From positions 289 to 64,288 of the forward strand of contig DASWID010000101.1 in assembly GCA_036397855.1 (NCBI GenBank): a stretch of 64,000 nucleotides of DNA. Direction: 5' to 3'. Both the position numbers and the translations under genes were made by a program. Origin of the DNA: Thermodesulfobacteriota bacterium (GTDB lineage Bacteria > Desulfobacterota_D > UBA1144 > Nemesobacterales > CSP1-2). Within the stretch, counting starts at the first letter, position 1, and the number at the start of each line of letters is the position of its first letter. Of this stretch, positions 1 through 64,000 are shown piece by piece. The notes beneath the pieces were generated by a model. That model was given only the letters and a program-made list of their open reading frames with translations. It ran no database searches and was not told the DNA's origin.

Positions 1-101
1 CTCTTCTTCGCTGTGTACGGATTGATTAGAGGGCTCTTAGAATTGGCGATGTTTGGAGGTATAGCACTAGGCGTTAAATTCACAATTTATCACAACGTTA
101 C

Positions 102-734
102 TCATTTAGGGTTAGTCATAATATATTGAGTCCCAGACGATGACACAGAGTGACATTCAATGCATTCAGTAACCTTACCGGCCAGAGTTATAGTCTCTCC
201 ATCCCTTTCCATTTTCATCGGCTTACCATCCGGTGCAAACTTTACCCAGAACCAGTTTCCGTGTTGAGGGTCAAAAGGCACCAAGTTATACATAACAGTA
301 ATGGCTTCAAGCGTTTTATCCTGCATGTAATTTTCCATTACAATAATTGTTCCAGGTGGTAGCTCATTTTCCTTTTTGAGAACCGCTTCATAACCGATGG
401 AATTTATATATGTGGTAAGTAGGGCACCGTGTGGGGTTGGCCCTTTGTATAAAGCCTCTTTTCCAGGCCACATTTTCCAGTGCTCTCTATAATCCTCTGT
501 CTGTATAAGGCTCCAGAGCTCAGCAGCTATCTCTGGGGGTACCTTTATAGCTTCTTCCTTTGCATGCTCTTCATGCATCTTCTCGACCTTTTCTTCAATT
601 TCAGAAACCACATCCTCTGATTTCTCTTCCTTCATTTCGGTGTCTTCACCGCTCTTTGTTGGACCTTCCTGACCCTTACACCCAGCATAGAAGAAACCGA
701 TCGTCATAACAACAATTAACATAAGCTTATACAT
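102..734 (-). CDS. cytochrome P460 / c'-beta-like haem lipoprotein
   Basis: N-terminal signal peptide followed by Cys (lipobox-like FFYAGC); single C-terminal CIECH haem-binding motif typical of the P460/c'-beta fold; about 210 aa. Confidence 0.5.
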   Translation of the reverse strand: MYKLMLIVVMTIGFFYAGCKGQEGPTKSGEDTEMKEEKSEDVVSEIEEKVEKMHEEHAKEEAIKVPPEIAAELWSLIQTEDYREHWKMWPGKEALYKGPTPHGALLTTYINSIGYEAVLKKENELPPGTIIVMENYMQDKTLEAITVMYNLVPFDPQHGNWFWVKFAPDGKPMKMERDGETITLAGKVTECIECHSVSSSGTQYIMTNPK

Positions 735-1169
735 TTAAAACCCCCTTTTAACTAATTATCGATGGATTTTATCTTACATCGTATTTCCTGCTTATTGAAG
801 ATAGATACTAAGTTTTCTTAGAGTAGGTGCGGTAAGGGAAGTGATAACACTATATCCCAACTACAGATTTTTCTGCAAAACGGATATTATGTCTTATATG
901 ACTCAATAGACCATTTCATTCTCCTTATGAAGTCCGTGCCTAAACCGAACAAAGGATAGACGGGACATTCCTGTCCCGCATTCTAATCGAATAAACTTCC
1001 CTAAATCCGGGGTTGGAAAACCCCGGCTATCGGGTGGTGGGAGGATACTAAATTTTTTTAGAATCGTGTAAGAATATTTTTTTATTCAAGTGAAAATGTG
1101 ATGTAACCCCTCCTTAAGTTATTACAGAAGTGCCACAAGTGATTTATTCGGATTCCTTAAAAATTGTCC

Positions 1170-1197
1170 TTGACTCGCACTAAACCGTGATTAATTT
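1170..1197 (+). promoter_or_regulatory. sigma-70-like promoter for hsp20 (TTGACT-16-TAATTT)
   Basis: -35/-10 hexamers read directly; AGGAGG RBS at 1224-1229, 7 nt before the ATG. Confidence 0.4.
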
Positions 1198-1236
1198 CTA
1201 TCTACAGTAAAAAAACTAATTTAGGAGGTAGTTAGC

Positions 1237-1695
1237 ATGAGATTAGGATTATCCGTTTGGGAACCTTATAAGGGTCTAAATTTATTTGGTGAGACTTTTC
1301 AAAAAATGTTTGATGATACAGCCAAGACTCTTTCTAGATTTGGAATTGAAGATCTCGGCGCCGGGACCTGGGCACCAAGGGTAGATATATATGAAACTGA
1401 AGATAATTATATCGTAAGTGCCGATCTTCCAGGTATAAAGAAAGAGAACATTGGAATCGATCTCAAAGATAACATACTCACAATAAGGGGGGAAAAGAAA
1501 TTTGAGGAGAAGTCTGATAAAGATAATTATGTGAGGGCAGAGCGCAAATATGGAAAGTTTGTCAGAAGCTTTAGCATATCGGATAATGTTGACACGGAGA
1601 AGATCAGGGCCAATTATAAAGATGGTGTCCTGGAGATCACGATTCCGAAGAGAGAAGAAGCAGCAACCAAGCAAATTAAAGTGGAAGTCAAATAA
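1237..1695 (+). CDS. Hsp20/alpha-crystallin family small heat-shock protein
   Basis: Alpha-crystallin domain signature (APRVDIYETEDNYIVSADLPG...GVLEITIPK); strong RBS. Confidence 0.9.
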   Translation: MRLGLSVWEPYKGLNLFGETFQKMFDDTAKTLSRFGIEDLGAGTWAPRVDIYETEDNYIVSADLPGIKKENIGIDLKDNILTIRGEKKFEEKSDKDNYVRAERKYGKFVRSFSISDNVDTEKIRANYKDGVLEITIPKREEAATKQIKVEVK

Positions 1696-1901
1696 TATAT
1701 AATTTAACTCTAAACTACATGCTACCCCGTCTTATAAACGGGGTAGCATTAGGCATAGTATTTACACGTTGGGATTTGGTTTAGTATCAACTACGTAGAT
1801 AAAAATTGAGTTTGCTTCTTGTTAAAACACCTTTTCGGATTTATAATTACCTTTTCTAATTCCATAAACGGTAAGGGATCAGGGAACGGGGCGAGGAAGA
1901 T

Positions 1902-2909
1902 ATGAAACTAAAAATTCTCTTCTTTTTATTGTCCATTGTAACAGGATTTTGGGTTACTTATCCGGCCTATAGCCTTACAACTTCTTTAATAATCACTCTG
2001 GGTATAGGTGCCATTACCCTTGGCGTAATAATCGGAATAGAGCTAGTTATTAAAAATTTCCCAACAAATTCGACTTTAGGATTATCAATCGGCATCGTAA
2101 CAGCGTCGCTTACTTTCTTTGCGATCATAGAGATTATACACGCTTTGAATATTTCACCGGATATATCTAAGTACATTTCTGTGTTCATTTTTATATTGCT
2201 TTTTTATCTAGGCATATCTCAGGGGATAAAAAAAGGCTATGAAGCTGATCGACAGGGAAGAAGGGTTACTGCTAAAAGCGGACCATCCAGCACAAAGATT
2301 CTAGACACTAGCGCTATCATAGATGGAAGGATCGCAGATGTGGCTGAAGCTGGGTTTATCGATGGGGTCCTGTTAGTGCCTAAATTCATAATAAAAGAAC
2401 TTCAGTACATAGCTGATTCCACTGACCCCATCAAACGCGTGAGAGGCAGGCGAGGGCTCGATGTTCTCAAAAGGATGCAGCAAGAGATTCCAAACGTTGT
2501 TATAAAGATAACGAGTCACGATTTTCCGAAGATTAATGAAGCTGATTTAAAACTTGTTGAACTCGCAAAGAGGTTAAAAGGGGTAATAGTGACTAACGAT
2601 TATAATCTAAATAAGGTAGCTGGACTTCATGGGGTAAAGGTACTTAATCTCAATCAATTATCCAGTGCCCTCAAGCCTGTGGTGTTGCCTGGAGAGGCTC
2701 TGACCATAAGTGTTGTCAAGGAAGGGAAGGAGGAAAATCAAGGTATAGGTTATCTTGAAGACGGAACTATGGTTGTCGTTGATGATGGTAAAAGGTACCT
2801 AGGTAAAGATATAGATGTTTCTGTTACCAGTGTCCTTCAAACCCCTACCGGACGTATGATATTCTCCAAGGTTATTGAACGAGGTATGGTCTCTGGATTA
2901 AAAGCCTGA
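1902..2909 (+). CDS. membrane-anchored PIN + TRAM domain protein (YacL-like)
   Basis: Four N-terminal TM helices, then a PIN-like nuclease region and a C-terminal TRAM-like beta domain. Confidence 0.65.
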   Translation: MKLKILFFLLSIVTGFWVTYPAYSLTTSLIITLGIGAITLGVIIGIELVIKNFPTNSTLGLSIGIVTASLTFFAIIEIIHALNISPDISKYISVFIFILLFYLGISQGIKKGYEADRQGRRVTAKSGPSSTKILDTSAIIDGRIADVAEAGFIDGVLLVPKFIIKELQYIADSTDPIKRVRGRRGLDVLKRMQQEIPNVVIKITSHDFPKINEADLKLVELAKRLKGVIVTNDYNLNKVAGLHGVKVLNLNQLSSALKPVVLPGEALTISVVKEGKEENQGIGYLEDGTMVVVDDGKRYLGKDIDVSVTSVLQTPTGRMIFSKVIERGMVSGLKA

Positions 2910-3173
2910 ACAAATTACAACCATTTTGTTTTCTTAATTTTCCCAGACTGATCACCATTATCTAGACAAATTGCCGATCAGTTAGGACCGAGCGATTTGG
3001 CCGCCGCAAAAATCAGTCATATTTAATCAAGAAATTAAAACCGTTCGATTGTACGGTGGATTACGATAGAGAAGAAGTCAGTTCGATAGACGATGACTGA
3101 TCATATGACATAAATTGAAAAAGTTACCGACTTTAGCAGTATACTTTAGTTATGTTAACTTGTGAGGTATTCA

Positions 3174-3656
3174 ATGTTTCGTGTAGGTATTGGGTACGAC
3201 GTGCATAAGTTTTCCGAAGGGAGCAGACTTATTCTCGGAGGAGTCGAGATACCCTTTGAACTGGGACTTCAAGGATACTCAGACGCTGATGTTCTTACTC
3301 ATTCGATCTGTGATGCTATACTTGGTGCACTTGGAGAGCCCGATATAGGTAGTAAATTTCCTGATACTGACCCAAGATACAGGAATATTTCTAGTTTAAT
3401 TCTGTTAAGGGAAACAGTCGTATTATCCAAATCCAAGGGTTTCAATATTGAAAATGTGGATAGTGTAGTTGTTTGTGAGAAGCCTAAGATTGGAAATTAC
3501 GTTTCACAAATCAGAGGAAAACTATCGACGATTCTCGAAATATCAGAAGATTGCATCGGAGTCAAGGCAACAACTACAGATGGCATCGGTTTTACAGGGA
3601 GGGTTGAAGGCATTGCTGCTCATACGGTTGTTCTGATTAAGAAATTTGATGGTTAA
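3174..3656 (+). CDS. ispF: 2-C-methyl-D-erythritol 2,4-cyclodiphosphate synthase
   Basis: MFRVGIGYDVHKF...SDADVLTHSICDAILGA hallmark; ATG at 3174 preferred over the GTG at 3162. Confidence 0.9.
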   Translation: MFRVGIGYDVHKFSEGSRLILGGVEIPFELGLQGYSDADVLTHSICDAILGALGEPDIGSKFPDTDPRYRNISSLILLRETVVLSKSKGFNIENVDSVVVCEKPKIGNYVSQIRGKLSTILEISEDCIGVKATTTDGIGFTGRVEGIAAHTVVLIKKFDG

Positions 3657-6029
3657 ATGAACTCGATTTTCTTAAAATATCCTATACTACCTCCACTAAT
3701 CGGGTATATAGCTGGGATATTTATAAGTGAAAATTTGGGCTACGAATGGATTTTTATCCTTTTTATCTCACCAATACTCGGGCTGCTGTCTTTATTTTTT
3801 GCGGATCTTAGATTTCTCTTGTTTATACCCCTCGGAGTTCTGTTTTCAATAAGTCTCACCCCACCCGAAGATCACATTGCAAACTTTGTTGGAAATGAAA
3901 TTGACCTTTTGGGAACTTTATATAGATCCCCAGAGAGTAGAATAGAGGGTTCAAGGTTGTTTGTTGACGTTCGGGAGATTGTAGTAAAGGGTAAGAAAGA
4001 GTCGGCAACAGGAAAGGTGATCATTAATACTAAACAGAGAATTCGTGGTTTATCTCGAGGGGATTATGTAAGGGTTGTAGATACTGTTTTAAAGCCATAT
4101 AGAACATTTAAGAATCCCGGGAATTTTGATATCAAGCGTTATTATGGAAGGCAGAAGATATATGCCTATGGATTCGTTTCCGGAATGGATTCGATAATTT
4201 TATTTGAGCCAAAACTAACGCCTTTTTACTCTCTAAGGACAATAGATAAGGCTAGAACCAGGTTTGGGGATTTTGTAAGACACAGGTTTCCTCAATCTGA
4301 GGGAGAGATACTGAACGCAATCACAATTGGAGATCAGGGAGGAATGCCAAACGGGCTGAGAGATCTTTTTTCAGCAACTGGTATTGCTCATCTGCTCTCT
4401 ATATCCGGACTGCATGTAGGGGGTGTAGCGCTTGCTTTCTATTTAACGATAAAATGGATTCTGAAAAGGTCGGAGTATCTCTTGATTAGGTGGCAGGTCC
4501 CAAGGCTTACTGCTGGACTAACCATAATACCTTTATTCATCTACATGGCAGTAGCGGGATGTGCTACTCCCGTAGTAAGAGCATTTTTAATGATTGCGGT
4601 TTATCTTATGTCAGTGGTACTTGGTAAAGAGGAAAATAAATTGAATACGCTAGGCGCTTCTGCGTTTATAATTTTGCTGTGGCAACCATGGGCGCTTTTT
4701 CAACTCTCATTTCAACTCTCTTTTGCCGCTGTTTTGGGAATTATATTTGTCAATAGGTTTTATCCATTAAAAGTCGGTAGCTTCTCCGAAAAGATAATCT
4801 CAAGCTCTAAGATAACATTGGGTGCCTCGTTTACAACTATACCCTTAATCGTGAATTCCTTCAGTATTTTATCATTGATATCACTGCCCGCTAATTTAAT
4901 ATTTGTACCCCTGGTTGAATTCTTAATAGTTCCCCTAGGGTTGATTTCATTTTTGGTGTTCTCTGTAAATGAGTACTTAGCAATGCCATTTCTCACTCTC
5001 AATGTTTATCTGATTAGAATTCTTATCTTTGGAATAGAAAAGCTCGTTGAGATACCTTTTGCTTCTTTAACGGTTACATCTTTAGGAATTACGGGTTGGC
5101 TTATGTATATATTGATAATTCTGGTTGTTTGTTTTAAGAAGGTTTTCCCAAATCTCAAATATGTTTTGCCATTTTTTATTGTAGGGTTGATTATGGCGAT
5201 GACTATTAGTAAAGTGAGTAACTCTAAAAGTGGGTATCTAGAATTAGATTTCATAGACATTTCAAATAGGAATATAGTCTTCGTTAAGCTTCCTCAAGAA
5301 AAGACAATTCTCGTCGATGGCGGTTATTCCTTCTTCAATATGGGTGGTTATATGGAAAGAAGCGTAATTTCCCCTTTTCTTCTGAATTCTGACGTTACGA
5401 CCATCGATTATCTAATTTTAACTACATTGGACAAGGATCATTTAGAGGGTGTCAAATACTTGTTACGGAGATTTGAGGTTAAAAGACTCTGGACAAATGG
5501 AGTAAAGTTGGATGGAGAGCTCTGGAAATTGGTCAAAGGTAAGAATATAAGCTGGAAGAATCTCATGGATGAAGTTGAAAATTTTGAAATAGAGGGTGTT
5601 CGGATCGAATTTTATAAACCCAGGGGTTATTATAAAATTGCAGATTCCTCTCGACCCTATCCACTTATATTTAAGTTAACATTTGGAAACATAAATTATC
5701 TATTGGGAGAGTCTTTAGGAGACTTATCTGTGCAACGGGAATTGATCGATATTTACCATAATAGGATTCAATCGAACGTGCTATATATTCCTCAATTAAA
5801 GGGTAATTTAAGGTCATTTAATGATTTTTTGAATATCGTCTCACCAGAGATCTTGATAGTTAATCGTGGAAAAGATAGTCTTAGAAAATATCTTGATAAA
5901 AATGTGCCAAATTTCGACACTCATAGGAAGTCGAAATTCGTTGAAACTACAAAAGAGGGGATGGTTGCAATAAGTACAGACGGCAGGGAGATTAGGAAGA
6001 GGACTTTCAATAATGGCGATTTGTTGTAG
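3657..6029 (+). CDS. comEC: ComEC/Rec2 DNA-internalization competence protein with C-terminal metallo-beta-lactamase domain
   Basis: N-terminal DUF4131-like region, polytopic competence membrane domain, C-terminal MBL fold (DKDHLEG); start abuts the ispF stop. Confidence 0.8.
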   Translation: MNSIFLKYPILPPLIGYIAGIFISENLGYEWIFILFISPILGLLSLFFADLRFLLFIPLGVLFSISLTPPEDHIANFVGNEIDLLGTLYRSPESRIEGSRLFVDVREIVVKGKKESATGKVIINTKQRIRGLSRGDYVRVVDTVLKPYRTFKNPGNFDIKRYYGRQKIYAYGFVSGMDSIILFEPKLTPFYSLRTIDKARTRFGDFVRHRFPQSEGEILNAITIGDQGGMPNGLRDLFSATGIAHLLSISGLHVGGVALAFYLTIKWILKRSEYLLIRWQVPRLTAGLTIIPLFIYMAVAGCATPVVRAFLMIAVYLMSVVLGKEENKLNTLGASAFIILLWQPWALFQLSFQLSFAAVLGIIFVNRFYPLKVGSFSEKIISSSKITLGASFTTIPLIVNSFSILSLISLPANLIFVPLVEFLIVPLGLISFLVFSVNEYLAMPFLTLNVYLIRILIFGIEKLVEIPFASLTVTSLGITGWLMYILIILVVCFKKVFPNLKYVLPFFIVGLIMAMTISKVSNSKSGYLELDFIDISNRNIVFVKLPQEKTILVDGGYSFFNMGGYMERSVISPFLLNSDVTTIDYLILTTLDKDHLEGVKYLLRRFEVKRLWTNGVKLDGELWKLVKGKNISWKNLMDEVENFEIEGVRIEFYKPRGYYKIADSSRPYPLIFKLTFGNINYLLGESLGDLSVQRELIDIYHNRIQSNVLYIPQLKGNLRSFNDFLNIVSPEILIVNRGKDSLRKYLDKNVPNFDTHRKSKFVETTKEGMVAISTDGREIRKRTFNNGDLL

Positions 6030-6225
6030 ATAGCTTATAAACCAAATATTCTTTTATGTTTCTAAATGTACTGCAATCGGTAAAGGGTAAGAAGCTGGTT
6101 ACAATCAATTTATTAAGATGTAAAATACTATACAACGTAAAGGATTTGCAATTTGGGATCTTAGCTTTCGTGCTAACCCCGGAACGTTGAGGATCCGTTT
6201 TAGCTAATGGAATGGGCCATGGATC

Positions 6226-6690
6226 ATGAAAAAGATCATTCTTATTTTAATAGTTTTGGTAGTCCTGATTCTCTTTTTTTTCTTGCCCGCCGAGGACGAC
6301 ACGACCGAGATAGAATCTATATTTGATGGAGTTCTTAAAGCAGGTAAGGAAAAAGACTTAGAAGGAGTGATGGATCACTTTTCCATTAATTATAGAGATG
6401 AATACGGGGCGACCTATCCTGTTGTAAAAAACGTCATAGAGGGTTTCTTTGCCAAATATGACGGTTTTGATGGTAATTATAGCGAATTAAAGGTGTCGAT
6501 TAACGATTCAGATAAGGAAAAAATGGCAGTGGCAAACCTTGATTTTTATGTTAATGGGATCAAAACCGGCAAGTCAATTCCAATATTTGGAAATGCGGTA
6601 TTACCTGAGAACGTGACTGTTACCCTTGAGAAAAATACCTTTGGTGATTGGAAAATCAAAAATGTTGAAGGGCTGAGCATTGATGAATAG
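6226..6690 (+). CDS. hypothetical exported/membrane-anchored protein
   Basis: N-terminal hydrophobic helix; no recognisable family. Confidence 0.4.
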   Translation: MKKIILILIVLVVLILFFFLPAEDDTTEIESIFDGVLKAGKEKDLEGVMDHFSINYRDEYGATYPVVKNVIEGFFAKYDGFDGNYSELKVSINDSDKEKMAVANLDFYVNGIKTGKSIPIFGNAVLPENVTVTLEKNTFGDWKIKNVEGLSIDE

Positions 6691-6729
6691 GGCGTTTTGG
6701 CTCTAAGATGATCCGGGATCCGTCTTTTA

Positions 6730-7482
6730 TTAGTCTATATATTCTAATCTTCCCAGTATAAAATCATTCAGGACTTCTATATCGGTGTTTTGTGCTTCGT
6801 TTACGGTACCCTCAAAGATTATTCTTCCGTTGTAAAGAAAAGCAATTCTATCCGAAATTTCAAGAGCGCTCTTCACATCGTGGGTAATGATAACTCCTGT
6901 GATGCCGAATTGCCGCTGCATGTTTCTTATGAGGTGGTTTATTCTGCTGATGTTGGGAGGATCCAGGCCCGTTGTTGGCTCATCATAGAGCAAAATCTTG
7001 GGGTTCATGGCCATTGCCCTTGCAAGCCCCACCCTCTTTTTCATACCACCGCTTAGATCTGAAGGTAGTTTATCTTCAATTCCCGGAAGCCCCACAAGCT
7101 CTAAGTTTGTTGAGACAATTTCGTTGATTTCTTCTTCTGAATGTTTATTGCCCTCCCTCAGGGGATATGCAATGTTTTCGGCAACCGTAAGGGAATCGAA
7201 AAGTGCAGCGCCTTGGAAGAGCATACCGATTTTTTTTCTGACATGAACTAATTCACTCTCATCCATTGGGACTATGTTTTCATTTTCTATAACAATTTCT
7301 CCTTCATCTGGCTTCATAAGACCGGTAATCTCTTTGAGCAAAACACTTTTGCCCGATCCGCTTCCGCCCAGCACCGTAATGTTTTCGCCCTTTCTTATAG
7401 AAAGATTGACACCAGTGTGTACTTGTCTTGAATCGAATGACTTATGAACGTTTTTGAGCTCTATTATGTAATTTTCATTCAT
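6730..7482 (-). CDS. ABC transporter ATP-binding protein (MlaF/Ttg2A-like), no adjacent permease
   Basis: Walker A GGSGSGKS, ABC signature LSGGMKKRV, Walker B LLYDEP. Confidence 0.75.
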   Translation of the reverse strand: MNENYIIELKNVHKSFDSRQVHTGVNLSIRKGENITVLGGSGSGKSVLLKEITGLMKPDEGEIVIENENIVPMDESELVHVRKKIGMLFQGAALFDSLTVAENIAYPLREGNKHSEEEINEIVSTNLELVGLPGIEDKLPSDLSGGMKKRVGLARAMAMNPKILLYDEPTTGLDPPNISRINHLIRNMQRQFGITGVIITHDVKSALEISDRIAFLYNGRIIFEGTVNEAQNTDIEVLNDFILGRLEYID

Positions 7483-7753
7483 TGCTAGAACTTAGATATT
7501 GGACCTAGATATATTCGTATAATATTAAATAGTTCTACCGGGCTTTTTGGTACGTATATAATAAATAAATTCTATATGCTTGTAAAAATATAATGAAAAC
7601 AATGAATTATTTTGACACTCACAGATTTAAGCGTTAAAATAACATACGTTGAAGGATAAATTGAATTCTCAAAAAAACTTGCTATCAACGATTACAGGTT
7701 AAAGATTAATAAGTAATTTTATAATATTCAATCGTTAAAAGGAGGGGTATTCA

Positions 7754-8365
7754 ATGCCACATGAGTTACCGCCATTACCATATGGATATGACGCCCTGGA
7801 GCCTCACATAGACGCTCGTACAATGGAGATTCATCATACAAAGCATCATCAGGGATATGTGAATAATTTAAACAGTGCTCTTGAAAAGCATCCTGAACTT
7901 GAGAAAAAAAGTGTAGAAGATTTGTTGAAGGATTTAAGTTCTATTCCTGAAGATATACGAACTGCGGTTAGAAACAATGGTGGTGGACATGCCAATCACT
8001 CAATGTTTTGGCCGATTATGAGTCCAGATGGCGGTGGTGAGCCTGGAGGGGAATTGGCTGGCGCTATAAATTCATCCTTTGGTAGATTCTCAGATTTTAA
8101 AGAGCAATTTTCAAAGGCAGCAGCGGGCAGGTTTGGAAGTGGATGGGCATGGCTTTGCGTGGATCGAGGCGGGAAACTGACAATCACCTCTACTCCAAAT
8201 CAAGACAATCCGGTGTCTGACGGATTAAGGCCGGTTCTCGGTCTCGATGTTTGGGAACATGCCTATTATCTTAAATATCAAAACAGGAGACCTGAATATA
8301 TTTCGGCGTGGTGGAACATTGTCAATTGGAAACAGGTCGCAAAGAATTACTCGGCCGTAAAATAG
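7754..8365 (+). CDS. sodA: Fe/Mn superoxide dismutase
   Basis: [13 protein letters not shown]...HHTKHH...DVWEHAYY motifs; GGAGGG RBS. Confidence 0.9.
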
Positions 8366-8682
8366 GTATTTTAGGTTTGCAGTCCGATAATTAGCGGTAA
8401 CCGGAAGGTTTTTGTACGTTGTTGCTTTATGATTGGTGAGGTGTAGAAAACTCATTTAGAGTTTGGATTAATGGATTAAATGAACCCTTTGATTCTATTA
8501 CACTCTCTATTTTAAGCAAGGGCACTAACGTATCAGGTTGAGGTTATTTAAGAAAAGTGCTCGTGTTTTTATACTGGTTCTGCATAAGATTCCAATCGAG
8601 AGTGGGTAAGCAAGCTAAAGTACTAGAGAAGATTTGTTTTAAGTATTTCGTAATCAGAGAAAACTGGAACGGGTGAATTATA

Positions 8683-9864
8683 TTGGGAATTAAGAGCTTC
8701 GACTCCGACGACACAGTTTCATCTGTCAATGATAATATGGGTTTTACAAATGATTTAGAAACCTATAGGTCTCCAAATTTCAAAGGGAAACTAATTGATG
8801 TGGATGATTCTGAGTCTGATATTGAACCCAATGGCTCAGATTGCGTAGAATTTGAGAAGAGCAGTAGGATTCCGGATGAGCAGTATAGGCTTATGTATTA
8901 TTATTTCAGGGATATGGCAAATGAACCCTTGCTAAAACCAAGGGAAGAGATTGAAGTTTCAGCTAAGATAAAAAGATGTGAACAGAAGTCCAAAGAAATA
9001 AAACTGGTTGTTAATAGGCTTCAAAATAAAATCGAATCAAGAAACAATGAAAGGATCAGGCATCGGAGATTGAAGCCAAAGGACCTTTCCAGGAAGATCA
9101 TAATATTAAATGCCCTTGATAAGGTATATTCTGAAAAGGCTAAACTTCTTAAATGTAGATTCATTAAGTCGAACTTGAGATTAGTTGTGGCAATGGCTAA
9201 GAGATATATCAGCGTGGGTCTTCCGATTTCGGACTTAATACAAGAGGGTAATGTCGGGCTGATGAGGGCCGTGGAGAGATTTGATCATACCAAAGGGTTT
9301 AAGTTTTCGACATACGCTTCATGGTGGATCCGTCAAGCTATGTTCAGGTCTCTTCAGGAGCAGACCAGAACAATAAAGGTGCCGGTATATTTGTTGGAGC
9401 AATCTAATAAGATATTGAGGATAAGTTCAAATCTGCGTAAGAAACATGGGAGGAGTCCAACTCCTGAAGAGATATCTAACATCTCCGGGGTTTCTGTAGA
9501 TGTCATAAAGCGTATTTTAAAATCAACAAATGATGCTGTTAGCTTAGATTCGCCAATTCTTCGAGGTGAGAAAACAACTCTCCTCGATTTTATTATCGAT
9601 GAGGAATCTCCCGCCCCTGAATTAATTAGGACAAGGGTGATGCTTTTTGAAAGGATAAGGCAAGCTTTAACATTACTTACTCCTAGAGAAGAAGAGATAC
9701 TCAGGCTGAGATTCGGAATAGACCAAAATACAACTTACACGTTGGATGAAATTGGAAAGATATTTAATCTTACACGTGAACGAATTAGGCAGATCGAAAA
9801 AGCGGCACTGGAAAAACTATCCGACTCCGATATGAAGGATATACTTCGAAGTTTTATAAATTAA
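8683..9864 (+). CDS. sigma-70 family RNA polymerase sigma factor (RpoD-like; regions 2-4 present)
   Basis: Region 2 [18 protein letters not shown]...[12 protein letters not shown] and region 4 HTH ([19 protein letters not shown]). Confidence 0.8.
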
Positions 9865-9960
9865 TTGTGTAGATTGAATCCCTGAACGTGAGTCAAGTTT
9901 TCAGAGTAACCTGAATTTCTTCTAAAGGTATTTTTTTCATCCAATATATTCATGAATTTT

Positions 9961-10011
9961 TTACTGGCGGCGGGAGGAATCGAACCTCCGACAAAGGCCT
10001 TATGAGAGCCC
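9961..10011 (-). repeat. attL: truncated copy of the tRNA-Met 3' half (nt 27-72 + 4 nt)
   Basis: Identical to 14657-14707; sequence diverges at 10012. Confidence 0.85.
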
Positions 10012-10033
10012 TTATGGGTTATTGTAACTTTCT

Positions 10034-11116
10034 TTAATCATTAAGTAATTTAGCCCTAACTAGGTGACTTGTGTTCATGTAGGGTTTATTCGGAGCGAAA
10101 TTGACGCTTTCAATGGCTCTCTTTTTATGCTCAGGTGTAGGGTGGGAGTAACGCTTGGTCATAACAATTGACCTATGCCCTAATAGCTCCTGAACGGTAA
10201 CCAGGTCAACTCCATTCATAACAAGCCTTGTAGCAATTGTGTGTCTTAAGTCATGGAACCTACAACGGGATATCTTGGCTTTATTTAAAGCAGTTTCAAA
10301 AGCACTCTTGATTTCTTTGACAGGGCTGCCTTTGTAATTAAAGACATATTCACTGGAAGCATTTTCCTGTAACTCAGTCAATGTTTGCAGTAATGTTTCG
10401 TTGATTGGTATAAATCTAAACTCAAAGTTTTTGGTATCTCTCACGGTGATGGTTCTCTGTTTTAAGTTAACGTCCTCCCATTTAAGGCCTAGAATTTCGC
10501 TTCTCCTCATGCCTGTGCTAACGGCACAAATTAGGATTGGTTTAAGGTGCGGAGCGGCTACTTCATATAGTCTTAAGAAATCCTCTTCACGTAGAATTTG
10601 CATGCGTTGGTTAGAGACCTTAAAGAACTTTACACCCTTCACGGGATTAGCACTAGCTAGACCCCACTCTATCGCTAGGTTAAACATTCTCTTAAGCACG
10701 GTTAACTCTCGATTGATATTTCCCAGCGTCTTGCCCTCATCTTTCCTTTTAGCCTTGAACTGCTCGACAGACCATGAGGTAATATCATCTATACTATGCC
10801 CTTTGAAGAATCGTAACAGTGCCTTGCATATAGTTACGCTTCTCTTATAAGAGCGATGATTTGCTTTTGAATAGTCCAAGTACTTCTCCACTAGCTTTTC
10901 AAAGCCGATTGCCGGTCTCTTGCTCTTAAGATTAAACCTGTCCTGTACCACCTCACCCATCCTTGCCTTCAATGCTTGCTCGGCTTGACCTTTGGTTATC
11001 AAAGCTGTAGAGCCTATCTTCTCTCTGATTTGTTTACCATCCGCATAATAGGCGATATACCAGCTTTTGCCTCTCTTGTAGATGCTGCCCGTACCCCACG
11101 CTCTTCGCTTAGCCAT
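10034..11116 (-). CDS. tyrosine-type site-specific integrase
   Basis: C-terminal catalytic box HDLRHT...LLGH...RYSH; N-terminal AP2/SAM-like arm-binding region. Confidence 0.9.
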   Translation of the reverse strand: MAKRRAWGTGSIYKRGKSWYIAYYADGKQIREKIGSTALITKGQAEQALKARMGEVVQDRFNLKSKRPAIGFEKLVEKYLDYSKANHRSYKRSVTICKALLRFFKGHSIDDITSWSVEQFKAKRKDEGKTLGNINRELTVLKRMFNLAIEWGLASANPVKGVKFFKVSNQRMQILREEDFLRLYEVAAPHLKPILICAVSTGMRRSEILGLKWEDVNLKQRTITVRDTKNFEFRFIPINETLLQTLTELQENASSEYVFNYKGSPVKEIKSAFETALNKAKISRCRFHDLRHTIATRLVMNGVDLVTVQELLGHRSIVMTKRYSHPTPEHKKRAIESVNFAPNKPYMNTSHLVRAKLLND

Positions 11117-11123
11117 TTATCAT

Positions 11124-11321
11124 TTACCTCCCTTTTTTAGGATCTGTTTCGATTGATACACTTTTAATTAAATTATCCTTTTCCATTGCCTGTCTTATCC
11201 AATAACGGACAAGGTCTGAGGAAGTCATTAAATTTTCTTCTGCATAGTTAGTTAAGAACTTAAATTCCTTTGGATGCAACCAGACTTGAAATAACTTTGT
11301 TCTTATTCTTTTTTCCCTCAT
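11124..11321 (-). CDS. ribbon-helix-helix DNA-binding protein (putative excisionase/regulator)
   Basis: Beta strand KLFQVWL followed by two helices as in CopG/Arc; directly upstream of int. Confidence 0.5.
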   Translation of the reverse strand: MREKRIRTKLFQVWLHPKEFKFLTNYAEENLMTSSDLVRYWIRQAMEKDNLIKSVSIETDPKKGR

Positions 11322-11434
11322 GTAATGTTATTATAAATACATTTGATTTGATTGTAAATATCATTGGGATAAAAGGGAAATTTATATAACCTTAATCCAG
11401 AACTCTTTTCTAGTATGATAAAAAATCAAAAATC

Positions 11435-11803
11435 GTGCTATTATTTCCATGTTATATGAGTAAAAATTACGAGTCCTATAAAGAAACTTGTCACATACTA
11501 AATCAGGCAATCGGTGCTCTAGTTATTCATAGGGGAGATATAAGAATACGTCTTATAAACGCATATGTGTTTCACTTGTTTAAATTGGAAGTTGATGATT
11601 TCCCTTGTGAACTTAGAAAGCAATTTAAGTGGGTTAAATCGCAATTAATAAATGAGGGCCGTCTAAAAAAATATGTATACCGAGGTAATTTAATAGACCA
11701 ATTAAAACGGTCTCTCCACGGAAGAAGGTATAAAACACTTGAGAGGATTGCGGAAGCTATACTTGATATCCGTGCCCGATTAGGTGACTACTTAGAGAAT
11801 TAA
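11435..11803 (+). CDS. hypothetical protein (island cargo)
   Basis: ORF only; no recognisable motif. Confidence 0.35.
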   Translation: MLLFPCYMSKNYESYKETCHILNQAIGALVIHRGDIRIRLINAYVFHLFKLEVDDFPCELRKQFKWVKSQLINEGRLKKYVYRGNLIDQLKRSLHGRRYKTLERIAEAILDIRARLGDYLEN

Positions 11804-11911
11804 AAGCCCCCTAATGCGTAATTATTATAAAATGTAGGAGACACACCTTAACCTGATATGATGATATTGACCTTACTTATAGAGTAGTTGACTCCGATTT
11901 TATTTATCCAT

Positions 11912-12475
11912 TTATGAATGCCTGCCTTTAGGGTCTTCGGGTATGGGTATAGGATGTAACTTTATTTTGGTTCTAATTAGAGTTCGTGGTTTATGTATGT
12001 CATTCCAATTCTCCATAATAAACTTAGAGTCAGATTTAGTATTTACATAACCTTCATGATGTGACGCACAATCTATTGAGACTCTTAATGCATCTTCAAT
12101 TTCTGGGTCTAGATATAAGCAATTTTCAGAAAGCCAATCTTGCATCTCAAAGTAAGCTTTATTTAGTTCATCTCGGTTATCATATATTTTGCTCGTAACT
12201 TTGTACCAGTGAGCGTATGCTTTTTGGTGTGCATCTACTATCTTGTCATATGCTATTAACTCTAACTTTTCTTTTCTTTGTCTTTCTGAGATAAGGTAGT
12301 TTGAAAATGAAGTGACCATTGCTCCAATTATTACCCCTAATAATCCAACGATAGCAACATTATCTAATTTTAACAATACTAATATGAGCCAAGCAACTGT
12401 AAATCCTAATGCAAATGCTATTATATTGGAGATGTTTGTAACTATCTTCTCTCTAATCAAAGTTATAATTTTCAT
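11912..12475 (-). CDS. 2-TM membrane protein, candidate SLATT-like effector
   Basis: Two N-terminal TM helices then a ~120-aa soluble helical domain; divergent from the TIR gene. Confidence 0.5.
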   Translation of the reverse strand: MKIITLIREKIVTNISNIIAFALGFTVAWLILVLLKLDNVAIVGLLGVIIGAMVTSFSNYLISERQRKEKLELIAYDKIVDAHQKAYAHWYKVTSKIYDNRDELNKAYFEMQDWLSENCLYLDPEIEDALRVSIDCASHHEGYVNTKSDSKFIMENWNDIHKPRTLIRTKIKLHPIPIPEDPKGRHS

Positions 12476-12545
12476 ATTAACATTCTAAGATTTTATTTAT
12501 TTGATTTCTAGGTGTAATATGCTGCTCCCCAGTAGCCATGTAGTG

Positions 12546-12582
12546 GAGCTTTTTTCACGAGGCACTTATCTTTTTGTTATAT
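12546..12582 (+). repeat. 37-bp perfect direct repeat, copy 1 (gagcttttttcacgaggcacttatctttttgttatat)
   Basis: Identical to 14194-14230. Confidence 0.9.
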
Positions 12583-12844
12583 GCCTTATACAGGCGACGT
12601 AACTCTTTTCGTTGCGACTTCAATAATGCTTACGTTTTATGGTTTCAGGAACACGATGGGCTTTTTGGGGTGTTGTTCCGTATTTTCTCATAGTTACGTG
12701 CTTTTGACGTAAAGGGATATTTTTAAGTATACTCCTATACAAGTAAAAGGGTGATAGGTGTTTGCATAACACCACATACTGGGGGCGTTTATACGAACTT
12801 TAGTTCGTCTAATTATTAGTTAGCCATAAAATCGTAAACATTGG

Positions 12845-13492
12845 ATGATGATAATGAATGCACCAAAGTGTTTCATTAGTTATTCATGGGATAATGATAA
12901 TCATAAAGATTGGGTTAGATTTTTAGCTTCTGAGTTAAGAGCTAGAGGGATCGATGCAAGACTTGATCAGTGGGATACTAAGCTGGGAATAAACCTTCCA
13001 GAGTATATGGAAACCTCAGTTCGTGAATCTGAATACGTCTTACTTATATGCACACCCTTGTTTGCTGAAAAAGCGAATAAGGGTTCTGGGGGTGTAGGCT
13101 ATGAAAAAACAATTGTAACTGGCGAAATATTTTCTGGTGTATCATCCAAGACAAAATTTATCCCTGTTCTTCGTAGTGGTAGCGAATCTGAAGCCATTCC
13201 TTCGTATCTCAGGGGTAAATTTTATATCGATTTTAGAAATGATCAGAATTTTAATGATTCAATTGATAAATTAATAAGAAATATTTTTGATGCTCCAGAA
13301 CACCCACCTCCACCGATTGGAAATCGGCCAAAATTTAATACACAGAGTGCTGGAGTGCGATCGGCACAGAAGGAGGTTCACTTTGACATTACGCGCTTTA
13401 GTAATGCATTTGAATATGCTATAAGCTACAATGGGTTAAGAATGGGAAGAGATGAGGCGCGTCAATGGGCTCTACGAAGATTGGAAGAATAA
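12845..13492 (+). CDS. TIR-like (SEFIR/TIR_2-type) domain protein
   Basis: N-terminal FISYSWDND...WV.FLA.ELR.RGID..LDQWD...YVLLICTP...GGVGYE pattern typical of bacterial TIR/SEFIR folds; ~70-aa C-terminal extension. Confidence 0.7.
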   Translation: MMIMNAPKCFISYSWDNDNHKDWVRFLASELRARGIDARLDQWDTKLGINLPEYMETSVRESEYVLLICTPLFAEKANKGSGGVGYEKTIVTGEIFSGVSSKTKFIPVLRSGSESEAIPSYLRGKFYIDFRNDQNFNDSIDKLIRNIFDAPEHPPPPIGNRPKFNTQSAGVRSAQKEVHFDITRFSNAFEYAISYNGLRMGRDEARQWALRRLEE

Positions 13493-13644
13493 ACAATAGT
13501 TCGCTAACATTTGCTTCAGCCGGCCCCTAAGCGGCGGCGCGATTTTCGGGTTTGCTGGTTTCGGCACAGTTATGTTCATTTTATACGCTTGAGTTGTGAA
13601 AATTCGCGGCGGCTGAGCAAAAGTATCTGGAAGAATACTTAAAT

Positions 13645-14064
13645 TTGGTCGGAAAGGTACTAATTGACTTTGAATACATTGAACTCGCACTGAAACTCTA
13701 TATCGCTGAAACGTATGCCACTATCTCCTCTCGACTAGAGGGGATCGTAACCTTCAAATATGGCTGGGAAGATGTAGAAAACGAACCACTTGACAGGCTC
13801 CTGAATCAATTCTCAAAGATCAGTTCCGATCATCAGCTCGTTAAAGGTCTTGGTCTTCTTCAAAAGGAGCGGAATAAGTTGGCGCATCAGGCATACGTCT
13901 TAACGTTGGAAGAACAGTCAGATCGTGACCACCTTGAAAAGGAATATGCACGTATTACAAAGCCAAAGTCCAAGACTAAGGCGTTAGTTGTGAGAACGAT
14001 GGAAGCGTGCAAAGTGCTCGAAAGTCCATTCTCGAAAACAACAAGAAAAAGTGGGAATACGTGA
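13645..14064 (+). CDS. hypothetical small protein with HEPN-like Rx4H motif (ERNKLAHQ)
   Basis: ORF starts at a TTG (no ATG available); Rx4H motif mid-protein; weak call. Confidence 0.35.
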   Translation: MVGKVLIDFEYIELALKLYIAETYATISSRLEGIVTFKYGWEDVENEPLDRLLNQFSKISSDHQLVKGLGLLQKERNKLAHQAYVLTLEEQSDRDHLEKEYARITKPKSKTKALVVRTMEACKVLESPFSKTTRKSGNT

Positions 14065-14180
14065 CACATCTTGACTATTTAAAATTATGCTAATGAGTTA
14101 AATCTATAAATATGTGTATATCTAAATAGATACTGTTTGTTATTGCTAGCATTAGCCATAATACCCTATTATTGCCCCCA

Positions 14181-14203
14181 GCTCGAGGCATTCGAGCTTT
14201 TTT
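14181..14203 (+). terminator. rho-independent terminator (gctcgag-gcat-tcgagc + T6)
   Basis: Perfect 6-bp stem, 5-nt loop and a U-tract; overlaps the start of 37-bp repeat copy 2. Confidence 0.6.
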
Positions 14204-14230
14204 CACGAGGCACTTATCTTTTTGTTATAT
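14194..14230 (+). repeat. 37-bp perfect direct repeat, copy 2
   Basis: Identical to 12546-12582. Confidence 0.9.
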
Positions 14231-14656
14231 ATTAATATTATTGTCTATTAAAAATAGCGACCTCTCCGGGGCAGGGATATACCCCTTTAAAGCACGCTAC
14301 GCTGACCGAGACGAGCCTCTATCCCGGTGGCTAATAGTAAATAGTGATAAAAATAAATTAGTAAGTTTAGAATGCCGTTGAATCCGGAGTTATCTTTCTT
14401 GGCAAAAGCACTCTACTTTGTGTAGCTTCGCCTTTAGGTAACTTAACTTGTCGTCCTCTAAGTTTCTTGATTACTTATTACATGAAGGAGGGGTACATAT
14501 CTGTGTTCAATATGTGTTTGTAGTGTGTTTATTCTATGGAAAAACCTACCATATAGGAGAAAGATATTGAAAAGTATTGAAACTGGGAATATAGAGGCTT
14601 ATTTCTCTTAACTTCTTGAAATCAAATAAGAATCTTTTGTTTATAATGGGTTATTT

Positions 14657-14707
14657 TTACTGGCGGCGGGAGGAATCGAACCTCCGACAAAGGCCTTATG
14701 AGAGCCC
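14657..14707 (-). repeat. attR: 3' half of the intact tRNA-Met plus 4 flanking nt
   Basis: Identical to 9961-10011. Confidence 0.85.
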
Positions 14708-14732
14708 TGCTCTACCTCTGAGCTACGCCGCC
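14661..14732 (-). tRNA. tRNA-Met (anticodon CAT)
   Basis: Cloverleaf folded by hand: acceptor GGCGGCG/CGCCGCC, D-arm GCTC..GAGC, anticodon loop CTCATAA, T-loop TTCGATT; CCA not encoded; anticodon stem has two G-U pairs. Confidence 0.8.
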
Positions 14733-14899
14733 AAGGTTAGTATTTGGAGTATGTTTCAAGCCAACATAAGGATATTTAACAGTTTTTCTACGCGGGGTTT
14801 ATTTTTATATGTTGATCTGGTCAGTATATCATGGCGGGTCTAACTTTCAAGACGAAACTAGCTTTTTTGTAACAAATTGGGGGTATTAGAAGCGAAATA

Positions 14900-14928
14900 A
14901 ATTTTCCTCTTGACAGATTAAGTAACGT
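14900..14928 (+). promoter_or_regulatory. consensus sigma-70 promoter TTGACA-17-TATAAT
   Basis: Perfect consensus hexamers with 17-nt spacer. Confidence 0.7.
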
Positions 14929-14934
14929 ACTTTA

Positions 14935-15030
14935 TAATCACTTTTAAATTTAAATTTTCAACTTAATGCACTTCATCCTTTATCCTCCTTTAAAGTGGGA
15001 ATGTTTCTAAATCTGGGAGCATTCCCTCTT
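14935..15030 (+). ncRNA. candidate small RNA, copy A (CU-rich anti-SD core AUCCUCCUUUAA + hairpin terminator)
   Basis: Between the promoter at 14900 and the hairpin gtgggaatg...cattccc (14995-15028); about 75% identical to 25512-25605. Confidence 0.5.
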
Positions 15031-15065
15031 AATTCATAAAAATAGCTTCGTTTAAGATTTAATGG

Positions 15066-15902
15066 TTACTTTAAACTTAAGTATTTAGATGGATTTAGTT
15101 TTTTGCCGTTTTTTATTATTTCGTAGTGCAGGTGTGTTCCAGTGGATCTTCCTGTGGAACCTGCGTTACCAATTAGATCTCCACTCTTAACCCTTTGTCC
15201 TTCGTCTACATCTACCTTCGTTAGGTGTCCATAAAGTGTTTGATATCCATTTTCGTGATTGATTATGACGGTATTTCCATAACTGTAATACCAACCTGCG
15301 TTAGTAACTAATCCATCAGCAGTCGCAAAAACTGGTTGTCGAGGTTTCGCTTCGAAGTCTATTCCGGAGTGAAAAGCCGGGGCAGCTCTAAAAGGATCCA
15401 TTCGATATCCAAAACCTGATCTGACATCGGATTTTATGATGGGCTTACCCAAGGGAAAACTCTTAATCGTATTAAACATTTCATATATATCCTTTTCCAT
15501 GTTATCAAGATAGGATAAATCCAATCCGTCGGCCGGGATGTACTCACCTCCCACGGCCAATTCTCTCTTTATACCCTTTCTGTCAAGTAACTCTTGCATT
15601 TCCAAGAGTTTCTTTTCGATTTCTATTAACCTGGATTTCAATACAAGTTCATCCTTGCTCATTTCATTTAATACATTGGACTGACTTTTTAGTTGGTCGG
15701 CCAGTTCTCTTTTCTGATGGGTACTTATTTCAGCTTTTTTGTAAAATTTATATGCAATAATGAAAGATAGAAGTGATACCAACGTGAGTCCAAAAAACGT
15801 GATCAGCATTATTTTAATGTGGTACAGTTTTATGTTAAGGAATTTTGGTACCGTGCATTCAAATTTAAATAAATGAATTTTAAGATTTTCCCGCGTCATC
15901 AC
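15066..15902 (-). CDS. M23 family peptidoglycan DD-metalloendopeptidase with N-terminal coiled coil
   Basis: HxxxD/HxH zinc motifs (HSGIDF...NHENGYQTLYGHL...THLHYEI); TM anchor. Confidence 0.85.
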   Translation of the reverse strand: MMTRENLKIHLFKFECTVPKFLNIKLYHIKIMLITFFGLTLVSLLSFIIAYKFYKKAEISTHQKRELADQLKSQSNVLNEMSKDELVLKSRLIEIEKKLLEMQELLDRKGIKRELAVGGEYIPADGLDLSYLDNMEKDIYEMFNTIKSFPLGKPIIKSDVRSGFGYRMDPFRAAPAFHSGIDFEAKPRQPVFATADGLVTNAGWYYSYGNTVIINHENGYQTLYGHLTKVDVDEGQRVKSGDLIGNAGSTGRSTGTHLHYEIIKNGKKLNPSKYLSLK

Positions 15903-16262
15903 CCATCCTCCTTTACAATAAGGTTAAATTATTGACCTATAAAGCGATTGATCCCCGGACTATGTTTGTGATTCTAAAATTTCGGGAACCAATATAACAT
16001 ATTTTAAAAGAGGTTTACAATACCAGATTTAAACAATTGAAATTTTGCTCCTATGTAGGAGGGTGCAGACCATGCATAATACTTCAAAAAAGAAACAGAT
16101 TCAAAAGAAGACCCATATTACTATTCAAACTACTTTGGCGTATCTCGTTTATGATCTTGCGATGGTGTTATTTATATAGTGTCAGTATAGAATTGACTCA
16201 AGAGCGATTGTGAAAGTCATCTTAAAAATTCTTTAACAGTCGATGTGGGTTTGAAAGTTGAT

Positions 16263-16703
16263 ATGGTACTGAAATTCCTTATTACTTTCTCATTAGCGAT
16301 AAATTTTGTCGCAGCCTCAAATGCGGGGGCGAAAATAGTGGTAAGCGATGCCTGGATAAGAGAATTACCCCCTAGCTCGTCGGTTACAGCGGCATACATG
16401 ATTATTGAAAATCTTGGCAACGATGATGACAAGCTCACAGGGATTAATGCTAGCTTCGCGGGGCACGCAGGGATTCATACAACCCAGATCGACAATAATG
16501 GAATTGCACAGATGAAGATATTACGAGAACTGGTAATACCATCAGGTAAAAAGGTAGTATTAGAACCGGGTGGAACGCATATAATGCTCACTGACATAAC
16601 TGAACCAATTAAAAGGGATGATACGCTAAAGCTAGAGTTAATGTTTGAAAGAGAGGGAATGAAAGAGATTAGTGTGAAGGTTAAGGGATTAACTGGTGAC
16701 TAG
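16263..16703 (+). CDS. copper chaperone PCu(A)C (DUF461)
   Basis: Signal peptide; conserved H...M...H.M copper-binding pattern (AGHAGIH...THIML). Confidence 0.65.
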   Translation: MVLKFLITFSLAINFVAASNAGAKIVVSDAWIRELPPSSSVTAAYMIIENLGNDDDKLTGINASFAGHAGIHTTQIDNNGIAQMKILRELVIPSGKKVVLEPGGTHIMLTDITEPIKRDDTLKLELMFEREGMKEISVKVKGLTGD

Positions 16704-17025
16704 CTGATGGGACCTAGATTCTAATATAATTAGAATCTCAATTTGCTATTTAACCAATCCATTGAGTAGAGACTACTTTAAGTCATTGTAAGATCTGATA
16801 AAAAATCTCCCGGTTACCACGGACGCAAGTTCTCCCGCAAGGGCAGGTGGGTACTTATCAAATAATAGTTAAAGACCGGTTTGGGAATTCAAGGGAAGCT
16901 ACTATTCCTAAAGGACAGACTACCACAGTTAGTGAGGGTAGAGACGGGGAGCTTCGGATTAATATCCATATAATCATAATCTGTAGAATCCTTCAACATG
17001 TTCACTACGCAAAAAGTAATATTTG

Positions 17026-17610
17026 TTATTCATTCGCTTCTTCCCATGCTTTCCACAGTTCTTCTATATTTTGACTTCTAGCAAAGTCCTCTTTGTAGTG
17101 TTGAGGATTAATCTGCCAACTCATGAATCTATGGAATACAATACTAAGCTTTTCCTTTACCAAGTAAGGATCAAATCCCCAAAACATATCCCATGTTCCA
17201 CCCAAGGGAAAAAAGATTTTGTAGAAAAGGACCTGCTTTGGTTCTAATCTATCATATGAAATCAACCCTGTCCGAACAAAGCCATAACCCATTCCGAAAT
17301 TAAAGGCTAAATTTTCACTGTTAAGCCCAAGCCTTTTTGCTGCCATCATAGCAAGCACGGTAAATACATACAAGGCTTCGGATGTAGCATATCCATATTG
17401 GGAAAGCTTCTCATCCATCTTAATAATTTTTGACATAAGCCATTCATATTCTTCTCCAATAAGCCACTTAAAATCCTTCAGATCCTCGTAGTTAAACTCC
17501 CCTATATCACCGCACATCTCAAAGGAGCATCTCAAGTCCTCCCATTCTCTTGTGATTATCTGATAGGTTTTATTTAGTGAAATCGGTAAACTAAATGACA
17601 TATTTCTCAT
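17026..17610 (-). CDS. hypothetical cytoplasmic protein
   Basis: ORF only. Confidence 0.4.
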   Translation of the reverse strand: MRNMSFSLPISLNKTYQIITREWEDLRCSFEMCGDIGEFNYEDLKDFKWLIGEEYEWLMSKIIKMDEKLSQYGYATSEALYVFTVLAMMAAKRLGLNSENLAFNFGMGYGFVRTGLISYDRLEPKQVLFYKIFFPLGGTWDMFWGFDPYLVKEKLSIVFHRFMSWQINPQHYKEDFARSQNIEELWKAWEEANE

Positions 17611-18314
17611 TGTTTTCCCCTTCTAATTAATTAGTTTTCCCGTATCAAAGGCGTTAAGACGTGATCCATATAAATGGTGCACCTACGATAATTTAGTCAC
17701 CCTCCACCTACCATTACTAAAGCGGGCAATTTTCATGCCAGTAGTTATAAATTTGATTGCGCAATAATTAAAGATAGTTATGACTGCAAGAAAACGAATT
17801 TATAACACAATGTGCAAGGATACACGGCTTCAGGTGTGAAAATTTCAACACCTTTAAACCATCAGATCAATTTATCAAATGAAACAAAAACTATCTTTGT
17901 AACTTGGAAGAGAGGTTAGATAAGATAGAAAATTCATTCGATAGCGGAGGCAGTGACACAAAAAGAATTGGGGCAGTTCCACAGATGACATGTTTACCAA
18001 CTAACAAAGCAGAACAGACGATAATAGACGGTATCGACAGAATTGCGAAAGGCATCCAGAATTAATTGCTATAACCACGATTTCACCTATCAGACGGTGT
18101 AAGTTGAAGTGGCAATCTATCTATTCCGTAAAGACATAGTACCACTTTCCGCACTAAGTATGGCTATTAAGCCATAGAAGGCCTCAGTTAGCGGGCAATT
18201 TCTAGGGATTTTTGTAAGAGGATTTGGGGAACAGCCCGTTGATTTTTGACCCCTCTTAGTTCAAAATTTACTTACAAGGAAGTGATGAGAAGAAAGAAAT
18301 AAAGTAAAGGCGTA

Positions 18315-18728
18315 ATGAGAGATAATTTAACTAAAGCAATTGTTTCTGCTCTAACTTTAATCCTGATATTTGCTTTTGTAGTAAGTTGTGACGATGACGA
18401 TGGGGAATGCAATTTTGACTTTGACGATATTTTAAACGGCTCTACGAGACCATCACAGACATCCGAGTGGGATTGCGTGGGAGATGGGGAGGTATTTTCT
18501 GTAGCTTTCTTTGAGGACGAAACAGGGTTTGACAGTGATTTGGGGCCATTTACATGGGAGAGGAGCGGTTGTAGGAGTCTAGTCTTCTTTTCAGGTTTTG
18601 GTGTGGGAGAAATATTTGACCTGCAAGGTTCAATTGATTCAGGCATTATCAGTTTTGCTCAGACTATAGATCGAGATTTTTTTGATGTTGCGTGTGAGTT
18701 GGATACAACTCCGGAAGATACAATCTGA
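18315..18728 (+). CDS. acidic Cys-containing lipoprotein
   Basis: Lipobox-like LILIFAFVVSC followed by a DDDDGE acidic stretch. Confidence 0.45.
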   Translation: MRDNLTKAIVSALTLILIFAFVVSCDDDDGECNFDFDDILNGSTRPSQTSEWDCVGDGEVFSVAFFEDETGFDSDLGPFTWERSGCRSLVFFSGFGVGEIFDLQGSIDSGIISFAQTIDRDFFDVACELDTTPEDTI

Positions 18729-18969
18729 GCCTTCTATAATAAATTCGAGCAATAATTAATAACCTATCTGTTAAGTTTGGAATAAAAGCATACCCTCATA
18801 TTATTCGGATCCTGTCTGCAATGGCTGGTGGCGTCTTGACAAGGTTAGTGATTAATTGAGAATTTTGCCGAAATATTCTCATAGTTGTGAGATAAGTGGT
18901 TGGTAATCAAAAAGCTATCTGACATTATCTGTCAGGTGGAGTATTGGTAAGTACAATTTAGGTTTACGT

Positions 18970-19090
18970 CTAGAGAGTCAATTTGGGCTTGTTCGTCTTT
19001 GTGAGATTTTCGACGGAATCGTTTACGATGGGAACAGCCCCTAGAACTTGGACATATTTTGTTTGGTAACTCAGTGCTCCCCCCCCATTG
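18970..19090 (-). pseudogene. C-terminal remnant paralogous to the last ~35 codons of the 20902-21360 gene
   Basis: In-frame translation ...SYQTKYVQVLGAVPIVNDSVENLTKTNKPKLTL* versus SYQTKYVQVLGAVPVVKNSVRSFTNTKKPKLTP*; no start codon; G8 homopolymer at the 5' edge. Confidence 0.6.
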
Positions 19091-19272
19091 TTTTCTTCCT
19101 TAATTTTTACTAAATTTCTTCTAACCTATCCTTAATGGGGAGCAGTATATGGGATACTTTTGACTGACGCTTATAGTTCGAGAGGAAATAGATTGTGCTC
19201 ATCTTACGTTGCTACATGCTTCAATTAAGTTTATAAGGTCAACGAGTAGTTAGATATGTAACGATAATTAAA

Positions 19273-20607
19273 TCAGTTGGCATACTGACCTCTAAACTGA
19301 CCGGTGTCTATAAGCATGATATTCATGCCAAAAGAGGTATTCATGACCTTTATGAATTCGTTAGCTATTAATGCATATCCGGCATTATTTGGATGGACTC
19401 CATCAAGACTGAACGCAGTATTCACATTGTCGATCAGTACGAATTCTCCTGTAAAACCATCAACACCTTGGTTGTTAATCTTGAATAGTAAATCATTAGC
19501 ATCAACTACCGGCACATTCAATTCGAATGCAATATTAGAGATTGATTCATTAAACTCAGCGACAGTATTTTGAATAGTTTCGTCCTCCGAAACTGTCAAT
19601 GTAAACTCACCATTAAAGGGCATGCCGGAGGGAACTAAGCCATTATCTTGAATTTCAATAACTAACTGCTCGGCATCATCCATTGTAAATCCTAGGTCAA
19701 TAAGTGCATTCGCATCTGGAATTCCAACCCCATTATTTTCATACGGCCTGCGGGATGAAAGTAATAGATGAACCACATCGCTCTCATCGGTCAGAATAGG
19801 AATAAATAGACCATCCCCGAAATCGATAGGCTGAAAATTCTGATCATACAATACCGGGACAGGGGTGTTAATTCCCAAGGCCGGAATGGTTGTGAAAATC
19901 CTATCGAAAAAGTTAATGAAAGGAATATCTACAACATCGGGAATATTAGCAACCACTATCGACGCGGATGTGTTGTTTCGTAATTTTGACAGTGAGTCTC
20001 TATACTCAGCATCGAACTCTTGTTCGGGTGTAATCCTATTCAGGTCACCCCCGTGTAATGCAGCACTTATAACATCATTACCTCCAATCCAAAACGAAAT
20101 GATCTCAGGATCTAAATCGATAGCCTGATCTAGCTGTGAACCCATTCCTCGTAAAATTAAGAAACGCAGATCATCAATTCTTGCATCATCATCGATGTCA
20201 AAAAGGGCATCACCCGGAATTCCCAAGTTGTCGTATGGTCTTGGCAACAGCGGATTTATTGCCAAATCGAAAATATCTTCGAGCTGTAAATCGTCTTCTA
20301 CGATTTCACCATTTCTAAACATCAGGGGTGTCTTTCCGGGATTTGCACCTATGCCCGGTCTACCAATCAAAGGCTGTTCGAAATCACCAACTCCAAGCTG
20401 CTGTGCAATGAAAAAAGGGAAGCTGTGCTGCTGAAAATCTATTACTAATCCATTTGATTGGACTCCCGTGGTAAGACTATCACCGACTGCAACGTATTTT
20501 CTTGGCCCAGAATCCACAATATCATTCACAACATCGTCGGTCTCGTCACAACCTGTAAATATCAGAAGATTGACTAAAATAATTAGGGTAAATAAGTTTT
20601 TAATCAT
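19273..20607 (-). CDS. SGNH/GDSL hydrolase family lipoprotein
   Basis: Lipoprotein signal; GDSLT block near the N-terminus; C-terminal DGVHPN block. Confidence 0.6.
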   Translation of the reverse strand: MIKNLFTLIILVNLLIFTGCDETDDVVNDIVDSGPRKYVAVGDSLTTGVQSNGLVIDFQQHSFPFFIAQQLGVGDFEQPLIGRPGIGANPGKTPLMFRNGEIVEDDLQLEDIFDLAINPLLPRPYDNLGIPGDALFDIDDDARIDDLRFLILRGMGSQLDQAIDLDPEIISFWIGGNDVISAALHGGDLNRITPEQEFDAEYRDSLSKLRNNTSASIVVANIPDVVDIPFINFFDRIFTTIPALGINTPVPVLYDQNFQPIDFGDGLFIPILTDESDVVHLLLSSRRPYENNGVGIPDANALIDLGFTMDDAEQLVIEIQDNGLVPSGMPFNGEFTLTVSEDETIQNTVAEFNESISNIAFELNVPVVDANDLLFKINNQGVDGFTGEFVLIDNVNTAFSLDGVHPNNAGYALIANEFIKVMNTSFGMNIMLIDTGQFRGQYAN

Positions 20608-20901
20608 CGGGTTCTCCTAAGATGGCTTGATGCTGTTTTAAAGTTGGTGATATTATTGTTTGAATTGAACTCACTGAGGTTTTTAAACGTACTTAGCATT
20701 ATAAATGTTAAATTCATTACATTCCTTTCGGGATCGGGACTTATTTGATTATCGTGACACAAAAGGGATAAGGATTCAATAGGAAAAATAATGTAATCCT
20801 TTTAGGGCGAAAATGTATGAAAGTATCCGTCGGTTTTATAAAGGTGGGTTGGGGATTTTGTACTGCTACCCTTTTGTCAAGCCTCCAAGTTAGGCTAACC
20901 T

Positions 20902-21360
20902 CTAGGGAGTCAATTTGGGCTTTTTTGTGTTAGTGAAACTACGTACGGAATTCTTCACTACGGGAACCGCCCCTAGAACTTGGACGTATTTTGTTTGGTA
21001 ACTCATTGCTCCCATGCCAAGAGGCATTCCACTTTTGAGATAGGTTTCCTTACTGCGAGGAGGGATTGTGATGGGAAGGACACCAGTTGTACTGCTTACT
21101 TGTTCGCCAGCATTGCCATATGAAGTGGAGTAATAGTTGAGTTTTATTTCAATATCTTTATAAGGTATATCAGCTGTGTTCTCAATCGTAACGTTACTAA
21201 TCATCGCTACCCTCAACGCTGCAAAGTAAGACCAGTCAGTAACTTTGATGTACCACTCTGGATGCTGAATCATTGAAATGGTGGGGTCCGATTCTTGAGC
21301 TTTGGCAAGCGTAGAAAATAGAATCAATAAGATGAAGAGTTTTGTGGCTATATGGTTCAA
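20902..21360 (-). CDS. secreted hypothetical protein
   Basis: Signal peptide; its 3' end is duplicated at 18970-19090. Confidence 0.5.
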   Translation of the reverse strand: MNHIATKLFILLILFSTLAKAQESDPTISMIQHPEWYIKVTDWSYFAALRVAMISNVTIENTADIPYKDIEIKLNYYSTSYGNAGEQVSSTTGVLPITIPPRSKETYLKSGMPLGMGAMSYQTKYVQVLGAVPVVKNSVRSFTNTKKPKLTP

Positions 21361-21592
21361 CTTTGGGTTCTCAGGTCTGTAGGTATTAATTCCTACTATT
21401 ATACACTAGCCTAGACTCCATCTTTAATCCTTGCGACTTCATTTTTTAACTCTATGAGATTTTTGTGTTGTGTAGTATCTTGTTTGTACTAGGTTCTTAA
21501 TGGGGAGCAGTACAATCTAGCGGTACCTTTAGCTAAGATTAGAAAGTGGTGGTAGCGAATATGTCTTTTTAAATTCCAATGGTAACCCTTAC

Positions 21593-21859
21593 GTGAGACA
21601 TGATTCGTTAAGCAGAGCTTTTCACGGAGCTTGTGAGAGGTCTAATATCAAAGGCTTGAGATTCCATGACCTAAGGCATACTTGTGCAACAAGATTAGTA
21701 GAAGCTGGGGTTCCACTTCATACTGTTTCGAAACTACTAGGTCATTCTACAATTAGGATGACCGAAAGATATAGCCAACCCGAAGAAAGTTTGAAGGGAG
21801 CAGTCGAAATTCTGGAAAAACTAGAAACTCGCTTTAGCCAATCGAAAAGAATTATTTGA
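21593..21859 (+). pseudogene. tyrosine integrase C-terminal fragment 1
   Basis: RFHDLRHTCATRLVEAGVPLHTVSKLLGHSTIRMTERYSQ without an N-terminal domain. Confidence 0.8.
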
Positions 21860-21919
21860 AATAATCGATAGAAGTACTGCTTTCAAAATCAGACCTATAT
21901 ATTTGCATAAACGCTTGCG

Positions 21920-22084
21920 ATGAATGGAGTTGATCTGATAGCAGTTCAGGAACTCTTAGGACAAAAATCTATAGTTATAAAAAAGCATTATTCACGCTCA
22001 ATACCGGCGTATAAGAGAAGGGCCGTTGAATCAATTGCTTTAACAAAAAAAGTGCGGAATAAGACAAATGGCAAGAATCCGTAG
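21920..22084 (+). pseudogene. tyrosine integrase C-terminal fragment 2 (paralog of the 10034-11116 integrase)
   Basis: MNGVDLIAVQELLGQKSIVIKKHYSRS...KRRAVESIAL aligns to NGVDLVTVQELLGHRSIVMTKRYSH...KKRAIESV of the intact integrase. Confidence 0.8.
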
Positions 22085-22139
22085 ACATGTTTGTTAAGCA
22101 TTATTAGTCAACTTAAGATGCGGACTTACCCGTGTTTCG

Positions 22140-22182
22140 CTCCAAAGCCAGAGGTTGCGGGTACGAATCCTGCCTCGCCCGC
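22140..22182 (+). other. tRNA-like 3' fragment / att remnant (T-arm-like GCGGGTACGAATCCTGC + acceptor-like CTCGCCC)
   Basis: About 60 nt downstream of int fragment 2, in the same int-att orientation as island 1; no matching 5' half found. Confidence 0.4.
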
Positions 22183-22317
22183 TTTATTTATTCTTATGAT
22201 TTAGGAAAGTTATAGATTATTAGGGGAGGTTTTATTAACGGAAAAATAATTAAGGCGTCCGTATACGTGTCTAAGAGACGTGCTCCAACGAATACTATAT
22301 AGACATCCAATTAATTT

Positions 22318-23301
22318 TTATTTCAATTCATTCAGTTTTTTTTGGAACGCTCTTAATTTATCGATAATATGATCGAACGTGGGATATGCACCGAAAATCA
22401 TTTCCTCCATCGCTTCGTAATCTTCCATCAATGACTTAAGCCTTGATTCGTCGGGTATTAGCTTTATTGTTCTAGGGGTTGCCAGATCATATTTTGCCCA
22501 ATTACTGTAATAAAAACGTTTTTTAAAATTCACAACATCATCCAACAACTTCAAATTCTTTAATCCCTTCATCTCAATATCTGTATCCAACATTTTATAA
22601 ACATCATAATAATGCCTCGAATAACGAGCTGGATGTGACTTTCCAGCTGGCCTGTGTGCCTCAACATGCAGTATTGTTACTTTCTCCCAAAATGTTCTTT
22701 CAGGAACGATAGAAACGACGTTAGCAAACGAATTTTCAAATTTTTCTGGAAATACCTCTGCTGCATAAGGCCGTATCGAGTATTTAGAGCACGGAACCAT
22801 TGAACTGATGGGCCCAATTTCTAATCGTATTTCTGGCCGCAAGTATGTACCAGAAAAAAGTTTGGGATATTGGATAATAACTGTTTGCCCATCGTATGAA
22901 TCCACTCTTGCGTCGCACGGCGGTTGCATTAAACCATTCAAAATGGGCAACAAGTCTCTGCCGATATAGTCCTCCGCTAATTTGTTTAATTTCTTGTTGA
23001 AAATATCTTGTTGTGTGTTGCTTCGGCCTTCGTATGGATCCTCATCGGTCAACACCGACCAATCTAATACCAAATCTATATCTTCTGAAAAACGATCAAT
23101 TACTTGGAAGCACTTTGAGAGAGTTGTTCCACCTTTAAACCTAAACAACTCTTTTAGGTCGTCATCCTCGAAGAGCTTCATTAATGCCCAGCAGATCCAA
23201 AAGTCTTTTTCTATCGCTGCTCCTTGCATCCCTTTACGTGCAGCTGTTTCAAGAAAAAGTTCTTCACGCTCGTTTTTGTTAAAAGTAGCTACTTTCTTCA
23301 T
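22318..23301 (-). CDS. AbiEii/AbiGii nucleotidyltransferase toxin (DUF1814)
   Basis: FKGGTTLSK...RFSEDIDL nucleotidyltransferase motif; 4-bp overlap with the upstream AbiEi gene. Confidence 0.8.
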   Translation of the reverse strand: MKKVATFNKNEREELFLETAARKGMQGAAIEKDFWICWALMKLFEDDDLKELFRFKGGTTLSKCFQVIDRFSEDIDLVLDWSVLTDEDPYEGRSNTQQDIFNKKLNKLAEDYIGRDLLPILNGLMQPPCDARVDSYDGQTVIIQYPKLFSGTYLRPEIRLEIGPISSMVPCSKYSIRPYAAEVFPEKFENSFANVVSIVPERTFWEKVTILHVEAHRPAGKSHPARYSRHYYDVYKMLDTDIEMKGLKNLKLLDDVVNFKKRFYYSNWAKYDLATPRTIKLIPDESRLKSLMEDYEAMEEMIFGAYPTFDHIIDKLRAFQKKLNELK

Positions 23302-23906
23302 TCCTTATTTTTAAATATAGCTTTAATAATTTCATAGACCCAGCTTGTTGTGTATTTTGTATCTTTCAAAATACGCCCGTGTTTTTCGGAACGAAAATAA
23401 TTGAATATGGTTTGCCTTTGTTGTTTGGTCAGTGTTTTATTACCTAATGCTTTAATCGCTTGAACCACTAATTCACTCTCTGGGTATTTCAGACCTATAT
23501 CTTTTAAGGTTGTTTTCTTAAATTCCAGTTCAATATTGCCAATCTGATACACCTTACTCTTACCATCAGTGTAGTAAAGATATTTAGTAGGAACCTGTGT
23601 TGATAGACCTAACACGTTCAACGCCGCATTACCTGAAATCTGAATTTTCCATCCAAATTTCCGGGCGAAAACCTGTGCCACTTGATCAACGTCTGGGCTT
23701 AAATCTTGCTCTAATAATTTGCTGTATTTTGGGTAATCGTATATACCACGTATAACCCTGCGAATGTGACCTTTATCTAATAAGCGACTCAAAACCTTAT
23801 CAATGGTATTTGCATTCCCCAAATCGGCAAAATCATTTTTGAAAAACGCCCAACCCCTACCATTGCCATAAATCCTGCTTATTACTTTATTTTCAATGGA
23901 TTGCAT
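23298..23906 (-). CDS. AbiEi family antitoxin / transcriptional regulator
   Basis: N-terminal ISRIYGNGRGWAFFKNDFADLG...IRRVIRGIYDYP pattern of AbiEi (DUF6088-like). Confidence 0.75.
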   Translation of the reverse strand: MQSIENKVISRIYGNGRGWAFFKNDFADLGNANTIDKVLSRLLDKGHIRRVIRGIYDYPKYSKLLEQDLSPDVDQVAQVFARKFGWKIQISGNAALNVLGLSTQVPTKYLYYTDGKSKVYQIGNIELEFKKTTLKDIGLKYPESELVVQAIKALGNKTLTKQQRQTIFNYFRSEKHGRILKDTKYTTSWVYEIIKAIFKNKE

Positions 23907-24039
23907 AATTTTAAGCTTATTATTCTGTCAGAAAAAAGATACCATTTTTCTGACAGGAAACAAGTATTTCCTGATCATGCACTGAGTGTTTTAACTGATG
24001 GGATTGAGGTTGTGAGTTGAATTAGAGACAGAGTTGTGT

Positions 24040-24153
24040 ATATATACCTAACTCTGTCTCTAATCTCGCGGAGTGATGAATTATGTTACAATAGTGTGTT
24101 GTATGATGGTTTGTATATATACCTTACCATCATACAACACACTATTGTAAAGA
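24040..24153 (+). promoter_or_regulatory. two perfect palindromic operators (11-bp arms gagacagagtt/aactctgtctc; 24-bp arms ttacaatagtgtgttgtatgatgg/ccatcatacaacacactattgtaa)
   Basis: Read directly; both spacers contain gtatatatacct; immediately upstream of the ATG at 24156. Confidence 0.7.
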
Positions 24154-24155
24154 AA

Positions 24156-25040
24156 ATGAAGCGAACTCAAAAAGATTGGGCTTCCGAGTTTCGAATTTAC
24201 CTACGGGAAATTCCGCCAAAGGTATTTAGCTGCGTAGAGCTCGAACCCCTTTTTGATAATCTTAGGAGACGAAAGATCCTTCCCTCTCGACTTAGCTATA
24301 ATAAATTTCTAGCTGAAGTAATAAGTAGAAATATGATTAATAAAACCAACATAAGATATGTGGGCAAAGCAAATTCGAGAAGAAAAGAGTTTATCCGCTA
24401 CACCTATAAGTCACCCTCATCATTCTCTATTGCATTATCACTACGTTCGAGGAGTTATCTATCTCATATCAGTGCATTGTTTTTGCATGGTCTGACTGAG
24501 CAGCCCCCCGAGACAATAATTGTAAACAAGGAACAGTCTGCAAAGAACAGTTCAAACGAATTAACCCAAGCGGGTATAGACCGAGCATTCAAAAAAGCCG
24601 CTCGTCAATCTAATTATATCTGGGCGTGGAAAGATTCGCGTTTTATACTTTTGAATGGAAAACAAACTGGGGATTTTGGAGTCATCAATATAAAAATTGA
24701 CACTGGAGAGCATCTTCGAGCTACAAACCTCGAGAGAACATTGGTAGACATTGTCGTAAGACCTAGCTACTCCGGAGGGGTAATTGAGATAGTAGAAGCT
24801 TATCGACGTGCTCGAAAAGTCCTTTCCACAAAGAAAATTGTTCAAATTTTAAAGCGACTAGACTATGCATACCCATATCATCAGTCTATAGGATTCGTGA
24901 TGGAACGTGCAGGTTTCGAGAAACAACAGTTAGATCTACTTAGGAATGAAGGTATCAACTTTGACTTTTATCTTGACTATCAGATCAGAAATAAGGCCTA
25001 CGACGATACTTGGAGATTATATTTCCCAAAGGGGCTTTGA
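24156..25040 (+). CDS. AbiEi-like winged-helix regulator (orphan antitoxin-like)
   Basis: YLSHISALFLHGLTEQ motif resembles the AbiEi N-terminal wHTH; start moved from 24036 to Met41 because the annotated N-terminus covers the palindromes. Confidence 0.5.
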   Translation: MKRTQKDWASEFRIYLREIPPKVFSCVELEPLFDNLRRRKILPSRLSYNKFLAEVISRNMINKTNIRYVGKANSRRKEFIRYTYKSPSSFSIALSLRSRSYLSHISALFLHGLTEQPPETIIVNKEQSAKNSSNELTQAGIDRAFKKAARQSNYIWAWKDSRFILLNGKQTGDFGVINIKIDTGEHLRATNLERTLVDIVVRPSYSGGVIEIVEAYRRARKVLSTKKIVQILKRLDYAYPYHQSIGFVMERAGFEKQQLDLLRNEGINFDFYLDYQIRNKAYDDTWRLYFPKGL

Positions 25041-25280
25041 TTTATTAAGCTCGAAACGCAGCAAAGAACTTTTAATTAATTTCGATCATTGTGAGTTTTT
25101 TATTTATTTCGAAATAAGTTGGTATCTAGTTTTTGTATTGCATTTTTCTTAGCTTCTTGCTTTGTGAGGCTCAGATATTTATCTTGAAAACTATAATAAC
25201 TCAAGAAAGTTTGTAGCCAAATCTGTAGCCCATTGAAATTGATGAGGAGGCGATAGGACGTAACCCCCTGATTTTATTGG

Positions 25281-25356
25281 TGGAGATGAGGGGATTCGAA
25301 CCCCCGACCTCCGCCTTGCGAAGGCGGCGCTCTCCCAAACTGAGCTACATCCCCAC
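25281..25356 (-). tRNA. tRNA-Ala (anticodon CGC)
   Basis: GGGGATG acceptor with G3-U70, anticodon loop TTCGCAA, T-loop TTCGAAT, CCA encoded. Confidence 0.85.
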
Positions 25357-25476
25357 TTTTTATACCAAAATCATTCGGTTTTTGTATAAATTAGATATAA
25401 CTAACTTGAAATTTTATCCAAAATTGCTAAAAAATACTAACCGAAAGTAAATTAATTAAAGAAATTAAAAAACTAC

Positions 25477-25505
25477 TTGACAACTTAAGTAAATTGCTTT
25501 ATATT
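25477..25505 (+). promoter_or_regulatory. sigma-70 promoter TTGACA-17-TATATT
   Basis: Near-consensus hexamers with 17-nt spacer. Confidence 0.65.
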
Positions 25506-25511
25506 AATATT

Positions 25512-25605
25512 CAGACTTAATTTGAAAACTTAAATCATCCTCCATCCTCCTTTAAGATAGTGGGAATGTTTCTAAACCCTTTAGGTCATTCCCACTTTTC
25601 TTTTT
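25512..25605 (+). ncRNA. candidate small RNA, copy B (anti-SD core + strong intrinsic terminator)
   Basis: Promoter at 25477; terminator gtgggaatg(25560-68)...cattcccac(25587-95) with inner ctaaa/tttag stem and ttttcttttt tail. Confidence 0.6.
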
Positions 25606-25724
25606 AATACCACTGATTATCTTTGATAAAGTATTTATATCGTAATTATCGACGAGAAAACATCTGAGATTGATTCATATCACCATGTTCCCAGTGAAAT
25701 GATTTCGCCCTTCTTTGTAAAAGC

Positions 25725-27212
25725 TCACTTTGATGCTGCTACTGCTCGATCTGATGCCCATCTCTCTAATCTGGAAATCTCTTCACGCATGGTTGTAGAG
25801 AGTGGAACTATAGAAGATGCTGCGATTATGAGTTCTCTCTCATCCAATTCCTTTTGTTTTGAATAGGCTTCAAAAAGGGCAGAGACCACAACCTGTTCAA
25901 TCTCTGAACCGGAAAGTCCTTCAGTGTTCTTGGCAAGGGAATCTATATCGAAAGAGTCGGGATCCTTATGGCGGTTGACAAGATGAATTCGGAATATCTC
26001 TTTTCGTGCTTTTTTTGATGGTAGGGATACGAAGAAGATCTCATCAAACCTGCCCTTTCTCAAGATCTCTGGCGGTAGCAAGTCGATTTGATTTGCAGTG
26101 GCAGCTATAAATACGGGGTATTTCTTTTCCTGCATCCAGGTAAGGAAAGAGCCGAATATCCTCGATGCGGGACTATCGCTTGTCTTTTCTCCGCTTCTTG
26201 TGATCCCGGCCTCAATCTCGTCTATCCATAGCACACAGGGAGAAATTGTCTCAACGGTCTTTATTGTGTTTCGAAAGGCTTCTTCGGGTGTTCCAAATAT
26301 GCCGCTATAAAGTTGATTTAGATCGAGCCTCAATAGCGGTAAATTCCAAACAGAAGCGACAGCCTTAGCACATAAGCTCTTACCACAACCGCTAATTCCC
26401 ATTATCAGTAATCCCTTTGGCATGTCAAGGCCGTATTGCCTGGCATCGGGGGCAAATGCTAATGCCCTGGTTTTTAGCCATTCCTTAAGATTTTCAAGTC
26501 CGCCAATGTCATCCAAGCCTACTCTACCTCTGATGTATTCCAGTGTTCCGATTCTATTTATTAAGAGAGCCTTCTCATCCATGAGGGATGTAACAATCTC
26601 TTCTTCACTTCTTTCTTCTCCATCCAGCAGAATCCTCTTTAGAGCAAATTTCATTTCGGAAGATGCAAGACCCTGCAAAGCGTGAACGCATTTTTCCCTG
26701 AACTCGGGGGTATAGTGATTTTGATGGCTTTTATCTTTAAGTGGACTTGTCACTTCGTCAAATATTATCCTGGCATCATCTGAATCTGGAAGTCCAATTT
26801 CGAATATGGTCATTTCCCTTTCTAGTTCAGCGGGAAGGACTACAGAGGGTGAGACGATGAATAGGGTTTTAGAGCTACTTTTCAAGGTTTGGTGCAGGTC
26901 TTTCAATTCTCTTATTATCTTTGGGTCCTTAAGAAAAAAGTGAAGGTCTTTAAAAAGAAAGAATCCCTTTTCATTGGTCTCTTGAACTTTTTTCAAAGCA
27001 CTCAAGGCGTCGTTGATTCCTTCTGATTCTCCATTCTCGCCACTAAACCCGTTGGTACAGGACCAGGAGTATACATTGTAATCATCACGGAACGACTCCT
27101 TCGAAAGCAGTCTCAGCGACTCCTCGACACGTTCTTCTTCCCAACTAACAAGGTAGATAAGTGGATATTCAGCCCTTATAAAACTTGCTATTTTTTCAGA
27201 TGGAAATGCCAT
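25725..27212 (-). CDS. AAA+ family ATPase with an uncharacterised N-terminal domain
   Basis: Walker A GISGCGKS, Walker B LWIDEIE, and an arginine-finger region in the C-terminal half. Confidence 0.6.
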   Translation of the reverse strand: MAFPSEKIASFIRAEYPLIYLVSWEEERVEESLRLLSKESFRDDYNVYSWSCTNGFSGENGESEGINDALSALKKVQETNEKGFFLFKDLHFFLKDPKIIRELKDLHQTLKSSSKTLFIVSPSVVLPAELEREMTIFEIGLPDSDDARIIFDEVTSPLKDKSHQNHYTPEFREKCVHALQGLASSEMKFALKRILLDGEERSEEEIVTSLMDEKALLINRIGTLEYIRGRVGLDDIGGLENLKEWLKTRALAFAPDARQYGLDMPKGLLIMGISGCGKSLCAKAVASVWNLPLLRLDLNQLYSGIFGTPEEAFRNTIKTVETISPCVLWIDEIEAGITRSGEKTSDSPASRIFGSFLTWMQEKKYPVFIAATANQIDLLPPEILRKGRFDEIFFVSLPSKKARKEIFRIHLVNRHKDPDSFDIDSLAKNTEGLSGSEIEQVVVSALFEAYSKQKELDERELIIAASSIVPLSTTMREEISRLERWASDRAVAASK

Positions 27213-27347
27213 AGCTTTGTTTAATCCGAATTCAATTTACCTGTTTTACTTGTTTCAATAGCTCAACTGTCAATCGAAAAAATCCTATATATAAGAAAGT
27301 TATGCTATGCCTCTTGTCCAAACAAGTTATGGTACAATTTCAAGAGG

Positions 27348-28892
27348 CTAAAGTCCAGTTGTTGTTGCTTTTTTAGGGTGATCCTTTCTCCATCTGAGCT
27401 TATTGAGAGCATTTATATAAGCCTTTGCGCTAGCAACCACAATGTCAGTACTCGAACCTTGACCCTGAGAGAAAATTCCATCCTCCTCGATTCTTACGGT
27501 AACTTCGCCTTGCGCGTCTGTACCGCCAGTAATTGAAGCTACCATGTAGTGTTCAAGATTGGGATTCATACCAGTTGCCTTGGAAATGGCCTTATAAGCC
27601 GCATCTACTGGACCTCCACCACTCTCGGATACTGTTACCTCCTCTCCTTCTACATCGAGCTTAACGGTTGCGACTGGATTCATATCGGTCCCACCTGAAA
27701 AATTAGCAGTGATGAGCTTATAGTAATCCGAAGAACGGACAAATTCCTCACTGATAAGTGCCTCAATATCCTCGTCAAAAACAAACTTCTTCTTGTCTGC
27801 GAGGTCTTTAAACTTTTTAAATGCAGTGAGAAAATCCTTTTCGCTTAGAAAATAGCCATACTCTTCGAGCCTTTTTCTGAATGCATGTCTGCCCGAGTGC
27901 TTTCCAAGGATTATTTTATTTGAGGGAATACCAATTTCCTCGGCCTTCATGATTTCATAAGTAATTCTTTCCTTTAGGACCCCGTCTTGATGTATCCCTG
28001 CTTCATGTGCAAAAGCATTGGCTCCCACTATCGCTTTATTTGGCGGAACACTTACCCCTGTGACCTGTGATACTATTCTGCTTGTTGGGTAGATCTGTTC
28101 CGTGACAATTCTGGTCTTATAGGGATGCCTGTCACTTCGTACCTTAAGCGCCATAACGATTTCTTCAAGCGATGCATTTCCTGCCCGTTCGCCAAGCCCA
28201 TTAATCGTGCATTCGACCTGCCTCGCACCTTCCTTAATTGCCGCAATTGAGTTTGCGACAGCCAGTCCCAGATCGTCGTGGCAATGGACGCTCAATGTTA
28301 CCTTGTCGAGGCCAGGAACCTTCTCTTTCAATGTTCTTATTATATGTGAGAACTCCTCTGGAACTGTATATCCGACCGTATCTGGGATATTAATAGTCGT
28401 AGCACCGGCTCTTATGGCTATATCCACGGACCGGCAAAGGTAATCGAGCTCCGTTCTAGTGGCATCTTCGGTTGAGAATTCAACGTTGTCCGTATATCGC
28501 TTAGCGTGCTTAACGGCGGCACTGATTATTTCCAGAACCTCTTCCTTGTCTTTTCTGAGTTTGTGCTTGAGATGAATATCGGAGGTCGCGATAAAGGTAT
28601 GAATCCGCGGATATTCGGCTCCTTTTATTGCTTCCCAACCTCTATCAATATCATTAAAATTGGCCCTACAGAGGCCCGCAATTTCACAGCCCCTGATTTT
28701 ATCGGCAATAAGCTTTACTGATTGAAAATCACCCTCCGACGAGATGGGGAATCCCGCTTCGATAATGTCTACCCCAAGTTTTTCTAATTGGTAAGCAACC
28801 CTGAGTTTTTCCTCTACGGTCATTCCACATCCAGGGGCTTGCTCTCCGTCTCTAAGTGTAGTATCAAATATTTTAACTATATCACTACTCAT
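27348..28892 (-). CDS. leuA: 2-isopropylmalate synthase
   Basis: DTTLRDGEQ...HCHDDLGLAVAN...LGERAGNA DRE-TIM core plus a LeuA-type C-terminal regulatory domain; 514 aa. Confidence 0.85.
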   Translation of the reverse strand: MSSDIVKIFDTTLRDGEQAPGCGMTVEEKLRVAYQLEKLGVDIIEAGFPISSEGDFQSVKLIADKIRGCEIAGLCRANFNDIDRGWEAIKGAEYPRIHTFIATSDIHLKHKLRKDKEEVLEIISAAVKHAKRYTDNVEFSTEDATRTELDYLCRSVDIAIRAGATTINIPDTVGYTVPEEFSHIIRTLKEKVPGLDKVTLSVHCHDDLGLAVANSIAAIKEGARQVECTINGLGERAGNASLEEIVMALKVRSDRHPYKTRIVTEQIYPTSRIVSQVTGVSVPPNKAIVGANAFAHEAGIHQDGVLKERITYEIMKAEEIGIPSNKIILGKHSGRHAFRKRLEEYGYFLSEKDFLTAFKKFKDLADKKKFVFDEDIEALISEEFVRSSDYYKLITANFSGGTDMNPVATVKLDVEGEEVTVSESGGGPVDAAYKAISKATGMNPNLEHYMVASITGGTDAQGEVTVRIEEDGIFSQGQGSSTDIVVASAKAYINALNKLRWRKDHPKKATTTGL

Positions 28893-29128
28893 TTAATTCA
28901 CCCCAGTTCAATAAAACAACCCAAATTATTGTAAGACCTGAAGCATATTTTGTCAATTGCTTCGAGAAGTTGTTTGTGATTGGATTCACAGTTATAGAAC
29001 GGTGGTTTGGATGTAAGTAACGGAAAAATAGGATTTTTGAAAAAGTGTCGGTTATTAGTTTATACTTCTTTTGGAAGAATAGCTATACTATTTGGTTGAA
29101 TCATGTTATCAAAAAATAAATCGCTTAT

Positions 29129-29758
29129 ATGAAAGAAATCTATCCAGGCATTTATACATGGTCTTGGTTATCTCCAAAGCATGGATATAACTTCAATGGT
29201 TATGCGTTAAAGGGAGAGAATGGTTTGGTAGTCATTGATCCTGCGTTTTTGAGCGAGGAGGAACTCGACGATATTCTCGAGCTTGGAACACCGAAATACA
29301 TTATCTTAACAAACAAGGATCATGAGAGGATGGCCTATGAATTCAGAGATAGAAATGCGGCAAAGATTTGTATCAACGAAATGGATTCTACATTTCTTAA
29401 ATCCTCTCCTGATCAGACATTTCGCGATAGAGATACTTTGCCTGGGGATCTTATGGTAATAAACATTCCTAATAATAAATCCCCGGGAGAATCAGCACTT
29501 CTTCTTTCTAGAGGGAAAGGGGTTCTTTTTATTGGGGATGCGATCATTGGCTGGCCAAAAGGGGAATTTTCGATGCTTCCAAAGGAAAAGTATAAAGATT
29601 CACAGATGGCAAAGGAGTCGATACGCATATTGCTTGATTATGACTATGATACCGTTCTTGTGGGAGACGGGGAATCTGTCTTAGAAGATGGCAAGGGTGC
29701 TATCATGAGGTTTCTGAGTCGTGAGGGGAATATACATCTGACATTACCTGTTCAATAG
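29129..29758 (+). CDS. MBL-fold metallo-hydrolase
   Basis: About 209 aa with beta-lactamase-fold blocks (TNKDHE...GD). Confidence 0.55.
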   Translation: MKEIYPGIYTWSWLSPKHGYNFNGYALKGENGLVVIDPAFLSEEELDDILELGTPKYIILTNKDHERMAYEFRDRNAAKICINEMDSTFLKSSPDQTFRDRDTLPGDLMVINIPNNKSPGESALLLSRGKGVLFIGDAIIGWPKGEFSMLPKEKYKDSQMAKESIRILLDYDYDTVLVGDGESVLEDGKGAIMRFLSREGNIHLTLPVQ

Positions 29759-29873
29759 AATATGAATTCGCTTATGACCTTATCTTTATTATTCTTTTTA
29801 AACACACGTCATTTGAGTGTCTGGCTAATTGTAGATACCTAATATTGAATTATTAATTTAGGTGGATCCGAAA

Positions 29874-30200
29874 ATGGGAAGGCCCGGTTATGTAAAGGTA
29901 GCAACGGTTGACGAACTCCCCTCTGGATGCGGGAAACTCGTCATGGGCCCATTGGAAAAGCCGATTGCACTGTTCAATGTTAACGGAGATTTTTTTGCCA
30001 TTAACTATATATGTCCCCACATGGGGGGACCTCTCGGAGAAGGAAAATTGAACGGTTATGTTGTATCATGCCCCTGGCACGGTTGGACATTCGATGTCAG
30101 GACTGGCTTACCCGACCACCCAGGAGGCCATTCTGTTTCGGCCTACAATGTTAAGATTGAAGGTAATGATGTCTTTATCGGGTGGTTAAAGAAGGTATAA
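29874..30200 (+). CDS. Rieske [2Fe-2S] domain protein
   Basis: CPH-x15-17-CPWH cluster-binding boxes. Confidence 0.8.
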   Translation: MGRPGYVKVATVDELPSGCGKLVMGPLEKPIALFNVNGDFFAINYICPHMGGPLGEGKLNGYVVSCPWHGWTFDVRTGLPDHPGGHSVSAYNVKIEGNDVFIGWLKKV

Positions 30201-30227
30201 GATTGAGGAAATAAATTACAAAAAGCT

Positions 30228-30986
30228 CTAGAGCCCTGTCGGCAAATCTATAAACATGCAGTGGATTCTAAATTTCCGCTTAACAACTTCTGCCAGGGCC
30301 TTTAATCCTAAGGTCTCTGTGGCGTGGTGGCCTGCAAAGATTACGTTCATTTTAGAATCCTGTGCCGTATAATAGACTTCGATTGCATCGCCAGTAATAT
30401 ATAGATCGACACCTGAATTCAATGCTTCGTAAAAACCTCCATATCCTCCACCGCCACTACAAACGGCAATAGTTTTGACTTTCTCCTTTCCAAACGGAAG
30501 CACAATACAATTTGTATTCAATTCGGTGTTTAGTTTCCGCCCGATTTGTTTCAATGAGACTGCTCTTTTAGTCATACCAATCCAACCGATATTTTTACCC
30601 CCATGTAACAAGAATTCACTGTTGATCGTTACTCCAAGCAATTTCAACAGCCGAGCATTGTTTCCGACTATCCTATGTCTGTCCAAAGGTAGGTGGCAGG
30701 CATATAGCGACATCTGGTGTTTATACAGAATATCTATCCTTTCTCTTGCCCAACCGGTTATTGAAGGGTTTTGTGTGTGCCAAAAATGTCCATGATGTAC
30801 AACAATTAAATCGGCTTGTTTCTCTATGGCTATTTTAAATGTTTCTATGCTTGCATCAACCGCAAAGGCAATTTTCTTTACTTCTGATTTGCCCTCGAGT
30901 TGAAGCCCATTCCAGCATGTGTCTTTTATGTCATCTATTTTCAGATAGTTATTTAAGAACTCGACGATATTTGCTAACTTTGTCAT
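30228..30986 (-). CDS. Nif3-like dinuclear metal centre protein (YqfO/GCH1-2 family)
   Basis: NIF3 family N- and C-terminal His/Glu-rich blocks. Confidence 0.7.
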   Translation of the reverse strand: MTKLANIVEFLNNYLKIDDIKDTCWNGLQLEGKSEVKKIAFAVDASIETFKIAIEKQADLIVVHHGHFWHTQNPSITGWARERIDILYKHQMSLYACHLPLDRHRIVGNNARLLKLLGVTINSEFLLHGGKNIGWIGMTKRAVSLKQIGRKLNTELNTNCIVLPFGKEKVKTIAVCSGGGGYGGFYEALNSGVDLYITGDAIEVYYTAQDSKMNVIFAGHHATETLGLKALAEVVKRKFRIHCMFIDLPTGL

Positions 30987-31051
30987 TATTTAAAAATACT
31001 GATACTAACGAAATTTTTGCGAAAAATTGAAAAAATATTTATTAGTAAAAA

Positions 31052-31125
31052 TGGCTGGGGGACTAGGATTCGAACCTAGACTTATGGGTCCAGAGCCCAT
31101 CGTCCTGCCGTTAGACGATCCCCCA
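31052..31125 (-). tRNA. tRNA-Gln (anticodon CTG)
   Basis: Acceptor TGGGGGA/TCCCCCA, 3-bp D-stem, anticodon loop CTCTGGA, T-loop TTCGAAT, CCA encoded. Confidence 0.8.
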
Positions 31126-31266
31126 GTTGAAGGTCCTTAGTATTTATAAAATCATCATTTCAGTCAAGATCTAGTCTAGTGATCTATTCTATTGCATATT
31201 TGTATATAATACATAAAATAATTTTGTCTAGGCGTAAAATTCCCAAATAGGAGGATTTAATATCAT

Positions 31267-31446
31267 ATGCCTGCAAAAATTATCACTGTTAGGGCTAAAA
31301 CTAAAGAGGAGCTCAAAAAGCAAGTCTCGAAGGAAATAAAGGAGGCGGCTAAGAAAGGACTTACCTATATTTCACAGGGCTATAGTGACAACAGGGTAAA
31401 AAAGATCAAGGGGGCTTATCAGATTGATCTTACGGTTCATTCATAG
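31267..31446 (+). CDS. small 59-aa protein (absent from the ORF track)
   Basis: AGGAGG RBS 10 nt upstream of the ATG; Lys-rich sequence; 24 nt upstream of queF. Confidence 0.45.
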   Translation: MPAKIITVRAKTKEELKKQVSKEIKEAAKKGLTYISQGYSDNRVKKIKGAYQIDLTVHS

Positions 31447-31469
31447 CATCTGATTCGTCAGATTAAATT

Positions 31470-31838
31470 ATGGGCAGCGAAATACTTGAAACATTCAAAA
31501 ACCAATATTCGGGAAGGGAGTATGAGATTGATATAACATGTCCCGAATTCACTTCGATATGCCCAAGGACGGGACAGCCTGACTTTGCTGTTATAAGAAT
31601 CAAGTATGTACCTGACAAACTTTGTGTAGAGCTTAAGTCTCTTAAGCTCTATATACACTCTTACAGAAACGTGGGAGAGTTTCACGAGCATGTGACAAAT
31701 AAGATACTCGATGATCTCGTGGGTGCCTGCAAACCTTTGAGAGCCGAAGTAATTGGTGACTTTAATGTGAGGGGTGGAATAAAAACGGTAGTAAGAGCAA
31801 CGTACTCTAAGAGAAACAAAGGCAAAAAAAAGATCTAA
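31470..31838 (+). CDS. queF: NADPH-dependent 7-cyano-7-deazaguanine reductase
   Basis: QueF motif E(L)KSLKLY and catalytic Cys in the ICPRTGQPD block. Confidence 0.9.
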   Translation: MGSEILETFKNQYSGREYEIDITCPEFTSICPRTGQPDFAVIRIKYVPDKLCVELKSLKLYIHSYRNVGEFHEHVTNKILDDLVGACKPLRAEVIGDFNVRGGIKTVVRATYSKRNKGKKKI

Positions 31839-31997
31839 ATTAATGTCAATCGCATTCAATTCAATGGTTAGGAAATTTTTTTACCACGAGTCAAATTATC
31901 GATAACTAATGCTAGAAATCGAGTTATAGTCTATCTGGACTGGCCATTTTACGGCAACTGTTTTAATTTGTGTAGTGGAATTGAGTAATATAGTCTC

Positions 31998-32819
31998 TTG
32001 ATCGTTATGTTATTAAAGGTACAGGTAATTACGACCGCTATAATTATAATCACCATTATAGGCGTAGCTGTAGCTGCTCCTTATATAACACCTTACGCGT
32101 ATTATGATGCAGATTTTAATAACCTTTTAAAATCTCCCAGTGAAAAGCATCTCATGGGAACCGATGAAGAGGGGAGGGATCTTTTGAGCAGGGTCATTTA
32201 CGGGGCGAGGGTTTCTATCTTTGTTGCTCTTGGGACTGCATTCGTTGCGTTTTTTATCGGTACGATCTATGGGGCTATTTCCGGTTACGTGGGGGGAAAG
32301 CTTGACGAGGTAATGATGAGGATAGTAGATGTATTCTATTCGCTTCCGGATCTCCTGCTTATTGTACTTATTACTTTGGTGATAGGAAGGGGGGTATTGG
32401 GTATTGTAATAGCTCTTGGACTTACCGCTTGGATGAGAGTTGCAAGAATTGTTAGGGGCACGGTCATGCAACTTAAGACAGTGGATTTTATAGAGTCGGC
32501 TCGAAGTCTCGGTGCATCTCCCTCGAGAATACTAACGGTTCATATCTTCCCGAATATATTGAGTCCACTAATTATTACGGTTACTTTTTCTGTTCCGTAT
32601 GCCATATTGGCTGAATCTACATTAAGCTTCCTTGGGCTAGGGATTTCTCCACCGGAGTCGAGCTGGGGCACGCTCGCCAGCACTGGTTGGCAGGGAATCA
32701 GGACGTTTCCTCATCTCATTGTCTTCCCTAGTGTTGCTATTTTCATAACAGCATTTTCATTTAATCTTTTCGGTGAAGGGATAAGAGATATGCTAGATCC
32801 TAAAATTGGCAGGACATAA
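31998..32819 (+). CDS. ABC transporter permease (OppC/DppC-like), orphan
   Basis: Six TM helices with the EAA-like loop RIVRGTVMQL...ARSLGAS; no partner ATPase or binding-protein genes adjacent. Confidence 0.7.
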   Translation: MIVMLLKVQVITTAIIIITIIGVAVAAPYITPYAYYDADFNNLLKSPSEKHLMGTDEEGRDLLSRVIYGARVSIFVALGTAFVAFFIGTIYGAISGYVGGKLDEVMMRIVDVFYSLPDLLLIVLITLVIGRGVLGIVIALGLTAWMRVARIVRGTVMQLKTVDFIESARSLGASPSRILTVHIFPNILSPLIITVTFSVPYAILAESTLSFLGLGISPPESSWGTLASTGWQGIRTFPHLIVFPSVAIFITAFSFNLFGEGIRDMLDPKIGRT

Positions 32820-32822
32820 ACT

Positions 32823-34859
32823 ATGGAGAAATTGTTCTTAAAGATCGAAGAACTTATTAATTTTGAAATACATATCGCCTCGAAAACTCTCTTCTCCATT
32901 GTTTTGATTTTAATAACCTTAGTATTTTTTACCCAAACATCTCAAGCAGAAATAAATTGCACTTATTTGGCTAATCAACAGATGAGTAATAGTCCCAAGG
33001 AGAGATACAAAAGAGGATACTGCTTGATAAATTTAGGAAGATTTCAAGAGGGAATATCAGTGCTTGATGGTCTCGAAAATGAATTGTCACTCATATCCGA
33101 TTACATTCTATATTATCAAGCCATTGGACAAAAGGGTTTAAGGAATTCGCAGGGCGCCGAGAAACTTCTTAATCAAATCATAAGTTCCTTTCCCTCGACG
33201 GGGGTCAGGGAAAGGGCTTTGACAGGTCTTGGAGATATCTACCTTGAGACCGGTAATTATGATAAAGCTGCGAATGTATTTAGTACCTTATACGATGAGG
33301 AGACGGATCGAGAGGATAAGGCCTTATTTTTAAGTAAATTGGGGAGCTCTTTGCAGAGTCAGGGTAAGTATATGGAAGCTACCAGTGTATATAAATCGCT
33401 GTGGGTAGAGTATCCGGATAGTATTTTTGAGGATGTCGCATACAACAATGCAATTTACATAGGTAGTACCCGGGGGATTCCATTTACAGTTAGTGAATCA
33501 GATTATCTAAAAAGGGCTGAGATATTGTTTGATAGCTCAATGTGGAGCTCTTCGCTTGAGGATTTTAATAAGGTTACAAAAACAAGCGATGTTAAGACTA
33601 AAATGGGAATTGCTATGTTTCATATTGGTAGGCTAAATGAAGCTTTGAATCTATTGGGGCAGATCGATTCGCCGGAATCCCTGTATTGGAGAGCAAAAAT
33701 TAGGGCTAAGCAAGGTCGTGATGGAGAGGCATCTGAACTCTATAGGACAATTCATCTAACTTATCCGAGTAGTCCATTAGCTCCGGAGGGTCTATATAAT
33801 GCTGCTAGGCTCTATCAGATAAACGACAACATAGATAAAGCTATAAATATATTTGATGAGCTTATAAGAAAATATCCTAATAGTGAGTTTGCCGAGGATG
33901 GTGCCTGGAATCTTGGATGGATATATTACAGCCAGGGAAAGTTAAATCAAGCGCTGTCTACCTTTTCCGCCTTCACAAATTCTTCGGTATCTTTCAATTC
34001 TACAAATAATAAATATTGGAAGGCTAAAGTTCTAGAAAAACAAGGGAAAAAAGCAGAAGCCTTTGCCATTTATGATGAGCTAGCAACGTCTCAAGCCCCT
34101 TCTTATCATTCTTACCTTGCACAAATTAAGACGGGACAAAAACCCAGCTTACGAAGTTTCGCCCCAGAGGCTTATGCTCAATCGGACAATAGTGATTCGA
34201 AGAGACTTAAGGTCGATTTATTAGCTGAGCTGGAAATGTTTGACGACGCTTCGTTAGAAATAGACGGAATACTCAAGCAATCGAATACCGATAAAGACCT
34301 TATCCAGGTGAGTCTTCTTTATGCCAGAGTTAACGATTTTTATAACTCTGTTAAAGTAGCTGAGGGCTTAAATTCACCCTTTGCGATTAGCCTTTCCTAT
34401 CCGCGGGCGTATAGCGAGATTGTAAAGGCCTATGCAAAAAAATATAATGTGGATGAATACATAGTCTATTCAATAATGAGGGAGGAGAGCAGATTTCAAA
34501 AGGATGTTCGATCTCCTGCCAACGCGATCGGATTGATGCAGCTGCTTCCAGCAACGGCGAGCTTAACTGCGAGGGAAGTTGGTTTGAATGGTTTTAATAC
34601 AGAGATGCTGAATATCCCCAGGGTAAATATTGAATTGGGTATTTATTATTTTAAGAAGGTGTTGAGCATGTTTAATGGCGATATTCATCTGGCCCTTGCT
34701 AGTTATAATGCAGGGCCTAATAGGGCTGAAGATTGGCTAATCACGTTTCCAAATCTTCCAAAAGATGAGTTTGTCGAGGAAATTCCCTTCAGGGAGACTA
34801 GAAACTATATAAGAAGGATTTTAAGGAGCTATGGGGCATATAAGGCAATTTATGATTAA
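32823..34859 (+). CDS. soluble lytic murein transglycosylase-like protein (TPR-rich N-terminus + SLT domain)
   Basis: C-terminal SLT catalytic block ESRFQ...GLMQL...YNAG; TPR-like repeats; signal/anchor at the N-terminus. Confidence 0.8.
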   Translation: MEKLFLKIEELINFEIHIASKTLFSIVLILITLVFFTQTSQAEINCTYLANQQMSNSPKERYKRGYCLINLGRFQEGISVLDGLENELSLISDYILYYQAIGQKGLRNSQGAEKLLNQIISSFPSTGVRERALTGLGDIYLETGNYDKAANVFSTLYDEETDREDKALFLSKLGSSLQSQGKYMEATSVYKSLWVEYPDSIFEDVAYNNAIYIGSTRGIPFTVSESDYLKRAEILFDSSMWSSSLEDFNKVTKTSDVKTKMGIAMFHIGRLNEALNLLGQIDSPESLYWRAKIRAKQGRDGEASELYRTIHLTYPSSPLAPEGLYNAARLYQINDNIDKAINIFDELIRKYPNSEFAEDGAWNLGWIYYSQGKLNQALSTFSAFTNSSVSFNSTNNKYWKAKVLEKQGKKAEAFAIYDELATSQAPSYHSYLAQIKTGQKPSLRSFAPEAYAQSDNSDSKRLKVDLLAELEMFDDASLEIDGILKQSNTDKDLIQVSLLYARVNDFYNSVKVAEGLNSPFAISLSYPRAYSEIVKAYAKKYNVDEYIVYSIMREESRFQKDVRSPANAIGLMQLLPATASLTAREVGLNGFNTEMLNIPRVNIELGIYYFKKVLSMFNGDIHLALASYNAGPNRAEDWLITFPNLPKDEFVEEIPFRETRNYIRRILRSYGAYKAIYD

Positions 34860-34899
34860 AAACTCTTGCCAACTCATTAGCCACAGAGATGAAAGATAA

Positions 34900-35030
34900 A
34901 TTCCAAATCTTAATTCACGAATTACAAACAATTTTCAATTTCAAGATCATAAACGATAGATATTTGGTGCTTGAAATTTGCTTTATTGTTTGTGCCTTCG
35001 TGCCTTTGTGGCAAGGTATTTTTTACAACC
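34900..35030 (+). repeat. intergenic repeat element copy R1 (downstream of hisH)
   Basis: Shares aattacaaa / tttcaatttc / ttggtgcttgaaatttg / gtgccttcgtgcctttgtgg blocks with 35700-35860. Confidence 0.6.
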
Positions 35031-35663
35031 TTACAATCTTTTTTTCTCTTTACACAAGAGTGCAAAGTTACTTAGAATCCTGAGTCCCAGATTACTACTC
35101 TTTTCGGGGTGGAATTGGCAAGCAAAGATGTTTCCCTTACTCACGGCGCATGTGAAATCTATACCGTAGGTGGTCCTCCCTACGATAATTTCCTGATCTT
35201 CAGGCTCTGGATAGTATGAGTGTACAAAATAGAACCAGCTCCTATTTGGTATTCCTTTAAGTAAAGGTGTTTCTTTAGCAAGTTCGACTTGATTCCAACC
35301 CATGTGAGGTATTTTTAGCCTTTTGTCGTTGAATTTTGGGAATTTAACAATCTTGCCATTGAAGATTCCCAGTCCTGTGATTCCTGGTGACTCCTCACTT
35401 TCCTCAAACAGGACTTGCAGTCCGAGACAAATTCCCAGGAAAGGCTTTTCTTCTATTATGGATTTTTTAATTGGCTCTATTAGACTAAATTCACCAAGAT
35501 TTCTAACGCAATCACCGAATGCGCCAACCCCAGGAAGCACAATACCACTTGAATTTAGAATCTCTTCGGGGTTTCTAGTTACAGACGTTGAATATCCAAG
35601 GCTTTCGAAACCCTTGCTGACACTTCTGAGATTTCCCATTCCATAATCGATTATCGCAATCAT
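35031..35663 (-). CDS. hisH: imidazole glycerol phosphate synthase glutaminase subunit
   Basis: Class-I GATase triad context (GICLGLQ, HPE). Confidence 0.9.
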   Translation of the reverse strand: MIAIIDYGMGNLRSVSKGFESLGYSTSVTRNPEEILNSSGIVLPGVGAFGDCVRNLGEFSLIEPIKKSIIEEKPFLGICLGLQVLFEESEESPGITGLGIFNGKIVKFPKFNDKRLKIPHMGWNQVELAKETPLLKGIPNRSWFYFVHSYYPEPEDQEIIVGRTTYGIDFTCAVSKGNIFACQFHPEKSSNLGLRILSNFALLCKEKKRL

Positions 35664-35699
35664 TTAACTTTTCGTCGGCTTTTTAGCCGCAAAGACACC

Positions 35700-35860
35700 A
35701 ATTTAACAAATTACAAATCTCAAATGACAAATTCCAAACGAGTTTCAATTTCCAAACTTTGAAAATTGATTTTTGGTGCTTGTAATTTGTCTGCAATTTG
35801 GAACTTGGTCATCGAATTTCGCTTTATACTACGTGTCTTCGTACCTTCGTGGCTCATATC
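35700..35860 (+). repeat. intergenic repeat element copy R2 (between hisB and hisH), with a ~40-bp insertion relative to R1
   Basis: Same conserved blocks as R1. Confidence 0.6.
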
Positions 35861-35866
35861 CAACAC

Positions 35867-36454
35867 TCAAAGTTTTCCCTTGGTTGAAGGAATTCCTTTT
35901 GAGCGTGCATCGATCATAGATGCTCGATCGAGTGCCCGGCCTACAGCCTTAAAGGCTGCTTCGATTATATGATGGATGTTATCCCCGTGTTTTAATTCAA
36001 TGTGCAGATTGCACATGAGACTATTCGATAATGATTTAAAAAACTCTTTTTCTAGTTCAACGTCAAAATCACCAACTTTACCCTTTTGTCTCAGGACCTT
36101 ATGGACGAAAAAAGGTCTACCGCTAAGGTCAACTGAGGCAAAAATAAGGGTTTCATCGAAGGGAACGAAAGCTTCTCCGAATCTGGCTATTCCTCTTTTG
36201 TCTCCAAGTGCTTTCAAGAGTGCTTCGCCCAAAGCAAGTCCGACATCCTCAACCGTATGGTGGTAATCTATATCTATGTCTCCCTTAGCTTTAATTTTTA
36301 GATCGAAATAACCGTGCTTTGCAAACTGTGATAGCATATGATTGAAAAACGGTATGCCAGTTTCAATGTCATACTTGCCTTTTCCATCGAGGTTGATGTC
36401 TACTGATACAGTAACTTCAGATGTTTTTCTTTCTACTTTTGCTTTTCTTGACAT
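35867..36454 (-). CDS. hisB: imidazoleglycerol-phosphate dehydratase
   Basis: IGPD metal-binding His/Glu blocks (HHxxE...HxxE). Confidence 0.9.
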   Translation of the reverse strand: MSRKAKVERKTSEVTVSVDINLDGKGKYDIETGIPFFNHMLSQFAKHGYFDLKIKAKGDIDIDYHHTVEDVGLALGEALLKALGDKRGIARFGEAFVPFDETLIFASVDLSGRPFFVHKVLRQKGKVGDFDVELEKEFFKSLSNSLMCNLHIELKHGDNIHHIIEAAFKAVGRALDRASMIDARSKGIPSTKGKL

Positions 36455-36500
36455 AACGGATGCTTAGAATCATATCAGGAAATCAGGCTGTATCCAATCA

Positions 36501-37727
36501 TTACCCTTTATTCTTAGTTATTAATTTCACTTCCTCAATTAGGCGAGAAGAGGCTTTCGTGACAATGAAAGTGTAGTTTCTGTGCGAAACCTTGTCGCCA
36601 ACTTTAGGGATAGAGCCAACGTCTGTAAGAAGAAAACCACTCAGTGTATCGTATTCTCCCTCTGGAATTCCAAGCCCCAAATCCTCATTTACCTTCTCTA
36701 TCTCAATCCTTGGGTTTATTAGGTATTCACTTTCCGAGATTTTCCTCCAGAGCCTAATACCTTTGTCGTATTCATCCTCAATCTCACCAACAACTTCTTC
36801 AAGAATATCTTCGAGAGTTATTACTCCGTCAGCTCCACCATATTCGTCAACAACCACAGCAATTCCAGAATGTCCCCTTTTCATTTCATCTAGAAGCGCG
36901 TCTACTGATTTTGCTTCTGGAATATAAAAGGGCGTGCGCGAGTAATTCTTTATATGATCATCTGGTTTTGCACCGAGTAGATCGAATGCATGGAGCATGC
37001 CTGTGATATTATCTATTCTTTCATGGTAGGTCGGAATTCTCGAGTGCCCTGTCTCTTTCATCATATTAACAGCCTCTTTTACCGGTGCATCTTCATCTAG
37101 GGCACAGACCTGAATTAATGGAATCATAATCTCATCCACCCTCGTCTCGGAAAATCTGAATATTCTTTTTATGATCTTTTCCCTGTACCCACCCTGGCGA
37201 GTTATTTGATCTACCTCAATTGCGTGAAGGAGCTCCTCTCTTGTTATGAATGGGTTTTCTGTACTTCCGATAAGATTTAATAGGCCTCTCACAAAAATGT
37301 TAATCATATATAAAATTGGTGAAAATATCCTCGATGCAAGCCAGAGAGGATAGGTTGACCAGAGGACCATAGTGCTACCTCTTTTCTGAAAAACAGCTTT
37401 AGGCACAACTTGGCCAAAGATAACGATCAGAGGAGATAGAATTAGTATCACATAGTATTCCTTATTTGGGTACTTATCTTGGATGTAAAAGGTCAGGACT
37501 ACTGTGCTTGTGACAAGGGCAAGGTTTATCCCAACCAGGGCTGTGCTTATAAAACGCTCGATCTCTTGGAAGGATTTAAGTACGAGTTTTGCCCTCTTTG
37601 AGCCCTCCTCAGCAAGGGCTTTCATCTTTATTTTATCGCATGAAACAAGTGCAATCTCAGAACCTGCAAAGAAAGCCTGAAGAATGAGGGAGGTTGCTAT
37701 TATTATAACGACTACTTCAAGCGACAT
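36501..37727 (-). CDS. hemolysin/CNNM family protein (DUF21 + CBS pair + CorC_HlyC)
   Basis: N-terminal 4-TM DUF21, CBS pair, C-terminal transporter-associated domain. Confidence 0.75.
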   Translation of the reverse strand: MSLEVVVIIIATSLILQAFFAGSEIALVSCDKIKMKALAEEGSKRAKLVLKSFQEIERFISTALVGINLALVTSTVVLTFYIQDKYPNKEYYVILILSPLIVIFGQVVPKAVFQKRGSTMVLWSTYPLWLASRIFSPILYMINIFVRGLLNLIGSTENPFITREELLHAIEVDQITRQGGYREKIIKRIFRFSETRVDEIMIPLIQVCALDEDAPVKEAVNMMKETGHSRIPTYHERIDNITGMLHAFDLLGAKPDDHIKNYSRTPFYIPEAKSVDALLDEMKRGHSGIAVVVDEYGGADGVITLEDILEEVVGEIEDEYDKGIRLWRKISESEYLINPRIEIEKVNEDLGLGIPEGEYDTLSGFLLTDVGSIPKVGDKVSHRNYTFIVTKASSRLIEEVKLITKNKG

Positions 37728-39075
37728 TGATTTCCTCCTTTTTCAGTCTTTGGACTTTTAATTCAGAGATTCTTTTTCCAGACACCTTATTTATAGTGAA
37801 GGATATACTTCCATAATTAACATGCTCTCCCTCATGGGGAAACCTTCCAAAAAGATCAAACACAAAGCCTCCTACTGTTTCGTGGTCTTCTTCAGCAGGA
37901 AGGATTGATTTTTCAAGTTCAGCGCCCAGAGTATGAAGTCCTCCAAACCGCAGCACTGTAAAAAGAACTGTATCGTTAAATTCATCTTTCCTCATACTTC
38001 CAGGAATAAGAATCGCTTCACCTTCCTTTATAGTTATTGGTTGTCTGATAGCTCTTCTCTCATCCTCGATCTCACCAAACAGCTCTTCAAGGATATCCTC
38101 CATGGTGACAATGCCGTCCACTCTTCCATATTCATCTACAACTACTGCTATGTGCATTCTCTTTTGCTGAAACTCTCGCAGTAAATCAAATGCCCTTTTT
38201 GTCCTGGGAATGAAATAAGGAACTTTTATAAAGCTCTCAATTGTGATTCCATCCGAAGGATATGTTTGTAGAAGATCTTTGGCATACAGTATTCCAACTA
38301 TATTATCTCTGTCACCTTTATAGACAGGAATCCTTGAGAACCCTCTTTTTTTGACCTCATGTATCGCATCGGCAGGAGTCATGGTTACGGGGATAAAAAA
38401 ACTGTCAATACTTGGGGTCATGATCTTGTAAGCTGGGATCTCTTCCAGTTTAAATAGACTTGCTACTAGTTTTTTTTCTATATCTGTTACAACCCCTTCT
38501 TCGCTTCCAAGCCCTACCAATGCTTTTACCTCATCCGAGCTAAACCCGGTTTCGTGTTTGTATTCTATCTTCCCTGCAAGAAGCCACGTAAATCCTATTG
38601 AGAGAAACATTATAATCCATCTAATTGGAGTTATAAGCGTATGAAAAAGGTTTAGTGGATAAGAAACAATTCCTGAAAGTAGTCTGGGATACTTTACACC
38701 AATGGTCTTGGGACCTATCTCTCCAAGAAGAAGAAGACTTGGAGCCGAAATCCCAATACATATTAATGTAATTAACTCCTCGGATAGACCAGATTCGGAG
38801 CTACTATGTATCGTTTTTCTTATGGTTGAAGCTACTATACTCGCATAGGCAATGTTTATTACCTCATCTGCAAGAAGAATCGTAATTATCAGATTGTAGG
38901 GGTCCCTAAGCAACCTTTCTATAAGGACTGCGCTCTTTCGACCCTCCTTTTTAAGCTTCTCACGTTGATGTCTTCCGAGTGAAAAAAGCGAGCCCTCAGA
39001 CATAGAAAAAAAGCCTGATAGCATAAGAAAGATAACCATTAGAAAAAGGCTATAGCTTAAGGGTAAATCACTCAT
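37717..39075 (-). CDS. hemolysin/CNNM family protein, tandem paralog
   Basis: Same architecture as the 36501-37727 gene; 11-bp overlap with it. Confidence 0.75.
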   Translation of the reverse strand: MSDLPLSYSLFLMVIFLMLSGFFSMSEGSLFSLGRHQREKLKKEGRKSAVLIERLLRDPYNLIITILLADEVINIAYASIVASTIRKTIHSSSESGLSEELITLICIGISAPSLLLLGEIGPKTIGVKYPRLLSGIVSYPLNLFHTLITPIRWIIMFLSIGFTWLLAGKIEYKHETGFSSDEVKALVGLGSEEGVVTDIEKKLVASLFKLEEIPAYKIMTPSIDSFFIPVTMTPADAIHEVKKRGFSRIPVYKGDRDNIVGILYAKDLLQTYPSDGITIESFIKVPYFIPRTKRAFDLLREFQQKRMHIAVVVDEYGRVDGIVTMEDILEELFGEIEDERRAIRQPITIKEGEAILIPGSMRKDEFNDTVLFTVLRFGGLHTLGAELEKSILPAEEDHETVGGFVFDLFGRFPHEGEHVNYGSISFTINKVSGKRISELKVQRLKKEEINVA

Positions 39076-39177
39076 TTTAATTACTTAAAGTTTATTTGCC
39101 ACAGAGTAGACTGAGAACAAAATGAGAAGAAATTTATTATTATCTATATCGTCCTCTGTGTTCTCTGTGGCTAATAA

Positions 39178-40158
39178 TTATAAAAAGTGAATAAAACCTT
39201 TTCTCCTAACTTTTAACTCTGTTTCATACCTATCTAAAACTCTAACTGGGGGCTTATCTGTCACTTTTCCGATTTCTGTGATTTTTATATTAAGTCTCTT
39301 AGAGACCTTTTTTATTTCTTCTCTCTTATTTTCTGCGGAAGAAAAAAGGAGCTCATAGTCTTCTCCTCCGGAGAGTGCAATAGAATAAATGTCCCTTGAA
39401 AAATCGGAGATTCGCTCCTTATAGTTGGATGACAGTGGTATGCGATCAACGTATATCGTGGCACCTAAACCTTGTCTGATAGATATTCGTTCGAGGTCAA
39501 GCATAAGACCGTCGCTTATGTCGATCATAGAACTGACGAGTCTTTTTTTTGCGAGTTCTCGGCCGAGGTTAAGCCTTGGTTGAGGTCTTTTATGTCTCAT
39601 TATTAAATACTCATCGGACTCTGCAATTTTGCTACTCGCTAGTAACTTATGACCCAAAGCGGAATCTCCCAGCGTACCGCTGACGTATAGGAAGTCTCCC
39701 GGCTTCGCTCCGTTTCTTTTCACTATTAATTGTGGCTCTACTTCACCGAGCACAGTTATATCTATGAAAATTTTATTTGACGAACTTAGGTTACCTCCTA
39801 CCAACTCTAACCCAAATTCCTTGGCTCCGGACTCAAATCCATCCATTAACTCTTCGAGAAAGGCTTCGTCTTCTTGACTTGACAATCCCATAGATGCTAG
39901 GAAATATTTCGCTATTCCCCCCATCGCACCAATATCACTCACCGAAACGGCAACAGATCTCCTGGCAAGATCAGTAGCCGAGATAAGCTTTTTTATGAAA
40001 TGCACATCCTCGACTTGTGAGTCAGTAGTTGCAAGAAGTAGTCTTTCAGGGTGAACTTTTACCGCCGCTGTATCGTCACCAATCCCAAGAAAAACACTAT
40101 TAGATACCTTTTGAAATCGCGCTCTGATCCTTTCAAGAGCGCTCAGCTCATCGATCAT
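39178..40158 (-). CDS. thiL: thiamine-monophosphate kinase
   Basis: AIR-synthase-like fold with GDDTA...TTD blocks; 326 aa. Confidence 0.75.
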   Translation of the reverse strand: MIDELSALERIRARFQKVSNSVFLGIGDDTAAVKVHPERLLLATTDSQVEDVHFIKKLISATDLARRSVAVSVSDIGAMGGIAKYFLASMGLSSQEDEAFLEELMDGFESGAKEFGLELVGGNLSSSNKIFIDITVLGEVEPQLIVKRNGAKPGDFLYVSGTLGDSALGHKLLASSKIAESDEYLIMRHKRPQPRLNLGRELAKKRLVSSMIDISDGLMLDLERISIRQGLGATIYVDRIPLSSNYKERISDFSRDIYSIALSGGEDYELLFSSAENKREEIKKVSKRLNIKITEIGKVTDKPPVRVLDRYETELKVRRKGFIHFL

Positions 40159-40554
40159 TTTAGGTGAAAGCCGTGAATTGCGACTCCTTTTGGTATCCGT
40201 AAGTTGATTAATTTAAGTGAATTGAGCTTGGAGGAGTACTTTTGATAACCAAACTTGTAAATTTTTAAATCTGATCCGGTCTTATGCATAAGAGGGTTCT
40301 TGGTTTACATAAAGAGGCCATACCCCTACATACCATTCTATGACAAATAGTTTTTCATGTCAAACATTTTTGGGGACTCATTCTTAATTAGTCATGGTTC
40401 TCGTGGAGGTGCGGAATCTAGCTGCCATAGTTTGTATTTTGGTTAAGTGGCGACCGGAAAGTCCCTGCTGCATTACAAACGACCTGATAAGAATCAAGAA
40501 TTAGCTTGGTATGGATTTTGACACAACTTTTGTTAATCCCTACAATGTAAAGAC

Positions 40555-43266
40555 ATGAATAAAAATGTTCTATATCTTATCGATGGCAGCTCCTACATAT
40601 TTAGAGCATATCATGCCATCAGAAAACTGAGTAATTCAAAGGGATTTCCTACAAACGCTATATACGGGTTTACAAACATGATTTTCAGGTTTCTAAAGGA
40701 TTATGAGCCCGAGTATCTCGGAATTGTTTTTGATTCAAAGGGGAAGACGTTCAGGGACGAAATCTACCCGCTTTACAAAGCCAACAGGGAAGAGCCACCT
40801 GATGATCTCAAGCAACAGTTTCCAAAGATTTTTGAGGTGGTCGATGCGTTGGCCATACCGAAGTTTCAACTAGAGGGTTATGAAGCGGACGATCTTATAG
40901 GAACAATAACAAGGGATTCGGTGAATAAGGGCGTAAGGGTTGTACTCGTTACCGGAGATAAGGACTTCAGCCAGCTTGTTTCAGAGACTGTTACACTCAT
41001 CGATACTATGAGAAATAAAGAAACTGGTTATAAAGATGTTCTCGAAAGATTTGGTGTTCCACCTGAAAAGGTAACGGATGTCTTTGCCCTTTCCGGAGAC
41101 TCTATTGACAATATTCCGGGTGTGAAGGGTATCGGTGAAAAAACTGCAAAGGAGCTGATCAGTAAATATGGGTCTTTAGAAGGTTTATTTGATAACCTTG
41201 ATAAACTGAGCAAGAGGCAAAAGGAGCTCATAGAAAAAAATACAGAGAATGCAATGCTGAGTAAAAGGCTTGTAACCATCAAAACCGATGTTCCCATAAA
41301 ATTCAGTCTCGAGGATTTTAGATTTCGAGGTATTGATAAGGGCAGGCTTGGAAAGCTTTTTGACGAGCTGGAGTTCAAATCCTTACTGCGTGAACTAGGC
41401 GAGATCGATAATTCTGCTGTGGAAAAATCTAAGAATAATAATATCAAAAGTGAAGTTTATTACGATAACTATCGTCTGGTGTTGTCTGACGATGACCTGG
41501 CGAAAGTAATTGATCGAATAAAAGAGGGGGGAGAGGTCTCCATAGATCTTGAGACTACATCTCCGGAGCCTATGAGGGCTAAAATCGTCGGGGTTTCCCT
41601 TTCTACTGCATCGCATGAGGCTTGCTATGTACCCGTCGCTCACAGGTCTCTAGTCGATTCCAGACAACAATTAAGTCTTGATCATGTTCTTGAACGGCTG
41701 AAATCAATCGTTGAAGATGAGAGAGTCAATAAAATAGGTCAGAACCTGAAATACGATTATATTGTCCTCGAAAAATATGGATTAAGACTTCGGGGAATCA
41801 TCTGTGATACCATGATTGCGGCGCATCTACTGGATTCTTCCAGGATGAGCTATAGCTTAGATGAGCTTGCGAAGATCTACCTTGGTCATAACACAATTAC
41901 CTATAAAGACCTCACAGGGTCCGGAAGGAGTAAGATTGATTTTGAAGAGGTGGAGTTGGAGAAGGCTAAGGTGTATGCCTGCGAGGATGCCGATGTTGCT
42001 ATGTTACTCTTCAAAAAACTCGTTCCATTACTTCAAGAACTTAACCTGATAAAGGTTTTCAAAGAAGTTTATCTTAGGTTAATTGAGGTTCTCGCAAGGG
42101 TGGAAATTAATGGTGTAAAAGTAGACTCCTCTCGTTTAAAGGAATTATCTATGGAGTTCCAAGCTGGACTGGAAAGCCTGGCAAGTGACATATACTCCCA
42201 GGTTGGATATGAGTTTAACTTGAATTCTCCCATCCAGTTAAGGGAGGTATTATTTGGTAAACTGGTTTTGCCCAAGAAAAAGCTCACAAGGACTGGCGAA
42301 CCTTCTACCGATGTCGATGTGCTTAATGACCTAAGCAGACTGCATCCGGTTCCCGAGAGAATACTCGAATTCAGGGGGCTCTCAAAGCTTAAATCAACCT
42401 ACGTGGATGCGTTGCCGAAGCTCATCAACCCCGAAACGGGAAGAATACATACCTCTTTCAACCAGGTGGGAACCTCCACGGGGAGGGTCAGTTCTAGCGA
42501 TCCTAATCTGCAAAACATTCCTATAAGATCCGAGGAAGGCAAGAGGATCAGGGAAGCCTTTGTTCCCGAAGAGGGGTTCATACTTCTATCGGCAGATTAT
42601 TCGCAAATAGAGCTGAGGCTCCTTGCGCATTTCTCTGGTGATGAGGGGCTTCGGAATGCATTTAAAGCTGGAAGCGATATCCACAATCGAACTGCTTCTG
42701 AGATCTTTGGCGTCCCTGAAGATATGGTAACCCCTGATATGAGAAGACTTTCAAAGAATATCAACTTCGGGATTATCTATGGAATAAGCGCCTTCGGGCT
42801 CGCGAGGCAGCTTGGCACCTCGGTTTCAATAGCAAAAAACTATATGGATGAATACTTTAAGCGTTATAGCAGTGTAAAGAAATATATGGACGAATCGGTT
42901 AGAGTTGCGCAAGATAGGGGCTATGCGGAAACAATTCTTGGAAGGAGAAGGCCAATACCAGAGCTGGGATCTACCGACAGGACCGTCCGAGGTATCGGGG
43001 AAAGGACAGCCATCAACACGCCGATTCAGGGTTCTGCTGCAGACATTTTGGAAATTGCTATGGTGAAAATACATGACAAATTGGCTTCAGGCTATAAGTC
43101 CAACATGATTCTACAGGTTCATGATGAACTTTTATTTGAGGTTCATGAAGACGAACTGGATGTAATTTCGAGGATGGTAAAGGAGGAAATGGAGGGTGCC
43201 TTTACCCTTGAGGTTCCTCTGAGGGTAGATATAGGAGTGGGTAAGAGCTGGGCAGAGGCTCATTAG
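40555..43266 (+). CDS. polA: DNA polymerase I
   Basis: 5'-3' exonuclease, 3'-5' exonuclease and Pol A palm motifs (DYSQIELR, QVHDELLFE); 903 aa. Confidence 0.95.
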   Translation: MNKNVLYLIDGSSYIFRAYHAIRKLSNSKGFPTNAIYGFTNMIFRFLKDYEPEYLGIVFDSKGKTFRDEIYPLYKANREEPPDDLKQQFPKIFEVVDALAIPKFQLEGYEADDLIGTITRDSVNKGVRVVLVTGDKDFSQLVSETVTLIDTMRNKETGYKDVLERFGVPPEKVTDVFALSGDSIDNIPGVKGIGEKTAKELISKYGSLEGLFDNLDKLSKRQKELIEKNTENAMLSKRLVTIKTDVPIKFSLEDFRFRGIDKGRLGKLFDELEFKSLLRELGEIDNSAVEKSKNNNIKSEVYYDNYRLVLSDDDLAKVIDRIKEGGEVSIDLETTSPEPMRAKIVGVSLSTASHEACYVPVAHRSLVDSRQQLSLDHVLERLKSIVEDERVNKIGQNLKYDYIVLEKYGLRLRGIICDTMIAAHLLDSSRMSYSLDELAKIYLGHNTITYKDLTGSGRSKIDFEEVELEKAKVYACEDADVAMLLFKKLVPLLQELNLIKVFKEVYLRLIEVLARVEINGVKVDSSRLKELSMEFQAGLESLASDIYSQVGYEFNLNSPIQLREVLFGKLVLPKKKLTRTGEPSTDVDVLNDLSRLHPVPERILEFRGLSKLKSTYVDALPKLINPETGRIHTSFNQVGTSTGRVSSSDPNLQNIPIRSEEGKRIREAFVPEEGFILLSADYSQIELRLLAHFSGDEGLRNAFKAGSDIHNRTASEIFGVPEDMVTPDMRRLSKNINFGIIYGISAFGLARQLGTSVSIAKNYMDEYFKRYSSVKKYMDESVRVAQDRGYAETILGRRRPIPELGSTDRTVRGIGERTAINTPIQGSAADILEIAMVKIHDKLASGYKSNMILQVHDELLFEVHEDELDVISRMVKEEMEGAFTLEVPLRVDIGVGKSWAEAH

Positions 43267-43788
43267 TCATCAATGTATAAGCCAGATATTTCGAGGACAG
43301 ATCCTAAAAAGGATTAGCCTTACTTAATTTGTTTTTCTTTTTTACCTTCTTTGTCTTGATACAAAGAAGCAAAGATCAAGGCTGTCCAAAAATTTGCTAA
43401 AAATCATACACTCCGACTAAAAAATTTAATCCAACCGCGACCCGCAAATTTTTTTTAACGTCTTCGTTTCTGATTTTCTTAACGCAATTTTTGGAAGGCC
43501 GATAAAACAATAAACGTCATTCAAGTCATTGCGAAATTTGTGAAGCAACTTGAAGCAATCTCCTGCCCTTCCCGTGTTTGAGATTGCTTGGTTCCCTTCG
43601 ACCTAGCTCAGGTTTCCTTGCGATGATAACAAGAAGAAGCTATTGGCGATATAAGACATTAGCTTTGTCAACAAAATAAAAAAAAATAAAAAAATATCTG
43701 GACATTTAAAAATAACAGGTATAAAATGAAGAGGTCTTGATATAGTTTTTAATCTGAAGTTGGAGGGTGGAGACTTCCATATAAAATT

Positions 43789-45222
43789 TTGATGAGAAGA
43801 TTCATTTTCACATCCCTACATCTTGTTCTAGTTCTTATTGTCAGCCATATCGCCTTTTCAGCGAATCTCGGATACTCGGATAGGCTTTTCATATTAATTC
43901 CAAAGGAGGCGAGGAGTAACGGAAAACTCGGCGTAGTTGTGAAATCCTTGACAACAAATGAAAGCATATTCGAGTTTAATGCGGATAAACTATTCATCCC
44001 CGCTTCAAATCAAAAGGTAATAATTTCGGTCGCGGCGCTATCTTTACTGAAACCGGACTACAGGTTTACAACGGAGTTTTATTCAGGCGGTGAAGTCTCT
44101 GACGGGGTCCTCCATGGAGGACTCTACGTTAAGGGTTACGGAGACCCAACGTTGGAAAGGGATAATCTGGTTTTCATAGCGAATCAGATTAAGATGATGG
44201 GGATTAAAGAAATCAGGGGAGGAATTATAGTCGATGATTCGTACTTTGAGACGGTTCGATTCGGGAAGGGCTGGAAGTCGATATGGAGGGGTGATGCATT
44301 TAGCCCTCCTATCAGTGCGTTAACCTTAAATCACAATACATTCGAGATTCACGTTTCTCCTTCAAGGTCCGGAGGTACACCATACATAAGGCTCGATCCA
44401 CCTGGTTCGTATATTCAGGTCTTTAACAAGGCTGTTACTAGTAGCAGAAAGGGTGGACTATCGGCGCACTGGGTGGACGGCAGTAATGCCGTAGTTCTCA
44501 ATGGACGAATCTCCCCACGCAGAACTTCACAGGCTTTAGAACTAGCCGTGGTTGACCCCACTCTCTATACGGGTGGTGTATTTAAGAGGGCCCTTGAGGA
44601 TTCGGGTATAAAAGTAAGCGGTGCAGTTAGTAAAGGCATAGTTCCTAAGTGGGGCAACCCAGTATATACTCATAATTCAATTCCGCTTGCTTTAGTTGTT
44701 AATGAATATAACAAGGAGAGTGTTAATGTCATCGGTGAGAATTTAATTAAAACCCTTGGTGCTCATTTTAAAGGGTCACCGGGTTCATGGGAGACGGGCG
44801 CCCAGGTGATTTCGGATTTTCTCGTAGGCATTGGAGTCGATAATGATTTCAGAATCGTTGACGGGTCGGGTCTCTCGAACCTAAACCGTGTCTCTCCAAA
44901 AACGATGACCGATGTTCTGCAATACGCCTACACAAATAAACTCATAGGTCCCGATTTTGTTAAATCCCTTCCAATAGCAGGGGTGGATGGTACTCTGAAA
45001 AAAAGATTTAAAAGCTCAGTATTGGAGGGAAGGGTCTTTGCCAAAACAGGTTATATAAATAATGTAAGGGCGCTATCTGGTTATGCGTTGACAAGAAGCG
45101 GTGACGTTCTGGCGTTTTCAATTCTATCTAATGGTATCGGGCCACAGGTAAAGACGTTTCAGAGCAATATTCTTACGGAGCTTATGGACTGTTGTAGGAG
45201 TACTGCCTATAGGGGCAATTAA
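43789..45222 (+). CDS. dacB: D-alanyl-D-alanine carboxypeptidase/endopeptidase (PBP4 family)
   Basis: SxxK (ASNQK), SxN and KTG boxes; signal peptide. Confidence 0.8.
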   Translation: MMRRFIFTSLHLVLVLIVSHIAFSANLGYSDRLFILIPKEARSNGKLGVVVKSLTTNESIFEFNADKLFIPASNQKVIISVAALSLLKPDYRFTTEFYSGGEVSDGVLHGGLYVKGYGDPTLERDNLVFIANQIKMMGIKEIRGGIIVDDSYFETVRFGKGWKSIWRGDAFSPPISALTLNHNTFEIHVSPSRSGGTPYIRLDPPGSYIQVFNKAVTSSRKGGLSAHWVDGSNAVVLNGRISPRRTSQALELAVVDPTLYTGGVFKRALEDSGIKVSGAVSKGIVPKWGNPVYTHNSIPLALVVNEYNKESVNVIGENLIKTLGAHFKGSPGSWETGAQVISDFLVGIGVDNDFRIVDGSGLSNLNRVSPKTMTDVLQYAYTNKLIGPDFVKSLPIAGVDGTLKKRFKSSVLEGRVFAKTGYINNVRALSGYALTRSGDVLAFSILSNGIGPQVKTFQSNILTELMDCCRSTAYRGN

Positions 45223-45263
45223 GTGATATGTGCATATAGACAACATATCACTATTACAGTGTT

Positions 45264-47684
45264 TTATCTATTCTCAATTTGGACTTGATCCAGCAGCTGC
45301 CGCAATGAAGGGTCTTTTGGCGAAAGCTCGATAAGTCTTTCAGCATAATCTTCAGCTGCTTCAAGATTCCCGCTATCCCGATTAAAAGTCACAAGAGCAT
45401 ATAATATCTCTCGATCGTTTGGATGGCGATCATGGGTCTCTTTGAGAAATTCTATTGCCTCCTTTCTCTTGCCCTCGGTATTTAGAGCCACGGCGTAAAC
45501 GAAGCTATAATGGGGATTCTCAGGGCTCAGTTTTGCTGATTGTTTTAAAGCCTCTAACGCCTCACTTAATCTCTTTTGTCGAACTAGGAGAAGACCAAGT
45601 GCATGGTATACATCGGCGTTTTGGGGGGCAATCTTCTGCGCTTCAAGCAATAATTCTTCTCCCTGACTATCCCTTCCTTCCAGGCGGTATAGGTCAGCGA
45701 GATTTACATAAGCCTGAACAAAAGAAGGTTGTATTTCCAAAGCCTTTCGATACTCTGACTCTGACTCCTTAAACTTACCGAGTTCTGCGAAAAGAATTCC
45801 TATATTCATATGTGCTTCAGGTCGATCAGCATCAAATCGTTGTGATGTTATGTACTCATTTAGCGAATTAGCAAGCGCGGAATTTTGTTCCAATGGTAGC
45901 TTCTCCCTTGGTACTGTTGCAAGCATTCTAGCAGCCTTTATCCGAACTGAACGTACCGGGTCGAATAACAAATGGAGCGCAAGCTGGGCCCGATCGATTG
46001 GTTGCACCCCCTCTAACGCATCAAGTGCACCTGAACGAACCATGGGATCATCATCATTAAGTCCTTTTCTGATTGTTAGGATTGATTCCGGGGTAATGTA
46101 GTAACGTAATTCCTTGAGCGCAGTTGCACGGGCAACATTAGGTTTTGAAGTGTCCCCGGCGATTTGGGATAATAACTCTTCGGCCAAAGGTGCTCCATTT
46201 CGACCTGCAAGAAGAGCTTCTGCATATGAAGGTATTTCGGTATATTCAGTCCCATACCATTTATCCATTTGCTCCGCTGCCCACTCAGGGGGGTGACCCG
46301 AATGACACTTATTGCATGCATTCGGGGTACCCAGCGTGATCGAAAGGTCCGGTCTAGGTATGCGAATACTGTGATCATATCGCCGGTCAATGACCATGTA
46401 GGTAGTTTCCGGCATGTGGCATCCAATACAACTTGCCCCTGAAGAACCAATTTTATGGAAATGATGTGAAGAAGAGTCATACTTTGATGAAAGGTGACAT
46501 TGAGTACAAACTCCATTACCCGATTCTCGAAGCTTAAGACTGTGTGGGTCATGACAATCTGTGCATGTAACTCCTTTATGGTACATCTTACTTTGAAGAA
46601 AGGATCCGTATTCATACACCTCGTCTTTAATTTGTCCGTCAGGATAATACAAGTTTTCTTCAAGCAATGCAGGCAAATGGCTATCCATAAGCGGTTTACC
46701 GTATATGTATTCATCCCAAATTTCGCTTCGGCGGGAATGGCATCTGGCACAAATTTCAATTTCTGCACCTGTATCTTCGGGGCCACGCCTGCTGGCGTTA
46801 CCTGTAATTTGATCAATGATCCACTTTACTTCGCTATGTTTAGCAAGATTCACAACTAAGCCTTTATCTGGGATAGGGTTATATTTTTTCTGATCGTTTA
46901 TTTTCTCAGCCCACTCGACATGTGTCGAGCCAGGGCCATGGCAGGCCTCACAGGAAACATTCATCTCGGACCAAGCTGTGGTGAAGCTATGCGTTTGAGG
47001 GTCGTAGTTTTTCTTAAGATTTGTTGAATGACACTCAGCACACATGTAGTTCCAGTTCTGGTCGAGGCCCGTCCAGTGAAGGGTATCGTCGTGTGTGATT
47101 TTTTCATTCGGGTATAGATGAAACCAGCGCTGCCCACCTTCGCTTTTAGGGCGACTATCCCAGGCAATGCCTAGGGCCTGGAGCCTGCCACCCGGAAACG
47201 CAATCAGGAATTGCTGGAGAGGATAAACGCCGAAGGTGTAATTTATCTCAAAGTCTCTGAGTTTTCCATCGGGCCCATCAGTCATAACCATGAACTTGCT
47301 GTGACGCTTGTAAAACCTGGATTTGAGTCCATAGTAGGTAAACTCTTTATTATTGAAGTCGCCAAGCACAGTTTTCTCGTTTGCTTCCTGCATTGCAAGA
47401 TCATGGTCCGACCCCCTCCAGAGTTTATACCGTTCCTCATGACAGCGAGCGCAAACATCGCTTCCAACAAATGTTGCTGGTGGTATTTTTATTTTGCTAG
47501 TAATTTCGTTTTGAGGTTCATCGCTATTTTTAATTTTAAACAAAAATAATTTTATAATTGCCAGAAAACATATAATAATGACTGCTGAGAAGATAATAAG
47601 TAGTAGTGTATTGTTATTTCTATCTTTTCTTTCTCCGGTTTTTTCCCCTTTATCCCGATTTGATGGTTTTTTACCCATGATCAC
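45264..47684 (-). CDS. membrane-anchored octahaem c-type cytochrome fused to C-terminal TPR repeats
   Basis: Eight CxxCH motifs (CARCH, CAECH, CEACH, CARCH, CTDCH, CTQCH, CIGCH, CNKCH); N-terminal TM; about 250 aa of TPR-like repeats. Confidence 0.8.
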   Translation of the reverse strand: MIMGKKPSNRDKGEKTGERKDRNNNTLLLIIFSAVIIICFLAIIKLFLFKIKNSDEPQNEITSKIKIPPATFVGSDVCARCHEERYKLWRGSDHDLAMQEANEKTVLGDFNNKEFTYYGLKSRFYKRHSKFMVMTDGPDGKLRDFEINYTFGVYPLQQFLIAFPGGRLQALGIAWDSRPKSEGGQRWFHLYPNEKITHDDTLHWTGLDQNWNYMCAECHSTNLKKNYDPQTHSFTTAWSEMNVSCEACHGPGSTHVEWAEKINDQKKYNPIPDKGLVVNLAKHSEVKWIIDQITGNASRRGPEDTGAEIEICARCHSRRSEIWDEYIYGKPLMDSHLPALLEENLYYPDGQIKDEVYEYGSFLQSKMYHKGVTCTDCHDPHSLKLRESGNGVCTQCHLSSKYDSSSHHFHKIGSSGASCIGCHMPETTYMVIDRRYDHSIRIPRPDLSITLGTPNACNKCHSGHPPEWAAEQMDKWYGTEYTEIPSYAEALLAGRNGAPLAEELLSQIAGDTSKPNVARATALKELRYYITPESILTIRKGLNDDDPMVRSGALDALEGVQPIDRAQLALHLLFDPVRSVRIKAARMLATVPREKLPLEQNSALANSLNEYITSQRFDADRPEAHMNIGILFAELGKFKESESEYRKALEIQPSFVQAYVNLADLYRLEGRDSQGEELLLEAQKIAPQNADVYHALGLLLVRQKRLSEALEALKQSAKLSPENPHYSFVYAVALNTEGKRKEAIEFLKETHDRHPNDREILYALVTFNRDSGNLEAAEDYAERLIELSPKDPSLRQLLDQVQIENR

Positions 47685-47911
47685 CTAAAACCAGAACAAG
47701 GCGTTTTAAGAAATAAATTATGCAAAGCCGCTTCTTATAGTATTACCTACATTCATCCCTTTCCCGCAAGCAATTGTAGGGGCTGATGAAGGCATCAGCC
47801 CTAAAGGCTTGTTCGGGGAACGAGCCCTACATTTCTCAACAATCTTCTATGGCTAATTACTTTGTTAAAATGGCATAAAAGTAAGTTCGATTCTATAACC
47901 CTCCTCTGTTT

Positions 47912-48922
47912 TTATTGAGCAGATCCAGATTGATCTTCTCTGGATATTTCAGCGACAAACCTTTTGATGAAGAGAGTTAGCGGTATTGCCAGGATCGCTC
48001 CGATTGGGCCAAGTACCCAGCTCCAGATCATTAGCGAAAGAAATATCAATAGTATTGAGATATCCAGCCCCTGCTTCATCAACTTGGGTTTAAGGACGTT
48101 GTCAACAAGATTGTTGATGACTACAAAACCTACAATGACTATGATGGATTTTGTCCATCCAAATTCCAAAAACGCCAGCAAAGCGGGTGGTATGAATGAA
48201 ATAATACCGCCAATCGCAGGAATAAAACTCAGGAGAAATGACAGTACACCCCACAGCACAGGGAAATCAACTCCAAGTGTTACGAGTAAGATCACATTCG
48301 CAATCGCCGTGACCAGACCCATAAGGGCTGTGATAGAAACAAATTTTCTGATCTCCTTCCTGACTTCAAAAAGCCTTGCCCTTAAGGTAGCTCCAAGACT
48401 GATGTCTTGCTGAATTCTTGCCTCAAAACCGACAACCTCTACCAACATCAAAGACACAAGTATAAACAAGAATAATGAGGTACTGACCGCATTGAGGACC
48501 ACGCCGAGAAAAGCAGTGGAGATTCTGATTATGCTTCGGGGATCAAATTTATCTTTTGAGAACAAATCAGAAACATCGATGTTTAATCTATCAAACAAAG
48601 TCACAAAAGCCTTTTGGAGCTCCCCTAAACGAGACTCATATCCGGGCAAGGTCTGAACAAGACGTGAGATCGATGTACCTATAAGAGTTGCCAGAAGGAA
48701 ACCACCAAGGATTACAATCAGAATAGTTATAGCAAGGGCGAGATTTCGGGGGACACCCTTTCTAGCAATTAGTGTGACCAGAGGGGCAATACAGGTTGAG
48801 AGCAGAACTGCAAAAAGGACAAAGCCGAGAATCGAAGATGCGGCTTTCATCCCCGCCACTATGATTACGATACTTGCCGCACTGATGAGAATGCGATTAA
48901 GAGAGCTCATTCTGACATCCAT
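47912..48922 (-). CDS. AI-2E family transporter (PerM/YhhT-like)
   Basis: Eight TM helices with AI-2E conserved C-terminal blocks. Confidence 0.75.
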   Translation of the reverse strand: MDVRMSSLNRILISAASIVIIVAGMKAASSILGFVLFAVLLSTCIAPLVTLIARKGVPRNLALAITILIVILGGFLLATLIGTSISRLVQTLPGYESRLGELQKAFVTLFDRLNIDVSDLFSKDKFDPRSIIRISTAFLGVVLNAVSTSLFLFILVSLMLVEVVGFEARIQQDISLGATLRARLFEVRKEIRKFVSITALMGLVTAIANVILLVTLGVDFPVLWGVLSFLLSFIPAIGGIISFIPPALLAFLEFGWTKSIIVIVGFVVINNLVDNVLKPKLMKQGLDISILLIFLSLMIWSWVLGPIGAILAIPLTLFIKRFVAEISREDQSGSAQ

Positions 48923-49085
48923 TTCTTTTCAAATGGGAACGCCCACTTTAACCTCCTGCTCGCTAGCTTCACCGGCCCATGCCGGAACCACTGAGGCTAC
49001 CGCCGAACACATGAGCCCAATTACTGAAATTATAACTCCTACGAATCTTTTATTCATTTTCAACATCCCTAGTCTAAAAAATGTC

Positions 49086-51470
49086 TTATCGCTGAGGTTC
49101 ATTGGGCTGGGTTTCAACTGTTACTTTTTCAATCTTGCCATTAAAATGCGCTGATGCTCCGTAATCGGTTACCCAGGTAGCATCGTCAGTTCCTACATCC
49201 GCTGTTTCATCCACACCGAAAGAGTAAGCATTTGTTTGATCAATACGCCCTTCTGCTACTTTATTGCCATTCACCGTAAGAGTTCCTGCTCCGCCTGCTC
49301 CGGGTTTGACCCCATCGAATTTGAAATCAAAAACAATATTGTACTTGCCCGGTTTCAACGCTTGCGATGAAGTAACGGTGTATTCTTTCAATCCAACCCA
49401 GTTGTATGTGAAGCTTGGTTTTCCGTTTTTGAGATACAACACATATCCGCTGAATTTGCCGCCCTGGCAAAGGATAACTCCGTTTGCATTACCTGTTACC
49501 TCGACATCAGCAGTTATAGCGAACGAAGTATTCTTGGTGTTGATGAATGCGTCTGTTGACATGCCCGTCATTCCTTCATGTAGTTCAAGCTTTGTTCTTC
49601 CATTCATCAGGTCAGGTCTGCCAGCCAGCTTCGGATCAAACCGTTCAATTTTCCTGTCATCAATAGGAAGCACATGATATTTCTCGCCTTCTTTAATAAA
49701 CAGGTCCTGCAGTTCGTTAAGCTTTTGCGGGTTTTCTTCTGCCAGGTTTTTAGATAGACTGAAATCTTCGTTTGCATTGTATAAGGCCCATTCATCGTCA
49801 GCTAGCTTCGTTTTGGGCATCAAATCCCAGGGAGCTGTATGTACGGTTCTTGCAAGCCATCCATCGGAATAAATGGCGCGATTGCCAAACATTTCAAAAT
49901 ACTGAACGGTATGCCTGTCTTTGGCATTGGCATCATCAAATGTGTAAACAAGACCGGTTCCTTCTATTGGTTTCTGTTCAATACCGTTTACAATTTTCGG
50001 TGCGGGAATTTTGCATGTTTCAAAGACCGTAGGAGCGATATCAATAACATGAGAAAACTGCGAGCGAATTTGCCCTTTGGCTTTTATTCCACTGGGATAA
50101 TGAATCACCATTCCATTCCTCGTACCGCCAAAGTCGGATGCTACCTGTTTTGCCCAGCTAAACGGGCTATCGGTGGCTATTGCCCAGCCGGCAGCGAAAT
50201 GCGGATATGTGTTTGGACCTCCCCATTCGTCAATGTGAGCTAACTTATCCTGAATTGATTCATCAACTCCATTGAAGACTGTAAGCTCATTGTACAATCC
50301 TTCCATTTTCCCTTCAGCACTGGAACCATTATCACCCACGATGTAAATGAACAGGGTGTCATCGATTTCGCCCATTTCTTCAATGGCTGAAACAAGCCTG
50401 CCAATTTCATAATCGGTTTGTTCGGCAAAGCCGGCAAACACCTCCATCTGCCGGGCAAAAACTTTTTTCTCATCAGGAGAAAGCTTGTCCCAGTCTTTTA
50501 TGTCCTGGGGCTTGGGGGCCAGTTGAGTATTTTGCGGAACGATAGCCATTTTCTTCTGGCGTTCTAAAGTCTCTTCTCTCAGTTTATCCCAGCCCTGGTC
50601 GAATTTGCCCTTGTATTTGTCTGCCCATTCCTTTGATACATGATGCGGAGCATGAGTAGCACCTGTGGCAAAGTACACGAAGAAAGGTTTATCGGGAGTT
50701 AAAGCCTGCTGGAACCGCATCCATGCAATTGCCTGGTTGGTCATGTCAGTGGTGAAATGATAATTGGGATCATCGTGTGGTGGCTCAACTTTGGTTGTTC
50801 CATCATAGATGAGAGGCGCCCATTGATTGGTTTCTCCTCCGATGAAACCGTAGAACTTATCGAAACCGGAATGAGTGGGCCAGCGGTCATAAGGTCCGGA
50901 AACAGAAATTTCCCAGGGCGGAGTTTCGTGATATTTCCCGAAAGCAGCAGTGCTATAACCGTTCTGGCGAAGCACTTCGGCCATAGGCGTGATGGTCTGA
51001 GGACGAACAGCCGTGTTTCCCGGAAAAGAAGTAGCGAGTTCCATAATGGCACCTGCATTGTTGCTATGGTGATTGTAGCCCGTAAGCAATGCAGTGCGTG
51101 TGGGAGAACACAATGACGTAGTGTGAAAACGATTGTAACGTAGCCCATCGGAAGCGAGTTTATCCAATGTCGGCATGTTAATGGGTCCACCAAAAGCATT
51201 GGAAGCGCCAAAACCAATATCATCAATCAAAACAATCACCACATTCGGAGCACCCTTGGGGGCTTTCACTTCAAAGCGAGCCGGTGGTTTCGCATTGCGT
51301 GCATCCAACTCGGTATAAGTTGGCGGAGTAGGTTCTTTGATGGGTAAAACGGTGCGGTCGATCTTCTCCGAGGGAGTTGTCTTTGCTCCCATAATGCTGG
51401 GAAACACCAGAAGCACGACTGCAAATGCAGCAGCCAGTGCTGCAAGTGTAATGTTTATTTTGAATCTCAT
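49086..51470 (-). CDS. arylsulfatase with a C-terminal lectin/LamG-like extension
   Basis: Sulfatase signature C-S-P-T-R (SLCSPTRTALLTG); signal peptide; ~250-aa beta-rich C-terminal extension. Confidence 0.8.
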   Translation of the reverse strand: MRFKINITLAALAAAFAVVLLVFPSIMGAKTTPSEKIDRTVLPIKEPTPPTYTELDARNAKPPARFEVKAPKGAPNVVIVLIDDIGFGASNAFGGPINMPTLDKLASDGLRYNRFHTTSLCSPTRTALLTGYNHHSNNAGAIMELATSFPGNTAVRPQTITPMAEVLRQNGYSTAAFGKYHETPPWEISVSGPYDRWPTHSGFDKFYGFIGGETNQWAPLIYDGTTKVEPPHDDPNYHFTTDMTNQAIAWMRFQQALTPDKPFFVYFATGATHAPHHVSKEWADKYKGKFDQGWDKLREETLERQKKMAIVPQNTQLAPKPQDIKDWDKLSPDEKKVFARQMEVFAGFAEQTDYEIGRLVSAIEEMGEIDDTLFIYIVGDNGSSAEGKMEGLYNELTVFNGVDESIQDKLAHIDEWGGPNTYPHFAAGWAIATDSPFSWAKQVASDFGGTRNGMVIHYPSGIKAKGQIRSQFSHVIDIAPTVFETCKIPAPKIVNGIEQKPIEGTGLVYTFDDANAKDRHTVQYFEMFGNRAIYSDGWLARTVHTAPWDLMPKTKLADDEWALYNANEDFSLSKNLAEENPQKLNELQDLFIKEGEKYHVLPIDDRKIERFDPKLAGRPDLMNGRTKLELHEGMTGMSTDAFINTKNTSFAITADVEVTGNANGVILCQGGKFSGYVLYLKNGKPSFTYNWVGLKEYTVTSSQALKPGKYNIVFDFKFDGVKPGAGGAGTLTVNGNKVAEGRIDQTNAYSFGVDETADVGTDDATWVTDYGASAHFNGKIEKVTVETQPNEPQR

Positions 51471-51519
51471 GCTATGTCCTCCTTTCTATTTATGTCTTTG
51501 CTTTCAATGACGCAATCAC

Positions 51520-52077
51520 CTACTCATTAGGCGTGATCTTGGTTATTTTTGAACCCTGCAACCCGATACCTGCCATGAGTCCCTTCTGGTCGAAGATAAA
51601 GGCGTAAACGCCTTTCTGTAGCGTCGTCGACGACAAATTCTTGGCGAAGCCCTTGTCTAAGATGACGACGCTCGGCCCGGTACCAATCTCCCAACCCTCG
51701 CTTTTCTCTAAGTATCTCAGGGATGCATCATCCACGAAAAATAACGCGTAGCCGAATGACTGTACACCTGCCTGTAAGCCAAACGAACCCGCAATAGACC
51801 GATAGTACCCGATCGTCTTGCCCTTTTTGCGCAAGGCGCCATCGCCGTATTGACCCCCAATGATGAAGCCAGCTTTCACCATGTCCGGGAAGACAAGGAT
51901 CCCCTTTGACTGGTTTGCAAGCGTTTTCGCCCCTGGTGTCGTTTGGTAGAGCGTTTGCAACGCCGCGGTGACATTGCGGTCGATCTCGCTTGCACTGGCC
52001 GCCAGCGCGGAATGCAGTGGCAAAAGGGTGAGAATTAGTAGAAGTATTACCTGAAGTGCTCGCACGATGTTAAGCAT
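51520..52077 (-). CDS. lipid-binding SYLF (Ysc84/DUF500) domain protein
   Basis: Signal peptide and SYLF blocks; start moved to the Met preceded by an AAGGAGG RBS. Confidence 0.6.
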   Translation of the reverse strand: MLNIVRALQVILLLILTLLPLHSALAASASEIDRNVTAALQTLYQTTPGAKTLANQSKGILVFPDMVKAGFIIGGQYGDGALRKKGKTIGYYRSIAGSFGLQAGVQSFGYALFFVDDASLRYLEKSEGWEIGTGPSVVILDKGFAKNLSSTTLQKGVYAFIFDQKGLMAGIGLQGSKITKITPNE

Positions 52078-52220
52078 AGTTGCCTCCTTTCCTGCTTGTG
52101 TCAAGAGCGGCATTATCCTAGATGGATAACCAAATACCTTTGTTTGCTTGTTTCTCATATCTGATCCCTCCTTTTTTATGGTAGCAACAATAACACATGA
52201 AACTATCTTTAAAAATATTT

Positions 52221-52568
52221 TTATTTGATCCAGGTTCTCGCTTTATCAATTTGGGAGACGTCGAAATACTCTATCGCTAATTTTCTGAAGGGGTTACCCA
52301 CATAGGCAAAAACCAAATCCTTCAACTTTTCATCTCCAACGATAGCGATTTTTTCAATATGATCGTGCTGTGCCGCAAACTTTATGTCACCCCAATCGGC
52401 ACCCAGCTCCCATCCCATGAAGTCCTCTAATATAACCATTATTTTGATCTTTTTTTTGATTGTACTTAGAGCTTCTGACTGAATCTTTTCCAGTTCCAAT
52501 TTAGTCAATATTCCTTTGATTTTTACAGTGAGCAGGTTTCCTGATAATTCGAACATTTCAAATGGCAT
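52221..52568 (-). CDS. STAS/SpoIIAA-like (DUF3478) domain protein
   Basis: About 115 aa with a STAS-like alternating beta/alpha pattern; low confidence. Confidence 0.4.
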   Translation of the reverse strand: MPFEMFELSGNLLTVKIKGILTKLELEKIQSEALSTIKKKIKIMVILEDFMGWELGADWGDIKFAAQHDHIEKIAIVGDEKLKDLVFAYVGNPFRKLAIEYFDVSQIDKARTWIK

Positions 52569-52799
52569 CTAAACTTGACTCTTCTATCACATAAATATCG
52601 GAGTAGAGACCAACCAGTCTTGTTGATTCCTCCACGTTTGTGAAAACCATCTTCATGCCGACGGCTAAACCTAAACCAATGCAATTAGCGCAAATGCCGC
52701 CGGGTAGGGCATGCGCTTAAATAGGTATGCTGATGTTTGTCTTGCTGTTTGTTTTGCTTTCATACTTACCCACTTTTCTTTTTTAATTATTTCCTATGT

Positions 52800-54053
52800 T
52801 CAAAACCTAAAAGCAACTCCGAGCAACGGTCCGTACATCCAGGTTTTTGCTTCAAAGCGAGTATTCCCACTTCCATTGGCGTAGTTGTCGTATAGAGCTC
52901 GGAATCCGATCAACGGGGTTATGCGGTACCAGCTTAATTCATAGCCCACTACAGCGATTATATTCCATGAAAACTTAGATGAAAAACTTAGATCAAATCC
53001 TCCTATATCACTTCTAAACTCCAAAAAAAGTTTCTTATAAAAATCAAGCCTTGCCCGTCCGCCGACGATAAAATCGAACCAGTTCTGACTTTGATCTATT
53101 TCTGATGGTAAGATGCCTAAGGGGCCATGGATGTCTAACTCGTTATTCAGATGCCAGTAACGCCCTCCGGCAATTATATCGAAGGTGACAGATGGCTCCG
53201 ATCTTTGGACGAATTGATTGTATTGACTCCCGACAGGCCAGGTACCTACCCGGTATAATCCTCCAAATTCCTCGATAAACATAGTGGTCGTCAAGTTGGC
53301 ATTTATGGAGCCAGAGCGTCGCAGTGTGACATCCTGGTTTATGGCCAGCTTCGAAAACATGGTATCCGCAAATATTCCGAATTTACCTTTCCACCATACT
53401 TCGCCGTGAAACATCGCTGCAATATCTAGGTGCTCAAGCAAATCAATGAAAGTCGCGTGGCCGTCAGCACCCCTTCCATTAACTACTATGTCTTCGCTAA
53501 TACTGCTAAGCCATCCATAGGGTATCAAGATAAATTCCCAATCTTTTGATTTAGAGGTTTGAGGGTTGGAATTAGCCTCGGCGTCATTGGCAGCGTAAAC
53601 ACCGGTCACAGAGGTTTGACTGACTCTTTCAGTTAAGTATTTGTCGTTAATACCAAATTTATCTGATAATCCTTGGGATACAGGGATTCTTTCGCCAAGA
53701 AAAATACCGGAGATATGCCTGCTTGATTCTCCAGGAAGATCGGGCATTAAAAGCGCTCGGTTAGCCTTTGTCGCCCCTTCGGATCCAAAATGATCTTTGG
53801 TGTATTCCCGATATCCTGGATCTACTCGTTCGGGAGGGATTTTATTTTCCGAAATGTCCGGTTCATATAAACATAATCCACCACACTGACTATAAGCGGA
53901 TTCGCTGCCAAGGGTAAAAATCAGTAAAGATATTATTAATGTCACAAGTAAAATAGGGATCCTAATCATTTCGAAGGGGGGAAGTGAATCGCGACACCTG
54001 GTCTTTTTTTCTATATTAGACCTACAATTTTTAACTGTGACAATTTCTCTCAT
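52800..54053 (-). CDS. putative outer-membrane beta-barrel protein
   Basis: Signal/TM at the N-terminus; alternating amphipathic strands; C-terminal aromatic residue (..GVAFRF). Confidence 0.4.
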   Translation of the reverse strand: MREIVTVKNCRSNIEKKTRCRDSLPPFEMIRIPILLVTLIISLLIFTLGSESAYSQCGGLCLYEPDISENKIPPERVDPGYREYTKDHFGSEGATKANRALLMPDLPGESSRHISGIFLGERIPVSQGLSDKFGINDKYLTERVSQTSVTGVYAANDAEANSNPQTSKSKDWEFILIPYGWLSSISEDIVVNGRGADGHATFIDLLEHLDIAAMFHGEVWWKGKFGIFADTMFSKLAINQDVTLRRSGSINANLTTTMFIEEFGGLYRVGTWPVGSQYNQFVQRSEPSVTFDIIAGGRYWHLNNELDIHGPLGILPSEIDQSQNWFDFIVGGRARLDFYKKLFLEFRSDIGGFDLSFSSKFSWNIIAVVGYELSWYRITPLIGFRALYDNYANGSGNTRFEAKTWMYGPLLGVAFRF

Positions 54054-54505
54054 AGCTTTATTTCCTCCTGTCTCTCCTTGAATTTAATCAATACTACTAA
54101 ATGCAAGAATATTCCAAAAAATCGTTTTAATTGCCACCTCAGATCCTGGTGCGTAAAGACGTCTGATACTTTGAGTAGGCATAAAATACAAGATATATCC
54201 GTTCGTCCTGAGCAGTGAGCCCCTCGATAAACTCGGGACAGGCATGTCGAACTGTCGAAGGACGAATCGCACCCGTCGACTAGTAATCCTCGCAAAAGAA
54301 TAATATGGTCCCTTCAATTGCAATCGATATAGTTTAACTCGATTTATACCAGTAATTTGCGGCGGTCCATACTTATCGTAATCCTCCCGATTGATGAGGG
54401 AGAATTCAGGGGTGATTCACAATTCCTTTAATCCTTTCCCGTGTATAGGCGACGGACGACTGTAGTGACGGTTTACGTCACAACAACTCCAAACCACAAA
54501 ATCCA

Positions 54506-55270
54506 CTATTGAGGCGGTTGGACCACCACATAGGTGACCTGACCCCCCTGATACATTGGTTGGTACCAGGTCGAGCCGACCTGATAATAGGTCACCCCGC
54601 CCACGACCACCTGGGTCTGGGGGGCCGACATTGCACTGAACGCGGCCGCCGTCATCGTCGAACCGATGACTGCGCCAGTTACGGCCCCGGCGGCGTAGGC
54701 GCCACCATAGCCATAGCCGTACCCTCCCCCGCCATGGTAGTGGTAGTCATCGTAGTTGTCGGCGTAATTCTGCCGGCTTTGCTGTGCGTCCTGTCCATAA
54801 CTCTGTCGGCTTTGCTGCGCGTCCTGCCCATAACTCTGTCGGCTTTGCTGCGCGTCCTGCCCGTAGCTTTGCCGTGAGGACTGGCGCTCGCTTTGATTAG
54901 CCGAGCCAGTCGACTGCATTTGTTGTGCTGAGGACTGACGGCTTGACTGCATGCTCGAGCGATTGGATTGCCAATTCCCGCTACTGGCGGCACCGCTTTG
55001 AGAAAAGCCACCCCCACCGCCCCAGTCGCGAGAACCTCCGCCACCGCCCCCCGCCTCGCGGGAACCTCCTCCACCGCCTCCTCCCCAACCGCCAGAACCT
55101 CCTCTCCCACCGAAACTCCCACCACTGGCGCCACTGCTCCGCGAGAATCCTCCTCCGCCTCCCCCGCCACCGCCTCCAAAACCCCTGGCATCAACGTTTG
55201 TGGCCGCAAACAGAAACATCAAGAACAGGCCATTCCATAATGCAAACTGTACCCATATTTTCGATCTCAT
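54506..55270 (-). CDS. secreted Gly-rich / QS-rich repeat protein
   Basis: Signal peptide, poly-Gly tracts, four SRQSYGQDAQQ repeats, hydrophobic Gly-zipper-like tail. Confidence 0.5.
   Translation of the reverse strand: MRSKIWVQFALWNGLFLMFLFAATNVDARGFGGGGGGGGGGFSRSSGASGGSFGGRGGSGGWGGGGGGGSREAGGGGGGSRDWGGGGGFSQSGAASSGNWQSNRSSMQSSRQSSAQQMQSTGSANQSERQSSRQSYGQDAQQSRQSYGQDAQQSRQSYGQDAQQSRQNYADNYDDYHYHGGGGYGYGYGGAYAAGAVTGAVIGSTMTAAAFSAMSAPQTQVVVGGVTYYQVGSTWYQPMYQGGQVTYVVVQPPQ
54767..54870. repeat. 33-bp tandem repeat (about 3.3 copies) encoding the SRQSYGQDAQQ repeats
   Basis: ctctgtcggctttgctgcgcgtcctgcccataa repeated head to tail. Confidence 0.85.
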
Positions 55271-55272
55271 AA

Positions 55273-56079
55273 CTATTTACCTCCTTTCATTTCTGGTCCC
55301 CCGGGCTGCATCATCTGCCGCGGGGAAAAAGCAATCTTCACCGCACCTTTTGGCGGGGTAAAAGCAAACAGCGAATCGCGCACCTTCGGCGCAAGATTCC
55401 ACTCAGTAAAATTGGCCCAGAACTGCGGCCGTCCGTCCTCTCGCTTGTAGGTAATCACTACACGCTGCGGCAGTGGTTTATCGCCCTCAGCAATCCACAG
55501 TTGCATGTCTGCCTGGTCCCCGCGCAGGGCGATGTGATCACAGGGGACACCGCCAATAGATGATTTTTCGACATAGGCGGCTTCGCGCACCCGTTCCGGC
55601 AACATCTTGGGGAGATTGCTGTTAACCAACTCGGCCAGAGGCAACCGCATGTCCAGGTCATTTACAAAATACGCAATTGCCTCATCAACTGTACCAGGCC
55701 TGGCCTCCATGGCATACACATTTTCCTTTGGGTTAAACACGGTAATGTTCTTACCATCGAAAATTACCTCGTCCTCTGCTCCGCTTCTTTTTGTAGTGTC
55801 TATTCGGAGATGATCAGGGCGGCTGAGCAGAATCTTGCGAGTTTCTCCGAACTCGATTTTCTGCCCGGAATCCTGGACAGTATCAAAGCCGATGTCCACC
55901 GTGACACTGAAGCGCTGTGCTTGCGAAAGAAAATCGGCCATCCGCTTCAGCACGGCCATTGCCTGCTGTTCACTTTTGTTCTGATCGGTCGGGCTGGTTT
56001 GCTGAGCGCTGACAGGCATCCCCACCAGCAACAGAGCAAAAACCCAAGCCATTACAACTTCTAACCTTACTTCTATCAT
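55273..56079 (-). CDS. periplasmic DUF2092/LolA-like protein
   Basis: Signal peptide; AGGAGG RBS; family assignment is from memory and tentative. Confidence 0.45.
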   Translation of the reverse strand: MIEVRLEVVMAWVFALLLVGMPVSAQQTSPTDQNKSEQQAMAVLKRMADFLSQAQRFSVTVDIGFDTVQDSGQKIEFGETRKILLSRPDHLRIDTTKRSGAEDEVIFDGKNITVFNPKENVYAMEARPGTVDEAIAYFVNDLDMRLPLAELVNSNLPKMLPERVREAAYVEKSSIGGVPCDHIALRGDQADMQLWIAEGDKPLPQRVVITYKREDGRPQFWANFTEWNLAPKVRDSLFAFTPPKGAVKIAFSPRQMMQPGGPEMKGGK

Positions 56080-56407
56080 TTTGCACCTCCTTGTCTTTGT
56101 TTAATTTCTTTATTCTGAGCTACATCTTATATTTATGTTCGTTGCCACTGAGGCTCGGACTTCTATGAAAATAAAGTGCAAGTAAAATATCATGCTTTCG
56201 GCTCAGCCATCCATCCGTGCCTTCTATTATCCAAAAATATTTCGGATAATAACGGTATACGGGAATCTATGCTAAATACCTTACCATTCCTCTTTATTTG
56301 GGGCGATACTTAAACGCCATATTATATCACAGAACCTCTTTGAAAGCGTGTTACTGACTTGCCGGGTCGCGTTGACCCGAATTAATCTCTGATCCTTAAA
56401 GGATCAA

Positions 56408-56710
56408 TCAGGGAATCATACCGCATTCGAACAATTTGTTGGCGATAGGGGCCGCTACTAAGTTGATGAACGCAGTGCGCATTTGAGGATTATTTTGCAG
56501 TAATGTCACCACTCGCTGCTCCATCTCTGCCTTTTCCCCTGACGGTGGTTGGCTTTTCTCCATTGCCAACTGCTGACAGGAAGACGTTTGGTATTTCTGG
56601 ATCACTTTCTGGGCGATCTTCTCCATTATCGGGTACGACTCCTGAGCGCTGGCGATGCCAACGTAAATCAGCAAAGCAATCAGAGCGAGCACGTAATAAT
56701 ATCTGGGCAT
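56408..56710 (-). CDS. small exported hypothetical protein
   Basis: Signal peptide; ORF only. Confidence 0.35.
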   Translation of the reverse strand: MPRYYYVLALIALLIYVGIASAQESYPIMEKIAQKVIQKYQTSSCQQLAMEKSQPPSGEKAEMEQRVVTLLQNNPQMRTAFINLVAAPIANKLFECGMIP

Positions 56711-56996
56711 AGTATTCTCCTCCTTATGTTGATTTACTCTTTAATGTATTTGGGTTCCATGATTATTTCCATTCTGTTTTTGGTTAGGATCAAATGAACC
56801 CATTTTATGCTCAACATATAAATATCACGAATAACATTCAAGTCCAACCCTAATTTTGTTACTTACTCGCTTCACCCCTCGGCGTCTTCTTTGTCTCTCA
56901 TTTAACCGCCTCGACCTCGTAGGACAGGACAAGAATGTCCCGTCTATCGTTGCATAAATTCTTTCTTAAAATCGTATAAGTCCCTCATATCGGTGC

Positions 56997-58028
56997 TCAT
57001 GTCCAGAATCCAGCCAAGCGCTCAAAAAACCAGAACGCCGCCAGTATGCCAATCACATAGGTTGCGGCTGGCAGCGCGTGGTGTGCAATGACCGAAGCTA
57101 GCCTGATTCGCTTTGCTAATGTCAGGACGCTGAGAACTACCCCGATGAATGCGAGCTGCCCGATTTCTACGCCCACGTTGAAGGCGAACAGGGCGAGCGG
57201 AACACCGCTCTCCGGAAGCCCTATGTTAGTGAGTGCACTTGCAAAGCCGAAACCGTGGAGCAGGCCGAAAGAAAAGGCCACTGCCCAGGGCCACCTTGCC
57301 GTCAAGCTCCCCTGACCGTGTTCCAATCTGACGATCTCGCAGGCCAGCAGCAGGATGCTCAGTGCGATGGCAGCTTCGATAGGTTGTCCCGCCAAGTGCA
57401 CCGCACCGAGTGTGGCCAGCGCCAAGGTTATAGAGTGTGCGATGGTGAATGCGGTGATCGTCATGAGAAGAACGCGGCGGCTCCGAACAATGAGAATGAG
57501 CGCAAACACGAACAGCAGGTGGTCGTAGCCGAAGAGTATGTGCTCGATACCGTGCGTCAAAAAGGCGCCTGCGACTGCCAAAGGCCCACGCGAAGCCGCG
57601 ATCTCCACCCGGGGCTTAGACGGCCGGACTAGCGTGGTCGAGTACGTGCCGTCGAGCATCTGCACGCGTACTAATACGTCCGTGATTGTTGCCTGAAGTC
57701 CGACGAACTCGATTTGCTTTCCGGCAAGCCCGCTTGCGCCTGCGTCAATCACCCGGCGTTCGACGAGCGAGTCCGCTAGCTCCTGCACGGTCGGCTCCGT
57801 GACATTGCGCACGCCATCAGAAAATTTTAGTGCGACTGGAAGGCGCATTCCCGACATAATGGGGGTACGCCACAGAATGCTATAACGGCCAGGTGCCGTC
57901 TCGTTGATCTCAAGGTAGGCAGGACGAGACTCGTGAGCCCATGCACTGTGTACATAAGCCGATGCCCCAACCAATACACTTAGGAATATTAACCATAGTA
58001 CTAAGAAACCGGTCTTTCCGCCTCTCAT
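56997..58028 (-). CDS. HupE/UreJ family metal transporter with an N-terminal periplasmic domain
   Basis: HGIEHILFGYDHLLF signature and C-terminal TM bundle. Confidence 0.6.
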   Translation of the reverse strand: MRGGKTGFLVLWLIFLSVLVGASAYVHSAWAHESRPAYLEINETAPGRYSILWRTPIMSGMRLPVALKFSDGVRNVTEPTVQELADSLVERRVIDAGASGLAGKQIEFVGLQATITDVLVRVQMLDGTYSTTLVRPSKPRVEIAASRGPLAVAGAFLTHGIEHILFGYDHLLFVFALILIVRSRRVLLMTITAFTIAHSITLALATLGAVHLAGQPIEAAIALSILLLACEIVRLEHGQGSLTARWPWAVAFSFGLLHGFGFASALTNIGLPESGVPLALFAFNVGVEIGQLAFIGVVLSVLTLAKRIRLASVIAHHALPAATYVIGILAAFWFFERLAGFWT

Positions 58029-59029
58029 CGTGCCTCCTTCGCCGAGGGTAAATTGACACTCAGCACCTCATTTCCAGTTGATGGCGGCAGTACGACCTCA
58101 TATTGCATTCTCATCGCTTCAAACATCTTGCGCTTTGTCCCGGCGCGCTGCTCTTCTATCCATTTGGACTTGACATCCTGCTCTACCTCCTCGAACTGCG
58201 GCATCCGGCTGGGTGTAATGGAGTCAACCCAGACTAGGTGCCAGCCGTACCCAGACTCGATCGGACCCTGCCACGAACCGGGTTTGATCTGGAACAGCGA
58301 CTGCGCAAAGTTTGGACCGAACTCTTTAGCTAACTGCTCTGGCGTGCGGTCGCCGTAGTAATCCTGGAACATGAAGGGATCGGCGAGAGCAGCCGCAGCC
58401 GGCGAGTCTTCGGTTTTGCCGGGGAGCTCATTGAGCGCACTCACAGCGTCGGCGCGTGTGTGCTGGCCCCGGCGGTCGGGAGAGAAGTAAAGGTGGCGGA
58501 ATGTTGTGCGTGCGGGCAGCGCGAAGCGCTGGGAATTCTCCTCGAACCAGGCCCTGAGTTCTTCGGTCGTGGGCTCGCGCAGGTCTGACAAATCTTCGGC
58601 GAGAAACTCCATCTTCTGCGCCATCCGGCGCTTGACGATGGTATCCTCCTTGTCCAGGCCTAGCGCCAGCGCCTCACGGTAAAGAATCTCCTCGCGGACT
58701 TTGCTCTCCACTAGCCCGGCAAACTCCTGCGGAGTAGGGGGACGCTGCCATTGCGCGGTGAAGAATATTTGCAGTTGGCGGATGTCGTCCTCCGTCAGCA
58801 CGATCCGGTTGAGACTCCCTCCTTGACCCGGACCAGGATGCAGTGCGCCATAAATGACGAACAGCCCCAGGCCGATCAGAAGAAAATGCACCAGAGGCTC
58901 GCGAAGCCAGCGCTTTACGAATAACGGCGGGCGCAACGATCGTTTCAGGTACGATAGTTGGGTTCCCCTCAGAATTGGCTCATCTGAACTAATATCTGTA
59001 CTTTGCATTACTCTGTCATCTCTCATCAC
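58025..59029 (-). CDS. membrane-anchored parvulin-type peptidyl-prolyl isomerase (SurA/PpiD-like)
   Basis: N-terminal TM, SurA-N-like helical region, C-terminal PpiC block (GPIESGYGWHLVWV). Confidence 0.5.
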   Translation of the reverse strand: MMRDDRVMQSTDISSDEPILRGTQLSYLKRSLRPPLFVKRWLREPLVHFLLIGLGLFVIYGALHPGPGQGGSLNRIVLTEDDIRQLQIFFTAQWQRPPTPQEFAGLVESKVREEILYREALALGLDKEDTIVKRRMAQKMEFLAEDLSDLREPTTEELRAWFEENSQRFALPARTTFRHLYFSPDRRGQHTRADAVSALNELPGKTEDSPAAAALADPFMFQDYYGDRTPEQLAKEFGPNFAQSLFQIKPGSWQGPIESGYGWHLVWVDSITPSRMPQFEEVEQDVKSKWIEEQRAGTKRKMFEAMRMQYEVVLPPSTGNEVLSVNLPSAKEAR

Positions 59030-59208
59030 GAGACTCCTCCAATCATTCTCCGATCGAGAAATTCCCGCCCGTTAGGCAGTAAAACTGAAACCGCCTGGGT
59101 GCTCACGAACAACATCAGTGCGGGTGAAACACTTAGCAACCACTGCTTCATTGAGCTTTCCCTCCTGCCTTGGCGAAGTCGTCTTTTTTCGGGTCCGATC
59201 ATGACGGC

Positions 59209-61635
59209 TCACCGCAGAGGGCTCAGCTCCGCCACCGCTGGGATGATCTCGTAGTTGGCGTAGCCGAATTCGTTGCTGCGCGCGCCCAGATACTTCGTGC
59301 CCACTTTGTATACGGTGATCTCGATTGGCGTGCCGACGAGCTCGGTGACGATCTTCCCGTTGACGATGTAGTAGGTCCGGGAGGTGCCGAGATAGCTGGC
59401 ATCGACCGTGTCGCCGGTCAGGCTCTGCACCGCCACCTTCTTTCCCACGTAGCGCACCTGGAATTGACCCTGGTTGGCGGGGAAGCGCTGGGTGACGTAG
59501 CCGGGCTCGGAGGGTGTGAGCGGCTTCGCGTCAGGGCCCTTGCCCAGGGCATCGTAGATGATCATGTACTTGTCGCCCGTCACCGTGTTCTGCAGCCAGA
59601 CGGACTTCTCCACGATCAGCGCCTTCAATTGAGCGTCGTCGAGCAGCACCGCGCCCTTCTTCTTCAGGTCGGCCACAGTCAGACCGGGCTTTGCGTTCTT
59701 TCGCGCCTCGGCGCTCGGCGTGTACCAGATCGGCGAGCTCCATGCGCGCTCCTGGACAGTGGGGGCCACGACGTCGGGCGGCGCGATGCCGAGCTTCTTG
59801 GCCTGGATCGTGGTCCAGCGCGGCGTCGGGATTTCCAGTACGCGGGCGTAGTAGAAGGCGTGCAAGCTCGGATCGAACTCGGGATCGGTCCATACGGTCT
59901 TGAGCTCTGCCGAGCCGACGGTGTTTGTGTACGTGGCGTTGTCGATGTCCACCGTGCTGCCGATCGGCGGCACCACGCCGGTCCATTTGTCCGGCTTGCG
60001 GTCGCCCGCCCAGACCACGTCAAATATCTTCTCGAAGCTCTGGCCGCTCTTGCTCCAGCCTTTGACGATCTGAATGCGGTCGAGGTTGCCGGACGTCGGA
60101 TCTTTCACCGCCCACACCATGAATGTCGGGGCCTTGCCCTTGGCCGGTGGAAGATCGCCGCCCATCGGCACGCCCTTGGCGTACCCGTTCTTGACCCAGT
60201 CCTTGTCGCTCAACGTGTCCGCCGTGTACTCCCAGCCGCCGAACAGGCGGACCTTGATGTGCGGGCCGGTTACGGCAAAGGTTTCCTTGCGCTTCATGGC
60301 CTCAAACAGCGACGCGCGCGTATTCTCCTCGGCCCACACGCCGGTCAACCCGCCGGTGCCTTCAGTGCGCGCGTCGAACATGCCGCCGACCAGCGTGCCG
60401 GACATGCGCGCCTCGATCGTCCCGTCCGTGAAGGAATGGCCGCCGAAGAAGTTGTCCTGGCGGTAGGGGACGGCGGTGTTGTGCGAGTCCGAAGCCGCTC
60501 CGAATCCGAACTTGTACGGGTTGAAGCCCTGGCTGTCCTCGAGGGAGAGGCCGTCCTTCAAAGCCTGGCGGGCGTAGCTCCCGACGATGTGCGGAATGCG
60601 GCCCGGCGGGTTGCCGAGCAGGACGGACATGATCTCGAAGCTGGCGAACTCGTCGTTCGGCGAGAGCAAGGGGTGGGTCTCGGAGGTGCCCTTGAGCTGC
60701 TTGATCTCGATCAGCGGCTCGTTGCGAACGCGGGACGCGGCATAGGCGGCATCGATCGGGCGGCCCTCGGTGTCCACCTCGGTCGGGAACATGCGGCCGT
60801 CGGACAGGTTCGCGTTGTGCGAGATGGCCAGCAGATCGTTCCCGGCCTTCCGCTGGTCGTCCATCCAGTTCCAGAGATCGACGGGATGAAACGAGTCCAG
60901 AGCGCTGAACGGCAGCGCCGGCACCTTGGCGCAGTCCTTGAAAAAGATGTTGCGGTGGAGGTTCATGTTATTAGGCATCGAGGTCCACTCGTAGGAGCAG
61001 AAGGCCGTGAACTTCTTGGGCTGGTTCGCCTCGTCGGCGAGCGCGACGTTCCGCTTCCAGACCGTCCCGGCAACCTCGGGCGCCATGAGCGCCTTGACGG
61101 GCGGTCCAGCGACGAGGGTGTTGATGGCGTAGAGGGCGACCCTCTCCATTTCTTCCTTGGTCCTGGCCTTTAGGATCAGGGGCTTCGCCTCGGGGATCTT
61201 GCTGATCGCCGAGCCCGGCTCGTTCGCCAGGTTGACCACGCCCGCGTATTCGGAGTGATCCGTAACCCCCGCCCAGTCGAGCGGCGTATCGATCTTGACC
61301 TCGTAACCAAGCGGATGCTTGATCGGCTCGCCCTTGAAGTATTTGTACGCGTCGCCGGGATTGGTGATGGTGTTCCCGATGCTGAACGCGTCGAGCGACC
61401 AGCTCGTATGGACGTGGGTCTCGCCGAAATAGGCGTTCCGCTCGGGGTTCTTATCAGGGCTCATCTGTGTGAGTGCCGGCGAAGCCATCAGGAGCATTAG
61501 CGTAGCCCCCAGCAATACAGCCGTTACGCCCTGTAGTTGAAAATATCCCTTCTTCATGTCAACCTCCTTTAGTCTCCCAGCCAAAACTGATCTGAGATAA
61601 TGACAACTCTTTAAGATATTCTTTACGCTCTCCAT
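59209..61635 (-). CDS. DUF3604-like secreted protein (PHP-like metal-binding HVHT motif)
   Basis: Signal peptide; ETHVHTSWSLDAF motif; 808 aa; paralogous to the downstream gene. Confidence 0.5.
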   Translation of the reverse strand: MESVKNILKSCHYLRSVLAGRLKEVDMKKGYFQLQGVTAVLLGATLMLLMASPALTQMSPDKNPERNAYFGETHVHTSWSLDAFSIGNTITNPGDAYKYFKGEPIKHPLGYEVKIDTPLDWAGVTDHSEYAGVVNLANEPGSAISKIPEAKPLILKARTKEEMERVALYAINTLVAGPPVKALMAPEVAGTVWKRNVALADEANQPKKFTAFCSYEWTSMPNNMNLHRNIFFKDCAKVPALPFSALDSFHPVDLWNWMDDQRKAGNDLLAISHNANLSDGRMFPTEVDTEGRPIDAAYAASRVRNEPLIEIKQLKGTSETHPLLSPNDEFASFEIMSVLLGNPPGRIPHIVGSYARQALKDGLSLEDSQGFNPYKFGFGAASDSHNTAVPYRQDNFFGGHSFTDGTIEARMSGTLVGGMFDARTEGTGGLTGVWAEENTRASLFEAMKRKETFAVTGPHIKVRLFGGWEYTADTLSDKDWVKNGYAKGVPMGGDLPPAKGKAPTFMVWAVKDPTSGNLDRIQIVKGWSKSGQSFEKIFDVVWAGDRKPDKWTGVVPPIGSTVDIDNATYTNTVGSAELKTVWTDPEFDPSLHAFYYARVLEIPTPRWTTIQAKKLGIAPPDVVAPTVQERAWSSPIWYTPSAEARKNAKPGLTVADLKKKGAVLLDDAQLKALIVEKSVWLQNTVTGDKYMIIYDALGKGPDAKPLTPSEPGYVTQRFPANQGQFQVRYVGKKVAVQSLTGDTVDASYLGTSRTYYIVNGKIVTELVGTPIEITVYKVGTKYLGARSNEFGYANYEIIPAVAELSPLR

Positions 61636-61908
61636 GCGTTACTTGCTTATTATGCAATACTTATTATTTTTAAACAAACTATATTTACGAGGGATAGATG
61701 TCCGATCATCCTAAGCCCGGTCAAAGGATGAATTTTTGAGACTAAAAAAGACCGCTCGGCCTTCGACAACCATACGGTCGTTTTGTTTGTTACCTCCCCT
61801 AACGCTACTAACTTAACTCCTCGCACGGAGCGCTTTGCGTTGATCGGAAGAGTCTACGCAGCCGTAGTTTCTCAATCGTGGGCTGCGCTTCATCAGGCAC
61901 AAAAGAAA

Positions 61909-64000
61909 TCATTTCACAGGCCCAGGAGGCACATTTTTGTCTTCCTCCCGCAACTCTCCTTTTCGCAGATTGACCAAATTCGCCGGACCATTCGGCATGA
62001 TCTCGTAGTTGGCGTAGCCGAACTCGTTGCTGCGTGCAGCGATGTATTTGTCGCCCATCTTGTAAACAGTGACCTCGAATGGTGTGCCCCCGAGCGAGGT
62101 TACGAGCTTGCCGTTCTGCATCGAGTACGGCGAGGGTGTTGTTTGATAGCTGCTCTGCGCGACATCGCCGAATTCACTTGGCAGCGCTGCATTCCTACCG
62201 ACATGCAGGACGATCCTCTGACCAGCATTGTCATAGTGAATTTTAAACGGCTCGCCGGTGACGGTATTTCGCCACCAAATGGACTTCCCCACGATCAAAG
62301 TTTTCAGCTGTGCCTCATCTAGGGCCACCGCATCTTTCTTGTTAAGGTCGGCCACCGTCAGGCCAGGATCGGTGGCTTTGCGTGCCTCGACACTCGGCGT
62401 GTACCAGATTGGTGAACTCCATGCACGCTCCTGGACAGTCGCGGGTACCACGTCGGGCGGAGCTATGCCGAGTTGCTTGGCTTGGATGGTGGTCCACCGC
62501 GGCGTCGGAATCTCCAGCACGCGGGCGTAGTAGAACGCATCGAGGCTGGGGTCGAATTCCGGGTCGGTCCATACGGTCTTCAGCTCCACGACACCGATGG
62601 TGTTAGTGTAGGTAGCGTTCGGAATGTCCACCGTGCTACCGATCGGTGGCACCTCACCGGTGATAACGTCGTGCCGACGGTTGCCCGCCCAGACGACGTC
62701 GAAAACCTTTTCGAATGATTGGCCGCTCTTGGTCCAGCCTTTGACGATCTGGATGCGGTCGAGGTTGCCAGAGGTGGGATCCTTCACGGCCCAGACCACG
62801 AATGTCGGGGCCTTGGCCTTGGCCGGCGGTAGGTCGCCGCCCATCGGCACGCCCTTCTTGTAGCCCACCTTGACCCAGTCCCTCTGCTTCATCACATCAG
62901 GGCTGTATTCCCAGCTGCCAAAGAAACGCAGCTTAATGTGAGGACCGCTGGTTCCGAAGGTTTCCTTGCGGTACATTGCATCCCATATTGAGGCGCGAGT
63001 GTTCTCCTTCGACCATACCCCGGTCAGTCCAGCAGGGCTCTCGAGGCGCACGTCCATACCGCTAAAAAGATGGCCGCTCATGCGAGTCTCAATGGTTCCG
63101 TCATTAATCCCATGACCGCCGTAGAAATTGTCCTGACGGTAGGGGGTGCCCGTATTGTGCGAGTCGGAGCCGCCTACGATACCGAACTTGTACGGGTTAT
63201 AGCCCCTGGTGTCCTGCATGGTGAGGCCGTCTTTTAAGGCCTGCCGCGCGTAGCTGCCGACAATGTGAGGGAAGCGCCCGGAGTCCGACGGGAGGCCTAT
63301 AAGGAAACTCATTATCTCGTAGTTCGCGAATTCATCGTTTGGAGAGAGCAAGGGATGCGTCTCCGACTGCCCCTTGATTTGCTTGATCTCAACCAGCCGT
63401 TCGTTGCGCGTCCGCGATTCAGTCCACGCAGCATCGATCGGCCGGCCCAAGCTATCAACGTCGGTGGGGTACATCCACCCGTCGCTCAGGTTCGCGTTGT
63501 GCGAGATCGCCAACAGCTCGTTGCCCGCCTTGCGCTGGACATCCATCCATTTCCAAAGGTCTTCTGGATGCCATGAGTCGAGTGCGGTGTACGGCAACTC
63601 CGGCACCTTGGCACAATCCCGGAAGAAGACGTTGCGGTGCAGGTTGCGAAAGTCGTATTGCGAGGTGTACTCGTAGGAGCAAAAAGCCGTGAACTTGCCC
63701 GGGTGGTTGTTCTCGTCGGCGATCTTAACGTTTTCCTTCCAGATCGTACCGGCCACTTCCGGTTTCATAAACGCCTTGATGGGCGGCTTGCTGACGAGGG
63801 AGACCAGGTACATGAACACCTTCTCGACGTCCGCCGGGTTGTTCGGGTCCTTTAGGATCAGGGGCTGCGCCTCTGGCAACTTGCTCAACGCCGAGCCCGG
63901 GGTGTTGGCCATCTTCGTGACCCCAACATACTCCGAGTGGTCAGTCACGCCCATCCAGTCGAGCGGTGTATCAATCTTGATATCGTAACCCAGCGGGTGC
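61909..64000 (-). CDS. DUF3604-like protein, tandem paralog (5' end beyond the window)
   Basis: Collinear similarity to the 59209-61635 gene; the frame continues in frame to the window edge (...HPLGYDIKIDTPLDWMGVTDHSEY...), so the annotated Met at 63954 is internal. Confidence 0.5.
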   Translation of the reverse strand, partial: HPLGYDIKIDTPLDWMGVTDHSEYVGVTKMANTPGSALSKLPEAQPLILKDPNNPADVEKVFMYLVSLVSKPPIKAFMKPEVAGTIWKENVKIADENNHPGKFTAFCSYEYTSQYDFRNLHRNVFFRDCAKVPELPYTALDSWHPEDLWKWMDVQRKAGNELLAISHNANLSDGWMYPTDVDSLGRPIDAAWTESRTRNERLVEIKQIKGQSETHPLLSPNDEFANYEIMSFLIGLPSDSGRFPHIVGSYARQALKDGLTMQDTRGYNPYKFGIVGGSDSHNTGTPYRQDNFYGGHGINDGTIETRMSGHLFSGMDVRLESPAGLTGVWSKENTRASIWDAMYRKETFGTSGPHIKLRFFGSWEYSPDVMKQRDWVKVGYKKGVPMGGDLPPAKAKAPTFVVWAVKDPTSGNLDRIQIVKGWTKSGQSFEKVFDVVWAGNRRHDVITGEVPPIGSTVDIPNATYTNTIGVVELKTVWTDPEFDPSLDAFYYARVLEIPTPRWTTIQAKQLGIAPPDVVPATVQERAWSSPIWYTPSVEARKATDPGLTVADLNKKDAVALDEAQLKTLIVGKSIWWRNTVTGEPFKIHYDNAGQRIVLHVGRNAALPSEFGDVAQSSYQTTPSPYSMQNGKLVTSLGGTPFEVTVYKMGDKYIAARSNEFGYANYEIMPNGPANLVNLRKGELREEDKNVPPGPVK

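Follow-up and report, generated by a model that had tools for sequence, protein, structure and literature searches.

The window analyzed here, a 64-kb stretch of DNA, carries three AbiE-type genes arranged head-to-head and several inverted repeats in the intergenic region between them (Table 1). Two of the genes lie on the reverse strand and encode a nucleotidyltransferase toxin, named "AbiEii/AbiGii toxin family protein" by NCBI, and a short antitoxin of the DUF6088 type, which also gave matches below the cut-off to Pfam AbiEi_4 (7e-4) and NCBIfam TAA_AbiEi (4e-6). An earlier note on this DNA had recognized an AbiEii/AbiEi pair with a 4-bp overlap, and this is borne out by the PF08843, DUF6088, and PADLOC matches and by the 4 bp that the genes share at 23298-23301. 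A further perfect inverted repeat, absent from that note, lies 19 bp away from the start codon of the DUF6088 gene and is a putative operator of the DUF6088-AbiEii operon. HMM matches, the 4-bp overlap, and an inverted repeat of its own place the pair at 22318-23906 fully within the DUF6088-type AbiE systems. Divergently transcribed from it, as had been claimed, is a longer gene, termed AbiEi-L below, which NCBI lists as a "hypothetical protein" (HEX9666417.1). Its product is 294 aa long from the ATG at 24156 rather than the 295 aa given before, and a 334-aa reading from a GTG at 24036 was rejected given that it crosses both palindromes and misfits the N-termini of the family. The two tyrosine-recombinase gene fragments on the other side of the pair likely derive from a decayed integrated element; no tRNA-derived direct repeat delimiting an island was found, and the GC content of the region is not distinctive.

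Table 1. Genes, inverted repeats, and flanking features of the AbiE-type locus in the window.
Feature	Position	Strand	Evidence or detail
Two tyrosine-recombinase gene fragments	21593-22084	+	PF00589, E=8e-18 for 21593-21859
AbiEii nucleotidyltransferase toxin gene, 327 aa	22318-23301	-	Pfam PF08843, E=1.8e-35; PADLOC AbiEii PDLC02289, 5e-103
Short AbiEi antitoxin gene, DUF6088 type, 202 aa	23298-23906	-	Pfam PF19570, 2.9e-37; PADLOC AbiEi PDLC02226, 1e-62
Perfect inverted repeat	23925-23956	.	CTGTCAGAAAAA-N8-TTTTTCTGACAG
Distal palindrome	24021-24064	.	Perfect 15-nt arms 24021-24035 / 24050-24064; 14-nt centre GTGTATATATACCT
Core 1	24037-24049	.	TGTATATATACCT; family consensus wwGGTATATATACCww (position weight matrix)
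Proximal palindrome	24086-24150	.	Perfect 25-nt arms 24086-24110 / 24126-24150; 15-nt centre TTGTATATATACCTT
Core 2	24112-24124	.	TGTATATATACCT; family position weight matrix
Long AbiEi-fold gene AbiEi-L, 294 aa	24156-25040	+	PADLOC AbiEi, AF2, Foldseek
tRNA-Ala(cgc)	25278-25354	-	ARAGORN; 237 bp downstream of AbiEi-L

The 294-aa protein was related to AbiEi by fold and by HMM. The curated models of Pfam and NCBIfam gave nothing at threshold (Pfam AbiEi_1 scored 12.9 bits, E=0.13, where the cut-off is 22.2), phmmer returned no match among PDB sequences, and a profile built from 40 homologues matched AbiEi in the PDB weakly (E ~0.13), so that a fold search was needed. The AF2 model (pLDDT 94.7) places helices at residues 8-17, 26-38, and 48-57 and strands at 62-68 and 78-84 ahead of the C-terminal domain, and its top Foldseek matches were AbiEi 6Y8Q (E 6e-7) and Rv2827c 1ZEL (E 2e-5), both with a probability of 1.0; the model and these matches agree with the domain of AbiEi / COG5340 antitoxins. 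PADLOC likewise matched the protein with AbiEi PDLC02267 at 4e-24 and with 16 weaker AbiEi models. The HMM matches and the modeled fold together show an AbiEi protein of the AbiEi/Rv2827c fold, in agreement with the AbiEi likeness that had been claimed for it, with a predicted N-terminal wHTH at about aa 8-84 and a conserved C-terminal domain at aa 89-294. The motif LSHISALFLHGL, previously taken for the wHTH, is present at aa 102-113 and belongs elsewhere, forming helix 104-110 past the wing, the first helix of the C-terminal domain, and its region aligns with residues 68-90 of 6Y8Q, where that domain begins. The reading frame is intact and keeps 27 of 27 family-invariant residues, including every one of those in the C-terminal domain.

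Ranked by arm length, the top three perfect inverted repeats of the window (spacer <=20) all fall in the 249-bp intergenic region, and in block shuffles the arms reach 13 nt at most. Two perfect inverted repeats had been described here, and both exist, with measured arms of 15 and 25 nt instead of 11 and 24; they do share a spacer element, which proved to be the 13-mer TGTATATATACCT, its two copies spaced 75 bp apart. The distal site is thus a 44-bp near-perfect palindrome, and the proximal one ends 6 nt before the ATG. As single-stranded DNA, they fold at -13.6 kcal/mol (z = -7.5) and -25.5 kcal/mol (z = -9.35), respectively, and none of 200 shuffles folded as well in either case. The core reads TGTATATATACC in the window, compared to a near-invariant family centre of GGTATATATACC, and the cores of the window clade are somewhat degenerate, with T replacing G at a single position in the window and further variants at the related loci L001, L128, and L129. 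Sites orthologous to the distal palindrome are present in L001 and L133, and the proximal palindrome differs from its orthologues at these two loci by a symmetric insertion of ~10 nt in both arms. A consensus promoter scan located none at either core. We also considered that the core could be a sigma-70 -10 box, which might explain its invariance, and rejected this given that TATATA lacks the final T, the family position weight matrix shows no conserved -35 at a fixed distance, each locus has 2 to 4 copies, and GG/CC flanks occur in 90-94% of sites.

AbiEi-L belongs to a large, unannotated, and uncharacterized family: at least 627 homologues without a Pfam domain were found, with matches in more than 560 species-level genomes, and several homologues are labeled "predicted transcriptional regulator of viral defense system" by JGI. 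Approximately 120 homologous loci from many phyla each have 2 to 4 upstream palindromes with the exact core GTATATATAC, and the core was found upstream of essentially every homologue. There are 190 copies of GTATATATAC in 25.7 kb upstream of 80 homologues versus 6 in 688 kb elsewhere. A metagenome scan aimed at close relatives gave only distant homologues (33-54% identity), and these 34 loci became a hold-out set, in which 42 core copies lie upstream and 1 elsewhere. The sites fall within ~130 bp of the start, the centre of the proximal one usually 18-44 nt from it. These results support the palindromes as the predicted cognate control sites of the AbiEi-L family. Conservation of the protein is lowest in the N-terminal domain, with a mean commonest-residue frequency of 0.36 versus 0.64 in the C-terminal domain; a wHTH this variable would not ordinarily be expected to face an operator core that is invariant across phyla.

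Only the 12-bp centre of the palindromes is conserved. No consensus exists for the arms, which vary even among the sites of a single locus but are 83-92% self-complementary. Arm length clusters at 14-17 nt, and complementarity falls from 0.92 at offset 10 to 0.69 at 15, 0.41 at 19, and ~0.3 at 22. The arms of close relatives keep 168 of 251 paired positions, whereas ~68% of positions have changed at offsets 24-32, and the changes between orthologous sites are often multinucleotide and mirrored. The idea that the arms are specificity determinants coevolving with the N-terminal domain was rejected given that arms at different sites of a locus show random-level identity. The palindromes had been proposed as operators, which holds insofar as they are family-specific predicted control sites and does not hold for simple operators, since covariation of the arms around a conserved 12-bp centre is not explained by simple sequence-specific repressor binding.

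In the family at large, the partner is usually a convergent AbiEii whose gene shares a 24-nt 3' overlap with that of the antitoxin; our literature search on this convergent AbiEi/AbiEii arrangement found nothing relevant, and no conserved motif or palindrome was found upstream of the convergent AbiEii genes. AbiEi-L is not the first gene of a two-gene operon with an AbiEii toxin, being followed by 237 bp and a tRNA-Ala gene, and the AbiEii of the wider family is convergent and not codirectional. At the window locus, the convergent AbiEii is absent: a search of 24700-25400 for a remnant found none, matches downstream of the genes of the window clade were insignificant, no second AbiEii occurs within the 64-kb window, and the tRNA-Ala(cgc) gene leaves no room for one. 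The neighboring AbiEii and the usual convergent partner fall into separate subfamilies (E ~1e-4). The window clade forms a monophyletic group, to which P0012, with a convergent AbiEii, is sister. In all six clade loci with enough contig (the window, L001, L128, L129, L130, and L133), AbiEi-L stands head-to-head with a DUF6088-AbiEii pair, in six different genomic contexts and at 55-78% protein identity; the three proteins codiverge, with pairwise identities of AbiEi-L and AbiEii correlated at r=0.87. The earlier note had suggested an orphan or second antitoxin whose toxin is missing or novel, and the usual toxin is indeed absent, but the constancy of the trio and its codivergence argue against a stray orphan. 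DUF6088-AbiEii pairs at 67-73% identity were also found without AbiEi-L, and thus such a pair does not require the third gene. Repeats of the form TTGTC..AAAA / TTTT..GACAA, equivalent to that at 23925-23956, precede DUF6088 in L001, L128, L129, and L133 and also at pairs without the third gene (L136 and L137, less clearly L138), where the GGTATATATACC core is absent. This shows, in the sequences compared, that the two predicted operator types segregate with their regulators. Joining of contigs L005 and L137, which come from one MAG and both end inside the intergenic region, was tried, and no sequence overlap was found.

Among characterized systems, the closest structural match of AbiEi-L is the AbiEi of Streptococcus agalactiae (6Y8Q), with which it shares a conserved motif where the C-terminal domain begins. 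That antitoxin autoregulates through inverted repeats in its promoter, and the region upstream of AbiEi-L also has repeats, which are family specific and highly enriched. The S. agalactiae protein is ~195 aa long, is bicistronic with its toxin, and has a single pair of 23-bp repeats separated by 3 bp, whereas AbiEi-L exceeds it by 100 aa, is encoded on its own, and is preceded by two palindromes that share a core. Rv2827c of the Rv2827c-Rv2826c system of Mycobacterium tuberculosis (1ZEL) is of similar length (293-295 aa in PDB chains) and likewise combines a wHTH with an extended C-terminal domain (Foldseek probability 1.0, TM 0.57), although sequence identity is ~13% and there is no sequence-level PDB match. 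For both antitoxins, published work describes autoregulation via one or two inverted-repeat pairs that lie no further than ~130 bp from the start codon (PMC7319586), in line with what the earlier note had stated for AbiEi. In Prv2827c, the two pairs lie between -1 and -131 and are bound for negative autoregulation (PMC7319586), which resembles the two repeat sets of AbiEi-L in number and position. The Rv2827c repeats, however, share a consensus along 23 bp, whereas AbiEi-L sites conserve the 12-bp centre with site-specific arms, and the Rv2827c toxin lies downstream in the same operon, whereas AbiEi-L has no downstream toxin and that of its wider family is convergent. The DUF6088-type AbiE systems described so far consist of two genes, and the third gene of the window falls outside them.

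We consider it reasonably probable that AbiEi-L is an autoregulated long antitoxin-regulator, with the palindromes as its operators, and that it is linked to the neighboring AbiE pair as a second antitoxin. AbiEi and Rv2827c place one monomer on each repeat; if AbiEi-L behaves alike, one molecule would bind each half-site via its N-terminal wHTH, and up to four molecules would cover -135 to -6 from the ATG, shutting their own promoter in negative autoregulation. The arms would not be read as sequence but would be held self-complementary, which suggests that the sites probably need, or are shaped by, intrastrand pairing with cruciform or hairpin potential. The cognate convergent AbiEii would have been lost in the window clade, and the gene would now be stably tied head-to-head to the DUF6088-AbiEii operon, which would retain its separate and different putative operator. 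Given that the family-invariant residues of the C-terminal domain are all kept, AbiEi-L most likely still neutralizes an AbiEii-type nucleotidyltransferase, for which the neighboring AbiEii is the most plausible target. For MenT/AbiEii toxins, autophosphorylation induced by the antitoxin has been reported (PMC11375011). We infer DNA binding, repression, and toxin neutralization by AbiEi-L and, with them, a module of two antitoxins and one toxin.

Self-complementary arms could also arise if the protein read only the 12-16-bp core and the arms were a functionless by-product of hairpin-templated strand switching (quasipalindrome correction), in which replication hairpins nucleate at a strongly conserved, perfect palindrome whose (TA)4 centre melts easily and one arm is copied onto the other. 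The gradual decay of complementarity with distance, the mirrored multinucleotide changes, including the symmetric insertion in the proximal site of the window, and the absence of a strand-specific wobble signal would all fit such a process. We nevertheless regard it as somewhat unlikely because arm length clusters and because the arms are far better conserved in close relatives than the DNA further out, which suggests selection on them. The lack of a wobble signal weighs against another reading, in which the 294-aa gene has a long 5' leader, transcribed from a promoter further upstream, and the palindromes act in it as RNA hairpins, such as protein-binding or processing sites. Both palindromes fold very stably, the proximal one ends just before the ATG, and a weak sigma-70-like CTGACA-17-GATCAT lies upstream of both (23950-23978), but shuffles yield promoter matches just as good (4 found versus 5.2 expected), the symmetric motif carries no strand information, and Rfam gave no family match, only subthreshold chance matches to miRNA hairpins. 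Among 209 mismatched arm positions, G:T/T:G (35) was no commoner than A:C/C:A (31) or chance, which indicates a DNA-level feature. The RNA reading was rejected as highly improbable on the absent G:U excess and the absent Rfam family.

The 294-aa gene could instead be a decaying orphan left after toxin loss, unrelated and functionally unconnected to the AbiE pair that it adjoins by coincidence on a degraded island. Consistent with this, no remnant of the convergent AbiEii is detectable, the region is bordered by integrase fragments and a tRNA, the cores show slight degeneracy, and DUF6088-AbiEii pairs stand alone elsewhere. A decaying gene would sit poorly with an intact reading frame, a full set of family-invariant residues, palindromes that are still perfect, and a trio that codiverges across six contexts, and we find this account very unlikely. 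A more speculative extension of the favored reading concerns how the sites are recognized. Perfect palindromes with an alternating TA centre extrude cruciforms most readily, as described in work on DNA supercoiling, and the window palindromes resemble these by analogy rather than by family, being perfect, 30-65 bp long, and centred on alternating TA; to our knowledge, such palindromes are not operators of toxin-antitoxin regulators. The GGTATATATACC palindromes could be structure-dependent operators in which the (TA)4 melts under negative supercoiling, the arms extrude a cruciform, and AbiEi-L recognizes or stabilizes it, a proposal that we hold to be distinctly unlikely. If it were true, AbiEi-L would bind the cruciform rather than, or besides, linear duplex, and antitoxin expression would be coupled to DNA topology, which is perturbed by phage infection or replication stress. 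A family of defense or toxin-antitoxin regulators across many phyla would then have an operator working via DNA secondary structure, and the toxin of canonical members would be controlled only through the fixed 24-nt convergent 3' overlap.

In summary, nucleotidyltransferase toxin-antitoxin systems of the AbiE/MenAT type are widespread phage-defense and stress modules, and our analysis identifies a large branch of them that has been annotated only as "hypothetical." The AbiEi-L branch is unusual in that its core is invariant across phyla, while the arms evolve freely and stay self-complementary, which makes it a clean system in which to test a role of DNA secondary structure in gene regulation. 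Its layouts are also unusual and nonoperonic, being either convergent with a fixed 24-nt overlap or a solo antitoxin docked on another AbiE pair. The trio in the window would allow a direct test of whether two different AbiEi-type antitoxins govern one toxin.

The protein encoded divergently from the DUF6088-AbiEii pair, here termed AbiEi-L and labeled "hypothetical" by NCBI, proved to be AbiEi-like, as the earlier note had proposed. Pfam and NCBIfam gave nothing at threshold for this protein (AbiEi_1, E=0.13), and phmmer found no match among PDB sequences. PADLOC AbiEi models did match it (best PDLC02267, 4e-24, aa 74-288). AlphaFold2, given 40 homologues, produced a confident model (pLDDT 94.7, pTM 0.90), whose top structural matches in the PDB by Foldseek were S. 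agalactiae AbiEi (6Y8Q, E 6e-7) and then M. tuberculosis Rv2827c (1ZEL, E 2e-5), both with a probability of 1.0. In the model, three helices and a beta-hairpin wing make up a wHTH at aa 8-84, after which comes a large C-terminal domain, an architecture that agrees with what has been published for AbiEi and Rv2827c. By Foldseek, the C-terminal domain also weakly resembles adenylyltransferases and MenT toxins, as is already known for AbiEi from the same publication. The sequence LSHISALFLHGL (aa 102-113), previously read as the wHTH motif, contains a helix (104-110) that lies past the wing and aligns with 6Y8Q residues 68-90. The sequence is thus not the wHTH but a signature of the family where the C-terminal domain begins. 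The protein has 294 rather than 295 residues, and the NCBI start agrees with the family alignment. The JGI/ENA start, GTG 24036 (334 aa; 24036-25040), was rejected: it translates both palindromes and mismatches the N termini of homologues.

Coordinates of the AbiE genes, inverted repeats, and neighboring features, with two convergent loci from other genomes
Feature	Position	Strand	Details
AbiEii nucleotidyltransferase gene	22318-23301	-	327 aa; PF08843 E=1.8e-35; PADLOC 5e-103
AbiEi gene, DUF6088 type	23298-23906	-	202 aa; PF19570 2.9e-37; PADLOC AbiEi 1e-62
AbiEi-L ORF, divergent from AbiEi/AbiEii	ATG 24156 to 25040	+	294 aa
Inverted repeat, 25-nt arms	24086-24110 / 24126-24150		
Inverted repeat, 15-nt arms	24021-24035 / 24050-24064		
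Inverted repeat, 12-nt arms, DUF6088 side	23925-23936 / 23945-23956		CTGTCAGAAAAA-N8-TTTTTCTGACAG
Tyrosine-recombinase (integrase) gene, two decayed fragments	21593-21859, 21920-22084 (span 21593-22084)		PF00589
tRNA-Ala(cgc) gene	25278-25354		
Convergent AbiEi-L/AbiEii, locus L003 (among L002-L084)	4001-5698		
Convergent AbiEi-L/AbiEii, locus L007 (among L002-L084)	3932-5635		

We found at least 627 AbiEi-L homologues of about 290-300 aa, without a Pfam domain, and at least 565 confirmed loci in GTDB species representatives (Acidobacteriota, Planctomycetota, Myxococcota, Eisenbacteria, Verrucomicrobiota, Bacteroidota, and others). Conservation across the family is lowest in the N-terminal domain (mean commonest-residue frequency of 0.36 versus 0.64 for the C-terminal domain), where R81 in the wing strand is the sole invariant residue. 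The window protein keeps all 27 family-invariant residues, which argues that its putative toxin-directed C-terminal function is still under selection.

The 249-bp intergenic region is the site of the three longest perfect inverted repeats in the 64 kb. Two of these had been reported, rightly, but with arms under-counted as 11 and 24 nt where they measure 15 and 25 nt, and the third (23925-23956) had been overlooked. Block shuffles of the window gave arms of at most 13 nt. The only other perfect inverted repeat with 12-nt arms lies at 1719-1749 (7-nt spacer). The 13-mer TGTATATATACCT stands at the centers of both long palindromes, 75 bp apart, and their single-stranded DNA folding gave z-scores of -7.5 and -9.35. 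In 80 of the at least 565 loci, the exact 10-mer GTATATATAC occurred 190 times in the 25.7 kb upstream of AbiEi-L genes (up to 320 nt before each gene), at 2-4 copies per locus, whereas the remaining 688 kb contained it 6 times; 34 hold-out metagenome loci gave 42 core copies upstream versus 1 elsewhere. The core position weight matrix reads wwGGTATATATACCww (G 94%, C 90%) and is flat further out. The center of the proximal site is usually 18-44 nt from the start codon, and neighboring sites are mostly spaced by about 47-65 or about 97-113 bp. A similar arrangement is seen in the Rv2827c promoter, where two pairs of 23-bp inverted repeats lie between -1 and -131 and each repeat is bound by a monomer, resulting in negative autoregulation (PMC7319586). 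Given the core enrichment upstream of homologues and this Rv2827c-like geometry, we assign the two window palindromes as predicted cognate operators of the 294-aa protein. Oddly, the core stays constant from phylum to phylum, even though the N-terminal domain varies so much.

The arms flanking the core behave differently. Offsets 1-5 from the center are fixed by construction, given that sites were picked by the exact 10-mer. Offsets 9-13 had no sequence consensus, yet the arms were complementary in 83-92% of sites versus about 26% when shuffled (85-97% in the hold-out loci). Further out this share dropped: it was 52% at offset 16 and had reached about 30% by offset 22. A single protein reading the arm sequence cannot be the cause, since arms of different sites in one locus were only 23-32% identical, the random level. 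There was no sign of RNA structure on either strand, because arm mismatches had no G:T excess (G:T 35 versus A:C 31 of 209) and Rfam gave no match. Between orthologous sites of close relatives, in pairs that are phylogenetically non-independent, 60 arm positions had changed on both sides with pairing kept, 18 on one side only, and 5 on both sides with pairing lost; the arms were conserved much better than DNA further out. Compared with its orthologues in L001 and L133, the window proximal site has an insertion of about 10 nt in both arms, placed symmetrically. The arms may have arisen through hairpin-templated strand switching, as a mutational by-product next to a palindromic core under strong selection, or selection may act on their intrastrand pairing as DNA and so on the capacity to form a cruciform or hairpin. 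A (TA)4 center clamped by GG/CC is the sequence type that extrudes most easily.

The repeat on the DUF6088 side has counterparts before DUF6088 in the three-gene loci. A TTGTC..AAAA spacer TTTT..GACAA repeat also precedes pairs that have no AbiEi-L, in L136 (2950-2990), L137 (105-140), and, less clearly, L138, and the GGTATATATACC core was absent from all three. Because the repeat is kept and the core is absent in these pairs, a separate operator type appears to belong to each regulator, and two autoregulatory circuits are thus predicted to stand back to back in the intergenic region. The spacer of the DUF6088 repeat often contains GATACC, and the complement of this hexamer, GGTATC, is similar to one half of the AbiEi-L core (GGTATA). 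In the Thermodesulfobacteriota MAG JBBDIN01, an AbiEi-L gene begins 143 nt from the end of contig L005 (1-143), and a DUF6088-AbiEii pair begins 159 nt from the end of contig L137 (1-159). TTGTAGCTTAAC is present in each of these contig ends, and their comparison found no sequence overlap; the assembler may have split a single three-gene module here, close to the palindromes.

Among 80 genome loci, about 75 have the AbiEi-L gene convergent with a gene for a roughly 285-aa AbiEii, and this AbiEii is of another subfamily than that of the window (E about 1e-4). In 52 of the 68 loci where it could be measured, the two genes share exactly 24 nt at their 3' ends, with both stop codons inside the overlap; in 14 loci the overlap is 33-39 nt. 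This arrangement, uncommon among toxin-antitoxin pairs, may point to coupling by antisense transcription or transcriptional interference. Upstream of the convergent AbiEii we found no GGTATATATACC core, long palindrome, or shared operator, with one exception for the core: in L034, two GTATATATAC cores (5823 and 5917) lie near the AbiEii start (4802-5884, minus strand), one just within its 5' end and the other just upstream.

Downstream of AbiEi-L in the window, there is no convergent AbiEii, just 237 bp and then the tRNA gene; a search for a remnant was negative, and no second AbiEii was found within the 64 kb. Relative to the family norm, the toxin partner is indeed missing, as had been suspected. 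The gene is not a stray orphan, given that all six members of its clade with enough contig (window, L001, L128, L129, L130, and L133; 55-78% identity) show it head-to-head with a DUF6088-AbiEii operon, in differing genomic surroundings. The identities of AbiEi-L between members of the clade track those of the neighboring AbiEii (r=0.87 for the pairwise values). The clade is monophyletic in a neighbor-joining tree, and the three-gene layout is derived, since the sister P0012 retains the convergent AbiEii. DUF6088-AbiEii pairs (67-73% identity) occur without AbiEi-L in L136 and L138; AbiEi-L is therefore an add-on that the pair does not require. Defense-island contexts were seen in L138 (1-6612), where the AbiE module has a reverse-transcriptase gene on one side and type I restriction-modification genes on the other, and in L002 (3151-6159), where it adjoins a TIR-NACHT protein gene. 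On the window contig, from a Thermodesulfobacteriota MAG, the DUF6088-type AbiEi gene precedes AbiEii with a 4-bp overlap, and the bracketing of the three genes by recombinase fragments and tRNA-Ala(cgc) suggests a decayed integrated element; neither a tRNA-derived direct repeat nor a GC anomaly was found around them.

Collectively, our analysis leans toward a picture in which AbiEi-L autoregulates via the palindromes and neutralizes an AbiEii-type toxin. AbiEi-L would bind half-sites of both palindromes with its wHTH and repress its own promoter, and the C-terminal domain would neutralize the toxin, most plausibly the neighboring AbiEii; by analogy, it would do so through antitoxin-induced toxin auto-phosphorylation (PMC11375011). 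Autoregulation is the more confident part of this picture, and action on the neighboring toxin the less confident one. The finding in the earlier note stands, and its interpretation was broadly right once arm lengths, motif assignment, and protein length are corrected. AbiEi-L represents an AbiEi-fold regulator family outside curated models, with a phylum-spanning invariant operator core, structurally covarying arms, and non-operonic toxin layouts, and the window member is of the derived type, a solo gene attached to a second AbiE system.

Follow-up and report, generated by a model that had tools for sequence, protein, structure and literature searches.

A multi-copy small RNA gene family with a conserved, unpaired CU-rich block in Candidatus Dadabacteria

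Does the short gap between a tRNA gene and a convergent protein-coding gene in a Thermodesulfobacteriota genome encode a discrete small RNA (sRNA), and if so, what could that RNA act upon? The gap lies in the window, the whole 64,000-nucleotide stretch of DNA that was analysed, and the unit in question, copy B, occupies positions 25477-25605 of its plus strand. In the initial annotation copy B was a stand-alone sRNA gene, equipped with a promoter and an intrinsic terminator of its own and paralogous to a second unit, copy A; the comparative data support each of these elements. The region is very probably a genuine sRNA gene. Its predicted RNA of ~94 nt belongs to a multi-copy family in Candidatus Dadabacteria, for which the comparisons show the gene architecture and its conservation, the terminator structure and an accessible seed.

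Layout of the transcription unit

Copy B begins with the -35 hexamer TTGACA (25477-25482), read from the sequence and recovered by the promoter scan, followed after a 17-nt spacer by the -10 hexamer TATATT (25500-25505; family consensus CTTTATwTT). The promoter is present exactly as first described and scores 11 of 12 consensus positions in the scan; the window has eight promoters with at least 11 of 12, where dinucleotide shuffles have 1.7 +/- 1.3. The spacer contains the palindrome AAGTA-N3-TGCTT (25487-25499; family consensus AAGTA-N3-TACTT), a candidate operator. An A-rich tract reminiscent of an UP element lies 5' of the -35 hexamer (25455-25476), is conserved in the family logo as aaAAata from -45 to -38, and, judged by its sequence, may act as an UP element.

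From the position of the -10 hexamer, transcription probably starts at about 25512, ~7 nt after the promoter, and the predicted transcript (~25512-25605) measures 94 nt. The earlier figure of ~94 nt therefore stands as the length of the whole predicted transcript; the gap between promoter and hairpin is shorter, 53 nt counted from the -10 hexamer. The RNA opens with an A/U-rich 5' part (25512-25535) carrying the boxes CTTAA (25516-25520) and ACTTAA (25528-25533). Next comes the CU-rich seed (25536-25555), an exact match to CAUCCUCCAUCCUCCUUUAA (in DNA, CATCCTCCATCCTCCTTTAA) that consists of two tandem AUCCUCC units. The terminator hairpin (25559-25597), drawn from the predicted fold and from covariation in the family, has an outer stem gtgggaatg / cattcccac (25560-25568 / 25587-25595) and an inner stem ctaaa / tttag (25572-25576 / 25580-25584), and runs into the T tail TTTTCTTTTT (ttttcttttt, 25596-25605); both stems and the tail were located correctly at the outset. 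The transcript folds at -20.8 kcal/mol (z = -3.5), with none of 200 shuffles as stable, and the CU block is unpaired in the predicted fold.

Neither an ATG nor an internal ORF of at least 40 aa is present on the unit's plus strand, in line with the annotated absence of protein-coding potential. Its placement between tRNA-Ala and an AAA ATPase gene on the other strand also agrees with the annotated neighbours, namely tRNA-Ala(CGC) upstream (25278-25354, minus strand) and a convergent gene for an AAA ATPase of 495 aa (25725-27212, minus strand). On the tRNA side an extended -10-like element, TGGTATAAA (25355-25370, minus strand), stops just 4 nt short of the 5' end of mature tRNA-Ala, and at that distance the tRNA leader would be very short or absent.

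The hairpin lies 120 nt beyond the stop codon of the AAA-ATPase gene, a placement that could suit a cis-acting element, whether a 5' leader or attenuator or a promoter combined with a bidirectional terminator for this convergent gene, and in ~24 loci of one sub-lineage a lipoprotein gene does lie downstream on the same strand. A cis-acting role is nevertheless very unlikely. Both window copies face convergent genes and so have nothing downstream to lead, and the downstream contexts vary between paralogues. The lipoprotein gene begins at least 100 nt past the terminator, with a promoter-like sequence of its own in between. The hairpin has no U tract after it on the minus strand, and a mere terminator would need neither the conserved promoter nor the 20-nt block.

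A paralogue beside tRNA-Met

Copy A (14910-15040, plus strand) has promoter, block and hairpin and matches the covariance model at 72.4 bits; with copy B, at 87.4 bits, it makes up exactly the two matches of the model in the window. Its promoter, TTGACA (14910-14915) and TATAAT (14933-14938) at a 17-nt spacing, is the sole perfect 12/12 sigma-70 promoter in the window, and the palindrome AAGTA-N3-TACTT (14920-14932) matches the family consensus perfectly. The CU-rich block had been proposed as common to the two copies, and copy A indeed has the block along with the 5' stem arm and the promoter layout; the 18-nt 5' hairpin arm is identical in both. The copy A block, CATCCTTTATCCTCCTTTAA (14974-14993), has a degenerate first repeat (CAUCCUUU). 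Its hairpin (14994-15029) is followed by the weak U tract UUAAUUCAUAAAAAU, so its termination may be less efficient or its RNA longer. Copy A is divergent from a tRNA-Met gene (14660-14733, minus strand) and convergent with an M23 peptidase gene (15066-15902, minus strand).

Distribution and genomic context

Metagenomes and MAGs of Candidatus Dadabacteria yielded over 110 distinct sequences with the same architecture, often at equivalent positions, and the family occurs in many Dadabacteria lineages. A genome scan, whose query comprised half the CU block and the stem and did not require the first 9 nt of the block, returned 20 loci, 13 of them with the whole architecture. The MAGs behind these 13 members bear the labels Candidatus Dadabacteria, Thermodesulfobacteriota, Desulfobacterota or Deltaproteobacteria, plus two whose bin labels are probably wrong. 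In the NCBI taxonomy Candidatus Dadabacteria is a class within Thermodesulfobacteriota. Over 8 kb the window shares 87% identity with a Candidatus Dadabacteria MAG, and a "Thermodesulfobacteriota" MAG encodes a protein with 100% identity to the window's M23 protein.

An independent metagenome scan with the 20-mer block alone as query gave at least 120 loci. Of the 115 distinct instances among the matches listed, 113 have TTGAC at 50-74 nt upstream of the block, keep both promoter hexamers and their spacing, and continue into a hairpin and T tail on the downstream side. Viral contigs scanned for the RNA gave no match, and a phage origin was rejected on that basis.

Gene positions recur, even between distant relatives. 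The copy A-type arrangement, with tRNA-Met on one side and a convergent M23 peptidase gene, with or without bactofilin, on the other, is seen at ~18 loci among those listed, and the copy B-type arrangement between tRNA-Ala and the convergent AAA ATPase gene in L004, L011 and L014. Further paralogues lie beside ispE, a lipoprotein gene and other genes, and the recurrent neighbours of the loci are M23 peptidase, bactofilin, SCO1, PCuAC, IspE and lipoprotein. Adjacency to a tRNA was considered as a rule for the family and rejected: it is true of the tRNA-Met and tRNA-Ala positions and false at most other loci.

Genomes carry two or three copies of the gene at least, and tandem arrangements occur, as in L024, L058 and L073; in L075 two copies lie ~2.7 kb apart. 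Three contigs (L036, L066 and L081) begin 4 nt before the 20-mer, with the motif at contig positions 5-24, and the likely reason is that the assembly broke off at a repeat present in several copies. A search of 70 loci for extra copies with divergent seeds gave none that was convincing. At L148:6826-6909 (minus strand) a weak 26.8-bit match carries AUCCCCCUGAAUCCCCCUUU in tandem where the CCUCC repeats would stand, its hairpin is poor and no promoter can be recognised; this doubtful match may be a relative that has degenerated or diverged.

Conservation of the CU-rich block

As the metagenome scan required the 20-mer, it is uninformative on the conservation of the block itself, which was instead read from sequences found by other routes. 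The 13 genome-scan loci and the two window copies make 15 listed family sequences, and in 13 of these the block opens with the 9 nt CATCCTCCA; the two exceptions are window copy A and its orthologue in L017. Six loci were also reached through neighbouring homologues of the M23 peptidase, at 50-53% amino-acid identity. Five of them carry the RNA (78-88 bits) with the identical block UCAUCCUCCAUCCUCCUUUA, all divergent from a tRNA-Met, and the sixth has a doubtful match without a promoter. These five unbiased orthologues indicate that the gene, its adjacency to tRNA-Met and the full block are old within the class. In deeply diverged orthologues the whole 20 nt are invariant, and the 5' part and the stem change freely.

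The strand that carries the function was also considered. The reverse complement of the block, UUAAAGGAGGAUGGAGGAUGA, is a perfect ribosome-binding site, and on the minus strand of both copies a Shine-Dalgarno (SD) sequence is followed after 7 nt by an ATG and a tiny ORF. That the minus strand is the functional one is scarcely credible, however: it is the plus strand that has the T tail and the correctly spaced promoter hexamers, all of them conserved, no conserved promoter exists on the minus strand, and the mini-ORFs vary, with 2 and 8 codons counted from the second ATG and 5-13 counted from the first. A mini-ORF product was accordingly rejected, neither length nor sequence being conserved between members.

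Secondary structure and covariation

A structural alignment (A2) of 107 distinct family RNAs was examined for conserved pairing. RNAalifold predicted the terminator helix alone. All 13 of its pairs show compensatory changes on both sides, and 91% of the alignment cells are paired; when the 3' partners are shifted by a few columns, pairing drops to 34-55%. Counted over both tested helices, the doubly changed cells number 348, as compared with 114 +/- 15 in shuffles, and none of 500 shuffles reached the observed value. The stem sequences diverge widely between sub-lineages (GUGGGAAUG, AGAGGAAGC, ACGGGAGCAC and AGAGGGAAC, among others) and yet keep their pairing, which points to selection on the pairing and hence on an RNA. 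Most family members have T-rich tails after the hairpin. Mean unpaired probability over the 107 members is 0.88 for the CU block and 0.20 for the hairpin region.

The two 5' boxes, (C)UUAA and ACUUAA, are at least 90% conserved (A2 columns 17-20 and 29-34). A 5' hairpin between them (UUAA/UUAA or UUAAGU/ACUUAA) was tried and rejected, as it would have four invariant A-U pairs only, with the extending pairs unpaired in most members. The ACUUAA box is also complementary to the UUUAAG that ends the CU block, and this pairing would enclose the block in a loop. Such an ACUUAA/UUAAG helix is absent from the thermodynamic folding predictions and, since all its columns are invariant, lies beyond a covariation test.

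Together these data give copy B the marks of a stand-alone sRNA: a conserved promoter of its own, a covarying Rho-independent terminator and an accessible conserved seed, with no conserved ORF on either strand.

The promoter and a candidate operator

The logo of 103 distinct family promoters reads aaAAata.c.CTTGACAttTtAAGtaaaaTaCTTTATtTT, in which (C)TTGACA is nearly invariant. The palindrome AAGTA-N3-TACTT fills the spacer and overlaps the -10 hexamer, and in many members it is extended to TAAAGTA-N3-TACTTTA. Of 148 related loci (~1 Mb in all), 86 contain one perfect copy each, lying in the sRNA promoter spacer wherever coordinates were compared; in the window it is perfect in copy A and has one mismatch in copy B. 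Being almost confined to sRNA promoters in ~1 Mb, the palindrome is a candidate operator and could bind a dimeric regulator.

In the lipoprotein sub-lineage (L034, L043, L050, L095, L100 and others) a conserved promoter-like element, TTTGAAAG-N17-GAGTAAAGTAAT, occurs 50-80 nt past the sRNA terminator. It lies between the sRNA and the lipoprotein gene and holds the TAAAGTA half-site of the sRNA promoter palindrome.

Possible function and target search

The 3' half of the block, CCUCCUUU, carries the universal anti-SD core of 16S rRNA; rRNA was sought in the window and in the fetched related loci for the 16S 3' end of this lineage, and none is present there. By sharing this core, the block is complementary to the AAAGGAGG sites of this organism's genes, and AAAGGAGG is frequent at gene starts in the related loci. 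At its 5' end, 7 nt upstream of CCUCCUUU, the block has a CAU, complementary to AUG, and GGAGG-to-start spacing in the related loci is mostly 5-8 nt. With an anti-SD half and a CAU at the proper distance, the block amounts to the complement of an idealised translation-initiation region.

A mechanism can be proposed on these grounds. Transcription would proceed from the near-consensus sigma-70 promoter, perhaps under control of a regulator at the family-specific spacer palindrome, and stop at the Rho-independent terminator. The unstructured 20-nt block CAUCCUCCAUCCUCCUUUAA, between the A/U-rich 5' part and the terminator, would be exposed as a seed. Its CAU, 7 nt and CCUCCUUU would pair in trans with the start codon and SD of selected mRNAs, and the pairing would block 30S binding, repress translation and perhaps hasten mRNA decay. 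A slight balance of probability favours this statement as a whole, that is, a trans-acting sRNA whose seed pairs with translation-initiation regions and occludes initiation. We infer it rather than observe it, as no conserved target was found.

The target scans covered the window and ~1 Mb of related loci, and within that scope they yielded no conserved target; the list from the scan of all loci is heterogeneous. Within the window the M23 peptidase gene offers the best site, its start region GUAAAGGAGGAUGGGUGAUGA (15896-15916, minus strand), which is complementary to 18 of 21 nt of the CU block at -31 kcal/mol and is also a 22.6-bit partial match of the covariance model on the opposite strand. 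M23 peptidase mRNA was rejected as a conserved target, the complementarity being absent from the orthologous start regions of other loci. The second-best site in the window, at 43165, falls within polA coding sequence and was dismissed as chance. Gene starts were also checked for GGAGG with a following AU, as a sign of co-evolution with the seed; this combination is not enriched (16%, against a background inflated by sRNA antisense).

The length of the block tells against simple pairing. An invariant stretch of 20 nt is longer than most sRNA seeds and exceeds what a pairing seed usually needs, which opens the way to a protein partner or to a global mimic of the anti-SD; the partner behind the invariance could just as well be a protein or a different conserved RNA. 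In the protein version the tandem AUCCUCC would be a platform for an RNA-binding protein with a preference for unstructured C/U-rich RNA, which the sRNA would titrate or guide, acting by sequestration instead of mRNA pairing. The motif is indeed a tandem repeat in a single-stranded region, the invariance of the full 20 nt contrasts with a variable 5' part and stem, the search for a conserved mRNA target came back empty, and multiple copies with near-consensus promoters suggest high abundance. We regard a protein-binding role as rather doubtful all the same. No gene for a candidate protein is linked to the loci, there are two repeats only where known sponges carry many, the first repeat of copy A is degenerate, and the exact complementarity to SD and AUG at proper spacing would have to be a coincidence. 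The conceivable binders, named with the same reserve, are proteins with a KH or S1 domain, Rho, or a factor whose usual partner is the 16S 3' end.

A seed that matches a generic strong SD has little obvious target specificity, and it is conceivable, if quite unlikely, that an abundant RNA competes with the 16S 3' end genome-wide as a general throttle on SD-led translation. The match of CCUCCUUU to the anti-SD core, the frequency of AAAGGAGG at gene starts, the two or three copies per genome at least, some of them tandem, and promoters that are near-consensus or perfect would all fit such a mimic. Stoichiometric competition with ribosomes, however, would need very high RNA levels, and the promoter palindrome suggests conditional control, which is compatible with a global mimic and a specific regulator alike. 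More broadly put, as a multi-copy decoy that either competes with 30S for every strong SD or titrates a factor reading the 16S 3' end, the idea is still unlikely. Were the decoy version true, a single RNA would act as a switch for global SD-dependent translation in the streamlined Dadabacteria, operated through a palindrome-binding regulator. The reading that we prefer remains the pairing of the seed with the initiation regions of selected mRNAs.

Relation to known small RNAs

A search of the window against Rfam 15 at the gathering threshold gave three tRNAs only, and a search of copies A and B with seven other members at E values up to 10 gave spurious matches far below the gathering score. 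No model of the csRNA, RsaE, Yfr1, 6S or CsrB-type families in Rfam 15 matched near its gathering score. The literature search found the motif in no paper and no description of a Dadabacteria small RNA. The RNA thus represents a new sRNA family of a functional kind that is already known.

Several Gram-positive sRNAs, among them RsaE/RoxS, IsrR, 6C and the LhrC type, act in trans through unpaired C-rich or C/U-rich motifs that pair with G-rich SD regions, often independently of a chaperone and sometimes from multiple gene copies. The motifs of the RsaE/RoxS type are CCCC or UCCC in loops, whereas the Dadabacteria sRNA has a linear 20-nt CCUCC tandem, placed between an unstructured 5' part and the terminator; it also differs from this type in having no Rfam match, in phylum and in regulators. 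Yfr1 of cyanobacteria is a short, lineage-wide sRNA with an ultraconserved single-stranded C/U-rich motif beside a terminator hairpin; the motif is ACUCCUCACAC, with two flanking stem-loops, and the gene is single-copy. The Dadabacteria sRNA resembles Yfr1 in its conserved single-stranded C/U motif next to the terminator but differs in the motif itself, in the flanking stem-loops and in copy number, and has no Rfam match. Protein sponges of the CsrB/RsmZ type carry many GGA motifs in hairpin loops, unlike the present RNA, which is pyrimidine-rich where unpaired and has its sole GGA in the paired 5' arm of the terminator.

The streptococcal csRNAs (cia-dependent small RNAs) offer a further parallel. 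They are several similar paralogues of ~90-150 nt, each with its own strong promoter and Rho-independent terminator, and their unpaired region with an anti-SD and a CAU anti-AUG has been interpreted as a block on translation initiation (PMC3091779). In their promoters a CiaR direct repeat, NTTAAG-N5-TTTAAG, lies 10 bp upstream of the -10 and replaces the -35 (PMC3091779). Like the csRNAs, the Dadabacteria sRNA has multiple paralogues, its own promoter and terminator, and an unpaired anti-SD plus CAU. Unlike them, it has a canonical TTGACA and a spacer palindrome with no CiaR direct repeat, its anti-SD unit is tandemly duplicated, and it belongs to another phylum, with no similarity in sequence or to the Rfam model. 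The csRNAs also have a 5' stem-loop, and none is supported in the Dadabacteria sRNA, where only four invariant A-U pairs could form.

The family is a phylogenetically distant and independent example of the csRNA design of paralogues with unpaired anti-SD and anti-AUG, and this points to convergent evolution of initiation blocking. For the uncultured Candidatus Dadabacteria we came across no description of a regulatory RNA; with its strong promoter, candidate operator and 20-nt seed, this clearly delimited family makes post-transcriptional control in the group testable in heterologous systems. The covariance model could be used as the basis for an Rfam family.

Elsewhere in the window, the non-coding stretch 43338-43494, lying between polA and the gene that follows, matches the end of an otherwise distant contig (L125:1248-1404) with 89% identity. 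It has no Rfam match; a further conserved RNA is conceivable here, as is a mobile or repeat element.
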